DNA of 63,354 nucleotides, counting the filler, from Sphacelaria rigidula (Eukaryota): the NCBI GenBank assembly GCA_964200075.2. It is 10 parts of 10 records of this genome, joined end to end, with 100 filler letters (N's around TTAATTAATTAA, not from the genome) between each part and the next. Parts side by side here need not be neighbours in the genome. Positions count along the whole stretch, not along the records: positions 44,421 to 50,665 come from CAXNAA020021265.1; 9 more parts are not named here. One strand, given 5' to 3'. Shown here in pieces: positions 1-63,354 of this stretch. The notes under the pieces are model-generated. The model was not told the origin of the DNA. It saw only the letters and a list, made by a program, of their open reading frames with translations, and ran no database searches. How positions within the stretch are numbered: the stretch's first letter is position 1; every line of letters begins with the position of its first letter. The position numbers were made by a program, and so were the translations under genes.

Positions 1-398
1 AACCCCCGAAATAGTTTTAAGGAGGTCGGGGGGCATGAGGTCGTCCATGTTAAATTCATTGGTCATGACGTTAGGTCAAGGAAAGTACTGTTTTCGAGTT
101 GAAACTCATTGAAATGTTGAACCTCAATAACGAATCCAGGCTGTTGAAATTTAACGTCTGATTCACGCAGTTGTGCAAGCTAACGTAACTATTTATTCAT
201 CCGCCGTACATTTGTTTTTCAGGTATATATAGCCAAATGTGATGAGAGTCAGAAATATATGCTGTGAATAATTTCAACACCGTTTCTGCTAGTCTGCCTC
301 TAATTGTCGAACGAAATTCAACGAGAGGAGCTTGTGTATCTTGTCAGTCGCCAGGATACGGGAAAATTACCAGGTCGAAGGCGCGAGGGCATACATAC

Positions 399-674
399 TT
401 AAGTGCCGTTCGAAATGATCCCTGTACTTCCAGATTTTTTCCGTCCACTTTTTCATTATCCACCTGTAGCGCTGGAAGAACGATGGTTTCGTGCTAACCG
501 GTGAGGGACTCACTTGAAAATTCCACACACACAACATCATGATGTGAACTGAAAAATTCCACTATATGAATACCGTGTTATGCCAGCAGCGCCAGCGCTC
601 AACAACATCATGATCACCCCCAACGGTGAAGTCATTATGTGTGCCGTACAGCCATGATGTATGCAGTACTTGAG
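399..674 (-). CDS. Two candidate exons (674-574 and 463-399) of an unknown, possibly membrane, protein
   Basis: AG/GT boundaries with compatible phase 2 join give LKYCIHHGCTAHIMTSPLGVIMMLLSAGAAGITR|WIMKKWTEKIWKYRDHFERHL (hydrophobic segment then basic stretch). No homology recognised. Confidence 0.3.
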
Positions 675-1109
675 CTGTGCGTGCCCCAAACCGCATGAGA
701 CAACCAACTGCGCTGGTTCTCGAAGGTGTCCACTTTCCAATTCGGAACGGAAATTAACAACGCAATGGGGATACTAGTAAAGTCATGTACGATTCCAAAA
801 ACAAAAATAATGGAAAATGTGCACGGAAACCAGGCAAATAAATGGAGCCTATTTTCGTCGTAGAGAGACGCCCTTACTGGAAAGCGCCCGAAAATGGATA
901 ACTTGATTGATTTTGATTGATCGATTGTCAAACATCAAGAGCATCCCGTGGACCCGGACGTGTTTACAAGATAGTTGTACCCAAGGCAACTGACACAGGA
1001 ACGCTCACCATAGAACAATGCAGATGGAAAGACAAAGGACAGAATGAACAAACGTGGTGAACTGAAAACACATACACAAAATTATTCTGTTCTATTTTTG
1101 CTGCTCCTG

Positions 1110-1172
1110 ACCACTGGCTGGATTGTTGCAATCAGCTAATGTGAGATAATCAATCAATCAATCAATCAATCA
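1110..1172 (+). repeat. 3' end of a retroposon-like repeat with (AATC)n tail
   Basis: CACTGGCTGGA...TCAGCTAATGTGAGATAATCAATC resembles CACGGCTGGA...TCAGTTAAAGTGCGACAATCAATC at 13840-13894. Confidence 0.5.
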
Positions 1173-1616
1173 AGTGTAATTGATTGGTACCGTGCGCATC
1201 AATCCTTTGGCGTTGTTTCCCTCAGAAACGTTAAATAACACAAAGTTTGCGTAGAGACGTTCTCGACTCACGGTCAGCTTTTCCCCCCTCTTTCGAGCAA
1301 TCAGGGCTCAGGAAAAGTAGATATGGTGTTTCGAACCGGCGATGATTCACCCAACCCTTGAAATATTACGCCCCCGACCGTACTGTTATCCCTAACCGCA
1401 ATGACCTGCAAATGATGTATCCTCCGTCCTCATCAACCAGGGGGTAGGGATGGCGAAAGTAGTCATATATTTCTCCGCCATATCCTCAAATACTTACGCG
1501 GCGCTTACGTACGTACGCGATGCTCACACCTGCACCAAGTACGTAGCACAAATCACCCATGCATCGCACACACGGACACCACGCTCGTCATTCCTCTCAG
1601 TAGTGCTGTCTGTCGT

Positions 1617-1870
1617 AGTCATACTACGGTAGGGCTTACATTTGGGACCAGATCCTTCTCAATCATGGGCTCCTAAGGCTAGGAGCTACAGAAGGACATG
1701 GGTCAGGACATTCCCATGTCTAAACTCCGTGTGGGACATCCCCAGCCTAGTGGAATCCTACTCGTGCCGTGCTCTCACACATTTCATACGTCATTGTTAG
1801 GATGAGATGAAGGGTTCCCAACAATTCAAACCTCAGAAAATATTTGTGCGGCCATACCGAAGCACCACTC
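1617..1870 (+). mobile_element. MITE family M1, diverged copy
   Basis: Homologous to 2448-2704; degenerate TIRs (AGTCATACTACGGTAGGG...CCATACCGAAGCACCACTC); TCGT on both flanks. Confidence 0.75.
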
Positions 1871-2084
1871 TCGTTCAATCCTGAAATCTGCACGACGACG
1901 AATTAAAAACGTCGAAGTTTTTCAGGGAGTGTCTGTGCTTTTGAATAATATCTTACCACAGAACAGTACGAGGTTGGTCGTTCTATTCTGTACTCTTCCA
2001 TGTCATTGGTACTGTCTGCGAAAGTGAACATACATCAATTTAATGATTCTTCAAAAGTTGTACTCACAATCTGTAATCCTTCCA

Positions 2085-3125
2085 GGGACAGGTCGGGTAG
2101 GGCATGACCTATACCCGGGTCTTTCAAACATTCGCACTCTTAGTACTGAAGATTTGAGTTGAGTATTGGGGTCATACTCAAACTACACAATATTTAAGGT
2201 AGATTGTTGAGATAAAACCCAACTCTACCCAATGTTCGGGTAGAGTACTACGGCCATACCTAAGCGATACTTCAGGGCTGTGCCAAGGCAGGGGTTGCAC
2301 ATTTGGACCCAGATGTTTCTCACTGAGGGACTCCTGAAGTTAGGGGCTATACAAGAATATGGGTCAGGACATTCCCATTTTGAAAAAAATATCCGAGAAA
2401 TCCCTGGCACACTGGAATGTTAATCGTGGCGTGCATATTTCATTAGTGAGCAATGCTACGGTAGGGGTGCACTTTTTTCGCGAAATAATGCCTAGTTCAG
2501 GGGCTCGTAAAGAGTCTAGATGCAGAAAAATATGGATCAGGGCATCCCCGTTTGCAAATTCATTCTCGGGATATCCCCAGCACATCGGAGTAGTAATCCT
2601 GGCGTACTTGATCATATTTTCATAGGTCGTGTTTTGCATGAGACAAAGGGCTCCTAACAATTCTAACCTCAGAAAATATTTGTGCACCCCTACCGTAGCA
2701 TCACTAGTGATTTTTTGTTTGAGATAAGGGCTAACAGTTCAAAGCTGAGAAATATTTTGGGCACCCCTGCCGTGGCATGATTCTTTACACGCGGGGATTG
2801 CTGAGAGTACCTACCCGATCTTCGAGTATAGGATTGAAATCATACCCAAATCTACCCCATATATAGGTAGAGTATTGAGATCATATCCGCCCCCCAACTT
2901 CGGGGCAGGGTATGACCATACCCAAATGATGACTCTATACCCGGGTATCGCTGACACAAATTACCGATTATCGGTAAAGTATTGAGATCACACTCAAACT
3001 CCATCTCAAAATTGGGTACGTACAGTATTGAGATCATACCCACCTCTGCCCAATTTTCGGTAGGGTATTGATATCGTAGCCAATTCGCCCAGACTTGGTG
3101 GATAGAGTGAACCCGCGTACCCACG
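2085..3125. repeat. Repeat cluster with GAGTATTGAGATCATACCCAAA-like subunits (about 2085-2280 and 2795-3125), interleaved with M1 copies and fragments
   Basis: Variants of the subunit recur near 2161, 2829, 2870, 2978 and 3023. Confidence 0.55.
2448..2704 (+). mobile_element. MITE family M1 (about 255 bp; Sola2-like termini)
   Basis: Perfect 20-bp inverted repeat ATGCTACGGTAGGGGTGCAC (2453-2472 / 2682-2701); TAGT on both flanks. Confidence 0.85.
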
Positions 3126-3662
3126 TACCCGCCATCTCACCGTGAAAGGCCACCATAGCAACCCGCTCCCCTTTCGGCGAGCACTTTCCTCCTCTGATCC
3201 ACATTTCCCATTTTCAGGGTAAAATAGACGCTGTTCCTGTGTACCATGCTCTTTAGAATGCGGTTGCCCATCAGTGTTCCAAGGGAGTTTATGCCAACTA
3301 TTATTGGCACGAGATTCGGTGTCGTACCCCATTGATACTCGTGCAGCAGCGGCTGTTAGCACATGTTGTGCAGGGGGCACAATCACTGGCAAAACATTCT
3401 GGATGGCCGAAGAAAAATGGCCAGCTGAACCCGCTGCCGTTGCAAAAGACTTGAATAGGCGCTGTACACAGCGGGTGACGCCCTTGGGTCTGCTGATCGG
3501 TCCCATATCTATAGCTAGGTTGACGCCGTACGCAGCGCCCGTCGTTACTATGGAGACCGACTGTTTCGATCCTTGTATCCGTGCTTTGCGACCGCACTCT
3601 GTGCGACAGCTTCCGCTCGACTGTGATCTTGCGGCGAGAAATGATGCGATGATGTAGATCAA
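3006..3662 (-). CDS. 218-codon ORF, possibly an exon of an unknown gene
   Basis: Long stop-free frame in unique GC-rich sequence with possible GT donors near 3128-3142; no recognisable domain. Confidence 0.25.
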   Translation of the reverse strand: MIYIIASFLAARSQSSGSCRTECGRKARIQGSKQSVSIVTTGAAYGVNLAIDMGPISRPKGVTRCVQRLFKSFATAAGSAGHFSSAIQNVLPVIVPPAQHVLTAAAARVSMGYDTESRANNSWHKLPWNTDGQPHSKEHGTQEQRLFYPENGKCGSEEESARRKGSGLLWWPFTVRWRVRGYAGSLYPPSLGELATISIPYRKLGRGGYDLNTVRTQF

Positions 3663-4096
3663 TTGTCATCGCCCTTCTCCGTGATCATTCAGATCGCATC
3701 TTGACGTAACGGCTCGCCCTGTCCCGACCCGATGCCTACGCGGGACGAATCTTCAATTCACGAGGCGCGGCGGGATTGCCGCATCGATTCCACCGCATCT
3801 CCGACGACCGCATATATCTATTATGAATTCCACCGCATCAATCACGATCCCTTACTAAGGGTTTCAGTTGGACTTGAAGGGGGTGACATGTACTGAGCAC
3901 CGGGCGAGGTATCCTGCTGCTCGTTAGAGGAGAACGTCATAGCAACGGTGGAAGGATGGCGTCGTACCACCACACTGTGCTAGTGAAGGCAGTCGATTGA
4001 CGTCCGAACTCACCATATCGCACACACGCCAATTGAGCACCCTAGAGTATAGTGAAAGTTGAAGTTGATATAGGAAATCCCCGCAGAGTACAGCGA

Positions 4097-4290
4097 GTGT
4101 GTGTTGTCGTCCCATTATTTCTGGACGCCAGTCTACACCTTTCGGTATATGTGGGTGCATCAGCCGGGGTCACACAGGAGGAAGGCCAACACACACACAT
4201 ATATATAAGTACTCCACCTTCCTTCTGCCGTGCTTGCCTCTTCTTTTTTTATCGCGAGAGGGGTTCAGTAGTCCCTTTCCCTCGTCGACC
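4097..4290 (-). mobile_element. SINE family X, 5'-truncated
   Basis: Core GTCGACGAGGGAAAGGG..CTGAA..CTCTCGCGA, tail TGTGACCCCGGCTGATGCACCCACAT...GGGACGACAA(CA)n; matches 55258-55641. Confidence 0.8.
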
Positions 4291-4372
4291 ATCCATCCCA
4301 CCTTCGTTCGCCTCCCGCAATTTCCCCTCTAGCACGTCCCGTTCCTCCTTGTATGGTTCACATTCTGCAACT

Positions 4373-4635
4373 GAGTGACGCTAAGGTAGGGGTGCACAAA
4401 TATTTTCTGAGCTTAGAATTGTTAGGTGCCCTTTATCTATTCCAAAACACGACCTATGAAAATATGCGAGAGTACGCCAGGATTACTACTCTTCTTATGT
4501 GCTGGGAATATCCCGAATGAATCTGAAACGGGGATGCCCTGACCCATATTCTTGTGCTTGTAGAATCGTGAGGAGCCCCTGCACCAGACAAAATTTCGCG
4601 AAAAAACTGCACCCCTAACGTACGTAGCATTGCTC
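4373..4635 (-). mobile_element. MITE family M1
   Basis: GAG...CTC termini, TIRs, 4-bp TSD AACT on both sides; reverse complement of the 2448 copy. Confidence 0.85.
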
Positions 4636-4808
4636 AACTATATGACTTCTGCTCTCTATCAATTACTTTGCCACAGCGGTAGTTCTGTGCACACCTACTT
4701 CCTCCTCCACACGACTACTTGTATATATCTTTCTTGTTTCTGGCAAGTCCAGGTTCCCCAGGTCCCCCAGGGGACGGGAGGGGGAGGTGCACGAAAGCCA
4801 TGGGGTCA

Positions 4809-5197
4809 GAGTGATTCTACGGTAGGGGTGCACAGCTATTTTCTGAGATTAGAAATTTTAGGAGCCCTTGATCTCATCCAAAACACCACTTCCGAAATAT
4901 GTGAGGGTACGCCATTATAACTATTTCAATGTGCTAGAGACATCCCAGATGGATTTGCAAACGGGGATGCCCTGATCCATATTCTCGTGCAATCTAGAAT
5001 CGTTAGGAGCCCCTGAACCAGACAAGATTTTGTCCAAAAAGTGCACCCCTACCGTGGCATTGCTCCCAGTCGATTGGAATAGTAATCCTGGCGCGTACTC
5101 TCACATATTTTCATAAGTTGTGTTTTGGATGAGATACAGGGCTCCTAACAATTCAAACCTCAAAAAATATTTATGCGCCCCCACCGTAGCATTGCTC
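4809..5197. mobile_element. Composite M1 unit: full copy (4809-5065, minus) plus inverted half copy (about 5075-5197)
   Basis: TSD GTCA at 4805-4808 and 5198-5201 flanks the whole 389-bp unit. Confidence 0.75.
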
Positions 5198-5588
5198 GTC
5201 ACGAGTGGTGTGTTACCCGACCCGACACACTAGTAGTGGACTTCTATATGATGAGTGAAAACGGTGTCAAGTGGTCCAAAACGAAACTACTTGATATTAA
5301 TAACAAGAGCATCTTTAGTATCAAGTTTCAAAGTGCCCCCCTCCTGCAACTGTTGACTCACCCGCACCATATCATAGGAGCACTCGCTCGGAGTGATGCC
5401 AAGAGAAAATGAATATATAAGACCATGGAGCAAGTATTTTTTGCTGATTTTAGACTGCATGCATGACGAGGCGCCTTATATATGGACAACGTTGTTGGCG
5501 AAAGCGATCGTAAGGGTGAGAGTTCCCAGCAGCTCGGTGTGCTCGACTTTTTCCATGTTGATCTACATGTACATGTTATTACTCCAAC

Positions 5589-5976
5589 AACATGTTCGTG
5601 AGGTTGGGATTTTTTTGGAACGGGGGGGGGTCTCGTTATTTACACCAAGACGGTCGAACCGTCCGAAACGACCGTCACCCCCCTGGAAGCCCGTGGTCCG
5701 ACGGGAGTTTTGATGCAATCAGATTCCAAATCGGTGACGCCTTCCATGAGATACAGCCGAAAATGTGCAATTTTCTTCTCTTTTTTGTGGACACATTTTC
5801 CCTCGCAACTCTGCGCTGACCACGTCGATTTCAAATCTGACTGCTCAAAAATGCCCACCAGATCACGGGCTTTCAGGGGAGTGACGGCCGTTTCAGATGA
5901 TTCGACGGTCTTGGTGTGAATCACGAAAAAACTCCCGTTCCGAAAAAAAATCCATTCCTCATCTCATGAACATGTT
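5589..5976. mobile_element. Foldback/MITE-like element with about 110-bp imperfect inverted arms
   Basis: AACATGTTCGTGAG...CACCAAGACGGTCGAA...GTCAC..CCCTGGAAGCCCGTG is mirrored by CACGGGCTTTCAGGGG..GTGAC...TTCGACGGTCTTGGTG...CTCATGAACATGTT. Confidence 0.7.
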
Positions 5977-6246
5977 TTCCCCCCAAACCAGTCTCTTTTC
6001 TTGGGGGGGCTATCGCGGTATCATAGCTCGATGACTACTTGTATAGGTTTCTAAGTGAGTAAGTGGTCGTTTGCGATGAACTACAATAGTTACAGGTGTC
6101 TCACCCAGTAGTAGTAGTTATTTGTACACGACGACTAGGAACTATTATTCGTGGTTGTTCGAGGTGCAAAGGATATTTAACAGTGTTTTCGTGAGATTGA
6201 GAGTAGATGATACGATTGAGAGTGAAAAGCGGTCAATCAGTGAATG

Positions 6247-6346
6247 NNNNNNNNNNNNNNNNNNNNNNNNNNNNNNNNNNNNNNNNNNNNTTAATTAATT
6301 AANNNNNNNNNNNNNNNNNNNNNNNNNNNNNNNNNNNNNNNNNNNN
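6247..6346. other. Artificial contig linker
   Basis: 44 N + TTAATTAATTAA (stops in all six frames) + 44 N. Confidence 0.99.
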
Positions 6347-6420
6347 GACCCCGGCTGATGCACCCACATACACCGAAAGGTGTAGACTGGTGCCCAGAAT
6401 AAATGGGACGACAACACACA
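6347..6420 (+). mobile_element. SINE family X tail (contig begins inside it)
   Basis: GACCCCGGCTGATGCACCCACAT...GGGACGACAACACACA. Confidence 0.75.
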
Positions 6421-6978
6421 AATATCCATTCCATCGATGTAATATAACAGGCTTGCTTCGTCAATATAAACGTTGCTTGTAAAAAATGGCGTGAGCGTGT
6501 GAAATACAACCTTTTAAATGACGGCCATAGAATAGTAGAAAATAAAAATGGACATTCAAAATCCCTCGCCTACCCATGCAGACATGTCCGGCACTGGGCC
6601 CACAGATAGGGACAAGAATCATGAGTGGGAAGGTTTTTCGATCGTATTCTTTGAGTACACCAAAATGCGGCGACCTTCCTTCAATCAGATGAGAGTACCG
6701 AGTGAATTATGAGTCGAAAAGTAGCTTTGATTGGCCCACACATTGCGCCACTGCGAGGCAGACAGCTGCTTCCGTTAATGAACGAGGCTACAGCAGATCC
6801 GTGCTGGCTCGGTTTGTTTGTCCCAACCTGCACGCACCCGCCTCGTGTGTCTTCCCCGATCACAGCATCCGACTATAACCTAAGTACCAGAAAAGACGCA
6901 ACAGACAGCTGCACGGCCGTCACGTGACGATTGTTTCAACATTTCTTTGTTTGGACAGCACTTCGATCACACCCCAAT

Positions 6979-7112
6979 TCAGCAGTACAACTGCTCAGGC
7001 ACTCTCCAGCGCACGTCGCACCGTGGTCGCCATTGAGGGTTTAGATGCACAACAGCACAGCGACAACTACAGCATAGAAATGATGGGTTTGGGAAGCGCC
7101 ATATTTGTTTGA
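6979..7112 (+). repeat. Dispersed repeat, homologous to 24916-25050 (minus)
   Basis: Shared TCAGGCACTCTCCAGCGCAC...ATGCACAACAGC.CAGCGACAACTACAGCATAGAAAT.ATGGGT. Confidence 0.75.
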
Positions 7113-7840
7113 CTCGAAACGAAACAGCCAACACACAATGAATGTTTCAGCAGTGTGTAGAGAGCAATGTGTGCCGACAACATTATTTTTGATGGAGACG
7201 AACGGAATGACAGTATAAAGCAACTCAGGCATTCCCAGCATAGATCAAACCGTCTCCACAAAGGCCTGAGGATGCCACAGCGCAACGATAGCTACGGCAC
7301 ACGAGATAAAGCATGAGTGTGTCTGTGCTGCAGCACAGTGATACAGGGCATGTCCCATTCGATAGTTCTTTGCCTGGTTTCGGGTGGGTCTTCGATTTTT
7401 GCCCAGTGGCGTTTTTCAAACGCTCAGCCATGATTGTGCTTTGCGCGAAAATATTTTTCTTCACTTTGAGTAACCCCCATCTGTGGGAGGTGAGCCACAT
7501 GTCCTTCGACGTCATTATAGTCTACGGAGGACATACATGAAGATCATAGCATCCGAAAAAAAGATTGTTCAATGGATTTGGAGGGTTTCGGTCCAGCGGG
7601 GTTCGCTTTCTTTGTCGTGTTTTCAGACAGCCCAACACCTCTCGTTCCTAAATCCCATACCGATTTCATACAACTTGCGGTACCCGAGTTGCAAACTGAC
7701 CATTATTCAAGTTGTCATCCACAGACTGCGAATTGAAGGCAAGTGTCTGCATCGTCACAGGCTTTCCTCAAAACATGAACTTTTAGCCTCGACCTCAGTG
7801 TCGGGCAAATGACACCATCGCCTCATGTATTTGCCCCCCC

Positions 7841-7975
7841 ACCGAACACACCGAGGCGAGTCGCGCTTGGTGATTGAGTGCGAGCCTGGTCCTGCGAATA
7901 CCCGGCGTGCTCCGTCCCAGCTTTGTAGGGACGCGAGCTCAATGGTCATATGACTACGGCACGCAGGTCATGAGA
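7841..7975 (+). mobile_element. Poly(C)-associated retroposon-like family Z (type 1)
   Basis: Ends ...TCAATGGTCATATGACTACGGCACGCAGGTCATGAGA(C)n; C7 run immediately upstream; homologous to 11945-12075. Confidence 0.7.
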
Positions 7976-8596
7976 CCCCCCCCCCCCCCCCCCCCCCTTC
8001 CCCCCGCGGGGGGGGGGGGGGGGGCCCCAACGCCCAAAAAACAAACACAAAAAAAAAAATAAAAAGATGACGCGGAGGAATAATGAACACATCAGTAAGT
8101 GGTGGGACCTCTGCTGAGGCCCTCACGGACGGAACACATGCTTCATCACCCATTCACTTGGTGTAGTACGGGGAACTTGTAACACTGGAGATCGCTCGGT
8201 TCTCGACACACGAAGCAAGCCGGTCCACGGCACTTGACAGCCCCCCGTATACACACAAGATCTAGGGGACCTAGTTTGATCTTTTGCTGGCGTCGCGTCA
8301 GCGGCCCGGAAATCCCCCCCCAAAGCGGAAAACACCTTATTTTAGTACATTTGGGTTATTTGCGAGTCAGCATCTCGCGCAAACGCGAAAAACAAACTAG
8401 GCAACATAGCTTGGGTGTGTGGGAAGCGCACGCAAGGAACCGCAGTCCAATCCCCCGCTTTGTTGCCGAGTTGTAAACTTTGCGCGATCAGCACTTCTGG
8501 GTTGAGGATCAGTAGTGTCTTTCGAGGTCGAAGATGGCAAATTCAAAAAAATCGGTGCGCCTAATATTTTCCCTGCCGCAAGCAAGTTGTGATGAC

Positions 8597-9160
8597 ATGC
8601 ACTTTGGCTACGTGCCCCCAGGCGCTGCTTTGTTTTGTGCGGCTGTGCACAAAGGGCAATTTCGCCTTTCAACGGCGAGTATCCTTTGCAGTGTCGAATT
8701 ACAGAGGGAGAGTTGACGGAAGAAATGCAAAGCTGGCGGCTGCTTCGTGTCAGGGCTCTAGTGCAGAAGTCAAGGCGTCGAGAGCGATTCGAGTATGTGC
8801 GTTACATCTGTTGACGACTGCTGTCATGTATGTAGTAACTGTCTGTCTATACAATTAATAGTATCAGAAGGAGATGCAAACTCTGCCATGTTCGACTAGC
8901 TTCGTTTTGGGATGCGTGTTTTTTTTTCTTGCGGCGAGCAGTGTGTGACGAACGGTATTTCACTTTGTGGCATCCCACCAGGTGCTGCTTCGTTCTGTAC
9001 GGCTGTGCACAAGGGGCAAATTCGCCTTTCAACAACGAGTACCCTTCATGTATTGAGTTGCAGAGAGCGAGGTCACACATGAACTTCGGCTGTTGTGTCT
9101 GAGGGTTCCAGCAAAGAAGCCAAGGCGCGAAGTGTGATTTTGATTTCGGACTGCGCATCA
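8597..9160 (+). repeat. Diverged direct repeat of about 200 bp (8597-8800 and 8958-9160)
   Basis: Both carry CGGCTGTGCACAA.GGGCAA.TTCGCCTTTCAAC..CGAGTA.CCTT. Confidence 0.7.
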
Positions 9161-11944
9161 TGTACGCCCAGGTCAACAGAGCCACGACGTTTCAAGTGAC
9201 CGTCTGTACATACTGAAAATAGGGGGGACATGACGTTGAAGATGTTGATCTGGACAGAGAGAACCAGACCGTGCCCAAGCGACTGACAAGATGGGATTCC
9301 TTCCACTCATGCCATGACCCTGACCCCATGGGGCCCATGAAAAATTCTCTCTCCAATCCCGCAGTCACAAGTGTGTGTAGGACATGCAGCGCGTAGCCAA
9401 TCCGCACAGTGTGAACCTCTTGATCGCCAACATCATCAGCATCATTGTCAGTAGTTTTCACATGCGCGACGCTGCTGCTCATGATCTCCAAATTTCTGTA
9501 CTTTTTCGTTCTAGCACTATGTCAGGCACGCCTTTCACTGCAGTTACGTTGGTGTGTGGCGGCCACAAAAGCTGCTGTTCGTGCTCTTGTCTTGGTATCT
9601 TCGTAATTACGGCAAACGTGGGGTGGCAGCTCGGGGGCGTGTGCTTCCCGAGTGGTACAGACAGAAGCAGGACTCTAGCTGGAGCAACAAGATTGTTCAT
9701 CTATTGATGTGGGGCGAGCTTTCCGGAGGAACAGTATCACCTCAACACCGACTACTCCCAGGCTTGAATAAATGTACTAGAAATATAGTTCACTTCTAAC
9801 GAGCCAAGTCGTCATTTGTAGGTGACGCGTGTATTTTCCATTGATATGATTCGTTGGATTACGGGCCATTTCTAACTCATATAGCGTTCAGCTTGCACTT
9901 TCCATGAATATAGTACCCCAAATCGGCCCCTAGTCCTACCCATAACTATTTCACTCACAATGGAGTATGAATTCTGCAGACACACGGCGCACTTGTGTTG
10001 CGGTGTCGTTCTCGACCAGAAAATTAGGCACCGAGATCCATTGTCGAAGGCTGCTGCCCTCACGGTTGACAGTGCCGGTAGGTCTTAGCTTGAGTGAGTT
10101 GGGCTTCTGCGCAACAGTACTGCTTTCACTGAGATTGCCTCTGCAGAGATGATCGTGCAAGGAATGCTACATTACAGTACGACCGGTACAGTCAGCACAA
10201 AAGCATATATCTGTGTGGTGGCGCGCGCGACAAGGACGCTAGGTGTGAGTTCTTGTAACTGTTGTTCAGTTGTTTGAATGGCTGGCCAATATTCTTTCAT
10301 CCAACGTTAATAATGGCAACGGGAGGCAACAGACAGGCGAAGCTGAGATATTATATTTCAACCCGTGGAGAGCACACATAGTGCCCCAACAATACTCGCC
10401 GCGCCTGGGTGATATCTGGTGTATGTAAGTAAAAGCAGACTCGGACGGGGTTGAGGGTTCAAATCTCGGCAGATGTGTTTTTTTCTTTCCCTCAGGAGTG
10501 CTATATGAAACGGTCAGGGGAAAAAAGAATCGAAGTACGAGGTGCTGTGTGTTGTTGAGGTTGTGGATCGACGTTAGCATTCATCACTGCGGCGGTGTGA
10601 AAGTACGAAGACCAGGTATTCATCTTTGGCGAGCAACCGTGCACCCCAAAAGCACACCAGAAAACGTAAAGGATGGATAACACATGTCTCAGATCGATGA
10701 TCTAGGTGTCATTTGCGGTATGGTGTATAGTTGGGCATGGGAAAATCACGCAACCCACGGCCATCCCCAAATTATGGAGCGGGGTTCAAGGGGTAGGGCT
10801 CGAAGCAACTTCAATCGCTAGAGGACATCCTGTCTTCCATCACCAAATGAGGTGCACCACACTCCATCTCAAGATGCAACGGAGATCATGTGCCCATTCA
10901 AACTTTTGGATCTGCCCTGTGTAGCCCAAGAGACGGTTGTGAGTTTGTCGAAGTAATATGAGTTTTTCTCCAACTTTGAAGGATTTTGCTGTGGCACATA
11001 CTGCACACTACTCTTTCACTGTACTGACTTGACTAAAGCTACGGACTTTGGGAGTCATGGTATTACTGTCCTGAGATGTGGGCTCGGCTGATCTGCTTCA
11101 CCGTTTTGACTGTGATCACGCGGTCCAATTCATGTCGATGCGTGCAGCTGCTGACCGCGCTAGATCTTGTTCGGAACGTTCACCCATATGCCCCTACAGC
11201 GGAACACGGTTTATCGTGGCTGTTCGCAATGCCGTACCCATTCTTATGGAGTGCATGCCAATTCACTGTTGCCTATATGTGTGAAGCGGTGGCTATGGGT
11301 ACCGTACGCACAGTTACCGTAGCCTACTGTACAGCACAGTACGTTCTCAAATTTTCAACACATGGCATCGCATTTCCATCAATATCCTGAATCTTCGACA
11401 CAACGGCGCAACAAACAAAAAAAAAGGTTTTTGTGCTGGCACCTCGCTGGATGGTAGGGGCAAGAGTAATCTACAATATGTGCCAGACCAGATCCATCAT
11501 ACCCTCTGCCAGTTTTCACGTCCAGCAAACTCAAGTGTGAAAAGGCCCCACCAACTACAGGCCAGGTCCCCTACCCCAATTTCCCTGAAGGGTTGGCGCC
11601 GGTTGGCAACGACGCTGTAAAACACGTCATTCACTGCGTAAGCTGGGCAACCATGTTACCGATTTTTCTCCTACTTGTGTTTTTTGTGGTAACCATGATA
11701 GTGATCAAGCTACATCATACTGTGTGGGGTGAGGAAACCTCAACTCCCCGCAAGGGGGATCATCGTACCAAGAAGTGTTAAAATGGTGGGACACCCATGA
11801 GGTAGTGTGGAACCCGCGGCTGTCTCTGGAAGTGGCAATACTAGACAATGAAGCAACTCGTTGGAGGCTGTCATCTAAATGCAAGATAATCAATATCTTT
11901 CGGGCCGAACAGTATTTGCAGGATGCAGCTCACCATTCACGCGA

Positions 11945-12080
11945 CTCGCCGAACACATCACGGCACTTCGCGCTTGGTGATTGCGAGCCTGGTCCGGCGA
12001 GAACCCAGCGTGCTCCATCCCGTGGATGCGAGGTCAATGGTCTTGTGACTACGGCATGCAAGATCATGAGTACACCCCCC
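11945..12080 (+). mobile_element. Family Z (type 1)
   Basis: CGCGCTTGGTGATTGCGAGCCTGGTCC...GGTCAATGGTC..GTGACTACGGCATGCAAGATCATGAGTACACCCCCC. Confidence 0.7.
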
Positions 12081-12592
12081 TCCTCGCCCAATTCTGGGGA
12101 AAAGTTCGTTATGGGGGGGTCTGTCGGTTGCGGGTACCCTCGTTTTGAAGTGGGGGTACCCCCCCGGATACCTTGGATAATGGCGATTGCATGAACTCTA
12201 TAATGAGGAGCCCCACCGACTGCAGGCCGAGGAGCCGTCCCGAACCGACCATTTTCGGAAAAGCTCATTGATTTTGGGCGATGCCCGGGGTTACCACACT
12301 TTTCAGGGGGGATACTCCCGTAGATCATGTGGATAATGCAAAGTATTTCCCGATCTACCGCGCGACTCAAGAGTCATAATCCAGCGGTGGAACCGCCCCC
12401 GTACCGCCCGAAAAAATAACTGACAAGTTTTGAGCTCTTTACGGACAGACAATTCCTGAGTAAAAGAGGCGCTGTTCAATGCCTGCAGTGAAGATAAACG
12501 GGACAAATGGTTTTGATGCACTTTTCCTCATTCTCGACAGTCTGTGGGGGGGGGGGGGGGGGTACAGCTGGGTGTGTGTACCATGATCTCAA

Positions 12593-12692
12593 NNNNNNNN
12601 NNNNNNNNNNNNNNNNNNNNNNNNNNNNNNNNNNNNTTAATTAATTAANNNNNNNNNNNNNNNNNNNNNNNNNNNNNNNNNNNNNNNNNNNN
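12593..12692. other. Artificial contig linker
   Basis: 44 N + TTAATTAATTAA + 44 N. Confidence 0.99.
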
Positions 12693-15600
12693 ATGCGCCA
12701 CCCTTTTTTGCTCCAAAAGCATAAGGGTCTACCCTTTTTTGTATATTGCCCTTCTTACAATAAATCCTCTCCAACAAACGGGAATTGACTATCGACCGAG
12801 CCTGCGATGGACCTGGAAAACATGTATTTTGCTATTTCCGTGTAGCACGGTGAGGGCAACGATGGAAACAATCGCGTACTTATCAAAGTACAGGCACCCA
12901 TGTCGACAACTGAAAAGTGTTGTAGAGAAAGAAATGCATGAAAAATTTCACTGGAAGCAACCCAAGCAACTGCATATTCTCCGACACCCTTTGTAATAAC
13001 GGTCTAATCAATGTTAGTGTACTTGGTCTCCATTGACACACAAAGTGTAACGGCCAAAACAGGTTGTCCCGCTTTTTCTCCGTAGCTATGTGGCGAAGTG
13101 CTGCGCGCTGTCTCTCTTTCAAGGTTATATACAGCCGCGAGCCAGCCAAGATGTCCGTCGTGAAGACGGTCAAGGGTAGGAGAGCCCTCCTCGCTGCACT
13201 AGAGCAGGTGTGGTGCTGAACTGATTGCAATTGACTGGAATGCACCGGTACATCGGGAGTCGGTGCCTAAGCAGTGTACGTGACATGAAAACTCGTTTCC
13301 CCAATTTATTCGGGCTTCGAGGTGCACAGCGTTTGCTTACGGTTGGTCGTCCAGGGCTTGATTCTACTCTCCACAAACACACTACGCACTATTGGACTGC
13401 ACGAGATTGTTATCGCCTTTACTTCTCAGCTTGTCCTAGCTGGTTCGAATTCGGGGCATCATCCTCGTTGTAACTCAGCTATCAGGATCGACCCTGTGCC
13501 CGTTTGCAACTTCGCATTCTACGTTCAAATACCTCATCGGCAGCACGAACCAATAATATAGCTTCCTGAACCTATTTTTTAGCTCCGAAGAAAGAAGGCT
13601 GCCGGCTCTGCAGAGTGATTACATGTGGTGCGAACGGACACGGCACCATCCGCCTGTCCACACCCATCTTCCGTTTTTGTTGGGTTACTAGGCTCGATTT
13701 CATCCATTTGAAAACATGCAAATTCATGTTTCTTTTTTTCTTTTTCTGTTCCTATTTTTTTCTGTTTCTGTTCCTTTTTCCTTTTTTTTCCTCAGAGCGT
13801 GATTGAGTTTTGTTTTTCTTGGGTACGTCTATCACGAGACCACGGCTGGACCCCGGGGGGGTCAGTTAAAGTGCGACAATCAATCAATCAATCATGTACA
13901 GACAAACCAAAAAGCTAGATATTTTTCAAAACACCACCCCGTCAAAGTCAGCAATACCCATACTCGAGTTCGTCAATGGGAACATAAACCCGTGTAAAAT
14001 CGTAACGGAATGCATGACACAGAATACAATACAGGCCAAAACTACAAAAATACAGCACAAACTACGTACCGCGAGATTTGGAGCATGTGGACGATCGACT
14101 GGACAAAACGACAATTATAGTCAGAAGTCAGCCAGAAATATTTCTGCGCGAGTCAGGCGCTATTTATTGGAAAAATCTACGTAGTTGGACGATGTGCATA
14201 TAGTGGTATTAGTAGTGGGTTTTGGAAAACCTCAAGTTCGAAATGCTGCATTTTCCGAGCCTTGAGGAGAATTTCAGACCATATCTCATGGTTGGATGAT
14301 TTTGGTAAAAAAGTATGGTGACGACCTGATCGCCTGCAGTCGGAACAGCTACAGCAATCTCATGAAGGGGAACAATCCGCCGAGTTCACCCGGACTTTGA
14401 TCACCTGTGTTTTATGTTCCGAAATGCTGGGAATACTATCCCCGCAATGTTAGCAGGCACTGAAGCCCCTTTTGTCCACGTATTTTTGCGACAGGCAACA
14501 TTAGTCCGTGTTTCACTTAACAAGTGAAAGTACGACTGCGTGTGAAAGCATTCGAATATCAGTGAGATATGTAGCATGCAATGGAGCCTAAAGAAATGGC
14601 AATGCGCAACGATACATGAGAGCTGTGGACGGCAATTACGCAGTCATGAAAATGCCCAGCCGAAGAAGATTGGGTCTCCTGGGGGGTTGGGGTCAGATAC
14701 AATATTCTGGATAAATGGATTTTGCGCGCCACCAAGAATTTTCTTCAATCTGGCCCGCTGACAAGTCTTGAATGAATCGAGACTAATGGACGAATTATTG
14801 TTGAAGGAACCACGAATATCTGCTCCGTAACGCGCACGATGGGTCTGTTCCGTTTTCACCTTCTAGGAAAACCAGAATCCGATGAATGTACACCTTACAA
14901 TAACCCTGGGAAGGGCTGTCAATCTTGTGTCCTCATCAGTCTGGCGAGCTGTGTACTGATCGAGGGAGCTATCCAGGCAGTTCCAGCGTCGCTTGGCGCG
15001 CCTTTCCCTTCGGTTTATCGCTTGTGTTGTATCGCTCGCCGCTTGGATAGCTTCGCATTCACAAAGTCTGCCGATTAATCTTAACCCATTCGACCTGGTA
15101 CACAGTCGATAGGGAGGGGTTTGGTGTCTCAGCGGTGACAGGCTTCGTGTGTCAGCCATGAATCCCTTGCCAGCACGCGCCGTTGTGTGGCTGCACGCCT
15201 CACTACAGAAAGAACGAGACGTAGGTCGCAAGAGCCAACCATTGCCAACAATGAGGCCGCTCCAACGAACATCCTCTTGCCCAGAACGATACCGCACTGG
15301 TGGACTTATGAAAAAAGCGTGAAACGTGTCATGTTTATACTGTACAGTGCCAAGTATCCACCTATGGAAACGTCATGTCTGTAGCTTTGTGCGTTGTCCG
15401 AGCAGAGACTTATGATGCAGCGGGACTGAGGAAGGTCTCTGGTATCGAGGTGATGCTAAGAGTATAGGTTGTTGTTCCCAGTATGATATTGGCCAGAGCG
15501 TTGTCGTTCTACATTACGGTGCCTGGTCACCCACACAAAACACAGACAGGAACGTAGACCAATACACTAATCTGTTGTAGCCGACATACGTATCGGGGAA

Positions 15601-16754
15601 TGCAGCAGAAAATTCCAATTCAGATCCGAATCCCCATAATATTGCCCCCAGTGGATCGAGCTAATCCAGGCCTAAATGGTCTGAGCTTAGGTTACCTGTG
15701 GTATACGGTTTCCTAGTTGGCTTGATAATACAGCGTGAAAACAAAGTGGAGGGGGGTGAGACACCGATTACAAATAAATTATGATTTTTTAGTGGCAAAA
15801 TGGTAAAATTGCGATCTAATTTACATGAACTTTATGTCGCACATTTGCAAGCTTTTAAAGTGGCGCTTTTCGGAGTCCCTCGATTGCAACGCGCTGGCGC
15901 TGCACAGCTCGCAATCCCATTCTTTGATAGATCACCCTTATTGTGCCTGTAGTTAAACCGTGCTTTGTGCACACTATGTATGTATTGCTTGTGTTCTTGA
16001 CTTTTCAGGGGGAGGACGGGGGGGTATGGATCGCGCCTACTGTACATCCCTAGAGCTGTACCACGTTGTGTCGCTCCCGTGTTGTATTTTCATTTTGAGT
16101 TGTTCCGATGTTCGCTGAACTTGACCGACTGCTGTGCGCCGTATACATTTATTAAATATAATATCACATATTATGCTTGAGACATGCGTGTGATGATGTT
16201 TTATAATGTCGCCGTCTGTTCGTCACTGCGCACGTGCCGCTTTTTTTTTGTTTCCGTCATGCTCCACTTGCTGCTCTCTCCTTTTTTTGCGTTCCTAGGG
16301 CCCGGTGATAGCTCACGAATATCCTCCATCAATTGCCATGTCGCAGGTGTTGATCCTGCAGCTATACTGTGCTCGGTGTATACACTCCCGTGTGCATGTT
16401 TTGTATAATATTGTTCGCTAACGACAGCAATTATTTTGTGTTCCGATTTTCAACCTTCGCCAAGCGACGCTATGCTTTCCTTTCTGGGTCAATGAGTCCA
16501 ACGTCACCCTTTTTCGACTTATCGAAACGCGACCACCTTCTCCCAATATCACACCATCCCCGGCAATCCGTGGCACACAACTGCCAACCCCAACAACCTT
16601 GAGCAAGACAGAGGCGGCATCGTGTACGACTTAATCAGGGGGGAAACCGGCTGGTAAGGATATGGAGAGTCTGGTGTCTAGTTTTTTTCGAATGTGATCC
16701 ACCTCACCCCGTAACTCTCTTGTTCTCGAATGACACCATGCATTCATGATTCAG

Positions 16755-17008
16755 CCCCCCAAGGACAAGCTGAGGTGGTGGGATCACAAGCAGCGGATAC
16801 TGGAACAATGGTTAGAAACGAGCGGAGACGAGATCGCAGTGGAGGGAGCATCGGACCTCATCCGAGGACAGCTGGACAGAGGGTATAGACATGAGCACCT
16901 TCGCATCAAATGCTGGAAACATATTGTCATCGAGCTCTCGGCGCTTGTGGACGATGACACATCCTCTGCTACCGCGCCGTCCAACGGTGCCTCCGCGGCG
17001 ATGACGAG
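16755..17008 (+). CDS. Candidate internal exon of an unknown protein
   Basis: TTCAG acceptor, AG|GTACTG donor; PPKDKLRWWDHKQRILEQWLETSGDEIAVEGASDLIRGQLDRGYRHEHLRIKCWKHIVIELSALVDD..., within a 223-codon ORF. Confidence 0.45.
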
Positions 17009-17308
17009 GTACTGCGGCGGTACGGTGTTGAGCGATAAGCGACAATATGGCCCCATTCCACCCGACCCCTGCTGCGACACGCGCTCGATAATTTTGGATC
17101 GTATAGTGTGGGAAAACATCTCATCAAACCAATTGAAAAGACATGTTCGACCACGGGCAGAATATAGGCAGGCAAAAGGAACCATGCCTGAGCGGCATGC
17201 TTGGGGTTCAAATTTTCATTATAAGAGATGGACTTGTCACTTCAACCACGCGTACGTCGTTGTACGTATTACGTCTATATTATGTACGTTTTCCCTGAGA
17301 ATTCAGCA

Positions 17309-17820
17309 GGAAAATTCCACGGTTAGGACAAATCAAGATTCATACGAGTTCACTCCTCATGGCATGGCAGGAGTGAACCTGTATTCAACTGTTCATCCCG
17401 CATGCACCCGACGGTGAACAACATATACAGTACAGTCATCTCAACCGCATACAGATTGGGAGAAAAGTACGACTGATGCAAGGCCCATGTCATGACAGGA
17501 TTCAACGATGTGCCGACTCTTCGTCCCGCATGACCCGTACGCATGGCATAGATGTAGATGCCCTTCAAGCCTCATGGCAAGTGTGGGTGGCATGTACAAT
17601 CGGTTCATTCCGCATTTTTCACAGGGGATTAGTATGTGTCCATGATCCACCCCCTATGATCTGAAGGCAGAATACAGGTACCGTTGGCGGTGTACTGCAC
17701 GACACAAGAGCTCAAAAACTGTACGAATTACAGCTGATGTACGAACCGTATGATTTATTCGTTGAAAAGAGTTACATGGGTTTAATCACGATTTTATTTG
17801 TCCTAACCGTAGAAAATTCC
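17309..17820. mobile_element. MITE-like element with about 25-bp TIRs
   Basis: GGAAAATTCCACGGTTAGGACAAAT ... ATTTGTCCTAACCGTAGAAAATTCC; no TSD seen. Confidence 0.55.
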
Positions 17821-18585
17821 CTGGGCTGCTTACAGCCCAGCACTCCGTCCCCCAAACGCCGATAGGCCTGCATTTTGTCTTCACTCGGCTTAAGTGAACA
17901 GTCCGTTTATACTTGATTTCCACACTGTACCGTTCGAATTGCTTTCTATCTGTTAGGTCATCCCTGATCTTCTAAAACCAGTCGTGGCGACACCATCCTG
18001 TTACATTACAGTACACCACTACAATGCTGTTGACTCCGCCAGCAGCGTTGCTGTCTGCACCCACGTGTGCTGTACTTTATTCGTCCTACTGCAATGTATT
18101 ATTGTCAGGTTGCTGTTCCGGAAAGCGAAACGACCAAAGGAAGGTTGCTTGGTTGCGCTCAGATATCATCGTGCTTGTTTGCGTGCTTGTTCATGTGTAG
18201 TGTTTCAACGACACGCTACAGGCAGTACAGGGCCGAACAATTGTACACCCCAAAAGCTGTGGTGTCTGTGGCTGGATGTATTTCATCAACAGTGTACAGC
18301 AGTGGGTCACTGTACTGTAACAAGACAAGGTCGCATACTACCGCCAGTTTTCATGTATCTTAAAGCTCACTCCAGTGTGGCGGCGTAAGCGCCGAAATCC
18401 TTGTGTGATCCATGGGTCACCCTCACTAAAATTATTATCAACAATCGGGCGATGTTTAGCGGTGTTGGGAGAATGAGAGATCGACTTTCCCATGCTACCC
18501 GGGTCATTCTGCTCCGTGGTTTTTGAGCTGGACCAGAAGACGTGGAAAGCTTTATGGCTTCTCACGCTCAGGGTAAGCCCTCATA

Positions 18586-18745
18586 TAACCATCTCTGAAC
18601 CCGGCACAAATTTCACATGACCATCCCTGAACCGGGCACGTGCTTCACATGAGCACCCTTAAATCGGACGGCAAGAGTGAAAATCCCGTGTAACCATCCC
18701 TGAACCGGGCACAAGTCTCACATGAGCACCCGTGAGCCACACGGC
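18586..18745 (+). repeat. Minisatellite with about 32-bp degenerate units
   Basis: ACCATCCCTGAACCGGGCAC....TCACATGA recurs three or more times. Confidence 0.75.
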
Positions 18746-18938
18746 GAAAATAGACGTGTTGTCACGTGAAAATCTTGCAAGGGTCGGACAAATAATGATT
18801 CGTCTGGAAATTACTTGGTTTTAGTGCAATTGATTAATCGTACGAATCAATCCCTAGGCTTTGTTTTCAGCATTGCAACCCAGGTACACGCAGCCCAGAC
18901 ACGTGGAATGGCGCTAAAGTTGCGTGGATATCCCTTGG

Positions 18939-19038
18939 NNNNNNNNNNNNNNNNNNNNNNNNNNNNNNNNNNNNNNNNNNNNTTAATTAATTAANNNNNN
19001 NNNNNNNNNNNNNNNNNNNNNNNNNNNNNNNNNNNNNN
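18939..19038. other. Artificial contig linker
   Basis: 44 N + TTAATTAATTAA + 44 N. Confidence 0.99.
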
Positions 19039-19184
19039 ACATCCTGTTGAAAGCTCTCCACGGCGACTGATACTGCTTGATACACCTGTACATTACCTGA
19101 TGCGCACAACACCCGAATTATAGTACAGACAGTTTGTACCTGCACCTGAAAATAGATGGAATGAAACTTTTGGTTTTGCTTTAA

Positions 19185-19305
19185 CCCTGCCGTTACATAT
19201 ATTCGTTGATTTTCAGCAACATGAAGCCACTGTGTCATGCATATCCAGGACACGCCATTCCTAATCAGCCTCGTTGGTCGCTCTGGAGGCCCAGTCCCAT
19301 AAGGG
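19185..19305 (+). mobile_element. Short piggyBac-like non-autonomous element
   Basis: TTAA|CCC...GGG|TTGA; right part homologous to 38076-38154, which ends GGG|TTAA. Confidence 0.5.
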
Positions 19306-19454
19306 TTGATATATATATATATATATGCGTGTGTCCAAGATTACGTGTGAACTCTCCCGTGCAAGCGGGACAACTAGACTTGGTCTCAAAACAGTACACT
19401 TGATAAACCCCGTCAGCATCACGTCACCCTGTGACATAATTTTTTTTCGAAAGC

Positions 19455-20265
19455 TTGATGAGATAGTGCAATGTTTTCTCATCACCGTTCACGTTCGACG
19501 AGGGGGAGATTCGAACTTTGACCCAAGCAGTCTGTGCCTGAATGTGTGCGCGTGATAGGCAATACGCGGAGCCTTTGATGGTGGATCTGACACTTTGATT
19601 CTTAAAAACGGAAATTTGATTTTGAAAAATGGAAACTTCAACTATACATGTATACACGCGATGAACACAGGTGACACCAGACTGCATAACGCACGAAGAG
19701 CGTATCTGTTCCCTTCGGACTAGAGTTTTCCTTGGACCCTGTTGCCGTAAATATGCGGCTGTATATTGCGCAAAACACATAATAACGTAAGGTTGATGAG
19801 GTTGTGCAATGATTTTCCGTCACCGTACATCTTAGACGAGGACAAGATTCCACGTTGACTCAAGTATATGTGCAACACACTCACGTCGAAGCGGTAACGC
19901 GATTAGTTTTCCTTTCAGCGTAGGCGTCCAATCATTAAGAGCGTAAACAAGAACAAAAAAATGCAGCCTACCGCCCGGCGCTTTTTTCGTCGGCCTTCCT
20001 GCGTTCCTTAGATTCGATTTCCCGGGGTTCGGGGTTCGGTAAATTTAACAGCCGATTTCCCGCCGTCTATTTTTTGGTGAATTGGACTGGTGATCCTGAC
20101 GTTTTTATTGTGAAAAATGGAAACTTCAATCTTACGGGCATACACGACCAAGACGCAAAAAAAGCGTCGATGTTTCCTTCAGGTTGGAGTTTTCTTCGGA
20201 CCATATATTGCTGTTCATGTGCAACACACTCAAGTTGAAGCGGTGACGCGATTAGTTTTCCTTGC
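19455..20265 (+). repeat. Degenerate tandem repeat, several-hundred-bp units
   Basis: Repeated blocks at 19455/19792, 19625/20113 and 19868/20217 (e.g. ATGTGCAACACACTCA.GT.GAAGCGGT.ACGCGATTAGTTTTCCTT). Confidence 0.65.
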
Positions 20266-21052
20266 ACTTGCTGCTTCTACGTCATGGTTAAAATAATATG
20301 CATTCGAATTACCTGTCGCCGACGATTAGCCTATATATGAATAAATGAATTAATTGATTAATTAAAAGTTGGTTGAGGATGGATGGTTGGCTTGTTGGTA
20401 TGTATTTTTTTGGACAAGGGGGAAGACAGTGTGGAGTGAGGCGTGTTACTGAAAATTAATCATCGTACATGTATTTGCACCCCAGATTCACTTTTTTGTT
20501 TGATTAGACAAGAGAACTTGAGTACCCCCCAGGCGTATGCCCGCACGGGAGGGTTTCCGCGCGACTTGGCGAGCTGATGACCTATATACGTATACGCACC
20601 AATTTGTGCAGGTGCTCACTGCTATATACACCGGGCTCACTTGCGTTCCAGTGAACCCCCAAATCCTCTGGCTGCATGCCTGGGATCCTGTAACATACCC
20701 GAACATTAGGGCGCAGATTATTCACAGGGTATCCCTGTCTCAAGAGTAAAAGTCCTGTTACAGGGGCATCATGAGCCCCCTGCGCAGGGCCTACGCAGAG
20801 GGATATCCCTGAAACAGGACTTCCATCCTTGAGACAGGGGTAACCCTGCTCAGGTTCTTCACAGTATGTGGACTGTGACTTTGCACATAGTTCGGTAAAG
20901 TGGGTCATCCGAGTACCCTGCACTCGGCCTACGCAGTTCACCCAAAGAGGAGACCTTTGCCCATGTGTGTTATTTTTCCGTCTTGACTTTGTGCATTTGC
21001 TGGCGAGTACTTTTTTTCACGATAAACGTGTTCCCCTCAAACCATGCCCAAC

Positions 21053-21299
21053 AGTGGAGGGCGACTGTGTCGTGGGTACAGAAAATTCGACCCGACGGTC
21101 GACGAGGGAAAGGTAGGCACCCCAACAAGCACAAAGGCAAGCACCGCCAGAGGAAGGTGGGGTACTAGAAACAAATCTAAAAAAAGAAGCTCCTGTGTTG
21201 ACCTTCCTCATGTGTGACCCCGGCTGGTGCGCCCACATATATATACCGAAAGGTGTAGACCAGCGTCCAAAATAGAAGGGACGACAACACACACACACA
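21053..21299 (+). mobile_element. SINE family X, 5'-truncated
   Basis: AAATTCGAC...GGTCGACGAGGGAAAGG...TGTGACCCCGGCTG...GGGACGACAA(CA)n. Confidence 0.8.
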
Positions 21300-22903
21300 T
21301 CATCAGACGTTTTTCTCGCGGGAGGTATTCGTCCATGTGGTCTGTCATTACCACAGTACATGAAGTCGCGTCTTTTTCGCTTACTCATGCACTATAGCTT
21401 CATCGTGAAATATCGAATGTTGTATAGGTATATGTTGGAGCGAATTTCAACCACAGTTGTACATGGAGATATTGCTCTTTCGTGAGCAAAATATCAACTT
21501 CTGAGTAAACTCCTACTTTTGGATCACGAGTCCACTTTTCCCTCCATGTTTCAGCTTTTTAAAAATCAGAACGCATCGTCTATGATACATTCGGGTCTTC
21601 CGTGTTTTTCACACTTCTAATACGTGGAACAAAATTAAGTTTGTTTCATCCACCATTCCGCGCTCTCAACGTTCGCGTTCCTTAATACCTATTACGTCAG
21701 ATCTTCCCTCTTCTACTCATCACATATAGCACAGTTTCACAACTGATACACACGTCAAATCTCTGGCTCAACTCCTTGGTAGGAGTCATTACCTTTACCC
21801 TCTTCCAATTTGAATTTATTTTTTCCCACGCCTTTCGTGGAAGACGGGGTTGCCGATAGGCGCCCCCGTCCGATCCTTGTATATATATATATTGAAGTGG
21901 TTGTTGGTAGACCACAGATGAAATATGAACTCCAGCCTCACGTCATGGCAGAGGTTCTTGAGTGGGGGCGCTACCTGTAGCCGAGGTAAACAAGGCGGCA
22001 AAGACACGCGCTTCAAGAACAACAAGAACACCAGAAGCTATCTGCAATCGATAGGCCCGCGCACCCCGGCGATTAACGTACAACAGTACATTTACCTGTA
22101 GCGTGCGCGGACTCATGGTATCAAACCGGCTGTGCGTACCGTACCTCTCGGGGGTAAAAGCCAGGCAGACCGGAATCTTCATGCAGGCTTTGCGTCGTTT
22201 TTCACGACATACGGTTCCTGGAGGTCGAGGAGGAACTGTTGTGCCGCGGCGTCGCACGCTACAGTGTACCGCTATCCGTTTTGCGGCAAAAACGATGCAC
22301 ACGTTGCCTTGCGAACCGAAACACACCCACTCTCGTTGTTTGGACGTTTGCGGTGTTTCGTCGATGAGACGAGGGTAAATATTAGTGATCCGGTGTATTT
22401 GCTGTTAGTGTTAGTGTTTGGATGTAGTCGGGTCAGCTGTCATCGAGATCCGCTTCGTCTTTTTCTTCGCCCCATATGGTGAGCAGGCCTCGTTCGAATC
22501 CCGGCAGTCATTGTTTATTATTTCATTTATTCATTTATTCATTTATTCCTTTATTCATTCATTGGTTCTTGTTGTGTCAAGTGTGAGAGCGATGGTTTAC
22601 CCGGAGGTCATCATCCATTGCTGCGGATGTGGTTATCCTCCACTGCTCGAGTAGAAATTCTTTAGGCAGGTACCGGGGAAGGGGCTCATTTTATCATTTC
22701 ATCTCGTGAGACTCCCGACTCGTCCCGACGAATTGCGGGGGGATTGAAGTTTATGGCGCATTATGGTGAAAAATGAAGTGAAAGTCGATGGCTCCTGATG
22801 AAAAATGAAAACATGGATGTATGAGTAGCTCGTTGCAGTTGATGGCACCGAGTGTAAGGATGAACTTTTTACTTTGTCGTCGTCGACAAATTGTTTTTTA
22901 CAG

Positions 22904-23059
22904 GGAAGGACCCAAGATGTGGGGCTTCTACTGGGTAAGTTCAAGGCGGCACAGGAACGATATATCAAGATGAGACGAGACGCCGTGAGATCAAAGAGCT
23001 TGCAGAGTGATGCCAGCACCACCGCTACAGCTGCCGCTGCGGCTGAAAAATCACATTAA
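22904..23059 (+). CDS. Candidate terminal exon of an unknown gene
   Basis: Strong TTTTTTACAG acceptor; GRTQDVGLLLGKFKAAQERYIKMRRDAVRSKSLQSDASTTATAAAAAEKSH-stop. Confidence 0.5.
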   Translation, partial: GRTQDVGLLLGKFKAAQERYIKMRRDAVRSKSLQSDASTTATAAAAAEKSH

Positions 23060-25049
23060 AGAGAGAGGGTGCCAAGCTATTGTATAGTTCTCACTGCAGT
23101 AGGTATTCACGTCGTTTTTGGGTATGTATGTCATCTTCGTGTGAGGCTCGCGGGGCGATTAAAATATGGCTAATTTCATACTGTACTGTATGGATATGGT
23201 ATCGTGTTGGGCGTTTTCACGCCTGTAGCTGCAGCATTTACTGTGCCTTTTTTGAGTTATCGTTGTTTGTTGTACGAAGCTGCGGTGTTTGTTTTGTTCA
23301 CGCGCCTTCCCCCCCCCCCCCCCCCCCCCCCCCCCCGCCCCCGCTCCTCTTTCTTTGTCGCGGGCGCTTTGTTCTTTGGGGGGTGGGGTTTGTTTTGTTT
23401 TTCCGCTCTNNNNNNNNNNTCTCGCTTTTTCTGTGCTTTTTTTTGGTTTTCCTTGTTTTTTGTCCCAACGTGGGGTTTTTTTTTTTTTCCCGCGCCTTCC
23501 CCCCCCCCCCCCCGCGCTCCTTTCGCAGAGTATTCATTTTTGCGTTGGCGCGTGCATTTTTGCGTTGGCGCGTGTCTTGTTTTTGTATCCCTAGCGTATA
23601 ATTGAAGACGGACCGCAGATGCTTGGCCAAAACAGCTTTGTAGGAGTGTTGTCTTTCACTTCGTTTTTTTTCGTGCTGCACTAGCAAAGTGCCCTTCCCC
23701 CCTTCCCCTCCCTGAGCGCAGGCTTGCTAGGTCAGAAAATATGCCCGATCAGCGAGACTTTCGCGGGCGCAAATAGCCAGGTTCGGCTTCAGGGGATAAA
23801 CTGAAGTTCGTTGTCGGTTCGCGCCCCCTTCCCTTCCACTTCACTGCTTCTTCGTTTATTTTGTTCTTTGCACCGACAAGCAGTTCTAGTATGGGCCATG
23901 ACATGCTTTGCTCAGCGGTACGACTCTCATGGTGTTCGATAATATCAGTATCGTGTTGAGAAGCATTGAAAACTATTCTCTCGGTTGAGATGGGTACGCA
24001 TCTTGAGTGGTGACCGCCCTGTCGCTGTGTCATGTGCGTTTCTGCTGTATCGGGGTGTTGAAGCCCTGGTACCGCAGCAGCAGGACAAAATCCAACACAT
24101 GAGTGGTTCTTATGCTTTTGGAAGAGGGGGGAAAGCCAGATTAATATTCCAAATCCAGATCTTGACAGATTGCAATGCTCCTGCATCGGACATCACCGTA
24201 GAACCAGTCAGCCTTCAAAAGTTCAAAAGTCAAATTTCGGCTCCAGAAACCGAATCATGGATGTGTGCCACAGCCCTGCCATGCATCATGTGAGGATTTC
24301 CGGAACCGCAATTTCATCTGTGCGAGTCGTTCGAGCTCTTGACAACAGGGTGAAGCCACGTCAGGAAGCTGGGGCGCGAAACTTATCTAAGCACAATGAA
24401 TGAGCTGGAAAAGAACCCAGTCTGACCCAGGGAATCAAGCGCCTTTGCGAGCATTATTATTTGTTTTTTGTTCTTTCCAACTCCTTCGGATTTGAGGTGC
24501 GACCACAAAATCAATTATGAATGGATCACATACTCGAGACTCCCGGTTCCAATTTTCGAATTGGTTTTCTCAGGCTATTCCAGATTCGGCATTAGATTTC
24601 GACAGAAAACACTCTTTTTTGTAATGCATTTACAAAAACAAGAACTTTGAAAAAAAACAGCAGAACTTTTGAAAAAACTGCTCAAAATATGACCCCATTG
24701 AATGGAGTACAGGATACTACACTAAACACAAGACAATTCTCCGGTGGTATATGGAGTAAAGAGTACTACACTGAACACAAAATAAAACAGCAGTTCTGCA
24801 GTGTTTTTTAGTTTCAGAACCTGAAGACGGACCGTATACAATATGCATCAGCTTCTCTGCCCAGCTTCTCCTGCTGTACTACTACAACAGAGTAATTTTT
24901 TTTTCAGAAAATGTAGTCAAGCGAACAAGGCGCTTTCCACACCCATGATTTCTATGCTGTAGTTGTCGCTGCGCTGTTGTGCATTTGAACACTACGACAA
25001 ATATGGTGTGATGTGCGCTGGAGAGTGCCTGAAAAGTTGTAGTGCTGCA

Positions 25050-25284
25050 TGCGGTGTTCCGATGCCCTGCCCGGGCTGCCGATCCCCGCATCTACGCTTG
25101 TCGGCCAGGGCTTCTGACACTAGGCCGCAACTGGCGTCGTTAGCCCGCACGTATGACTTGTACGCGTCCGATTTCCATCTACCCTCCTTTTGCAACACCT
25201 CTGGAGACACTCCCGCTGCCGACAAGTGGGTGGCGCCACCAATCCGCAAAGAGTGCAACGCAAACTCTGCGGGCGGGAGCCCAG
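25050..25284 (-). mobile_element. C-terminal fragment of a tyrosine recombinase of a DIRS/Ngaro-type retrotransposon (Crypton not excluded)
   Basis: GLPPAEFALHSLRIGGATHLSAAGVSPEVLQKEGRWKSDAYKSYVR: HxxR box and GRW.S.A...Y catalytic box; cut by the contig end. Confidence 0.88.
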
Positions 25285-25384
25285 NNNNNNNNNNNNNNNN
25301 NNNNNNNNNNNNNNNNNNNNNNNNNNNNTTAATTAATTAANNNNNNNNNNNNNNNNNNNNNNNNNNNNNNNNNNNNNNNNNNNN
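25285..25384. other. Artificial contig linker
   Basis: 44 N + TTAATTAATTAA + 44 N. Confidence 0.99.
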
Positions 25385-25559
25385 GAGCTACGCAAGAACA
25401 TAGGTCAGCATATTCCCGTTTTAACCCTCCGACCGCTAGGGTAGGCGATCTGTTGAATCGCCATTTTCCACATTATTTTTCGAGTGTAAATGATACCTAT
25501 TTTTCAAGAGATTCCCTGTCATTGAGGTCAGAGGGCTGATTTTCATTCGAGATATCCTT

Positions 25560-25686
25560 AGTCCATTGGAATGCTACTCATGGCGTCCTCTCACATATTT
25601 CACATGTCGTTTTTTGGGTGGCATAAAGGGCTCTTGACATTCAAACCTGATGAATATTTTGTGGACCCCCACCGTAGCATGACGCT
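25560..25686 (+). mobile_element. MITE family M1, diverged right end
   Basis: AAAGGGCTC....CATTCAAACCT...TTTGTGGACCCCCACCGTAGCAT matches the M1 right end. Confidence 0.65.
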
Positions 25687-25840
25687 TATATGATGCCCAA
25701 TGCCACCATTTTTTAAGTTATCGCCTGCACTGAATACACTACTGTATAGACTGGCGTTCTGTGTTTCTTGTTTTCCATGTAGGACATTGAGTGTATCCCA
25801 TATCACTGTATACTCGCGATCCCTCCGTCTATTCCGATAG

Positions 25841-25950
25841 GTTCTGACCGCCATCTACCTTTTTTCGGGAACATGGCGAGGGTTGTGCGCCCGGAACAAG
25901 CAGTTGTCCTTCTGGACGAACGAGGATTCGACGTCAATGCTACAGACACC
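25841..25950 (+). CDS. Ankyrin-repeat protein, exon (phase 1 to 0)
   Basis: GATAG acceptor, ACC|GTGAGT donor; ends VLLDERGFDVNATDT, an ankyrin C-terminal motif that joins in frame to 31426. Confidence 0.7.
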
Positions 25951-26219
25951 GTGAGTTACACCGCTGTCATGTGCCAACACACCATTGGTGTGTTACTTTC
26001 CGGTATTTTTATCTACCGTTTCCATCCTGAACGCTAGAGTTCGTTTCCTGCGGGACGTTGTATTTGTGAGATAAGATCGTCTGCGTACCAGACACGGACA
26101 CGGAGGACTATCAGTCGATCTCCCTCCGTAATGCATGCATCGAACCATCAATGTTCAGTCGACGTCTGGCGTCAGAATTTACAGGACAGGAAACTGGGGT
26201 TCTGGGATCAGTCAAGAGG

Positions 26220-26720
26220 GGGGGGGGGAAAGCAAAGACGCTGTCTAATGAGGTTCGCTGCATACTTGGGAAATCATGATCACGCACACAACAACCCCGC
26301 AGACAATCCGCGAGTTATTTCAGATACACCGCCCTTTTCAACGCCTGCAAGGGTGGAAACAGAGTCCGACACTTTCTACGATAGCCCCCCCCCCCCGAAA
26401 GTGGGTGGTTTGGGAATGCATTATCTACACGTGAATCGAGATGAAAAAAGCAGAGCACAACGAGCAGGTGAGAATTCACACGCTTGCGTTTGTTTTCGCC
26501 GATGTCGCCTTTATGAGGCGCTTCATATAGCCTGAAACCGAACATGAGGCGCCGTATGACCATTTTCTTCGTGACACTTTTTGGCTGGTTTTGGGGAGGG
26601 ACTATCGTAGAAAGTGTCGTCCGCCTTCTCAATTTTATCAAAATCCACACTTTTTTCCCAGGAAGCGGGATTCGAACCCACAAAATTCCGAGGGGAAGAG
26701 AGAATGTCTCAATCACACGC
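26220..26720 (-). mobile_element. tRNA-headed SINE related to family Y, interrupted by an M2 MITE
   Basis: B box GGTTCGAATCCC near 26668-26679; after the MITE, TTTCCACCCTTGCAGGCGTTGAAAAGG resembles TTTCCACCGTGGAAAGCGTGAGAAGG at 52331. Confidence 0.5.
26368..26618 (+). mobile_element. MITE family M2 (251 bp)
   Basis: TIR GACACTTTCTACGATAG.CCC; 4-bp TSD GTCC; homologous to 38876-39131. Confidence 0.9.
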
Positions 26721-28305
26721 ACCACCGCACACGTGGCAACATATACACGGGACTGTTATATTGTTGTTGCTGCTTGGTTTCCCGTGTAAAACGAGTAGAA
26801 ATGTACATGCGAGAGTGACCCAACAACCGGGGAGGGCGGGGGGGGGGGGGTTGATTGCGCAAAGGAGTTCACAGAGGTGTATTGCATGACCCCATATAGT
26901 CACTATGGGCTCATGTGGGGGTGAAGACGTTGCCGATCGGTGTGACTCCGTGTGTTGTGTTAATCTTCAGAGTATTCCCATGAAATTCGTCACCTGCATC
27001 GACGCCTCAAAGTGGCTCCAGCAAGAAGTGGTTCGAAACACCCACCCATCCTCTAGCATAAGATCACTCGTGAAAGGCAGATAACGCGGGGTTTCGTACA
27101 TTGTCGAGAGGTGATCTGCTACTAAACTGAAGGAGAGGTACATTAGGACGCATGAGGTGCACCACACTTCGGTAATCCCGTTGGGCTAGTAGCTTTGGGA
27201 GGGTCACGCAGGTGGACACATGTGTATGTGCTTTTGACATATCGGACCATAGGATCACCATCGCATCATGGGAAATGTGCAACAAGTGCAAAGTATGCAA
27301 GCCGTACTTCACTGAGTATTACACGAAGCTTCAGGGGGGTCGCACACAAAGGACAAAACCCCGGCTGTATATTGGCACTTAATGCATCAAAATTAATAAC
27401 GGATATATTGCAATTGGTCCACTTCTGTTTTCTATCCGATTTTACCTGGTATGTCTCATCCCCTGTCCTCACCGCATTGACGCTGCTTTTCTGAACTATC
27501 GCACACGACAACAACTTGAGACCAACAGATGCGCGTAGTAACTGAAGCGCCTGCCGTGGAACGCGAAAACGACGTGCTACCCCTGTAGTACCAAGAATCT
27601 CGCTCTGAAGCCAACCTCACTTGTACCCAGTAGCACACGATGTTTGTCCCCCACCGGGTTGCTCATTTCTCATTGTGCGCACTCGCCCTCACATAGGAGA
27701 TTTATACCCCAGCTCATCTCGCTTGCGCCTACGGTAACGTGGGTCTACTCCGGGTTTTGATGGAAAGAGGTGCTCTCCGCGAGGCTCAGACCGAGGTATT
27801 CAGTACAACCGCTTTTGCGAGATCAGCAGGCTCGAAGTACCTGTACATGTATAGCATGGCTTGTAACTCTAACCCTGAGTAGTGCCACGATAGGGGCATA
27901 CTTCGTTGGCCATAAGTTGTCGGAGGTTGCACATTTGGGCACAGATGCATCTCGATGTTGAGGGGCTCCTGAAGTGAAGAGCCTCAGAGAGTTTTGTGAA
28001 CCTCTACCGTGGCGCCAGTCCTCTGTCTCCTCTTTGCGCTCCCGCCCGTTATCTTTTCTGCCCCACCGCACCCCATTTTCTAAAGTGCTGTGTGTGTCTC
28101 CCTTCTCTCAGAGGTGGCTGAGAGTTGCTGCCCGATAGCGTGTTTTCTAGATAAGTGAGTTGCAACCTGTTACCGCGGCGTTTTGTCCTTATACGGCGGT
28201 CTTCTATCTGAAGCCGCGGAAGGGGCTTGTCGGGAATTCCCTGGGGATCCTTTACAGTATCGTGTCTCTGACAGCTTTTACCGTTTATTTTCCTTCCCTT
28301 GTGGT

Positions 28306-28480
28306 GTCTTGTTCCTACCCGAGTTTCCTTGAACGAGTGCTTCCACCTACTCACCTTGGGCAGGTTTATTTTGTGACCATGGTTAGATTAATGGAGGAAG
28401 TCTTGTCTTGTTTCTACCCGAGTTTCCTCTGGCGACTGTTTCCACGTATTCAACTTGGGCAAGTCTATGTCGTGACCATT
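28306..28480. repeat. Diverged tandem duplication, 99-bp period
   Basis: GTCTTGTT.CTACCCGAGTTTCCT...CTTGGGCA.GT.TAT.T.GTGACCAT at 28306 and 28405. Confidence 0.75.
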
Positions 28481-30122
28481 AATATTTTCATAGCGGAGCA
28501 GCTAACGTGGGACAAATAGTCATCACACATACAAACATGAACGCCAACCTGCGATGTTGCTCGAAATGTGTTTCACTCGAGGTCTATACGTACGCATGGC
28601 ATGCGCGGGACATGCCACAATATCGACACCGTGCGTTTCGTCTCCTGTGTGTGATCCATGCCCCCCGGACTGCGTCGTGCGTCGTTGAACGCGTGTCGGG
28701 TTCGTTCGAATACAGTAGCCACCATTCAAACCGATACTTGACTCGATCGAGAATTGGTCGCGAACTACTGTTCATTTCCACTCGAAAGTTCTGAGATCGT
28801 TCGACATCCTAAGAAAGAACAGGCATTTTACTGAAAGTACTCCCCAATTAGGTATTGTCGGGGCAGTGCGGAGGGGAGAAACGTTTTCTTGCTGGCGGGT
28901 GTTATTCCCCGTAATTTGGTCCGAAACACACAGTTTTTCGTTTTCTCGCTGTACGGCAGCGCAATGGTAGCAAGATTGTAGCAACTTCTTGTGGACGGTT
29001 GTTCACCAACACGATCGGGATTGTTTTGATCGAGTTAGTGTATGAAAGAGTCGGAACCTGGGGTTCCGTACTCGTAGGACCCTCTACAACCGGTAAGCCC
29101 GTGAGTCGTTCAAAATTTTGGTCGTTTTTTTTCGCCGTTTGGAACTTGTGTGTGCTGTACAGTATCTCTCCACCCTCATATTATTTTCATGAGTGATCAC
29201 CGCGATCAGTCGTGGTAACCGAGAAAGCTTAAATTTTCGCTTCAAGCGATAACACAAGCGTTTGACTGCTCGCTGTCCCCTCCCGAAGTATGTCGTGCCG
29301 TACGAAAATGACTTCAGTTGACTCACATTCATTCACGACTTTACGCTCCAAAATAGCGCAGGGAATGGAGTGGTAACACTCGCTTACACCGAGTGCAAGC
29401 AGTGCCCATGCCCCCCCCCCCACCTGTCTACATGTACATATATATATATATATATATATGTCCTCCGCAACGGGTGCTACACACAGTACGCTCGCCTTTG
29501 GGAGACGTCTAACACCACTCGTTGTATTGCTCTACTTTTTTGCGCCTTCTACTACATCTTCAGCGGGGGTGGCGACCGCTTCATCTTGCCGCGAAAGGTG
29601 GTCACTCGGAATGCGTTGATCTCCTCCTCAATGCCGGGGCCTCCGTTTCGTGCGCGACGAAGGTGCGTGACATCAGTTTAGGTTGTTGAGCCTGGAGCTC
29701 GGGGCTTCTTCCTTCGTCAAAGTGTCATCGGTCGCTTCGTGAGTCCAGACACAGTCCATCAGGCCCGAAGTTCAGTATCTGGATGTGCTTATTTTTTTGA
29801 TGCCATGTCATAGAAGGCACGCCTGTCAATGCTACGAGTGCTCCTTATAGTAGAACACAAGTTGGCCCGGAATGTACAAAAACACGTTGCATGCGGTACT
29901 CTCAATTCTGGCTACGTATACCCGACGCCATCTGAATTAACGAATGTTTTGTTTGTTAAGTTCGGTACAGCATAGGACAATTCAACGTTCTGCCCTTCCG
30001 CATCCTTGCTGACAGAGGGCTATCATCGAGTCAGATGCCTTTGGCAGAGTGGCATCCGTCATCACGCTTAGTGCATTTTTGTTCCCCCCCAGGCAGTGCT
30101 AGCCAACGACCAGGTCATTGAA

Positions 30123-30422
30123 AACAACGGTTTCGTGAAATTGAGAGTTGAAGGTACGATTGAGAGTGAAAAGCGATCAATTAGTGAGTAAGCCGTTTCA
30201 GTTCCAAAATGCACCTCCACCAGGCCCAATATTCTCTCTGTAGTAGCTTGCCACTGAGGCCCTCGATACCCCTGAGTAGGATATCAACGTGTAGCTGTAA
30301 GCACATGGCAGTGATAAGACGAAGAAAAGCACACACGGAATGAAAAATTTGCCAAGTTAAAGCGAATGATCAAAGCCACTCTTAATCCGCACCCAACTCT
30401 CAATCTCACGAAAACCTTGTTT
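30123..30422. mobile_element. MITE-like element; left part also at 6180-6246
   Basis: ACAACGGTTTCGTGAAATTGAGAGTTG ... CAACTCTCAATCTCACGAAAACCTTGT inverted ends. Confidence 0.7.
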
Positions 30423-31425
30423 GACGTCCTCCTCGCGAGCGTTGCCTGCTATGCACACATATTCCCCCATCTTGGTGCTCGAAATCCAACACTTTGGAAG
30501 GAGGCGTTATTGAGGATATCTTGGAACTTGGGGGAACCATGCTGAAATCAGGATACAATGGGTGAAACAAACCACGCGAAAATCAACATGTATTACAGAT
30601 GAACCTCCTGCTTGGTCACACAGAGGGGGGGGGGGCACAGATGAAGCTTTAGTGCTGTCACTGAATCGAGAAAAAGGATGCCGCGTACACCCACGCCATA
30701 CTCATCTGCCCGTGGTGTCGAGTGCCAGCGCAGCGACTACGAGGTGGTACAAGACTGTCAATAACACAACCATCGCCACCACCACCACCACCAACAACAA
30801 CAACAGCAACAACAACATTAACCGCTTGTGGCTGGTTCCATCATATGCGGCTTCCTGACTGGCGGCTGGTTAAGTTTTTTTTTGCGTTGGATTCCCTACT
30901 TGATGGTGGCTACTGAGGTTTGGTTTTTGGTGAGATTGGGTACAAATTGTGTCGGGAATTGACATGTTTCCATTTTCAGAACAATTTGAAGGCAACCTGA
31001 TTGGCCGAAAAATATTTTCACTAACAGCGCCACAACGCAAGACGCAAGAAAAACTCTGATCATGTCACATTGTTCACTTCCTCATGGGGGTCGCTGTGAC
31101 ACCAAATATGTTTCTATCGGATGAGTTTTGCGATCTGTCCTTGGTGGGGAATAAAATTTGGGTATTCACCCTGAACCAGCCTGTACGTATGCTATCACCC
31201 CGTCTATATTCTACATAAAATAGACCCAATTATCACGAAGGACAGGGTTCATTTCCCGGGAAAGATCGTTAGGCCTGAAAACGCCAAGAGACCCAAATGC
31301 GCAGAGGCAATCGCCCTTGTTAGATGTGATTGGAGATAGTGACTTCTCAAGTTCGACCGGGATAGCATAGTACTGCAACTAGCAACCCCCCCTCCCCGCC
31401 GTCTCTCCCTTGCCACGTGAACCAG

Positions 31426-31527
31426 GAATGCCTCTCAACACCTCTTCACATCGCCGCAGACGCGGGGTTTGACTATGTGTGCAGGCGTTTGTTGGGTCGC
31501 CGTGCCCCGCACGGGGTGCAAGACGTG
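31426..31527 (+). CDS. Ankyrin-repeat protein, 102-bp phase 0-0 exon
   Basis: ECLSTPLHIAADAGFDYVCRRLLGRRAPHGVQDV (TPLH.AA..G...V...LL...A); CCAG acceptor, GTG|GTGAGA donor. Confidence 0.85.
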
Positions 31528-31565
31528 GTGAGAGAGAAAACAGACACTATACACCATGAACGGCC

Positions 31566-31601
<36 letters not shown>

Positions 31602-31630
31602 ACCCCCCCAACAAAAAACACCAGCGCACA

Positions 31631-31730
31631 NNNNNNNNNNNNNNNNNNNNNNNNNNNNNNNNNNNNNNNNNNNNTTAATTAATTAANNNNNNNNNNNNNN
31701 NNNNNNNNNNNNNNNNNNNNNNNNNNNNNN
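31631..31730. other. Artificial contig linker
   Basis: 44 N + TTAATTAATTAA + 44 N. Confidence 0.99.
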
Positions 31731-31829
31731 CCTGTGTGACCCCGGCTGATGCGCCCACATCTACCGAAAGGTGTAGACTGGTGCCCAGAATTAATGGGAC
31801 GACAACACACACACACACACACACACACA
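31731..31829 (+). mobile_element. SINE family X tail with long (CA)n
   Basis: CCTGTGTGACCCCGGCTGATGCGCCCACAT...GGGACGACAA(CA)n at contig start. Confidence 0.8.
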
Positions 31830-33354
31830 AGAGTCGGTTTACGCCTTAACAGAGAGCGAGGCTGATTTTGACACCTAGGAATGACTTGCGGCATTCGTTG
31901 AGACGGTTCCAGCACACGTGTGCGTTTTTCCTGTGGTCGCAGTTTCTTTCTTGCCTAGGTTTTTTTTTTTCTCGGAGATCGGTCAAGTCCACATAAAGTC
32001 GCGAAGTTTTTCTGCATTTGACGAGTCTCCGAGAGAAATGAGCGATCTAAGAGAAGAGTGCAAGTCCGGGCAAGAAAAAAACTGCGGCAACGGGAAAACG
32101 CACACGTATGTTGGAACCATCTCAACAAGGACAGCAAGGCATTACAAGGTGTCAGAATCCGCCTACTGTAGCTCTCTGTTAGGGCGTTAAAAGACTTCGA
32201 GGCTCCAAAAGGGCACTTTTCCAAATTTATACTTTTGTCTGCTATAAGGAGCGACCTAAGGATGTATTCTCATATTTTTGTACGCCACTTATCCCAATTT
32301 TTTATACCACCCTACTTTTTTGTCATTTGCACGCTGTAGGTCGGAACGGTGGATACCACCCCCGAATTAAACGGTGAAAGAAAACGCCCTCCGGGGACGT
32401 TTATTCTGTCGTTCCCTGTGCCACCATGCACCCCCCCCCGCCCAAATGCGAGCTACCAATGTTGTTTATATGCCATCACGGGTCATTTGTTAATATTTGA
32501 GCTGTTGAGTTTTGTGATGGGTTGGACTCGACAATGTCGAAAACGTGGTGTCGACGACCGCGGATGAGCAGCCCATTTTTTTGCAAATAGTGGCATGAGA
32601 CCGCTTCCTGCGGTCTGCGACTATGTACCCGGAGATTCGAACTCAGACAACGTGCACCTGTAGGCTAACAGTACAGGAGGTAGTGTTGGCTCATGCTTGG
32701 CATCAGACCGTGGACGGTATCGCGCCGAACGGTTCGAAGTTTGCGCAACTTCCCCCCCCCCCCACCCCTCCACTTGGCTTGATGGTCGGCTGCCAAAGGC
32801 TTCGTTCGTATCCACTGGTGCAAACTGCACATATGCGATGCGTATCGCACAATCGAAGTACCTCTCGTGACCCGAAGCATGTACCCTTCCTGGAGTACCT
32901 CATACAGTGCCTGTAAAACGCGGCACGTTGCTACTTGTTGGTGCACATTTGAAACATGTGATTCTTCGAGCCCCCGCGGCCTTCTGCTCGTAGGATCCGG
33001 CCTCTCTCTAACAGTCCCTCCAGGTCTTGAAGGATGGTCACAGTGAAAGCGTAGATGGCCGCTAGTAGAGCGTGTGGGTGCTGAGAGTTGATCTGCGCAT
33101 ATTTTTGTCGACCAACTAGGACTGCAGCGTCGGACTTTGAGACATTTTTCTTGCGTCCGTGTTGAAAACGCGAAAGCCGACCCAGGTCGCCGTCCCTTCC
33201 CCATTTTTCATTGCCGAGAGCTCCCGCTCAGGCAGCTGTGGTTGGTGAGGCAGGCAAGTTTATCACTACGGTTCCATGCGTGAGCTTGTGTGCGCGTCAA
33301 CTCGCTTTGCTCAGCGTACTCAGCTGGCTGTGGGGTGATGGGTTGGGGGGGGAA

Positions 33355-33398
33355 GGGGGGGGGCGTACTTATTTGTTGCTTGCCTTGATCATTTGACC
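33355..33398 (-). mobile_element. Family Z (type 2) 3' fragment
   Basis: Reverse complement GGTCAAATGATCAAGGCAAGCAACAAATAAGTACG(C)n. Confidence 0.7.
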
Positions 33399-33445
33399 TT
33401 TCAGAGATGCTCATTATGCTGCCTTTTGTTACCATGTTCTGGCAG

Positions 33446-33608
33446 GGGAATGTGTACGTCCAGGATGGAATCCACTCTTCTACGTTGAGATTGGTGTACG
33501 ATAAAACAGCCCCGGGAAACGACGGCGCGGGCGCTGTCGACCCGCAGATGTCACCTGATGGGCGGCTGGTGGCGTTCGTGAAAGATGGAGAGATATTCGT
33601 CTCATCTG
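33446..33608 (+). CDS. Dipeptidyl peptidase IV-like (S9B), beta-propeller exon a
   Basis: GNVYVQDG...AVDPQMSPDGRLVAFVKDGEIFV; CAG acceptor; phase 1 donor G|GTGAG matches the next exon. Confidence 0.88.
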
Positions 33609-34142
33609 GTGAGGAAGAATCCAGTAGAAACACTCAATTGCCAGAAATTTCGGGGTTTTGTTTTATTTGCGGCGTCACGGTCACTGCGGAGGAAATGCAT
33701 CCAAGATTCAGCTACGCACTGCTGCATTTATTTCATGTGTTCCTGATTCTGTGGGAAGATACGCAGTCTCGATACATATGGCGGAGGGGCAGGAGGAGGG
33801 GACGAGGGGGTTGTTTGTTCAGCAGCTCTGACTGCCCTGCCTTGTTTTTTGCTTGCGAAGAAAGTGTTGGAGCACTAGTTGCAGTTGTTTTACGGAGACG
33901 TGAAGACAGCGGAGACTGTCAAGTGGACGGTGATGGAATGCTGGCTATTACTCTGAAAACCGTCGTACCCGTTGATGAAAAGAGAGGAAGTTTTGGCGCT
34001 GCATTATTGTGTTACCCAGTACCGTGTTGGCTGTACTGGAAGAAACGCGTGTCCTGTACATGTACTGGATCACCGAGCACTGCCCTGGAACACGCACGAG
34101 GACTATGTCCACATGTGTCACATCTGTTACCCCCCCCCCCCC

Positions 34143-34208
34143 TGCTCCGTCTCGAAAGGGATGCGTGGTCAATGGTCAAATGACTAAGGCAAGCAACAAA
34201 TGAGTACG
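34143..34208 (+). mobile_element. Family Z (type 2)
   Basis: TGCTCCGTCTCGAAAGGGATGCGTGGTCAATGGTCAAATGACTAAGGCAAGCAACAAATGAGTACG, with C runs on both sides. Confidence 0.75.
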
Positions 34209-34497
34209 CCCCCCCTCCCCCCTCCCCCCTCCTCCCCTCCGCCACCGCGAAAGGGTTCAATCCCTTGACTGACCAAGTTCATAGTTGGAAGTCAACTGCA
34301 TGGGTGCTTGGGGTAAATAACTATTGTGATCCGTGCAGGGACAACGCCTACATTACCGCATCCACGAAGAAGAATTGAGACGTACGGGATATGTGTGGTA
34401 GCGGCGTTTTGTACTAAAGCGTCGTCTCATCAACAATGTATTCCGAACCTCCCCCCTCTTCCCCTCTTCCCCTCTCCCCCCAGTAGTATCAGTAGTA

Positions 34498-34600
34498 TCA
34501 TGATCTTGCATGCCGTACTCATATGACCGTTGACCGCCGTATCGAGAGGGATGCGCGGTCAATGATCAAACGAATAAGGCAAGTACAAAGGAGTACACCC
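34498..34600. mobile_element. Head-to-head pair of family Z ends (type 1 minus, type 2 plus)
   Basis: TCATGATCTTGCATGCCGTA.TCATATGACC.TTGACCGC then GCGGTCAATGATCAAA...AAGGCAAG...GAGTACACCC. Confidence 0.65.
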
Positions 34601-34740
34601 ACCTCCTAGTAATGAAAAATTACTAACTTCAGGCAGTCAAGACGTTAGACCTCTCTCTTTGTATATTGCCTAGCTGCGCGCTCTTTTTCATCACGGATGT
34701 CTTGGTGAATTTGTTCTTGTATCGCTCTATACCCTCGCAG

Positions 34741-34973
34741 TGGAGCCATCTTCGACAGGCACAGCTCAGAGATTACCAGGATCTCCGAGTGCAGTTGGCG
34801 GGGCAAGTCCGGCGGCGGGGGCGTCTCGACTCCCGCCTCCAGTACAATTGACTTTCGGGGGCAGCAGCAACGGTGTGACGCACGGGCTTGCAGACTTCGT
34901 GGCCCAGGAGGAAATGGATCGTTACCGAGGATTCTGGTGGTCATTGGACAGCTCGTCTATTGCCTTCACCGAG
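34741..34973 (+). CDS. Dipeptidyl peptidase IV-like (S9B), exon b
   Basis: VQLTFGG...THGLADFVAQEEMDRYRGFWWSLDSSSIAFTE containing the S9B Glu-Glu motif; phase 1 to 0. Confidence 0.93.
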
Positions 34974-35163
34974 GTGCGTGGGTGAATGACGCGGGATCTG
35001 TCTTCAATCTGGGGGATGAATCGAGTCTTTTTCCCCCTCCTTGTGTCTCCAAGGCGTATGATTTTTCCCAAGCGAAAATGCCCACATTGAGTGTGTCGTA
35101 TCCCTGCCTTCCGTCGCCGTGTGTGGTGTGTCGTTTATTTGTTTTGTTTTTTGCTATCGTCAG

Positions 35164-35277
35164 GTGGATGAGCGCCACATCCCGTCTTTTAGGATCATGC
35201 ACCAGGGAAAGGACAGCGTTGGGGAAGGGGCTCAGGAAGATCACCACTATCCCTTCGCGGGGAAAGACAACCCCAAG
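35164..35277 (+). CDS. Dipeptidyl peptidase IV-like (S9B), exon c
   Basis: VDERHIPSFRIMHQGKDSVGEGAQEDHHYPFAGKDNPK (YP.AG..NP motif); 114 bp, phase 0-0. Confidence 0.93.
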
Positions 35278-35737
35278 GTGAAGATTCAAACTATAAATAA
35301 AAAAGAGTCAAATTAAAAGCGACAAATGACGCAAACCTGTTCTTGTTGTTTGGTATACATTTTCCACCACCTAGTTATTCCCTCCTTGTTTCTTGTCGTG
35401 ACGTAACTGTTTGTGACAGAGATGGTACTATAGTCGTTCTGAACCCCATCTTTTCGGCCAGATGCGAAGATCTCTTGACTTGAGCTTTGTCGCGTAGTTT
35501 GCGAATACTGCTGCGGCAGAGACACCCGAAATCTAAGCGGCCACAAAAGAGGTTGAATTCTTGAAGAAAAAAAGGTTCGTCGTTTCCGCAGACGCGCTTT
35601 TCCCGCTTTGACAATTTCGACATCTTTGACGGCATACATGCGGAATATCTCCCCCCAACTTATCCCCCCCTTCTCCGTAACAATGCGTGCACTCTCTATC
35701 ATCTGTATATCGACATCTATCGAATTATGGACACCAG

Positions 35738-36271
35738 GTTCGACTCGCGGTGGTCCAAGTAGACGGAGAGGCTATCCAGAGGGGCCAAGCCACTACCAGC
35801 CGGGAAACCTTCTGCCCTGTATGGATGGACATCGGAGGAGGCATGGCGTCACCATCCGCGCCCGCTGCCAACAACGACCCATCAGCGAATGGGGAGACCG
35901 CAACGAGCGCTTCTCCGGCGTCCGCTGCGGCAAACGAGTCGGCCGATTCCTTGCTGGGCGGGGTCTCGAGCGACGCCGGCGACAACTTGGCACGAGGCGC
36001 GGGGGTTTCTGGGGGTGGATTGAGGGGAGTAGAGGGGAGTGCCGGAGAGGAGAAAGGGGGTAGTGGTGCTGGGGAGATATACTTGGCCAGGGTGAATTGG
36101 CTACAGGATGGGTCTCTCTGTGCGCAAGTGCAGAACCGGAATCAGACGGAGCTGAGGCTGCTGCGCCTTGACCCGAACAGCGGGGCACACACGGTGCTGG
36201 TGGTTGAGCGATCCAAGGTTTGGATAAACCTTCATCACCTGCTTCGATCGCTCCCGTCGCCGACCCCGCAG
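35738..36271 (+). CDS. Dipeptidyl peptidase IV-like (S9B), exon d
   Basis: VRLAVV...EIYLARVNWLQDGSLCAQVQNRNQTELRLL...VERSKVWINLHH; 534 bp, phase 0-0. Confidence 0.92.
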
Positions 36272-36478
36272 GTGTGTGTGTGTTCATGCGTTCAAGTCTG
36301 TGGATATATGCATTCGCGGCGGATGCGGAAGGGGGGGGGGAGATGGTCTTGGACTGCTTACCCGCTTGCGTTCCTTCCTTCCTTCTTTTTTTTCGTCGGG
36401 CATGCGCGACGATGCTCAAGGAGGATTTGTTTTCCGTCCAAGTAGTGAACGTGAATTATCATGGTGTTTCCTTGTTTC

Positions 36479-36512
<34 letters not shown>

Positions 36513-37598
36513 GTCTTCGATTCAAGGTTGCCGTTCGTGGAGTTGTCCGTTTCCCGATGGAAGTTGCCGTCTGAGAGTGACCGCGGGTTGGTTCGGCGCT
36601 CATTTCGCTTCGTCCACTAATCAATAACGCAAGGAGCAGCGTGCCTCGCCGTTTTGTCGACTAAATTCCCTCTGTCAAATCGAGTTTATTAGAGTGTGGT
36701 GCATGTTTCGGTGCAGCGTGCTGCCGATTTTTTTTTTATCAAGCCTCGGACTTGGATTCCATCCCTTAATGCAGAACTGTGTGCAAAGATGATTGGACAC
36801 CGAATAAGGATGTGCCCACGACAAGCGCGGTTGTCAGGTCGTCATTTTTGTGTCTCTCTCCTGGAATGTTTGAAATGTGGTGGATGCATGGCCCATAATT
36901 TTAATGAAAAAATTGAAGTCTGTGTTCATGTAGGATATAACATCCAAGGGCAACAAAAGGGTCACTGACACATGGAATTGCTACGATTCAAATATCTGCG
37001 GGACTGTCAGGCCGCGTTCTCGCAATGGAAGGACTTGGGCGCCGAAAAGATGATGATGCAATGCTCTTGGTTTCCGAAGAACTCAGTCAGATTACTCTTT
37101 CAACAGTCGGGAGCACGTTTTTGTGCGTTTGTCGCTAGAAGTCATTCTGGTTGTACCATGGCTTAACATTATTTGATTATATCACACGCTAGGGTCAAGC
37201 CTAATCCCGATCTCAACCCAAAACATACCGAGAACCCTCGGGCAAGAGTAGTGTTTGTGGTGTCCTAGTCAAAGTGTCCTCGCTTGCGTTGGCAGGACTC
37301 AGATCGCGTCCTGCGCATGGCGGGGGGCACTCGGAACCGTCGACTCCCGGAAGATCCGAATGGTCATAGTCCACACTGAACCCCATTGGTCGTTCTACCA
37401 TGGATTATGACGACCAAGTAGCCTATACGCTACTGACACGACTTCTCGTGCCCGTGCCCGTGCCTGCATCGAAGATCCAGTTTTGCTTGATATCTTCATC
37501 TTCTGCCTACGCGTCCCTGTAGTATACCACCCTGGACCCCGCTCCTTCTCCGCCACTTCCTGATGTACGCCCCCCCCCCCCCCCCACTCTTGAAGCAG

Positions 37599-37883
37599 CC
37601 CCCAGAGGAGAGCGCGAACAGCGGTGGAGGCGGCGGCAATGGTGACAACGGTGGTTGCGGTAGTGGGAGCACTGTGAGCGGCATGGATGTTTCTCCTTCT
37701 TCCTCTTCGTGTGCGCCAGCGCCAGCGCCAGACGGTTCCTTCCACTTCATCTGGGCGTCCGAGAGGTCCGGATACATGCATCTGTACCTGTACCAGTACG
37801 TACCCGGTGCAGACCGGGCAGTCGAGGTCCGACAAATCACGTGCGGAGAGTGGGTCGTGGAGTCTGTCGTTGGGGTGGATCAG
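37599..37883 (+). CDS. Dipeptidyl peptidase IV-like (S9B), exon e; catalytic domain lies off-contig
   Basis: [16 protein letters not shown]...[17 protein letters not shown]; 285 bp, phase 0-0; AAGCAG tandem acceptor. Confidence 0.92.
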
Positions 37884-37914
37884 GTGAGAGCCAACTGGGT
37901 TGGAGAGAGAGAAG

Positions 37915-37975
37915 GGGGGGGTGTACTCATGATCATGCTTGCCATAGTCATATGACCATTGACCTCGCATCCCTA
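37915..37975 (-). mobile_element. Family Z (type 1) 3' end at contig end
   Basis: (G)nTGTACTCATGATCATGCTTGCCATAGTCATATGACCATTGACCTCGCATCCC. Confidence 0.75.
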
Positions 37976-38075
37976 NNNNNNNNNNNNNNNNNNNNNNNNN
38001 NNNNNNNNNNNNNNNNNNNTTAATTAATTAANNNNNNNNNNNNNNNNNNNNNNNNNNNNNNNNNNNNNNNNNNNN
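37976..38075. other. Artificial contig linker
   Basis: 44 N + TTAATTAATTAA + 44 N. Confidence 0.99.
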
Positions 38076-38875
38076 CCACTGTTTCATGCATATGCAGGAC
38101 ACGTCATTCCTACCCAGCCTCGTTGTTCGTTCTGGAGGCCCAGTCCCAAAAGGGTTAACTCCCGCCGTTACGATCGCCTTGTTGCGGTAGTCTAGAAAAG
38201 GCGTATTTTTGAGCTTTTCGTCCTGAAAAAATGCAATATTTGACCGAATGTGCCAAAATTGCAAAAACGCGCCACAAGCACAGGTTTCGCACGGAATTGG
38301 CGAGAAACATCGATTGTGGATATGTGCTGCACCCGTGCCTCGAAAAAAACCTGGAACATACGTATTCTCACCTCGTACGGTCATTTCCCCAAAAGCTTCT
38401 GTCTACCGAAACCTGCCTTACCCTAATTAGGCCATATTTCAACAACGTACGTGTTTCGTAGAAATGCTTCCTCCTAATGCCTTTTATTATGTTGATGCTG
38501 GGCATCTGAAAGGAAAATAGTTCCGGAGAACCCCTGACCGGTTTTGACTAAGCAGTTCAAAGCGCGCAGAGGCAGTATATGCGCGGTTTGTCTGCTGGAT
38601 AAAACTGCAAGAAACAGTCAGCGTGCCATCGCTCTCCACTGAGCACATTTGGCGGCATGCTGCTAATGCCTCTGCTTACTTAGTGTTTCACAACAACACT
38701 GCAGTAGTGGGCGGTCTAACTATTCAGGGGTGTTTTGGGGTTTCCCTCGCGTGCTATTCTTCCATAGACCTCGAAATTGCTAGCGTTTGTAGATTTTGGT
38801 ACAATGAACAGTATCACCCTCGAAACACAGTGCCCGAGTCTGTGTCAGGTGGTGCTATCGGGAGATACGAGTAAA

Positions 38876-39131
38876 GACACTTTCTACGATAGCCCCCCTC
38901 CCCCCCCCCCAAACGTGCATGGTTTTGGGAGGCAAAATTTTCACGTAAGTCGAAATGGGAAAAGCCGAGCACAACCAGCAGCTGGGAATTCTCACGACTG
39001 GGTTCGTTCTAGCCAGTATTGCCAATATGAGGCGCTTCATGCAGCCTGAACCTAAGCATCAGGCGCTGTATGCTCATTTTTTTCGTGACACTTTTGGCTG
39101 GTTTTGGGGGGGGGCTATCGTAGACAGTGTC
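38876..39131 (+). mobile_element. MITE family M2 (256 bp)
   Basis: TIR GACACTTTCTACGATAGCCCCCC / GGGGGGCTATCGTAGACAGTGTC; 4-bp TSD TAAA. Confidence 0.9.
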
Positions 39132-40611
39132 TAAATACCTCGTTTATTATGAGGGTGTTATTGACCGTACAGCACAGTTTTTCGGCTCTAGTGCAATGAG
39201 TAGGTAGAATTAAAAAAAAAAAAACATTTCTTCACAAATATGATCGGGACAGGCTCGATCGACCGGAAAAACCATGGAGTAAGAATCTGGGCTGAAACGT
39301 GGCAGGACCCCCGATGACCGTTAAGCCCGTAAGCACTCAAAATTGAGTATAGATGACTTTTTGTTCTCCGAATGTGGAGCGGATTCAAGTATCTCCAGAT
39401 CACCAATGTGATAAGTGGTGGCAAACGAAAAGAGCCCAAGTAAATTGCCAATTACAAAAAAAATCACAAAATGCCACAAAATGAATAGTCGGACCGCCCA
39501 CACTGTACAGACGGTGTGAAGCTATGACGGCAACACATGAGGCGTCAGACAGGGCACAGGCTACGAGCAGGCCACGGGACACGTTATTTGTGCCCATCTA
39601 TTTCATGATTGACTTGTGACGACCGAAATGAGGAATGCCCCGAGACAGCGAAGTAGCCCACCTGCCGGGGAACCACGTGCTTATTTTGACGGCCTTGATT
39701 GGTCAGAAAGGTCATTCCATGCCTCTTGGGTGTCGTTTTCGGCTTAGAATCTTCCGCGGAAAACTTCCAAGCACACATGTTTGGTTCGGTGAACTTCCCT
39801 GCTGCTCTGCGGACAGACACGTCCCTACCCCCACCCACTGGAAACCCCTGAATTTATCCGAATTATCCGCCCGTGAAACTGTTCCGAGGCGACGCTCGCT
39901 GTCTAAGGGTTAACCCGACGCCTTGGTAAGATGGACGGACAAATGTATCACGCGTACCCTCGGGTGGCATTTCTACCCCGACATCAACAACGCGAGCACG
40001 TTCGCAATAGCATTGGATTGTCTGGAGGGACACACTGTCCGACCCCGTTTTTTTTCCCGCCCGCTTGTTTTTTCTTCGCATCCACACGAGTGGACACGAA
40101 ACTCAGTACCATCGACATAACGTATACATGCCCATGGAATATGTGACTTCACTACTGACGTAGCGTGCCGAGCAGGGCAAGCTAGTTGTGCTACAGGCCT
40201 TTCTCATTGCGCGGCATACCGCTGTGTTGTAAGAAGCATCGCGCTGATACTATTTTGCGGGTTTAAAAATTAGAAACGTCTGTCCTCCATGCGTTGTGTT
40301 TTGGTCGCCAAATATTCACACGTCTGACTTGGGCACTCACGTACATCTACTGTTCGCTACGTGGTTGGCGCTAGTAGACTCGTATTTCGCTTGTCTATCC
40401 GCGCTATCAGCCGATCGCGAAGATTTAGCCCCGTCGGTGGTTGTTCCATAGCACGTTGATCCTCTAATGATTACACGTCCCGTGTGTTGTGCATCCATTG
40501 CAGTGCACTATTACTCTTTGCGTGAGTAGTTGACACTGCTAGACCTATGATCCGACCGCTCATCCGTCCGTGGTCTCTCTTGATTGCCCCAAAACCACAC
40601 GCCATGAGCAG

Positions 40612-42837
40612 GAGGTCCGTCGAGAGCAAGACGAGCTTCGACGACAGCGAGAGGCCCGCTGGAGCGCCTGCGAGCCCTTACCTTCAGCAAAAGGACAAAA
40701 AGCGGGAGTTACTGCAACTTGCCCAGAAGTTCGAGAGGCACTTGGATTGGTCGGAGCCGAATCCGCCGTTGCTACTGGTGGCAGCGGCAGTGGTGGTGGT
40801 TGGGGCACTCTGCACTCTACTATCGTTGCAGCCGCCAATGTCGCGTCGACCAAAGTTCGTGGTGTTGCTAGTAGTGGTGGTGCGCGGAATGGAACAGCGG
40901 GAGTAAGGGTGAACAGCAGCGGCAGTCGTGAGCGCTCAAGTTGCAACGGGGCTAGTGGTCTTGGTGGCAACGCAGCGGAGGCCGGAGACGAAGGGAAGAA
41001 CGCCGGGACGGAAGGTGAAACAGAGCTGCCTTTTGAAGGCGAGAAAACGGACGGCGGTGAAGGTGACGAGAGTGGTGGTGGTGCCGCAGTGCGTGCCGTA
41101 AATGCGACCGCCGAAACTGTGGATATGGACGTGGAGAGAGAATCAGAAGAGGAGGAGGAACAGGGAGTGGAGCATGAGTTAGACGAGGCGGGGGGGGGAG
41201 AGGAGGAAGAGGAGGAAAAAAGGCATGAAAGTGATGGAGAAGAGGATGGTGGGTGCCCAGAAAAAAAAAAAACGCCCATCAAACAAATAAAAAAAATCAA
41301 CAAAATTCCCAAGATTCCGGCCATACACGACACCGCTACCCCTTTTAAGTACTCTCCGCATACTCGCAGCCGCAACGGGGCCACGGCGAAATCGAACACT
41401 ACGATAACCACCCCAATCGTGGTTGAAAAAAAAACTACGCCTAAAAGCGGCGTTTGCGGTGCAGGCAGTTCTTCTGGACCGCGGACAAGACGGGCGGCGG
41501 CCGCCGAGCTGGCCGTGTCGAAGGTGCAAAACCTGGAGTCAATAACGAAGACAGGGGGAAACGACCAAGTTTACGAGGGTGGTGAAATGGACTACGTCAA
41601 GGCGCGAACGCCTCCAAACGGGGAGATTTTGAGCACGGAAGATGATGGTGTGGATGCGCACGGTAGCGATGACGGATACGAGGGTGGGGGCGAAACACAT
41701 GAAAGGAGGGAAAATGTGGGTGACTCTAATTCCACTGAGGGGCCACGAGAGCGTCAAGAAGCTGGCGTGGAAGTCCTGGAGAAGGAGGAGATGGAAGAAG
41801 AGGAGGTACGGAGAAATTTGGAAGCTTCGGCGGCGGTAGTGGTGACGCCGCCGACACCGCATGCAGAAAAAAAGAATGGCCTCGGTGTGGTATCGTCATC
41901 GCCCAACGACACCAAGGGAGATGAAGAACCAGGAGGTGATGATATCAACCAAGGACAAGCAAGATATGCGGTTTCTGGTCTATCAGAGCAACGTAGAGAC
42001 AAGCAGATAGACCCAGAACCCACGGGATCGTCTGAAGGGGGAACGATGGACGATCGCCTGCAGCCGTCTGCATCGCTCGAGCTTCGTGTAGAAGCCTCCT
42101 CGGGTCACTCGGTGATAGCAACGGCAGTTACACCGCCGGAGGTTGAGGAACAGGAGAAGGAGGACCAAGCGCAGGTGGAACATCGTAACGGCTGTAGCTT
42201 GGGCGGGGATGCGATCGGAGCGTCCAATAGGATGAAGGAACGGAGTTGTTCAAACACGGAGAAGCAAGTCGAGCCCTCTGACCAACAACTAGTGTCGCAG
42301 ACAGTAGTGATGTCAAAGGAAGCTCCTTCGTCATCTTCGCCAGCATCATCGATGCAAGCCATTTCGCCATCGAAAGAGAATTCTTCTGCTGCTGGTGTTG
42401 ATACCAGCAGTTCAGCGGCGGTGGCGGGCGGGTGCGGAAGCGGGAACAATATGACCACCGTCGATCTACGGGCAAAACTGCAAGGTCTCACTCGAAACAG
42501 CACCCACACCAACGGTGTCGATCAAGGTTGTCAAGATCGCGTCGAAGACGCAAGCACTCACAGAAATATCAAGAAACGAACGGTGGCCGTTACAAGTAGT
42601 GGTGGTGCGGCTGTACCCGCTAGAAGGGATCCTGGTGTGGTGGGAAGAGCTAGCAAGCGGGAGTTGATGGGGGGCAGAGAACCTCAGTCAGATTGGTCTG
42701 CAGTTGCTATTCCAGCCGAGGTGGAGCAGTTTCCGTTCGTTTTTTCGCCCAATTCGGCCGACGGTGACCGAGAGGACCCTCTCAGTGTTGGTGGCAGCAG
42801 AGGTGGTGGCGGAACAGTGACGGGTCGGGCGAATTAA
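40612..42837 (+). CDS. Large terminal exon encoding an acidic, Gly/Ser/Glu-rich, probably disordered C-terminus of an unknown protein
   Basis: 755-codon stop-free frame (40570-42837); in-frame GAGCAG acceptor at 40611; starts EVRREQDELRRQREARW. Confidence 0.7.
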   Translation, partial: EVRREQDELRRQREARWSACEPLPSAKGQKAGVTATCPEVREALGLVGAESAVATGGSGSGGGWGTLHSTIVAAANVASTKVRGVASSGGARNGTAGVRVNSSGSRERSSCNGASGLGGNAAEAGDEGKNAGTEGETELPFEGEKTDGGEGDESGGGAAVRAVNATAETVDMDVERESEEEEEQGVEHELDEAGGGEEEEEEKRHESDGEEDGGCPEKKKTPIKQIKKINKIPKIPAIHDTATPFKYSPHTRSRNGATAKSNTTITTPIVVEKKTTPKSGVCGAGSSSGPRTRRAAAAELAVSKVQNLESITKTGGNDQVYEGGEMDYVKARTPPNGEILSTEDDGVDAHGSDDGYEGGGETHERRENVGDSNSTEGPRERQEAGVEVLEKEEMEEEEVRRNLEASAAVVVTPPTPHAEKKNGLGVVSSSPNDTKGDEEPGGDDINQGQARYAVSGLSEQRRDKQIDPEPTGSSEGGTMDDRLQPSASLELRVEASSGHSVIATAVTPPEVEEQEKEDQAQVEHRNGCSLGGDAIGASNRMKERSCSNTEKQVEPSDQQLVSQTVVMSKEAPSSSSPASSMQAISPSKENSSAAGVDTSSSAAVAGGCGSGNNMTTVDLRAKLQGLTRNSTHTNGVDQGCQDRVEDASTHRNIKKRTVAVTSSGGAAVPARRDPGVVGRASKRELMGGREPQSDWSAVAIPAEVEQFPFVFSPNSADGDREDPLSVGGSRGGGGTVTGRAN

Positions 42838-44320
42838 GGGATCGGTGGCGGCTTGGGGTGTGGCGGTGTATACGCTGTCCACCTTGCGTCAATTTCTTAG
42901 CAGGCTTAGATGATAAAGGGGCGATGGGCTTCGGGTCGTTGCAGCAGCACTTGATTTGCGGTGACAGTATTTCACGAGAAGAAGCGGATGCGGTGGGCCA
43001 TCGGCCCTAGATATTTCCAGTGTGTGTTTCGCATCGGCCTGTGTCTTCGGTTATTTTTGGAGGTGCGGTCGATATTTTGGGTACCGAAGCTTCCGGCCAT
43101 GTGAGGCATGCGGATTTGAAGCTGGACTTGCCACGGGTGCTGCCCAGTGCCGTTGTTTTCCAAGTACTGCCCTCGCACTGCAATGATTGGCAATGTTTTT
43201 TCCTAGCTGCTTCAAAAAGACCCCCTCCCCCCCGCGAAGATGCCTGAATATGAAGTGAAAATAGGGATGTGTGATGCTTGGTTCAAGAAGGCTTCATTTT
43301 CATTATATGGGTTAGGTGACGCAAATAAAAATCCGTCAGTGGTATTTCAACATGCAAATGTCCCGAATTGTAATGGTTTATCGCAACGATGCGGTACATT
43401 CGCAATAAGAAGCATTAGCGGTATGACACTACGATCAGTTTGGTGATTTATCCATATTTACCGCCCCGTGCCCACATGGGCACGTTTCCGGATGGGGGGG
43501 GGGGGCTCATGTTGGAATATTTTCACGTGTTTCGTCATGTACCAACGGAGTTTCCCCTCATGCTTTGTATGTATGTCCGATAGGTTGAGTTTCCGTGCAG
43601 CGCGTTGGTTGGCCGAGTTTTTTGTTCTGTTATTAGCCGGGTGGGGGACAATCTCTGATGGATTTTAGAACTATGGAATATTTGGCGGTCAGCTGTAGAG
43701 GGGGCGCAACGGGTTGTTGCTGATAATACTTTCGGTGCTTGCCCTTGGGTTTGTACATCTTTGTGAGTGGTCGGCCATCACCTTGTATGACGATTGCATG
43801 TCAAAACATTATATCTTCCATGTTTTGGCTGTATTGGGCGATAGTTTGTTCGAGAATAAAAATGGGCGCGAGGTTTGGTCGAAAGTTGTTCCTGGATACC
43901 TGTGCATACTGAGTTAAGAAACTGCTACCGCTGCCGTGTCTCAAGTAAGACTAACGCTGATGGCAACCCGTGCGTTTCACGCACAATCGACATACCGTCA
44001 CATATCGAAGTTTCTGATTAATTTCAGTGAAAAGAAAAAATATACCTCATTTTTTCGGCCACTTGGGATTGAGGGCGTGTCTTGACATGACAAGTAATTG
44101 AAATCGAATTCGATCGGTCATGCGCGATTTTCCTTGCTGCATTAAGGTTTGGCACTGGGAGCGAAAAAATGGTTCCAAGAAAGACTCTGCCTCCGCGACA
44201 GTGCTCGATAGCCCTGACGATATGGCTCTTCTTTTGCAACCACTGATAACAGCCGATCATCTATGTTGAGGATGGTGCTTTTCATTGAGGATGAGAACCC
44301 GGAGGATTAAAATCTTCGTA

Positions 44321-44420
44321 NNNNNNNNNNNNNNNNNNNNNNNNNNNNNNNNNNNNNNNNNNNNTTAATTAATTAANNNNNNNNNNNNNNNNNNNNNNNN
44401 NNNNNNNNNNNNNNNNNNNN
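44321..44420. other. Artificial contig linker
   Basis: 44 N + TTAATTAATTAA + 44 N. Confidence 0.99.
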
Positions 44421-44899
44421 GTATTAAGGACGCTGGCGCGCGCCAGAGGCGTCTAGAGAGGTGACAGGGTGGGTGTGAGGGTGGGGGGGGGGGGGGGGGG
44501 GGGGGGGGTAGGGTAGTCTTGATGATTGTACAGTACAGTATCATACTGTCTCATCCACCTTGAATCAGTTGTCTTAGAAACAAGGGAAACGTTCTCCTGG
44601 TTATATCACGGGTAAGGGATGGGAGATGCCTACTTGTGCCCACAATTATGGAAAATGATCATTCTCTTTACTTTGATTGACGCTACAGAACATGATCGAC
44701 CATCGTGTCTGAGCACAAGATACGATAATAGTTTCCACAAAAATATCCATGCTGATCATTTCGACATGTATATCGAAACCTTCGACACACCGAAGGTTGG
44801 CACATCTTTAGCCTGGTTCAATTTCCCCCACACTCTGTAATAGCAGAGAGGTCTACTGAACGCCAAATACTGAGTACTACTCAGTAAATACTGGCTTAC

Positions 44900-44995
44900 A
44901 TCATCCGCTTCTTGAAGGAATCTCCCAATCCGCTGCGCATCCAGCTCCACCATGACCACCTGCGGCTTCACCTCGCGCACTACATTTTCCACCAA
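44900..44995 (-). CDS. TraB/PrgY/GumN family protein, exon c
   Basis: LVENVVREVKPQVVMVELDAQRIGRFLQEADD (P..V.VELD..R motif); 96 bp, phase 0-0, GTAAGC donor. Confidence 0.9.
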
Positions 44996-45030
44996 CTTCA
45001 GCAGAACGGTCCACGGCGGTTGTTACAACG

Positions 45031-45103
45031 AGAGACACGAGACACGAGACACGAGACACGAGACACAGGACACGGAACACGGGACACGGGACACGAGACA
45101 CGA
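45031..45103. repeat. Heptanucleotide microsatellite (GACACGA)n
   Basis: About ten degenerate units just upstream of the TraB exon c acceptor. Confidence 0.9.
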
Positions 45104-47133
45104 ACGGAGAGCCAGGGGGGAAAACGACGGAAGCAACGGCTCCCATATGTGAGCACGCCATGATTAGCTCTACTATATTGCCCGTTGGCCTCGTCATTTA
45201 GTTCTTTCAACCAAGCCTTTCCAGGTTGGAAGCCTCTGAATACAATCGCCTTAAAGGGTACAAACGCACACACACACGCACGCACGCACAGCGCAACGAA
45301 ACGAAACGAAACATGACGTGACGCAGGGAAGTGACCCTCCGCGCTCTCCGCCATGAAAACGCGGCGTCGGCGATCACGCGCCCTCAAAGTGCAACCGTAA
45401 TTGCTTTGTTTCGCTGTTCCCCCGTGTTGCTTCCTGGATATCCGTCCACTCGTGTCGATAGCGATACAAATGTAGTATTCGTGGCGTGTGGAATAAGGCC
45501 AACGGGAGCTTAACGAATTCTCAAGAGAGGAACATATACCCGGAGACTATTAACCCTGACCCATGAACGGTGTAGCTCGTGGATGGCGACGCGACGCTGT
45601 GCATGGGTATACTTGGGACAAGGACACGTACCTTACGGTGCTCTACACTATTCTGACGATTTCGTGAGATTCCAGCAAACAATCAACGTCGTGCAGGAGC
45701 CCGAATCTCGAACCTATACATTCGGGAAATCCTGATTTTCGACGAAAACAGCGGTCACCTCACATCTAACGGAAAATTATCACCATTACGCGCGGTAGCA
45801 ACTCCACCTCCGACCATATCTTGAGACTATCCACTGTCACCAACACACATAGGCCAATGTAGAACCGATCCATGGTCCATCATCAGTTCATGTATCCAAA
45901 GTGACCACCAGCACGACCAATACCAATTGTCATCATTTTCACTGAATTCGCGTATTTTTTAGAGCTCGGAAATGGTACCAGTTATAACTGGCCATTATCA
46001 TTATTATGGTAATAATGGTAATGGGTACGTGAAAAAAATGGATAATGGCTTAAACCCTTATATACTGTTACCGGCTTGAAAAGCCGTTACCGAGTACGTA
46101 TGCTACATACAGCCCCCGAAATCGGCCCAATTTTGACGCATTTTTTAGCTCTAGTGAAGCCAATTCGCGTAAAACTGTGCCTCCGGCACGGCGCCTCCGG
46201 CGGGGCCCTCCGAGGGGGGGCTTTTTGGCTCGCGGCCGCGCCGCTCGATGGCCGAAACCATCATGTACCATTTGACTGGTTCATGGGTTCGCTACGCGTG
46301 ACCATTCCACTGCTTAATGGTTAGACAAACCATTTCCGACCTCTAGTATTTTCATTATGGTCATTTTCCAACGTTCTCGCATGTCGTTGCCCCCCATTTG
46401 ATCGTCGTGTGGTCGAAGCGCTGCTCCTCGGAGCGGAGCAGCAACAAGCTTCCTTGACAGGAGATGAGGAGCACAAGCTAAGGCCTCTTGCACTGAAGTA
46501 GCCCGCTGAGTTTTTTTTTAATAGCGGAAGTCCGGACTTCGATTCAAATGGACTAAACTCCTTGCTAAAACAGCACTCAAGAAAACGCACTGGAAGCCTT
46601 CACGCTTGTGTTCCCGTGCTTGTTCTAAAGCCTTGAACCCCTACACCCCCGAGCCGTTGCCTTCGGGACACTCCCCTATGGGTGAGTTTCAAGGAGAACA
46701 TTAAACCGAAACGCATACGACGTAGTTCGATATAATTCACCACCCGCGCCTAGAGCGCAGCGTTTGGGCCCGGGTTGATGTAATCGCGGCTCATGCCTAC
46801 CACACTCCTCGGGCGGCGGACACCCCGCAAAAAAGTGGGTACAGTAGGCAAAAAATCGAGCGATTAGGGGCCTAGCAGGTGACGGACGACAACATGGTTA
46901 TTCCTACTGGCCGACTCCTCGAAAATTACTCCACCTGTTGCCTTCACATTAAAAACCGTTCCGATACCTGCGCGGTACATTCTTACTGGGCATCTGATGC
47001 GGGACGCCTTCCGTGGTCACAGGCTAGCTACCTATAAAATTGTATGGGGAAATCAAACAAAACCAAAAAAAATAATAATTAGACCTCGATTGAAACTCAC
47101 GAAACGCGATACAAGCGAAAAAGGGATAAGTAC

Positions 47134-47368
47134 CTGAGCGCTGGAATTGGAAATGTGAGCGGTACCCACGAGCCACACTTCAGACTGCTTACTCGGATTT
47201 TGCAAATAAGATATTGTCTCATCGCAGAGAAATGGCCGCTTTCGCTTCGACGCCGGCCGCCTCTGCACAGCAGGAGAGTTTGCTGCCTCTGCTGCACTCG
47301 GTGCAAGAATCCCGCTACATCCTGCTGCTATTCCGGCGACTCCAGCTCCTAGCCCTCGAAGGAGCCCG
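47134..47368 (-). CDS. TraB/PrgY/GumN family protein, exon b
   Basis: GLLRGLGAGVAGIAAGCSGILAPSAAEAA...SEVWLVGTAHISNSSAQ (LVGTAH.S..S motif); phase 2 to 0. Confidence 0.88.
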
Positions 47369-47926
47369 CTGCGAGTTTGCGGCCGGGTGTTCACAATTTT
47401 GACGGTTCGGTTCATCACGTTTCGTCAGATCAGCTTGTGTCGTGTGTGCCATCAACCCGAAAAGCAACGGTCTGGGGGGAAAAGAGGCGATTGCCACGAA
47501 CACATCCCACACAGTTGTATTCGTGATACCATCAGCCAACTGTTTTGCGGTCTCGCCTCGGGGAAAACTCCGTGTCAACCATGTGCTCGTGCAGCAACGG
47601 ACAACAGCAGCCAGCCAGGCAAATCGTAACGTACGTTTGCAACTCCTTTTTTCGTTATACTCCACTGGGAGCAGTCCGCCCGCGTTGTGTGATATGACAA
47701 CACCTTAACTTCTGTGCAGCTTGGTGAGTTGGGAAGGAGAAGTCCGTCGCGCGACTTCGGATTGCACTCGGCAAACGCCTCCGGAGTATCGCGCCGTTCA
47801 ATCACTGGTCGTACTCTAGACGAGCCACCGTAGACTCGATGATTCCCGGTTTTAATTCACAGCGTCCGACACGTCCGAAAATTTCTGTTCCGATTTCCCT
47901 CGGTTGCTATACCCTCTTACGCTCAC

Positions 47927-48118
47927 CGTCGGTCTAGCGGGCCTGCGTCGGCGCTCATGGCGACTGCTGTCGCTGTGGCTGCTGCTCGGGAGCTGTGGTC
48001 GGCATCAGAAGATAGTGCGCGTGCCTGCCCTGTCGTGGTCAAGCCCAATAGGGAAGGTATCTCCCCGCCTGTGTGCCATGCTGACCATGATGTTGATGCA
48101 GCGAAGGACGACGCGGGC
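47927..48118 (-). CDS. TraB family protein, exon a (plastid transit-peptide-like)
   Basis: GGCAG acceptor, CG|GTGAGC donor, phase 2-2, in frame with exon b; PASSFAASTSWS...RAAATATAVAMSADAGPLDR(R). Confidence 0.7.
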
Positions 48119-49740
48119 CTGCCGAAGTCAAGATGCAACGGAGTATGATCGTTTATCACAACAGTGTCTGGATCTCAGTTCACGCGAAGTTCAGACGATC
48201 TCTCAAGTTTTATTTACTTGAGCTCAGTGTCTAGAACTGCCTTAATTGCTCTCACCATTAGGGCGCGCAGCCATCAAATACTAGAGCTTGCTTCATGGGC
48301 TACATTTAGAATTGCCCTCGAAGTGGCCATCCATGTCTCGAGTGGCTCACATTCACAACTATTTGCAGCGAAAGTCCGAGTAATACGGTAGGAACGGTGC
48401 CGCGCTGCAGTTAGTACTCGAGTACAGCCTAGCTCGACCCGGAGCGACGCGGGCTCATCACGGGAAAATCTCAAAAAGTTGAAACGCGCCTTTTGTGAAA
48501 CACATGTGCTCGATATTGACAACAAGAGGAAGGCAACATCGTGATCGCAAGGAGGGCTACGGGCTGTTGGTTCCTCATAAAAACAACGATTTGGAACAAA
48601 TGCAGCTTTTCATGCAGAGAGAAGTCCGTACCAATATATAGATGTAGATATAGATATAGATATAGATATATATCCATAAATACATATCGATATTCAACAG
48701 CTGCCTCGTGTCTTTTCATATTTTGTTTTGCAGAACATGGTACAAAACGTTATTTTTCAACGTTTCACACCCGCTGGATGCGTCAACAACTTGAAGATCG
48801 TGGCTGTTCATCACACGGGTGCTTTCCATTCTCCACGACTCGTAATAATATTCGTGAGGGTGTTTGGCCATTTCGGAGCATTTTCCTTGACTTGAATGTA
48901 GATATGTCTCAATTCCACACGCAACATAGAACCATTTAGACCATTTTATATTTTGTGTCATGATGTTGCGCATGCGAATGTGTAAAGTGTCAAGCCCTTA
49001 CCCGTCATCTCCGTGGGGAGACACGTGGTGAAATATCGAGTATTTTCACCAGCATAGTTCCAAAACGTTTTGGTTTGAAAGAAATGTGATATTATACTGC
49101 TCCCGTTCTATCCCTTCAGGATTTTCGTGAGCCTCGAGGCCAAATTTCGCGCACTCGCCTGCCATTGACAACACGAAATCGCGAATTTGATACATCTCTG
49201 ATTTCATAGGCACATCTCCAGATATTCCAACGTCCAGAACACGAATTCATTCGATCCAGAGCTCATCGACTTCCCGACTGTCTTTACTTTTAAAGGCAAG
49301 CAAAAAGGGCGAACATACCCAATTGTTTGTATCTCAAATGCCGCAGGTTGATGCCCACTTTCACATCTCAGCTCGTGGGAAAACACAGAAAATACCCAAA
49401 TTAGCGAAAAACGAATGCTAACTAACCGCGAAGACCTGGAGGTTATTTCGGTTCTGGCTTTCTTGCCCCGTGGTCTGCACGTACGTGGAACACCTGCATG
49501 CGTCAGAGCATCGCATATAGATCTCGTCATACTCTTTGCAACTCATTTGGTACCGACGGTTATTGGTGAGTTATACCACATTAACTGATCACCTGGGAAT
49601 CCAAGCGTGGTCACAAGATATAACCGTCGTGAGTACCCAAAGTGGACAGACGGGAAAAACACTCGCCACAGGAGGTCCGTTCACCACTTGGTGGGTTGAA
49701 AAAAGCTTTCTCGGAAACTTATCGTTTTGAAAAACTTCAA

Positions 49741-49779
49741 CTCTAACCCTGACCCTAACCCTAACCCTAACCCTAACCC
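49741..49779 (+). repeat. Interstitial telomere-type repeat (CCCTAA)n
   Basis: Four perfect units (49753-49776) plus CTCTAA and CCCTGA variants. Confidence 0.9.
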
Positions 49780-50338
49780 CAAGGAAGGCGTGCCGAGAGT
49801 CGTCGGGCTAGGGGTGTGCAAAGGTGTTCCCTAGGCAAAGTATTGGGGATGGCGTTGGCAGACCTCAAATCGGCGCCGATTTCAACAATAACGAGTCCTG
49901 CGCACGCTATTCATAAAGATCCGAATCTCGATGGCCACACTCGAACCAAGCGGGCCAACTACAACCAACCAAGTGGTGAGCTCTACTGTGCCAAAGGAAC
50001 TTCGACAATGAGACGGAGAACGAACGAAATAAACCATAGAAAGAGAAAGGTACAACACACAGACACACGCACACACACACACGAAAGAGGGGGAAAGAAG
50101 AACAAGAGGAAGGGAAGGGAGGAAATTTTATTTGCATTTACCCCGAGGCAGAAATCCCAGACCACAGAGCACCAAGCACGGCACCATCATTAGTCTGGAA
50201 GCATGCGTTGACCACGTACAACGTTCCATCCAGCACTGTACCTTGCGGCCGGTTAGCAACTAGCGATCAACGGGTCTGACAGACCGAAACGGAGACTGGT
50301 GAACCTGCACAACGACAGTACTTTAGTACAGACAGCAC

Positions 50339-50665
50339 GGCCCCCGGCAGCCTAATGGTACCGTTAGTACAGTACCGTCTGCAAAACGTTAGCACGTAAA
50401 ATTTGGGTTCGGTTCCCGGAGGATGTATTTGGGTTCTTCTGAAAATAAAAACGTGTTTACTTTCCGTCGTTGACAAGTCGTTGAAAAGTCCAGAACGTCC
50501 GTGAGCAGCAAAAAACGAGTGGATTCGAGGAGAGTTGACGCGGTGCGGGAGTGCTTTTTGTCATGATCCAATCCGCGAGACCAAGTACACGGCGTTAACC
50601 AGGGGAGACATGAACTGATCCCTTAGGACAACGGATTCGTCCGGAGAACGGGGGAGGGTGGAGGG
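50339..50665 (+). mobile_element. tRNA-headed SINE family Y
   Basis: Degenerate A box (GCAGCCTAATGG), B box (GGTTCGGTTCC), core GAGTTGACGCGGTGCGGGAGTGCT...CCGCGAGACCAAG. Confidence 0.7.
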
Positions 50666-50765
50666 NNNNNNNNNNNNNNNNNNNNNNNNNNNNNNNNNNN
50701 NNNNNNNNNTTAATTAATTAANNNNNNNNNNNNNNNNNNNNNNNNNNNNNNNNNNNNNNNNNNNN
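50666..50765. other. Artificial contig linker
   Basis: 44 N + TTAATTAATTAA + 44 N. Confidence 0.99.
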
Positions 50766-52235
50766 AGGGAGGGGTAACCAAGAATCAAAAGACAAAGAAA
50801 AAAAACAAATGACTCCCCCCCCCCCCCCCCCCCCCCCGCCCCAGCAACTCTAAGTATGGCCACTCCTCACTCTCGATGCCGTTCCGTGATCGAGCGCTGA
50901 GGGTTTGATAAACGGCAGAATACCGGAAAATCTAAGACGTCACCCTCAGTCGGTGGCGTTTTCGTAGATCCGCCACATCTCGTATTTCGTGTGCACCGTA
51001 TCCACTCGTGGTGCATCCTGCACAAGCCATCGTGCGGGCAGGGTGCTTTCGGTATTTTATACAAAAGTTGGCGACGCACACTGTTACGAAGGGGGTTTGA
51101 GCCATACATGTAATACTGCATGAAGCCGAGGAGGCGCAACTTCGTCGCCGAAGCCCCACCGTCTGTCCTACAATCTCGCAACATTCCCCGCTTGCTCCGT
51201 TCATTTCCTAGGCTGTTGAGAAGAGTCGGGAAGCGTCTCTAGATGTTCCCAACTCAAGTCTGAGGTTGCCGGTGTTCAGGTGCTACGTTGTTCGCCAACG
51301 CCTGTTGCTTATTATGCGTTTTGTTCAAAACGGGGTCATTTTGAAGCGGACACGCCTGCCGATGCGTGACGATTACTCGGGTTTAGTGTGCAAGACCGAA
51401 AAACAAGAACGAATAATTTATGCTAATTATGCAAAAACATGAGAAGCAAAATCGCACGTTCACCTGGTCTCACCGACTCCTCGGGAGGCCCCGGCCATTG
51501 TATGACCCACATTCCCGAGACAATTTCACTTCGAGTCCATTGCTTGGGTCGTGTTTTGGGATGAAGCGAACATCTTCGGCCCACTTGCTCCTGAATGACG
51601 CTCGATATCACCGAGAGGAATTACTACTCATCCCCTCACTTAATTTCGCCGGTTTTTTTAGGTCTCAGTCATCGTATACCCCGATATTCTTGGAACAGTT
51701 TCACGCTTGCTCCATTTCCTGGGCCGTTTAAAGAATTGAGGAAAAAACAACACACACAAACGTGCCTGGAGGAAGCCCAAGTTCACTGGTGTCTGGATTT
51801 CTTTCTTGTGGCGCGTCATCGCTTCTTCGGGCTACCGGTTGCCGGAAATTACTCGGGACCTCAACAAAACAGTGACGCTCACACGAGTACAGAGGTCTTT
51901 TTTATCTGTTGTGATCTCAGCATTTGCCTCTAGGAACGCGCATTTGCAATTTCGTCCACCAACTAATGGAATCGAGGGGAACTGGACCATCTGTGACTTA
52001 TTGGGCCCTTGAGGACAAACCAGGTCACATGCTCCAAACATTTCCACGTTTCCTTCATCCCTCACGAAACGCCGGAGGTGGCCCGATGTTGATACTTTCG
52101 AACTCCTCTTGACTTCACCGGTCTCTCCGGGGTTCCCGTTCCCCCATTTAGGAAGAGTAAACCCGTGCAACCGAGGAAGTTTCGGAAGCATCAATCAGGA
52201 ACATGCAGGTGAAGTTCTTCTCCCAACCTTGCCAT

Positions 52236-52510
52236 GCCCCCGTGGTGTAACGGTTCGACTGTCGCCATTAGGGTGGATAGAACAGGGGTTCGATTCCCGA
52301 TGGGTTGGGTTCTTTCTTCGTCATGTATGCTTTCCACCGTGGAAAGCGTGAGAAGGTGAGTAAACGAAGTAGTCGACTATATTGTGTGACGTGAGTTGAC
52401 GCGGTGCGGGAGTGCTGACCCAATACGCGAGATCAAAATGAAAGGCTTGTACCGGGGAAGAGGTGGGTTGATCCCTTGATACCACGGACTCATCCCGAGG
52501 AAGGGGAGGG
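52236..52510 (+). mobile_element. tRNA-headed SINE family Y
   Basis: A box TGGTGTAACGG, B box GGTTCGATTCC (52287-52297), same core as the 50339 and 57111 copies. Confidence 0.8.
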
Positions 52511-52916
52511 GTTCAAAGTGTGAGGAAAAATAAAAAATAAACTCTTGGACGCCGGCGTGAGAAGTTGCTTCCGAATGTGTTCTCCGTTCCTCCGGTGAAT
52601 CAGCTCATACCTCAACATGAGCACTGTGTACTTACTGCGTTTTATATGGGAAAAAACTCTCACGAGAACTTGCGAGGATTCAGAATCAGATAATGTGACT
52701 CGAGGTCGAGAAAATGAACACGTGCAGCTAACCTGCCCCCGTTTAGCTGTGTAGGGCACCCAGGCCTACAATTTGTACTAGAAAAAAAAGCATATTTCTC
52801 CCTCCTGTCTTCTGTTTCAGTGGGGCAAGGGATCGGGAAGACGCGGAAATATTCAGGAAAACGTTCTTGATCTTCTGCACTCTCTACTCTCCCCTCCTCT
52901 CCGTATATCATCTCAC

Positions 52917-53023
52917 CAGCTAGCGGGAAGGCACTTTGCCGGGTCGTCCTCCACGGTGATAACAGGCGTCTTGTCTACCTGCGCCTCAGACTTCATGAGC
53001 TGGACATACTCCGCGGCCGCCTC
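52917..53023 (-). CDS. VHA-E: V-type proton ATPase subunit E, internal exon
   Basis: EAAAEYVQLMKSEAQVDKTPVITVEDDPAKCLPAS(C); TACAG acceptor in phase with the previous exon; TG|GTGAG donor. Absent from the ORF track. Confidence 0.85.
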
Positions 53024-53357
53024 CTGTACGTGAAAGAAAAAGGGAGGCGGCATGAAATGGACGTACCAGTAAATGTCAACACGTTCCAAGTATTTTCCTT
53101 TTCACAAAGCGAGGCTTCAATACAAGCACAGTGATACGACCATCAAGATCAGCAGAAACGTAAGTTGTCTAATCTTCCCACTTTCCTCGTGGAGAGAAGA
53201 CGCGGTCATATCACACTATATTGTGATTACAGCCACTTTTTCAAGCAAACCAAGTACATGGGTGACAAAAAAAAAAAGAAACACGAACACAAATGGGTAC
53301 GCAAGGGGATTGTAGATGGTAGTTGTTGACGCTAAATGCGCAATAACCGCCCCCCAT

Positions 53358-53397
<40 letters not shown>

Positions 53398-53914
53398 ACC
53401 CCACACCCCCCGCGGCGCAACCCCCCACCACCCAACAGCTGACCCACACCCACGACANNNNNNNNNNATGGGTACGAAAGGGGATTGGAAAGGGTGTTTG
53501 TTGCGGCAAAACGCGAAATAACCCCCCCCCACCCCCCCCCCCCCCCCCCTCCCCCCGATAGACAACATATACCGAAACGTGGAGCAGGTTCAAACCGACG
53601 ATTAATTGTAATTCGATCACACTCAAGACTCCAAAACATCGTCACCGTTGCTGTAGCTTTTTTCTTCTTGATGTGTGCTCTTTTGAGCACCGACAGATGG
53701 ACGGTCATGTCTAGCAGTTCTTTTTTCCAGTTAGCGTAGTGCCGGTGTAAAAAGGTTGACATTCTCGACATTTCGCTTATTAAATTGACACAGAACACAA
53801 CGATTCAAGCACATCTCGAAAACAGCAATCCTTGGGGATAACACGATTCCAAAAGTGCACCTCATGGAAACAGTTTTCGGGGAGTCTGTGTTCGTTGGGG
53901 GGGGAGGGGGGGGG

Positions 53915-53974
53915 TGCTCATTTGTCGCTTGCTTTTATCGTTTGACCAGCGAACACGCCTCCCTTTCGAAACAG
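53915..53974 (-). mobile_element. Family Z (type 2)
   Basis: Reverse complement CTGTTTCGAAAGGGAGGCGTG..GGTCAAACGATAAAAGCAAGCGACAAATGAGCA(C)n; GTTCGTTGGGGG duplicated on both flanks. Confidence 0.7.
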
Positions 53975-54182
53975 GTTCGTTGGGGGAGGGAGTGCTTCTC
54001 GATGAAATATCCTTCTACAGCTTTGCAAGACTTGCTCTCTACAAAAGGAGGCAGCGGCACTTCAAGAGCAAAATCTTGACGAGGGAAAGAGGCTGACCCA
54101 ACTTGGCCGCTTACACGACTATCGTCCTACCGTCGTGACCGATGACTTCCTCAACCAGTAACAGCCCCCGAATTCAACGGAC

Positions 54183-54417
54183 CTTGGCAACGGACTTGAC
54201 AGCGGCGACGTCTGCCTCCCTGCAGATGACCGTGATCTCGTCCTCCTCGATCTTGATCATGCTCTGCACGATCAGGGCCTTCAACAGGACGGGGTACTGG
54301 CGACCCTTGGACACCTGCGTGATGTCCTTGGTTGCATTCGCAAGCAACTCCTGAAGCAACTGGTCCCTCGAGGTCATCTTCTTTACGCGCGAGTTACCGA
54401 TCATGGTGGACCGTGAG
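54183..54417 (-). CDS. VHA-E: V-type proton ATPase subunit E, internal exon
   Basis: SRSTMIGNSRVKKMTSRDQLLQELL...QYPVLLKALIVQSMIKIEEDEITVICREADVAAVKSVAK; phase 2 to 0. Confidence 0.93.
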
Positions 54418-55026
54418 CTGATCGAGGCAGCGGGGGGGGGGGGGAATGGGGATTGGGGGAAAAGGGGGAAAATGGACTCAGAAAAAAAAATGTGCAACAT
54501 TTGGAACGTTGCAAATGGATGGATGCAGTATTTTGGATTGCCTCACAACGCAAGAGGGTTTCAGGAATGCCGCAACTACAAAGTACTGTACACACAGAAC
54601 ACCGAGTGCAAGCCGGCGCTGGGATGTGTCCCTTAAAAGCAGTGAAACGTGATCAAGATTGATCGCCCAACACGAATCAAGACGCCTAAAAACAGAGCCC
54701 AGTCATATCGCGGGCTGGTCCACGGAGAAGACGCAGCGTGGGCAGGTTTATCTCTCGTTCAATCGCGGATCCCACGGACCCGGTGAAACCGACCGAAAGA
54801 TGATTGGGCCGCATATGGTCCACCTCGAGGTTCTTCTTTCGAAAAACGTGAGTTCGCTTCTGCAATCTGGTCTGCTTCAAAGGTTAAAATCACGAGGTTC
54901 AAGAGCTGTGCCTGACGCGTGTGCTTGAAACCATGGTTCAAAATCGAAGCTTTACGCAACGATTTTTCCCCGACGCGGTTCTGTGTACCTCGTGTCGCCC
55001 AACGGCAAAACTGTTCCCCCCCGCTG

Positions 55027-55092
55027 TGCTCCGTCTCAGAACAGACGCGTGGCCAATGGTCAAATGACCAAGGCAAGCAACAAATGAGTATG
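55027..55092 (+). mobile_element. Family Z (type 2) with perfect TSD
   Basis: CCCCCCCGCTG at 55016-55026 and 55093-55103. Confidence 0.85.
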
Positions 55093-55256
55093 CCCCCCCG
55101 CTGCATTATTATCGCCTGGGCTTCGGACTCGATAAGAAAAAATGCTGACGCTGCAGTGAAAAAAATACGACAACAAAGCAATGGAATTGGTAATATAAAC
55201 TCCGTGTCTTCATTTCTGACACGGGCCTTTTCTTCCAAAGAAGAAGCGAAATGCCG

Positions 55257-55257
<1 letters not shown>

Positions 55258-55291
<34 letters not shown>

Positions 55292-55641
55292 GTCATTTCA
55301 TCCATTCTGGACGCTAGTCTACACGTCTGTGTACATGTGGGCCCATCAGCCGGGGTCACACAGCGGAGAGGCCAGCACGAGATTTGTTTTCTAGTCCTAA
55401 TCTGGTACTCCACCTTTCTTCTGCGGTACATGTGTTATTCGTCATCGCGAGAGGGATTCAGCGATTCCTTTTCCTAGTCGACCGCGAAGTCGAATTTCGT
55501 GTTCCACAAGACGCAGTCGCTCCACACCATTGGTAACTATGTGAAAAAAAAAAACTAGATCATGTAACACCGCGGTTCGAACCCACGACCCAATCGTCTC
55601 AAGTATTTGAGGGAATCAACTGAGCCACCAGGACGACCGGT
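55258..55641 (-). mobile_element. tRNA-headed SINE family X, near full length
   Basis: A box TGGCTCAGTTG, B box GGTTCGAACC, central core, tail ending in (CA)n. Confidence 0.8.
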
Positions 55642-56935
55642 GCAAAAGCTTGTAAATGAAAAAAAACTGCACAACAATGGAAAATGACCTTTTATCCGAG
55701 GAAAGAATGCAAGACAAGTTAAAAAAATGTTTTTTCATTCCGCGCGTTGTGCCTCTAAAATACTGCCGACCCCTTGGTTTCAGTCACAAGCTGCCCCCCG
55801 AACCCAGCAGCTGATGATCCACCACCCGGTAGGTTTACTCATGTCCGACTGTTGAGTCGATGTACACGGATTTCCCCCCCTCTCGCGAGGGGATTACAGC
55901 GACGATGCCAGAAACATAACTAACCGACCATCCCAGGAGTCTTCATATTTTAGAGTCCGTGCGAAAAATCCATGCTGCATATCGTTTAGGCCTCCAAGCT
56001 CCCTGTCTACCTGAAGGAGCCAAGCGCGTCCCTGGCAAGTACAGTACAAGGCAGCGTGCCGCTTCCGTACCGGTTCCGTCGATGTGAGGGACCATCGGGG
56101 GTGAGTTTAAAAAACGTACCCGGTATCCGCGGATCCTTCATTTTCATCGATACGCGACTTGAAAGGCTTATGGGGCATCCGAGTCTAGACATTTCGTCGG
56201 CGCGTCGACTCACCAGCTTCGCATATACAACCACCATGAGAATTGTGCTCGGGGCGATTACCAGGAGACGCTATTATTCGAGAGTGCTTCATCCATGAGA
56301 GGTTCGACGGTAGCCCTGTAGTCCACGACCATGCAGGAGAGACCCACGACTAGCTGGCGGGTTTCCACATAACCCACGACGACCGAGGGCATATAGAAAA
56401 CAAGTCGTTGCTTTCTACTAATTCAGGGGATGTGTGAAACGTTTCATGGAGTGGGGTGATGCCTAACGAACCCCAGGAACTGAGATGACTAACGCGGAAA
56501 GGAGCTAGACACGCAACGGTGAAAGACTGACGGGTCTTGGAATTGTAAGAGGGCGTGGAGGGTATGCAGAGACTATCGATCGCACAAGTGGTACTCTGGA
56601 ATACGAAACAGCAACGCCAGGGCGGGATTCTTGTTTGTCTCGTTTTGGAAAGGGTGGCTTGCAGTCTGTCTGTGCCGCATTATTCCCGAACCATCACATA
56701 AGACCAACGAATATAACAGACGCCTCCGCACGATGAACATGAAAAGCTTGGATGTGCCTAAACGCGGAGAGTTAGTTCATCGGCCCCCGCATGTCTGAGC
56801 TCTTCGGCGGAGTAGGATGGTGCAGGGTGATGTTGTCACCTACATGTACCACGACCTACAGTAGTGTAGTCTGGGCGGGATTATTCCCGAACGATCACCA
56901 CAAGACGAACCAACAGAACAGACGCCTCTGCATCA

Positions 56936-57010
56936 TGTGTTGTGTGTTGTGTGTTGTCGTCCCATTTATTCTGGGCACCAGTCTACACCTTTCGGTGTAT
57001 GTGGGTGCAT
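56936..57010 (-). mobile_element. SINE family X tail at contig end
   Basis: GTGTTGTCGTCCCATTTATTCTGGGCACCAGTCTACACCTTTCGGTGTATGTGGGTGCAT. Confidence 0.75.
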
Positions 57011-57110
57011 NNNNNNNNNNNNNNNNNNNNNNNNNNNNNNNNNNNNNNNNNNNNTTAATTAATTAANNNNNNNNNNNNNNNNNNNNNNNNNNNNNNNNNN
57101 NNNNNNNNNN
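57011..57110. other. Artificial contig linker
   Basis: 44 N + TTAATTAATTAA + 44 N. Confidence 0.99.
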
Positions 57111-57378
57111 CCTATTGTAGGATGACTCTCCCCTTCCTCGGGACTCAAAGGATCAACCCATATCTCCCCCGGAACATGCCGTGCATCTTGGTCTCGCGGA
57201 AAGGATCAGCATTCCCGCACCGCGTCAACTCAAGTCCACTGACCTTGTTTACTCACGTCCTCAAGCTGTGGACGGTGGAAATCAGATACGAAGAGGAAAC
57301 AACCAACGCATCGGGAATCGAGCCCTTCTTCTTTCGACCCTGATGGCGACACTCGGACCATTGCTGCGCAACAGGGAC
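57111..57378 (-). mobile_element. tRNA-headed SINE family Y
   Basis: Colinear with 52236-52510: TGTCGCCAT.AGGGT, GGCTCGATTCCCGATG, TTTCCACCGT, GAGTTGACGCGGTGCGGGAATGCTGA. Confidence 0.8.
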
Positions 57379-58373
57379 ACATCTTCACTCCAGAACCTTG
57401 GTCTACATCAAATGTGCTCCGCATGAGCAGAAACCATCACCTTATGAATATTCGATATTTGCGCAAACTCGCCCGTATATCCCACGATTCGACTATTTGA
57501 ATACAATGATGGTATATGACCGCGTGCGGGAATTAAACTAGTACAGTACATTATCACGATCGTTATACAAACGATCGGCGGATATGAAGAGATCCTAGTC
57601 GAAAGTGTGCTTGTATGAAGTAGAGATTGGATTGTTCTTATGGTTAGCGCCGCTGCTTGAGGCTGGATACAGAGTTGTCCCTGACCAGCCGCAGGCGTAC
57701 GTCACTACTGACGCTCTGATTGGCCACAGCATGGCGCGTCAGGCTGATTTTGTAGTATGACAGGGTTGTATGCAAGGCAGGGTGAGGGCGAGCAGCGCCC
57801 CTACCTCGCCTACCGAGTTCACTCGACCCACCGATCAGTCTGTAGGCATCTTTTGGATATAAAAATGAAGTTTTCACCGATTGTTCATGATAGCTGTTGT
57901 CGTATCGACTGAGTTGTGTAGAACATATGATTAAACGATTTGAATAACGGAACTGTCGATCTATAGGTTGCTCAGCTACCACATATTTGAGAATTGCGAA
58001 GAACGTTCGCGGTCCTTTCTGTTGGTTATGCAGGCTTTGAGGATTCTGCTTTAGTCCGAGGATGGTATCCGTGGTGCGGGGAACAACCCGAGAATTTTGT
58101 CGTTCGTAAGAAGTGCGTTGGTCCGAGTTCCATTGCTGGAACCATGTGGTTTCTAGGGTCTCTAGGATGTAGATGACGCGAGCTAGCCTACCTTGCTCAC
58201 TTCACTTTCCAGGTCCGTCTCTGCGGACCAAGGTCTCGATAGTTCAACAGTACATATTTTTCTCCAGAAGTCACGAGTTCACCGACACGCTATAGCGCAT
58301 CAGTCGACTGCTGCTCCGTCCCCCTGGACTGTGCATGAGACTGTCGAGGGAGGCTTTATCAACTTTCCTCATC

Positions 58374-61300
58374 ATGGTTGAACTGGGGAACAAGGATTCT
58401 GCGGTCAACCCAGCTGAGGGTGGATCGCGGGAAGTTGGTGAGAGAATTTGTTCCATAGAGACACAGTTGTCTCAACTCATGACTCTTGTATCGACTTTTG
58501 TTGAGCAACAGGGAAGGAAAGTGAAGTCCTCTGGTTTCGTAGCTGCCGCGCCGGGAGACACCGGGTCAGAGACTAGTATGCACCTTTTTGACGATGCTAC
58601 TGGTAGGACCGCGGGAAGTACGGGTGGCGATACCCAAGGCTTAGGCGTGTCCGGCATGTGGGTTGGGAGTGGTAGTCTTGCAGGCTCAGGCTTGAGCCCT
58701 CATGTATCTACTGTAATTCGGTACTGGTGGGACCGCAGGAGGTATGGGTGGCCATGGCCAAGGCTTAGGCGCATCCAGCATGTGGGTTGGGAGTAGCGGT
58801 CTTGCAGACTCAGGCGTGAACCCACATGTATCTTCTTTAAATCGTTTCTTTGTTGCTGCAGTAAACTTTGCTTTGATCGGGACTGTAGGTGGGACTTTAA
58901 ATGTCAGTCCTCTACCCCGCCCGCTCCTTCTCTGTCGAGTAAGTGGTGGGAAAACGTAGCCAGTGGAAACACTCTAATTCCTGAGGTTGACATTTCCGAC
59001 ACAGGAGAGAAGTTGGGTAGGGGTCCTCAAAGCTCCTGTTTTCGACGGCAACGACGTGTCGTACCCCTCATGGTCGCAGAACTTCCTGTTGAGTGCACGA
59101 CACAATCATCTGTATGAGGCGTTTGTTTCTAAAGCTGATATTCCGATTGCAGACATTGTTTTAGACTCACCAACATGATAGATACTGTTGCTGAAATTTT
59201 ATACAGCCAGTGATCTAGATGCTTGTTTCGTTCTGGGTTTTGGCTGTAGCAAAATAGCGGTGCATTAGATTTCGGTTTATAAAGGGCCCCAGTAATGACC
59301 CTGGGTGCAGTACCATTTCATGTGGATCCTTGATGATTTCTCAAAGTCAAGAGAGTGACAGAGAGGGGTGCAACTTGATGCTTGAGGGACTGTCGCACGA
59401 GTACAAGGCTTTGCGTAAAACTCTTGTGGTGTTTTGTCCGAATGACCCATCGTTCATAGGAGAAGGATCACTTGAGGAAGGACTGCCTGGCACGCGTGAT
59501 CGCTGATCCTACCCAGACCGGAAAATCCGAGGATGCTGAGGATGAGAACGGCGAGAGGTCTAGTTTGGTGTTACTCTCTCAAACCAGCTTGAACAACTCG
59601 AGTGATCTGACGTGTCTGGCAGCATTTTACAATGCCATGCTTCGTGAGTGCCTGTTCAGTGACGATGTTCTTCGTGAATTCTCTTCTCTTGTAAGGATGG
59701 GAGTGTCGAAGATTGGTAAGCAGACACGGGTACTGCTTTCCACATGACTGATTCTCCCTCTTGTATGAAGGATGTACAGCCTTGCCACAAGAACGTCAAA
59801 AGGATTGGTGGCGTGCCTTGTGAGGTAGCACTCTCTGGAACACTAGAGTTGGTGTTTGTGACTGCTGACAGCAAATTTTCCGTAGAGTTGGCGAACGTGT
59901 TGTACTCTCCCAACGTAGGGTATCACCTCTGATGCCCCCGCGCAGAGTTTTATGGCAAGTCATGGAGTGATCTTGGTGGTCCTGATGGTGTGATGACTGC
60001 TTACGACGAGCATTCTACTTTTACTTTTCAGAACTTCAATGGCATGCTAATAGCGACTGCGTATCGTCTGGAAGATGACTCTGTTGGTTTGGTGTTTGCT
60101 GCCCTCACTCCTTCAAACCCCAAGCATGAAAAGAAGATGGATGTGAACGAGTTCCACAACATTTATGCTCATTGACACGAGGGATTACTTTGTACCACTG
60201 CAAAAAGACTTGGTACCGAGTTGACCGGTGACATGGATGCTTGTACGGGATGTTAGATGTCGAAGGCTATTAGGAAAGGAATTGTTCATGAAACTCAAAG
60301 TAGATCGGGTAAAAAGTTGGGCAGAGCTTTTGTTGACCTGGGAGGGAGGAAGGACGTTGCGTCCCTAGGGGGTAAACACTACCCCATGCTTGTGAAGGAT
60401 GATTTCACAAGGTGTGCATGGATGTATTTCCTGAGAAATAGATCAGACGCTGGGAGTGCTCTTCGGAGTTTTCTCACCAGTGTGCGTGCTGATGGAATCC
60501 CATCACTGGTTGAGATTGCTAGATCTGACAATGGAGGGGAGTTTGCATCCGTATGCAATAAGCTTTGATCAAACAAGAGTTCACTCCGGTTTACAGTCCC
60601 CAATATAACGGTGTTGCAGAGCGTGGATTGGGTTCGATTGAGGAGGCCGCTGTGGTGGCTCGTATTCAGGCGAAAGTTCTCTTTGGGCATGTGCAGTTAC
60701 CCAAGACTGACAGACTTTGGGCTGAGGCGATGCATTACGCTTGCGAGGCTCTTGACCACACAGCGTGCTCTGCTAACCCTGTCTCCAAGTCGCCGTATGA
60801 GGTGTGGTATGGAGAACCTCGTCCTGCTAGACCGTATCCGCTTTTGAAGCCGGCTTACTGCAGGTGGCAGCGACCGTCTAAACTGCAACCGAAAGGTGAG
60901 AGTTGCTTTCATGTCTGTCCTTCGAGAGACCATCCGCGTGATTGTGTTACGAAGGCTGGAACTATTCAGGAAACGAGAGATGCGACGTGGGAGGCATTAC
61001 CGTCAGAGCTCTCTTCACCGCAACATCCTCTGCCGATTGAGATCACGGAAGAGGGAAGGGAGGAAAGTGACTATGGCCGCTTGCAGGGGGGGGGATTTCA
61101 ACACATTCGTATTCGTGTGAATCGTGATGCAGTGTTATCCTATGGTGCAGGAATCGATGAGTTTGGCAGTGTTCATGCAGGGAGTGTACGCCAGCCGCCT
61201 TCTGTCCCATATTCCCCCTCGCTGTACCGTCTTCACCCGTGCACAACTCCTCTAGTATAACGGTTCCCTCTGTGCCCACTTCAGCACTTGAGATGGACGG

Positions 61301-63290
61301 GGGGGGCAGGGAGGGCTGGAGACAGGGGAAGTAGAGACGGCTGATCCGGGAGGGGATGATGAGGTAAAGTCGATTGGGCCAGGAGGGCATGGTGATGTAG
61401 AGTCGATTGGGCCGGGAGAGCAGGAAGTAGAGGCGGAGGCACCTCCTCCAGCCGCTCGTCGTCCGAGGTATGTCGCTGAGCTTGCCACGTTCAATACTGA
61501 TGCGCGTGAGAATGATGAATCAAGAGAAGGTAGAACTCGTGCGCAAACTCGTGCCATAAATCAACAGAGCGTGTCTGGCCTTGTGGCCACCCCAGGACAC
61601 ATCTCCGCATCAGAGATAATGTATGCACTCTTAGCGGAACAGAGAGCAGGTGACGCCGTGGAATTGCCGAAAGAACTTGTTCAGGATGTCGAGTCAGAGC
61701 CTGGTAGCTGTCAAGAAGCCCGGCAATCGAAGCACGCAAAGATTTGGGATGGAGCAATGTCTGCAGAAGTTGAAGGCTTGATAAGAGCAGGAACGTTGAC
61801 GTTAGCAGTAGAGATCCCAGGAGGCTGCAATGTGATTGATGCTAGATAGGCTTTCGAATAGAAAGCAGACGAAACACGGAAGGTAGTGAACGCCAAAGCT
61901 AGGGTTGTAGCGAAGGGCTTCAAGCAGAAGTGTGGTGTGGACTATCTTGAAACTTTCTCGGCGGAAGATAGTTAAGGCCAAGGCTAGGGTTGTATCGAAG
62001 GGCTTCAAGCAGAAGTATGGTGTGGACCATCTTGAAACTTTCTCGCCTAGTGCAAATGCTGCATCGATGCGATTGCTAGCAGCGTTGGCGTGCAAGTACA
62101 ACTCGGAATTACTCCACTGGGACATTGAGCAAGCGTTTGTTCAGTCAGAATTGGATCACCAGGTGTTCATGAAGTTACCTCCTGGCTGCTGTTCGATGTC
62201 AGGAAGGGTTGTCCGTTTGAACGAGAATTTGTACAGATTGAGGGTAGAACATTTTGCAAGAGGCTAGTGTCGGACCCGAAAAGTATTGGTTTCCAGCAGT
62301 CTCTATCTGACCCCTGTGCCCTGCGTTTCATGATGCGAGACGAGATCGTGGGTTTAGTCGTGATTGACGTGGATGACATTCTGTATGCAGGAAACTTAGA
62401 GTCTTGCCAAGGTGGTGGTGAAATCCCTAGTCGAGTTCTTTCTTGGTTGCGCATTTATTCGCGACCGCGAGGCTAGCACGATTGAGAATTCTCAAGAAAG
62501 TTACATCAGGAGTGTTCTGGAGAGATTTAATATTTGTCGTACCAGCTCGATCCCTGCTTCCCTTACCACGATAACAGGTCCTTAATGGAGGATGAGGCGG
62601 CAGGAGATGTGCCGTTCCGAGAGGTGGTGGGGAGCCTGATGTGGATCGCCAACCAGACAAGGCCCGACATCTCGAATGCTATGCGGGCGGTGGCGAGGCA
62701 TTCTCACGAGCCAAAGAAGAGCCACTGGAAGGCAGTCCAGAAAATTCTAAATTATCTTCTGGAAACGGCACATCTAATTCTGAATTTCAAGCAGGACAGT
62801 ACGGTAGACGTCGGCACGTTGGTGTACGTAGATGCCGACTTTGCAAGCAAGGCCACTGACCGTAGATCAGTTTCGGGAGCGTTGGTTTTTGTGGCTACCG
62901 TGCTTGTAGTTTGGATTTCTAGACGCAGAAATGCGTTTCACAGTCGACTTCTGAAGCAGAGTATCTCGCGATGGGTGATGGTGTGAAAGAGGCTCTGTTC
63001 GTGAACGGAATGCTTCAGCTCTTGAGGCCTAGTGTGTAGCCTCGTAGGATTGAAGTACTTGAGCACAACGAGGGTGCGATTGCGCTTGCATAGAATCCAC
63101 TTAACTCGTGCAGGAGTAAGCACGTTGACGTGATGCACCACTTCCTTAGGAATTTGACCGAGGAGGGTGTGATCAAGATCACGCATGTTCCCAGCGAAGA
63201 ACAGCATACGTATATCCTCACGAAGGCTTTGCCGAGAGATCTTTCCAGAGTTCACCGCGATATCGCCCTTGGCTTGAGAAATGAGAAGTA
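58374..63290 (+). mobile_element. Decayed Ty1/copia LTR retrotransposon internal region (gag-PR-IN-RT-RH)
   Basis: gag PVFDG...YPSW; protease ADTGTAFHMT (about 59720); H..H/C..C pre-integrase; integrase FVDL, RSDNGGEF, PQYNGVAER; RT KARVVSKGFKQ, DIEQAFVQ, DVDDIL; RNase H DADFA, RRSVSG, SKHVDV. IN precedes RT (copia order). Many stops and frameshifts; LTRs not identified. Confidence 0.95.
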
Positions 63291-63354
63291 GAAGTCTGAG
63301 TCATGATTTGGTTCCGTAATATTTGTATTTGGTCTGGTAAATACAACAGCCCCA

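Follow-up and report, generated by a model that had tools for sequence, protein, structure and literature searches.

Positions 44421-50665 of the window (the whole 63,354-nt stretch of Sphacelaria rigidula DNA analysed here) carry three exons, all internal, from one nuclear gene of a brown-alga-type stramenopile, and this gene is expressed. The product is probably a soluble protein of the TraB/PrgY/Tiki family with a three-part leader, which would be exported to the thylakoid lumen through twin-arginine translocation (Tat); the lumenal location, taken by itself, is predicted with slightly greater confidence than this full reading. From the splicing, expression, family membership and leader conservation of the gene, all of them observed, we infer the route and the final compartment. 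Brown algae, a raphidophyte, a pelagophyte, diatoms and haptophytes supply the orthologues, and the protein most likely belongs to an undescribed TraB/Tiki branch that, in brown algae, diatoms and haptophytes, resides in the thylakoid lumen. The features are located as follows:

47927..48118, minus strand: exon A, internal, with canonical AG/GT borders, with RNA-like contigs of X1, X2 and X8 that cover it and splice it to a neighbour at each end; it encodes the end of the signal-peptide/transit-peptide region (…RPASSFAASTSW…AMSADAGPLD), the codon of Arg 1 (CGA, 47931-47929) and the first two bases of Arg 2 (CG, 47928-47927).
47369..47926, minus strand: intron of 558 nt, phase 2, which splits the Arg 2 codon of the twin-arginine motif.
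47134..47368, minus strand: exon B, supported by splice sites, RNA-like contigs and a tblastn match to Ectocarpus P0005; it encodes the last base of Arg 2 (C, 47368), the Tat-type h-region GLLRGLGAGVAGIAAGCSGILAPSA, A-E-A (47292-47284), a basic stretch, the clade-specific Cys of FLCD (47226-47224) and GTAH with its catalytic-type His (47166-47155).
44996..47133, minus strand: intron of 2138 nt with high-copy repeats at 45884-46510 and 46929-47137, skipped in three RNA-like runs.
44900..44995, minus strand: exon C (LVENVVREVKPQVVMVELDAQRIGRFLQEADD), supported by tblastn, contigs and splice sites, with the conserved Glu of VELD at 44947-44945.
44321..44420, no strand: artificial spacer, N44 + TTAATTAATTAA + N44, where the 6245-nt piece carrying the exons has its lower border.
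50666..50765, no strand: artificial spacer, upper border of the piece.

The phase 2 splice joining 48118-47927 to 47368-47134, which the sequence-only reading had proposed and suggested mapping with RNA, has been found exactly as predicted. Both exons have canonical borders when read from the window, with an acceptor ...cggcag/GCCCGC and a donor ...CGACG/gtgagc for exon A, and an acceptor ...ctcgcag/CGGGCT and a donor ...GCTCAG/gtactt for exon B. The 558-nt skip between 47368 and 47927 (CT..AC on the plus strand, GT..AG on the gene strand) is present in one contig each of X1 and X2 (study P1) and X8 (study P2), all three of which contain exon A. The same contigs hold the 2138-nt skip between 44995 and 47134, and exon C is a third exon of this transcript, an addition to the earlier two-exon reading. 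The DNA run X5, on the other hand, yields no contig with either joint and one that is continuous over 47043-49730. Even though the "RNA?" label of X1, X2 and X8 is a guess, the presence of spliced joints indicates that they hold transcripts. The contig mapping covered 44421-50665. Since the exon upstream likewise closes with CAG, the aligner begins exon A at 48121, while the canonical acceptor gives 48118.

Once joined, exons A and B are translated as ...AMSADAGPLD-R-R-GLLRGLGAGVAGIAAGCSGILAPSAAEAANSP...FLCDE...VWLVGTAHISNSSAQ. In the unspliced frame, exon A runs through ...PLDRR into a stop and the hydrophobic core sits in a different ORF, so that the twin-arginine signal is present only once the transcript is spliced, as had been claimed from the sequence alone.

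The transcript continues beyond the window at both ends, since the contigs extend 45, 183 (X2) and 31 letters 5' of exon A and about 1270 letters 3' of exon C with sequence absent from it; these loose ends, whole and in parts, have no matches in the window, and tblastn of Ectocarpus P0005 against it recovers residues 104-199 only, of which 104-160 match exon B (E 9e-18). A truncated gene and huge introns were considered as the cause of the absent ends and rejected: the window consists of ten pieces of about 6245 nt separated by N44-TTAATTAATTAA-N44 spacers, a composite structure that leaves outside both the signal-peptide exon of the S. rigidula gene and two thirds of its catalytic domain. Apart from this, the repeat bins of the 2138-nt intron show a summed DNA word depth of 11,000-258,000, compared with about 65 elsewhere.

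The assignment to the TraB family made by the sequence-only reading holds for the full-length orthologues, which score 63-77 bits on Pfam PF01963 (TraB_PrgY_gumN; cut-off 26.8 bits), with 63.3 for Ectocarpus P0005, 65.6 for Prymnesium P0016 and 77.4 for P0017. In P0005 this is the only Pfam match at E <= 0.01. Over the part encoded in the window, the full-length orthologues are identical at 44-48 of about 62 residues. The window protein is assigned to the family through its mature part, which is identical to P0005 at 48 of 61 residues, as the three single-exon translations are too short and retrieved no TraB family from Pfam.

With regard to export, the spliced sequence contains D-R-R-G-L-L-R, that is, two consecutive Arg residues with hydrophobic residues at RR+2 and RR+3, followed by an h-region of 21 uncharged residues (mean Kyte-Doolittle value of 1.46) and by A-E-A. 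Hydrophobic residues at RR+2/3 and an A-X-A motif are among the criteria given for thylakoid Tat precursors in PMC8730698, and the window sequence shows both. In the orthologues, the leader is organized in three parts: an ER signal peptide ending before F, Y, W or L; a transit stretch; and (S/T/D)-RR-x-(W/L/F)-(L/F) with an uncharged stretch, usually followed by AxA. A signal peptide, an aromatic residue or Leu and an RR signal occur in Discosporangium, Chattonella, Pelagophyceae CCMP2097, eight diatom genera, Prymnesium and Phaeocystis. Among the brown algae, RR is found at the aligned place in 10 of the 11 orthologues that include the region (P0010 and P0013, where it is absent, were left out), the exception being Pylaiella, with R-G.

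Conservation of RR and AxA in ochrophyte orthologues had been put forward as a check on the signal, and the combination of RR, hydrophobic core and AxA is indeed kept far beyond chance across the ochrophyte/haptophyte clade. A strict rule, devised for this analysis as was the rest of the motif counting and distinct from a trained predictor, demanded a stretch of 12 or more uncharged residues after RR; it was passed by 70 of 96 sequences with an N-proximal Cys and a full N-terminus, taken from the best 150 of 5158 profile hits, against 8.1 expected when each leader is shuffled. In a larger set, RR lies 18-85 residues before the Cys in 195 of 219 clade members, a figure drawn, like the previous one, from redundant sequences (many of them diatom metagenome proteins) and possibly enriched in RR because the retrieval profiles included part of the leader. 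The consensus of these 195 has S/T/D at -1, W/L/F at +2 and L/F at +3 relative to RR; an uncharged run of at least 12 residues follows in 183, and A.A in 157, a modest excess over the 123.9 obtained by shuffling.

In a tree built from the mature domain only, all the named algal sequences fall into one clade of 56 rows (SH-aLRT 97). The strict rule is passed by 42 of these 56, compared with 3 of 14 TRABD-like rows, which as an outgroup represent its false positives, and 0 of 10 bacterial rows. RR is missing from 24 of the 219 clade members, and in the subclade of the chrysophyte Epipyxis, which itself shows K-I-R-K, 8 of 11 rows fail the strict rule, indicating that the use of Tat is not universal.

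It is unlikely, although compatible with part of these data, that the RR and hydrophobic segment stays uncleaved and, after Rieske-like insertion through Tat or Sec/SRP, anchors the N-terminus in the membrane, tethering the TraB domain to the lumenal face of the thylakoid. The 21 uncharged residues of the window could span a membrane, the enrichment in A.A is moderate (157 versus 123.9), and membrane-tethered TraB/Tiki proteins are described for other eukaryotes in PMC9513094 and PMC12329661. However, the h-region is rich in Gly, Ala and Ser, and its hydropathy of 1.46 is low for a segment stably anchored in a membrane; 157 of 195 sequences have A.A after it, and the segment varies freely in length and sequence among orthologues, as cleaved leaders do.

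The conservation of the motif also makes it very unlikely that the protein enters the plastid and stops in the stroma, the envelope or the periplastidal membrane, with RR as just a part of a basic transit peptide. Even though Arg, Ser and Ala abound in transit peptides, and the strict rule also fires on those 3 of 14 TRABD-like proteins, whose leaders look organellar, (S/T/D)-RR-x-(W/L/F)-(L/F) and its uncharged run are conserved all the way from haptophytes to brown algae in a leader whose flanking parts cannot be aligned, and the strict rule is passed 70 times where 8.1 were expected.

The upstream part of the leader bears on where translation starts. Orthologues carry clear N-terminal signal peptides, with cleavage contexts (by eye) such as ...AES/F, ...SSA/F, ...GGA/W, ...VSA/Y and ...SYG/L; F, W, Y and L are the accepted residues directly after the signal-peptide cleavage site in complex plastids. 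In S. rigidula, the 31-letter 5' loose end, translated by hand, reads ...PVLSASSYAI and runs on into RPASSF of exon A, which gives two candidates of the type small-x-small/aromatic, SASS/Y and PASS/F. The ASAF-like motif reported by the sequence-only reading is present in exon A as ASSF, but it may not be the cleavage motif, because relative to the conserved W-H it is the Y of SASS/Y that aligns better (by eye) with the F of Ectocarpus ...LLAES/F.

A start at the conserved internal Met some 10 residues before RR (M-SADAGPLD-RR in the window, M-ELENTQLD-RR in Ectocarpus) would turn the RR segment into an ordinary ER signal peptide and the product into a secreted or ER protein. By eye, the window, Ectocarpus, Scytosiphon, g12520, g2073, Discosporangium and Chattonella all have this Met 9-10 residues ahead of RR, and Pylaiella has it in the corresponding position ahead of its R-G; three database models (P0002, P0004 and P0009) begin there, and so lose the plastid leader. 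Such a start is nevertheless highly improbable, as the frame is open farther upstream through exon A into the 5' loose end, the longer models of Ectocarpus, Pylaiella, Scytosiphon, g12520 and Discosporangium carry a classical signal peptide and F upstream, and most diatom orthologues lack the Met. It may instead be a relic, marking where an ancestral Tat precursor of prokaryote type once began. Finally, a start at the in-frame ATG around 47413 inside the 558-nt intron, giving MNRTVKIVNTRPQTRSGLLRGLG... as a plain signal peptide or anchor without RR, was rejected as practically negligible: the ORF 47424-47053 is open across this ATG and the database ORF P0001 of a relative reads likewise, but P0001 resembles an unspliced genomic ORF and the three RNA-like contigs all join across the stretch and none keeps it, bearing in mind that contigs may drop rare isoforms, so that a minor form with the intron kept may exist.

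Under the favoured reading of Tat export to the lumen, the ER signal peptide, encoded upstream of the piece, would bring the precursor into the outermost plastid compartment. The second part, a transit-peptide-like stretch with an aromatic first residue, would then direct import to the stroma, where the twin-arginine signal (D-RR-G-LL-R, the Gly/Ala-rich h-region and A-E-A) would pass the folded protein to the thylakoid Tat translocase, the leader being cleaved in the lumen after transport. By a further step of reasoning, the mature protein would be an active hydrolase, most likely a peptidase; on catalytic activity as a peptidase we are close to evenly divided, leaning slightly towards doubt.

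The case for catalysis comes from the residues of the putative active site. GTAH in exon B is followed about 24 residues on by the Glu of V-E-L, within VMVELD of exon C, and both are invariant in the clade members of alignments A1 (14/14) and A2 (15/15). The motifs of the C-terminal half (G-x-E-F, G-D-R-D, E-R-D and G-x-A-H, with the second His and the Arg), whose exons lie outside the window's piece, are likewise invariant in the aligned orthologues; in P0005 numbering, H151, E175, E262, D281, E360-R361-D362 and H386 are conserved in 14 of 14 sequences. The TIKI superfamily active site is described in PMC6254334 as a set of 2His/2Glu plus a conserved basic residue, and on this alignment its His, Glu and Arg residues are invariant in the algal clade.

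Two Cys residues are equally constant (C128 and C404 of P0005, 14/14 in A1, with equivalents in 15/15 of A2), one just N-terminal of the domain and the other at the C-terminus. They are specific to the clade, as P0021-P0024, read by eye, have no Cys at these positions, and they could form a disulfide in the oxidising lumen.

The AF2 model of P0005 has a core with pLDDT > 90 in several 10-residue blocks. In a fold comparison made on this orthologue only (parallel beta-sheet core flanked by helices), the top Foldseek match (E 3e-8) was the Tetrahymena complex IV subunit that belongs to the TraB family, whereas ChaN 2g5g (E 0.13), BcR135 3b55 (E 1.4) and HopBA1 5t09 (E 1.8) were all non-significant. 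The Tetrahymena subunit (PDB 8b6h chain DQ and 7w5z chain E; profile E 9.5e-5), the closest solved structure, is 15-18% identical and is described in PMC10060162 as an accessory subunit of a respiratory supercomplex, not a plastid protein. Since this closest solved relative plays a structural part, a non-catalytic role is conceivable for the algal protein.

Other members of the superfamily offer further points of comparison. Arabidopsis TRB1, TRB2 and TRB3 and human TRABD have PF01963 and the GTAH...E...ERD...GxAH signature in common with the algal clade. According to PMC9513094 and PMC12329661, TRB1/2 and TRABD reside in the outer mitochondrial membrane or ER by means of a transmembrane domain at their C-terminus, and TRB3 is cytoplasmic when N-terminally RFP-tagged. 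In contrast, the algal clade lacks the C-terminal membrane domain, holds the tripartite plastid/Tat leader and the two clade-specific Cys residues, and is separate from the TRABD-like clade in the tree. The Wnt-cleaving metalloproteases TIKI1/2 (TRABD2A/B) resemble the algal protein in superfamily, in a non-cytosolic topology of the domain (predicted for the latter) and in the proposed His/Glu peptidase chemistry (as far as described in PMC12329661 and PMC6254334). They differ in route, since TIKI is an animal plasma-membrane protein that uses the ER Sec pathway and the algal protein is predicted to cross four plastid membranes and then to travel folded via Tat.

Enterococcal PrgY/TraB and the bacterial TraB/GumN proteins of about 400 residues belong to the same Pfam family, and bacterial hits are 28-32% identical to the Ectocarpus protein; P0025-P0027, read by eye, lack an export signal at the N-terminus and are extended at the C-terminus by a long hydrophobic region, and none of the 10 bacterial rows passed the RR rule. 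A single-pattern scan of genome contigs for prokaryotic relatives, in itself weak evidence, gave 231 matches with one weak archaeal relative (31% over 64 residues) and no close bacterial or cyanobacterial donor. The nearest neighbours among the clusters of a protein atlas are diatom, chlorophyte, streptophyte and ciliate TraB clusters.

The order of the signals (ER signal peptide, aromatic residue, transit stretch, RR, hydrophobic +2/+3, h-region and AxA) is like that of canonical thylakoid Tat precursors and complex-plastid tripartite leaders, as far as these are covered in PMC8730698. The passenger differs, being here a TraB/Tiki-type hydrolase, which was not found in the text of lumen-protein papers. 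A literature search also retrieved no published case of a TraB protein placed in the plastid or lumen, in agreement with the earlier remark that this location was not known to be described for the family.

The known proteases of the lumen are of the Deg, Ctp and signal-peptidase types, and little has been charted of the proteome of this compartment in diatoms, brown algae and haptophytes, to which a large part of marine photosynthesis is due. If the lumenal reading is true, the lumen would gain a new enzyme class, a conserved Tiki/TraB-type hydrolase that arrives by the folded-protein pathway, and the family would gain a new compartment beyond those in which it has been placed to date, namely the plasma membrane, the outer mitochondrial membrane/ER, the cytoplasm and a ciliate respiratory complex. 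As a tentative proposal, which we regard as somewhat doubtful, ochrophytes and haptophytes, with their red-derived complex plastids, may have a dedicated Tat-exported TraB/Tiki-type peptidase, absent from current lumen protein lists, that folds and is perhaps loaded with metal in the stroma, is locked from N- to C-terminus by a disulfide in the lumen, and trims N-termini or clears cleaved signal peptides of lumenal or photosystem proteins. The trimming of Wnt by TIKI and the neutralisation of signal-peptide-derived pheromones by PrgY/TraB would be parallels to these two activities. The protein would be a concrete candidate for lumenal processing or quality control in the genetically tractable Phaeodactylum or Ectocarpus.

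For annotation, the export signal of genes of this kind is missed when exons are read singly. The Ascophyllum model P0012 reads through an intron after RR (…MLDRR followed by non-homologous text), at the same place as the 558-nt intron of the window.

The splice junction 47927/47368 proposed by the sequence-only reading was borne out by public sequencing runs. The gene comprises the following features in the window:

48118-47927, minus strand: exon A, canonical borders
Between 47927 and 47368, minus strand: intron A/B, 558 nt, phase 2, GT..AG on the gene strand
47368-47134, minus strand: exon B, canonical borders
Between 47134 and 44995, minus strand: intron B/C, 2138 nt, GT..AG on the gene strand
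44995-44900, minus strand: exon C, the third exon, LVENVVREVKPQVVMVELDAQRIGRFLQEADD, from transcript contigs

Eight public runs match this stretch, three with all of its sampled words and five with 0.36 of them, approximately the share of the two exons in the query (427 of 1101 bases). Contigs of four runs were placed on 44421-50665. Three of these, X1 and X2 from one study and X8 from another, are RNA-like, and each gave a single contig of 1.8-2.0 kb that omits both 47368/47927 (558 nt) and 44995/47134 (2138 nt), whereas the DNA run X5 holds neither joint and gave one contig continuous across 47043-49730. In the frame of the earlier reading, exons A and B translate as ...AMSADAGPLD-R-R-GLLRGLGAGVAGIAAGCSGILAPSAAEAANSP...FLCDE...VWLVGTAHISNSSAQ, and the intron cuts the codon of the second Arg as CG|C (phase 2). 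Without splicing, the frame of exon A ends in ...PLDRR and a stop codon, with the hydrophobic core in a different ORF; therefore, as had been claimed, the twin-arginine (RR) signal appears only in the spliced message.

An in-frame ATG near 47413, which would have given a plain signal peptide, was rejected as the start because it lies inside the intron spliced out of every RNA-like contig. The database protein P0001 (163 aa), which shares 88% identity with the exon B translation, appears to be an unspliced genomic ORF from a close relative; it runs through the intron that precedes exon B and thereby exemplifies how ORF callers mis-model this gene. The 2138-nt intron contains very high-copy repeats (45884-46510 and 46929-47137), with summed DNA word depths of 11,000-258,000 versus ~65 in the flanks; these bins are also covered by the RNA-like runs, and numerous loose contig ends are concentrated at 45959-45963. 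In all four runs, a variant with one base deleted at 47001 is common.

The transcript contigs extend 5' beyond exon A by 45 (X1), 183 (X2) and 31 (X8) letters and 3' by ~1270 letters, and neither loose end matches anywhere in the window. Likewise, a tblastn search of the window with the Ectocarpus orthologue matched only residues 104-199. A truncated gene was ruled out as the explanation, since the window joins ten separate pieces of ~6245 nt, of which 44421-50665 carries the exons; nothing about the genome can therefore be concluded when an exon or neighbour is absent here. The pieces are separated by nine spacers of the form N44-TTAATTAATTAA-N44, with stops in all six frames, two of them read letter by letter and the other seven inferred from the same N pattern:

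6247-6346, 12593-12692, 18939-19038, 25285-25384, 31631-31730, 37976-38075, 44321-44420, 50666-50765 and 57011-57110: spacers

Two 10-N gaps occur at 23410-23419 and 53458-53467.

A word-index search with exon B led to Ectocarpus proteins bearing PF01963. The full-length Ectocarpus orthologue P0005 (404 residues) retrieved orthologues from Pylaiella, Scytosiphon, Hapterophycus, Ascophyllum, Undaria and two eukprot records (g12520, g2073) at 62-77% identity, after which matches drop to 37%. Membership in the TraB family was confirmed by PF01963 scores of 63-77 bits for the orthologues (cut-off 26.8). The mature part encoded in the window is identical to brown-alga proteins at 44-48 of ~62 residues, to Discosporangium at 38 of 61, and to the other four lineages compared at 28-31 of 56-62, which points to a brown alga or a near relation as the source. 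As a gene, it is an unexceptional orthologue of those annotated as 'TraB family'.

Full-length brown-alga models share a tripartite leader, in which a signal peptide ending in ...AES|F, ...ARA|F, ...AKS|F or ...VTS|F precedes a poorly conserved Ser/Thr/Ala-rich stretch, followed by L-D-R-R-x-L-(L/I/F)-R, a Gly/Ala-rich stretch and Ala-rich ends. Of the 11 brown-alga proteins covering this part, 10 carry the RR, the exception being Pylaiella with R-G. In the Ascophyllum model, D-R-R runs straight on into an unspliced intron, which suggests that the intron position is shared with the window gene.

A profile search of 1.84 billion representatives returned 5158 matches, including 364 at E <= 1e-30. 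Of the top 150, a complete N-terminus and the N-proximal Cys (that of (F/L)-C-D just before the domain) are present in 96. A strict rule, which requires RR and then 12 or more uncharged residues, holds for 70 of these 96, compared with an expectation of 8.1 from shuffling each leader. A second word-index search enlarged the set, and after excluding P0001, P0021-P0121 and P0381 onward, 236 proteins held the N-proximal Cys and the GTAH motif, 219 of which start with Met, have 40 or more residues ahead of the Cys and were counted. RR occurs 18-85 residues ahead of the Cys in 195 of the 219, in redundant sequence sets whose query profiles took in part of the leader. An uncharged run of at least 12 residues is present in 183 of the 195, and A.A in 157, compared with 123.9 in shuffles. 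Position -1 is S, T or D, +2 is W, L or F, and +3 is L or F. The usual bacterial and thylakoid Tat consensus is S/T-R-R-x-F-L-K, and by its residues the clade consensus is this one. It also agrees with the Tat signal features given in PMC8730698.

The order of signal peptide, F/Y/W/L, transit stretch and RR signal is found in all named members: Discosporangium, Chattonella and Pelagophyceae CCMP2097; among diatoms, Stephanopyxis, Nitzschia, Cyclotella, Thalassiosira, Chaetoceros, Odontella, Attheya and Cylindrotheca; and, among haptophytes, Prymnesium and Phaeocystis. In a tree of the mature domain only, they fall in a single 56-row clade (SH-aLRT 97), apart from the TRABD-like eukaryotic sequences (14 rows) and the bacterial ones (10 rows). 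The strict rule holds for 42/56, 3/14 and 0/10 rows, respectively, the RR rules being our own, with ~20% false positives in the outgroup. RR is missing in 24 of the 219 members, and 8 of 11 rows fail the strict rule in the subclade with the chrysophyte Epipyxis (itself K-I-R-K), suggesting that some lineages may use Sec or another route.

A basic stretch, R-R-P-x-x-K-R-(S/K)-(P/R), at 47257-47240 in exon B, lies downstream of the predicted AxA site and ahead of the conserved Cys, and most of the brown-alga proteins inspected retain it. It is weaker in Discosporangium and not retained in diatoms or haptophytes; it might serve in Sec avoidance or indicate a later site of cleavage.

The ASS|F motif noted originally is present in exon A, but as a cleavage site it may be displaced by SASS|Y. 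The 31 loose 5' letters, hand-translated in frame, read ...PVLSASSYAI before RPASSF, which looks like a signal-peptide end, and by eye its Y aligns with the F of Ectocarpus ...LLAES|F, counting from the conserved W-H. A Met in ...AVAMSADAGPLDRR (about 47959-47957) precedes RR by 9-10 residues in the window; so does one in Ectocarpus, Scytosiphon, two more brown-alga records, Discosporangium and Chattonella (a raphidophyte), and Pylaiella has a Met at the corresponding position ahead of its R-G. This Met may be a relic of the start codon used by an ancestral prokaryote-type Tat precursor. In the database, three gene models begin at it and so lose the plastid leader.

In the proposed route, the signal peptide would take the precursor into the ER-continuous outer plastid compartment, the transit stretch would direct import to the stroma, where the precursor would fold, and the thylakoid Tat system would export the folded protein, with cleavage after AxA. 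H151, E175, E262, D281, E360-R361-D362 and H386 (P0005 numbering) are invariant, and their His/Glu/Arg set corresponds to the 2His/2Glu plus basic residue described for TIKI-superfamily hydrolases in PMC6254334. Two Cys, that of (F/L)-C-D and a C-terminal one, are invariant in 14/14 and 15/15 aligned members, and by eye no equivalents occur in the TRABD-like P0021-P0024. Together, these residues would fit an active enzyme in an oxidising compartment. By analogy with TIKI, which trims the N-terminus of Wnt, and PrgY/TraB, which neutralise signal-peptide-derived pheromones, peptide trimming or clearing is the favoured, still tentative, role. The alternative is a structural role like that of the TraB-family subunit of Tetrahymena complex IV. 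This subunit is the best structural match (E 3e-8) of the AlphaFold model of P0005, whose domain core is confident and leader disordered, and a sequence profile matched the same chains; ChaN, BcR135 and HopBA1 also appear, with non-significant E-values.

According to the accessible parts of published reports, TRB1/2 and TRABD reside in the outer mitochondrial membrane and ER, N-terminally tagged TRB3 in the cytoplasm and TIKI at the plasma membrane, and a TraB-family protein belongs to a ciliate respiratory complex. The open full-text literature yielded no TraB-family protein in the plastid or thylakoid lumen, or as a Tat substrate; orthologues may well be present in supplementary proteome tables. 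The comparative evidence supports the lumenal interpretation of the putative leader, and a clade-wide, intron-hidden Tat leader would point to an undescribed compartment for the family.

Elsewhere in the window, a 764-codon, low-complexity open frame rich in Glu/Gly/Ser (40543-42837, plus strand) has no Pfam match, and 336 codons are open on the opposite strand as well. On a piece different from that of the TraB gene, the plus-strand open frames 35681-36445 and 37491-37955 cover consecutive segments of the Pfam profile DPPIV_N (positions 182-244, E 2.7e-10, and 246-292, E 1.6e-8) and are exons of a dipeptidyl-peptidase-IV-like gene.
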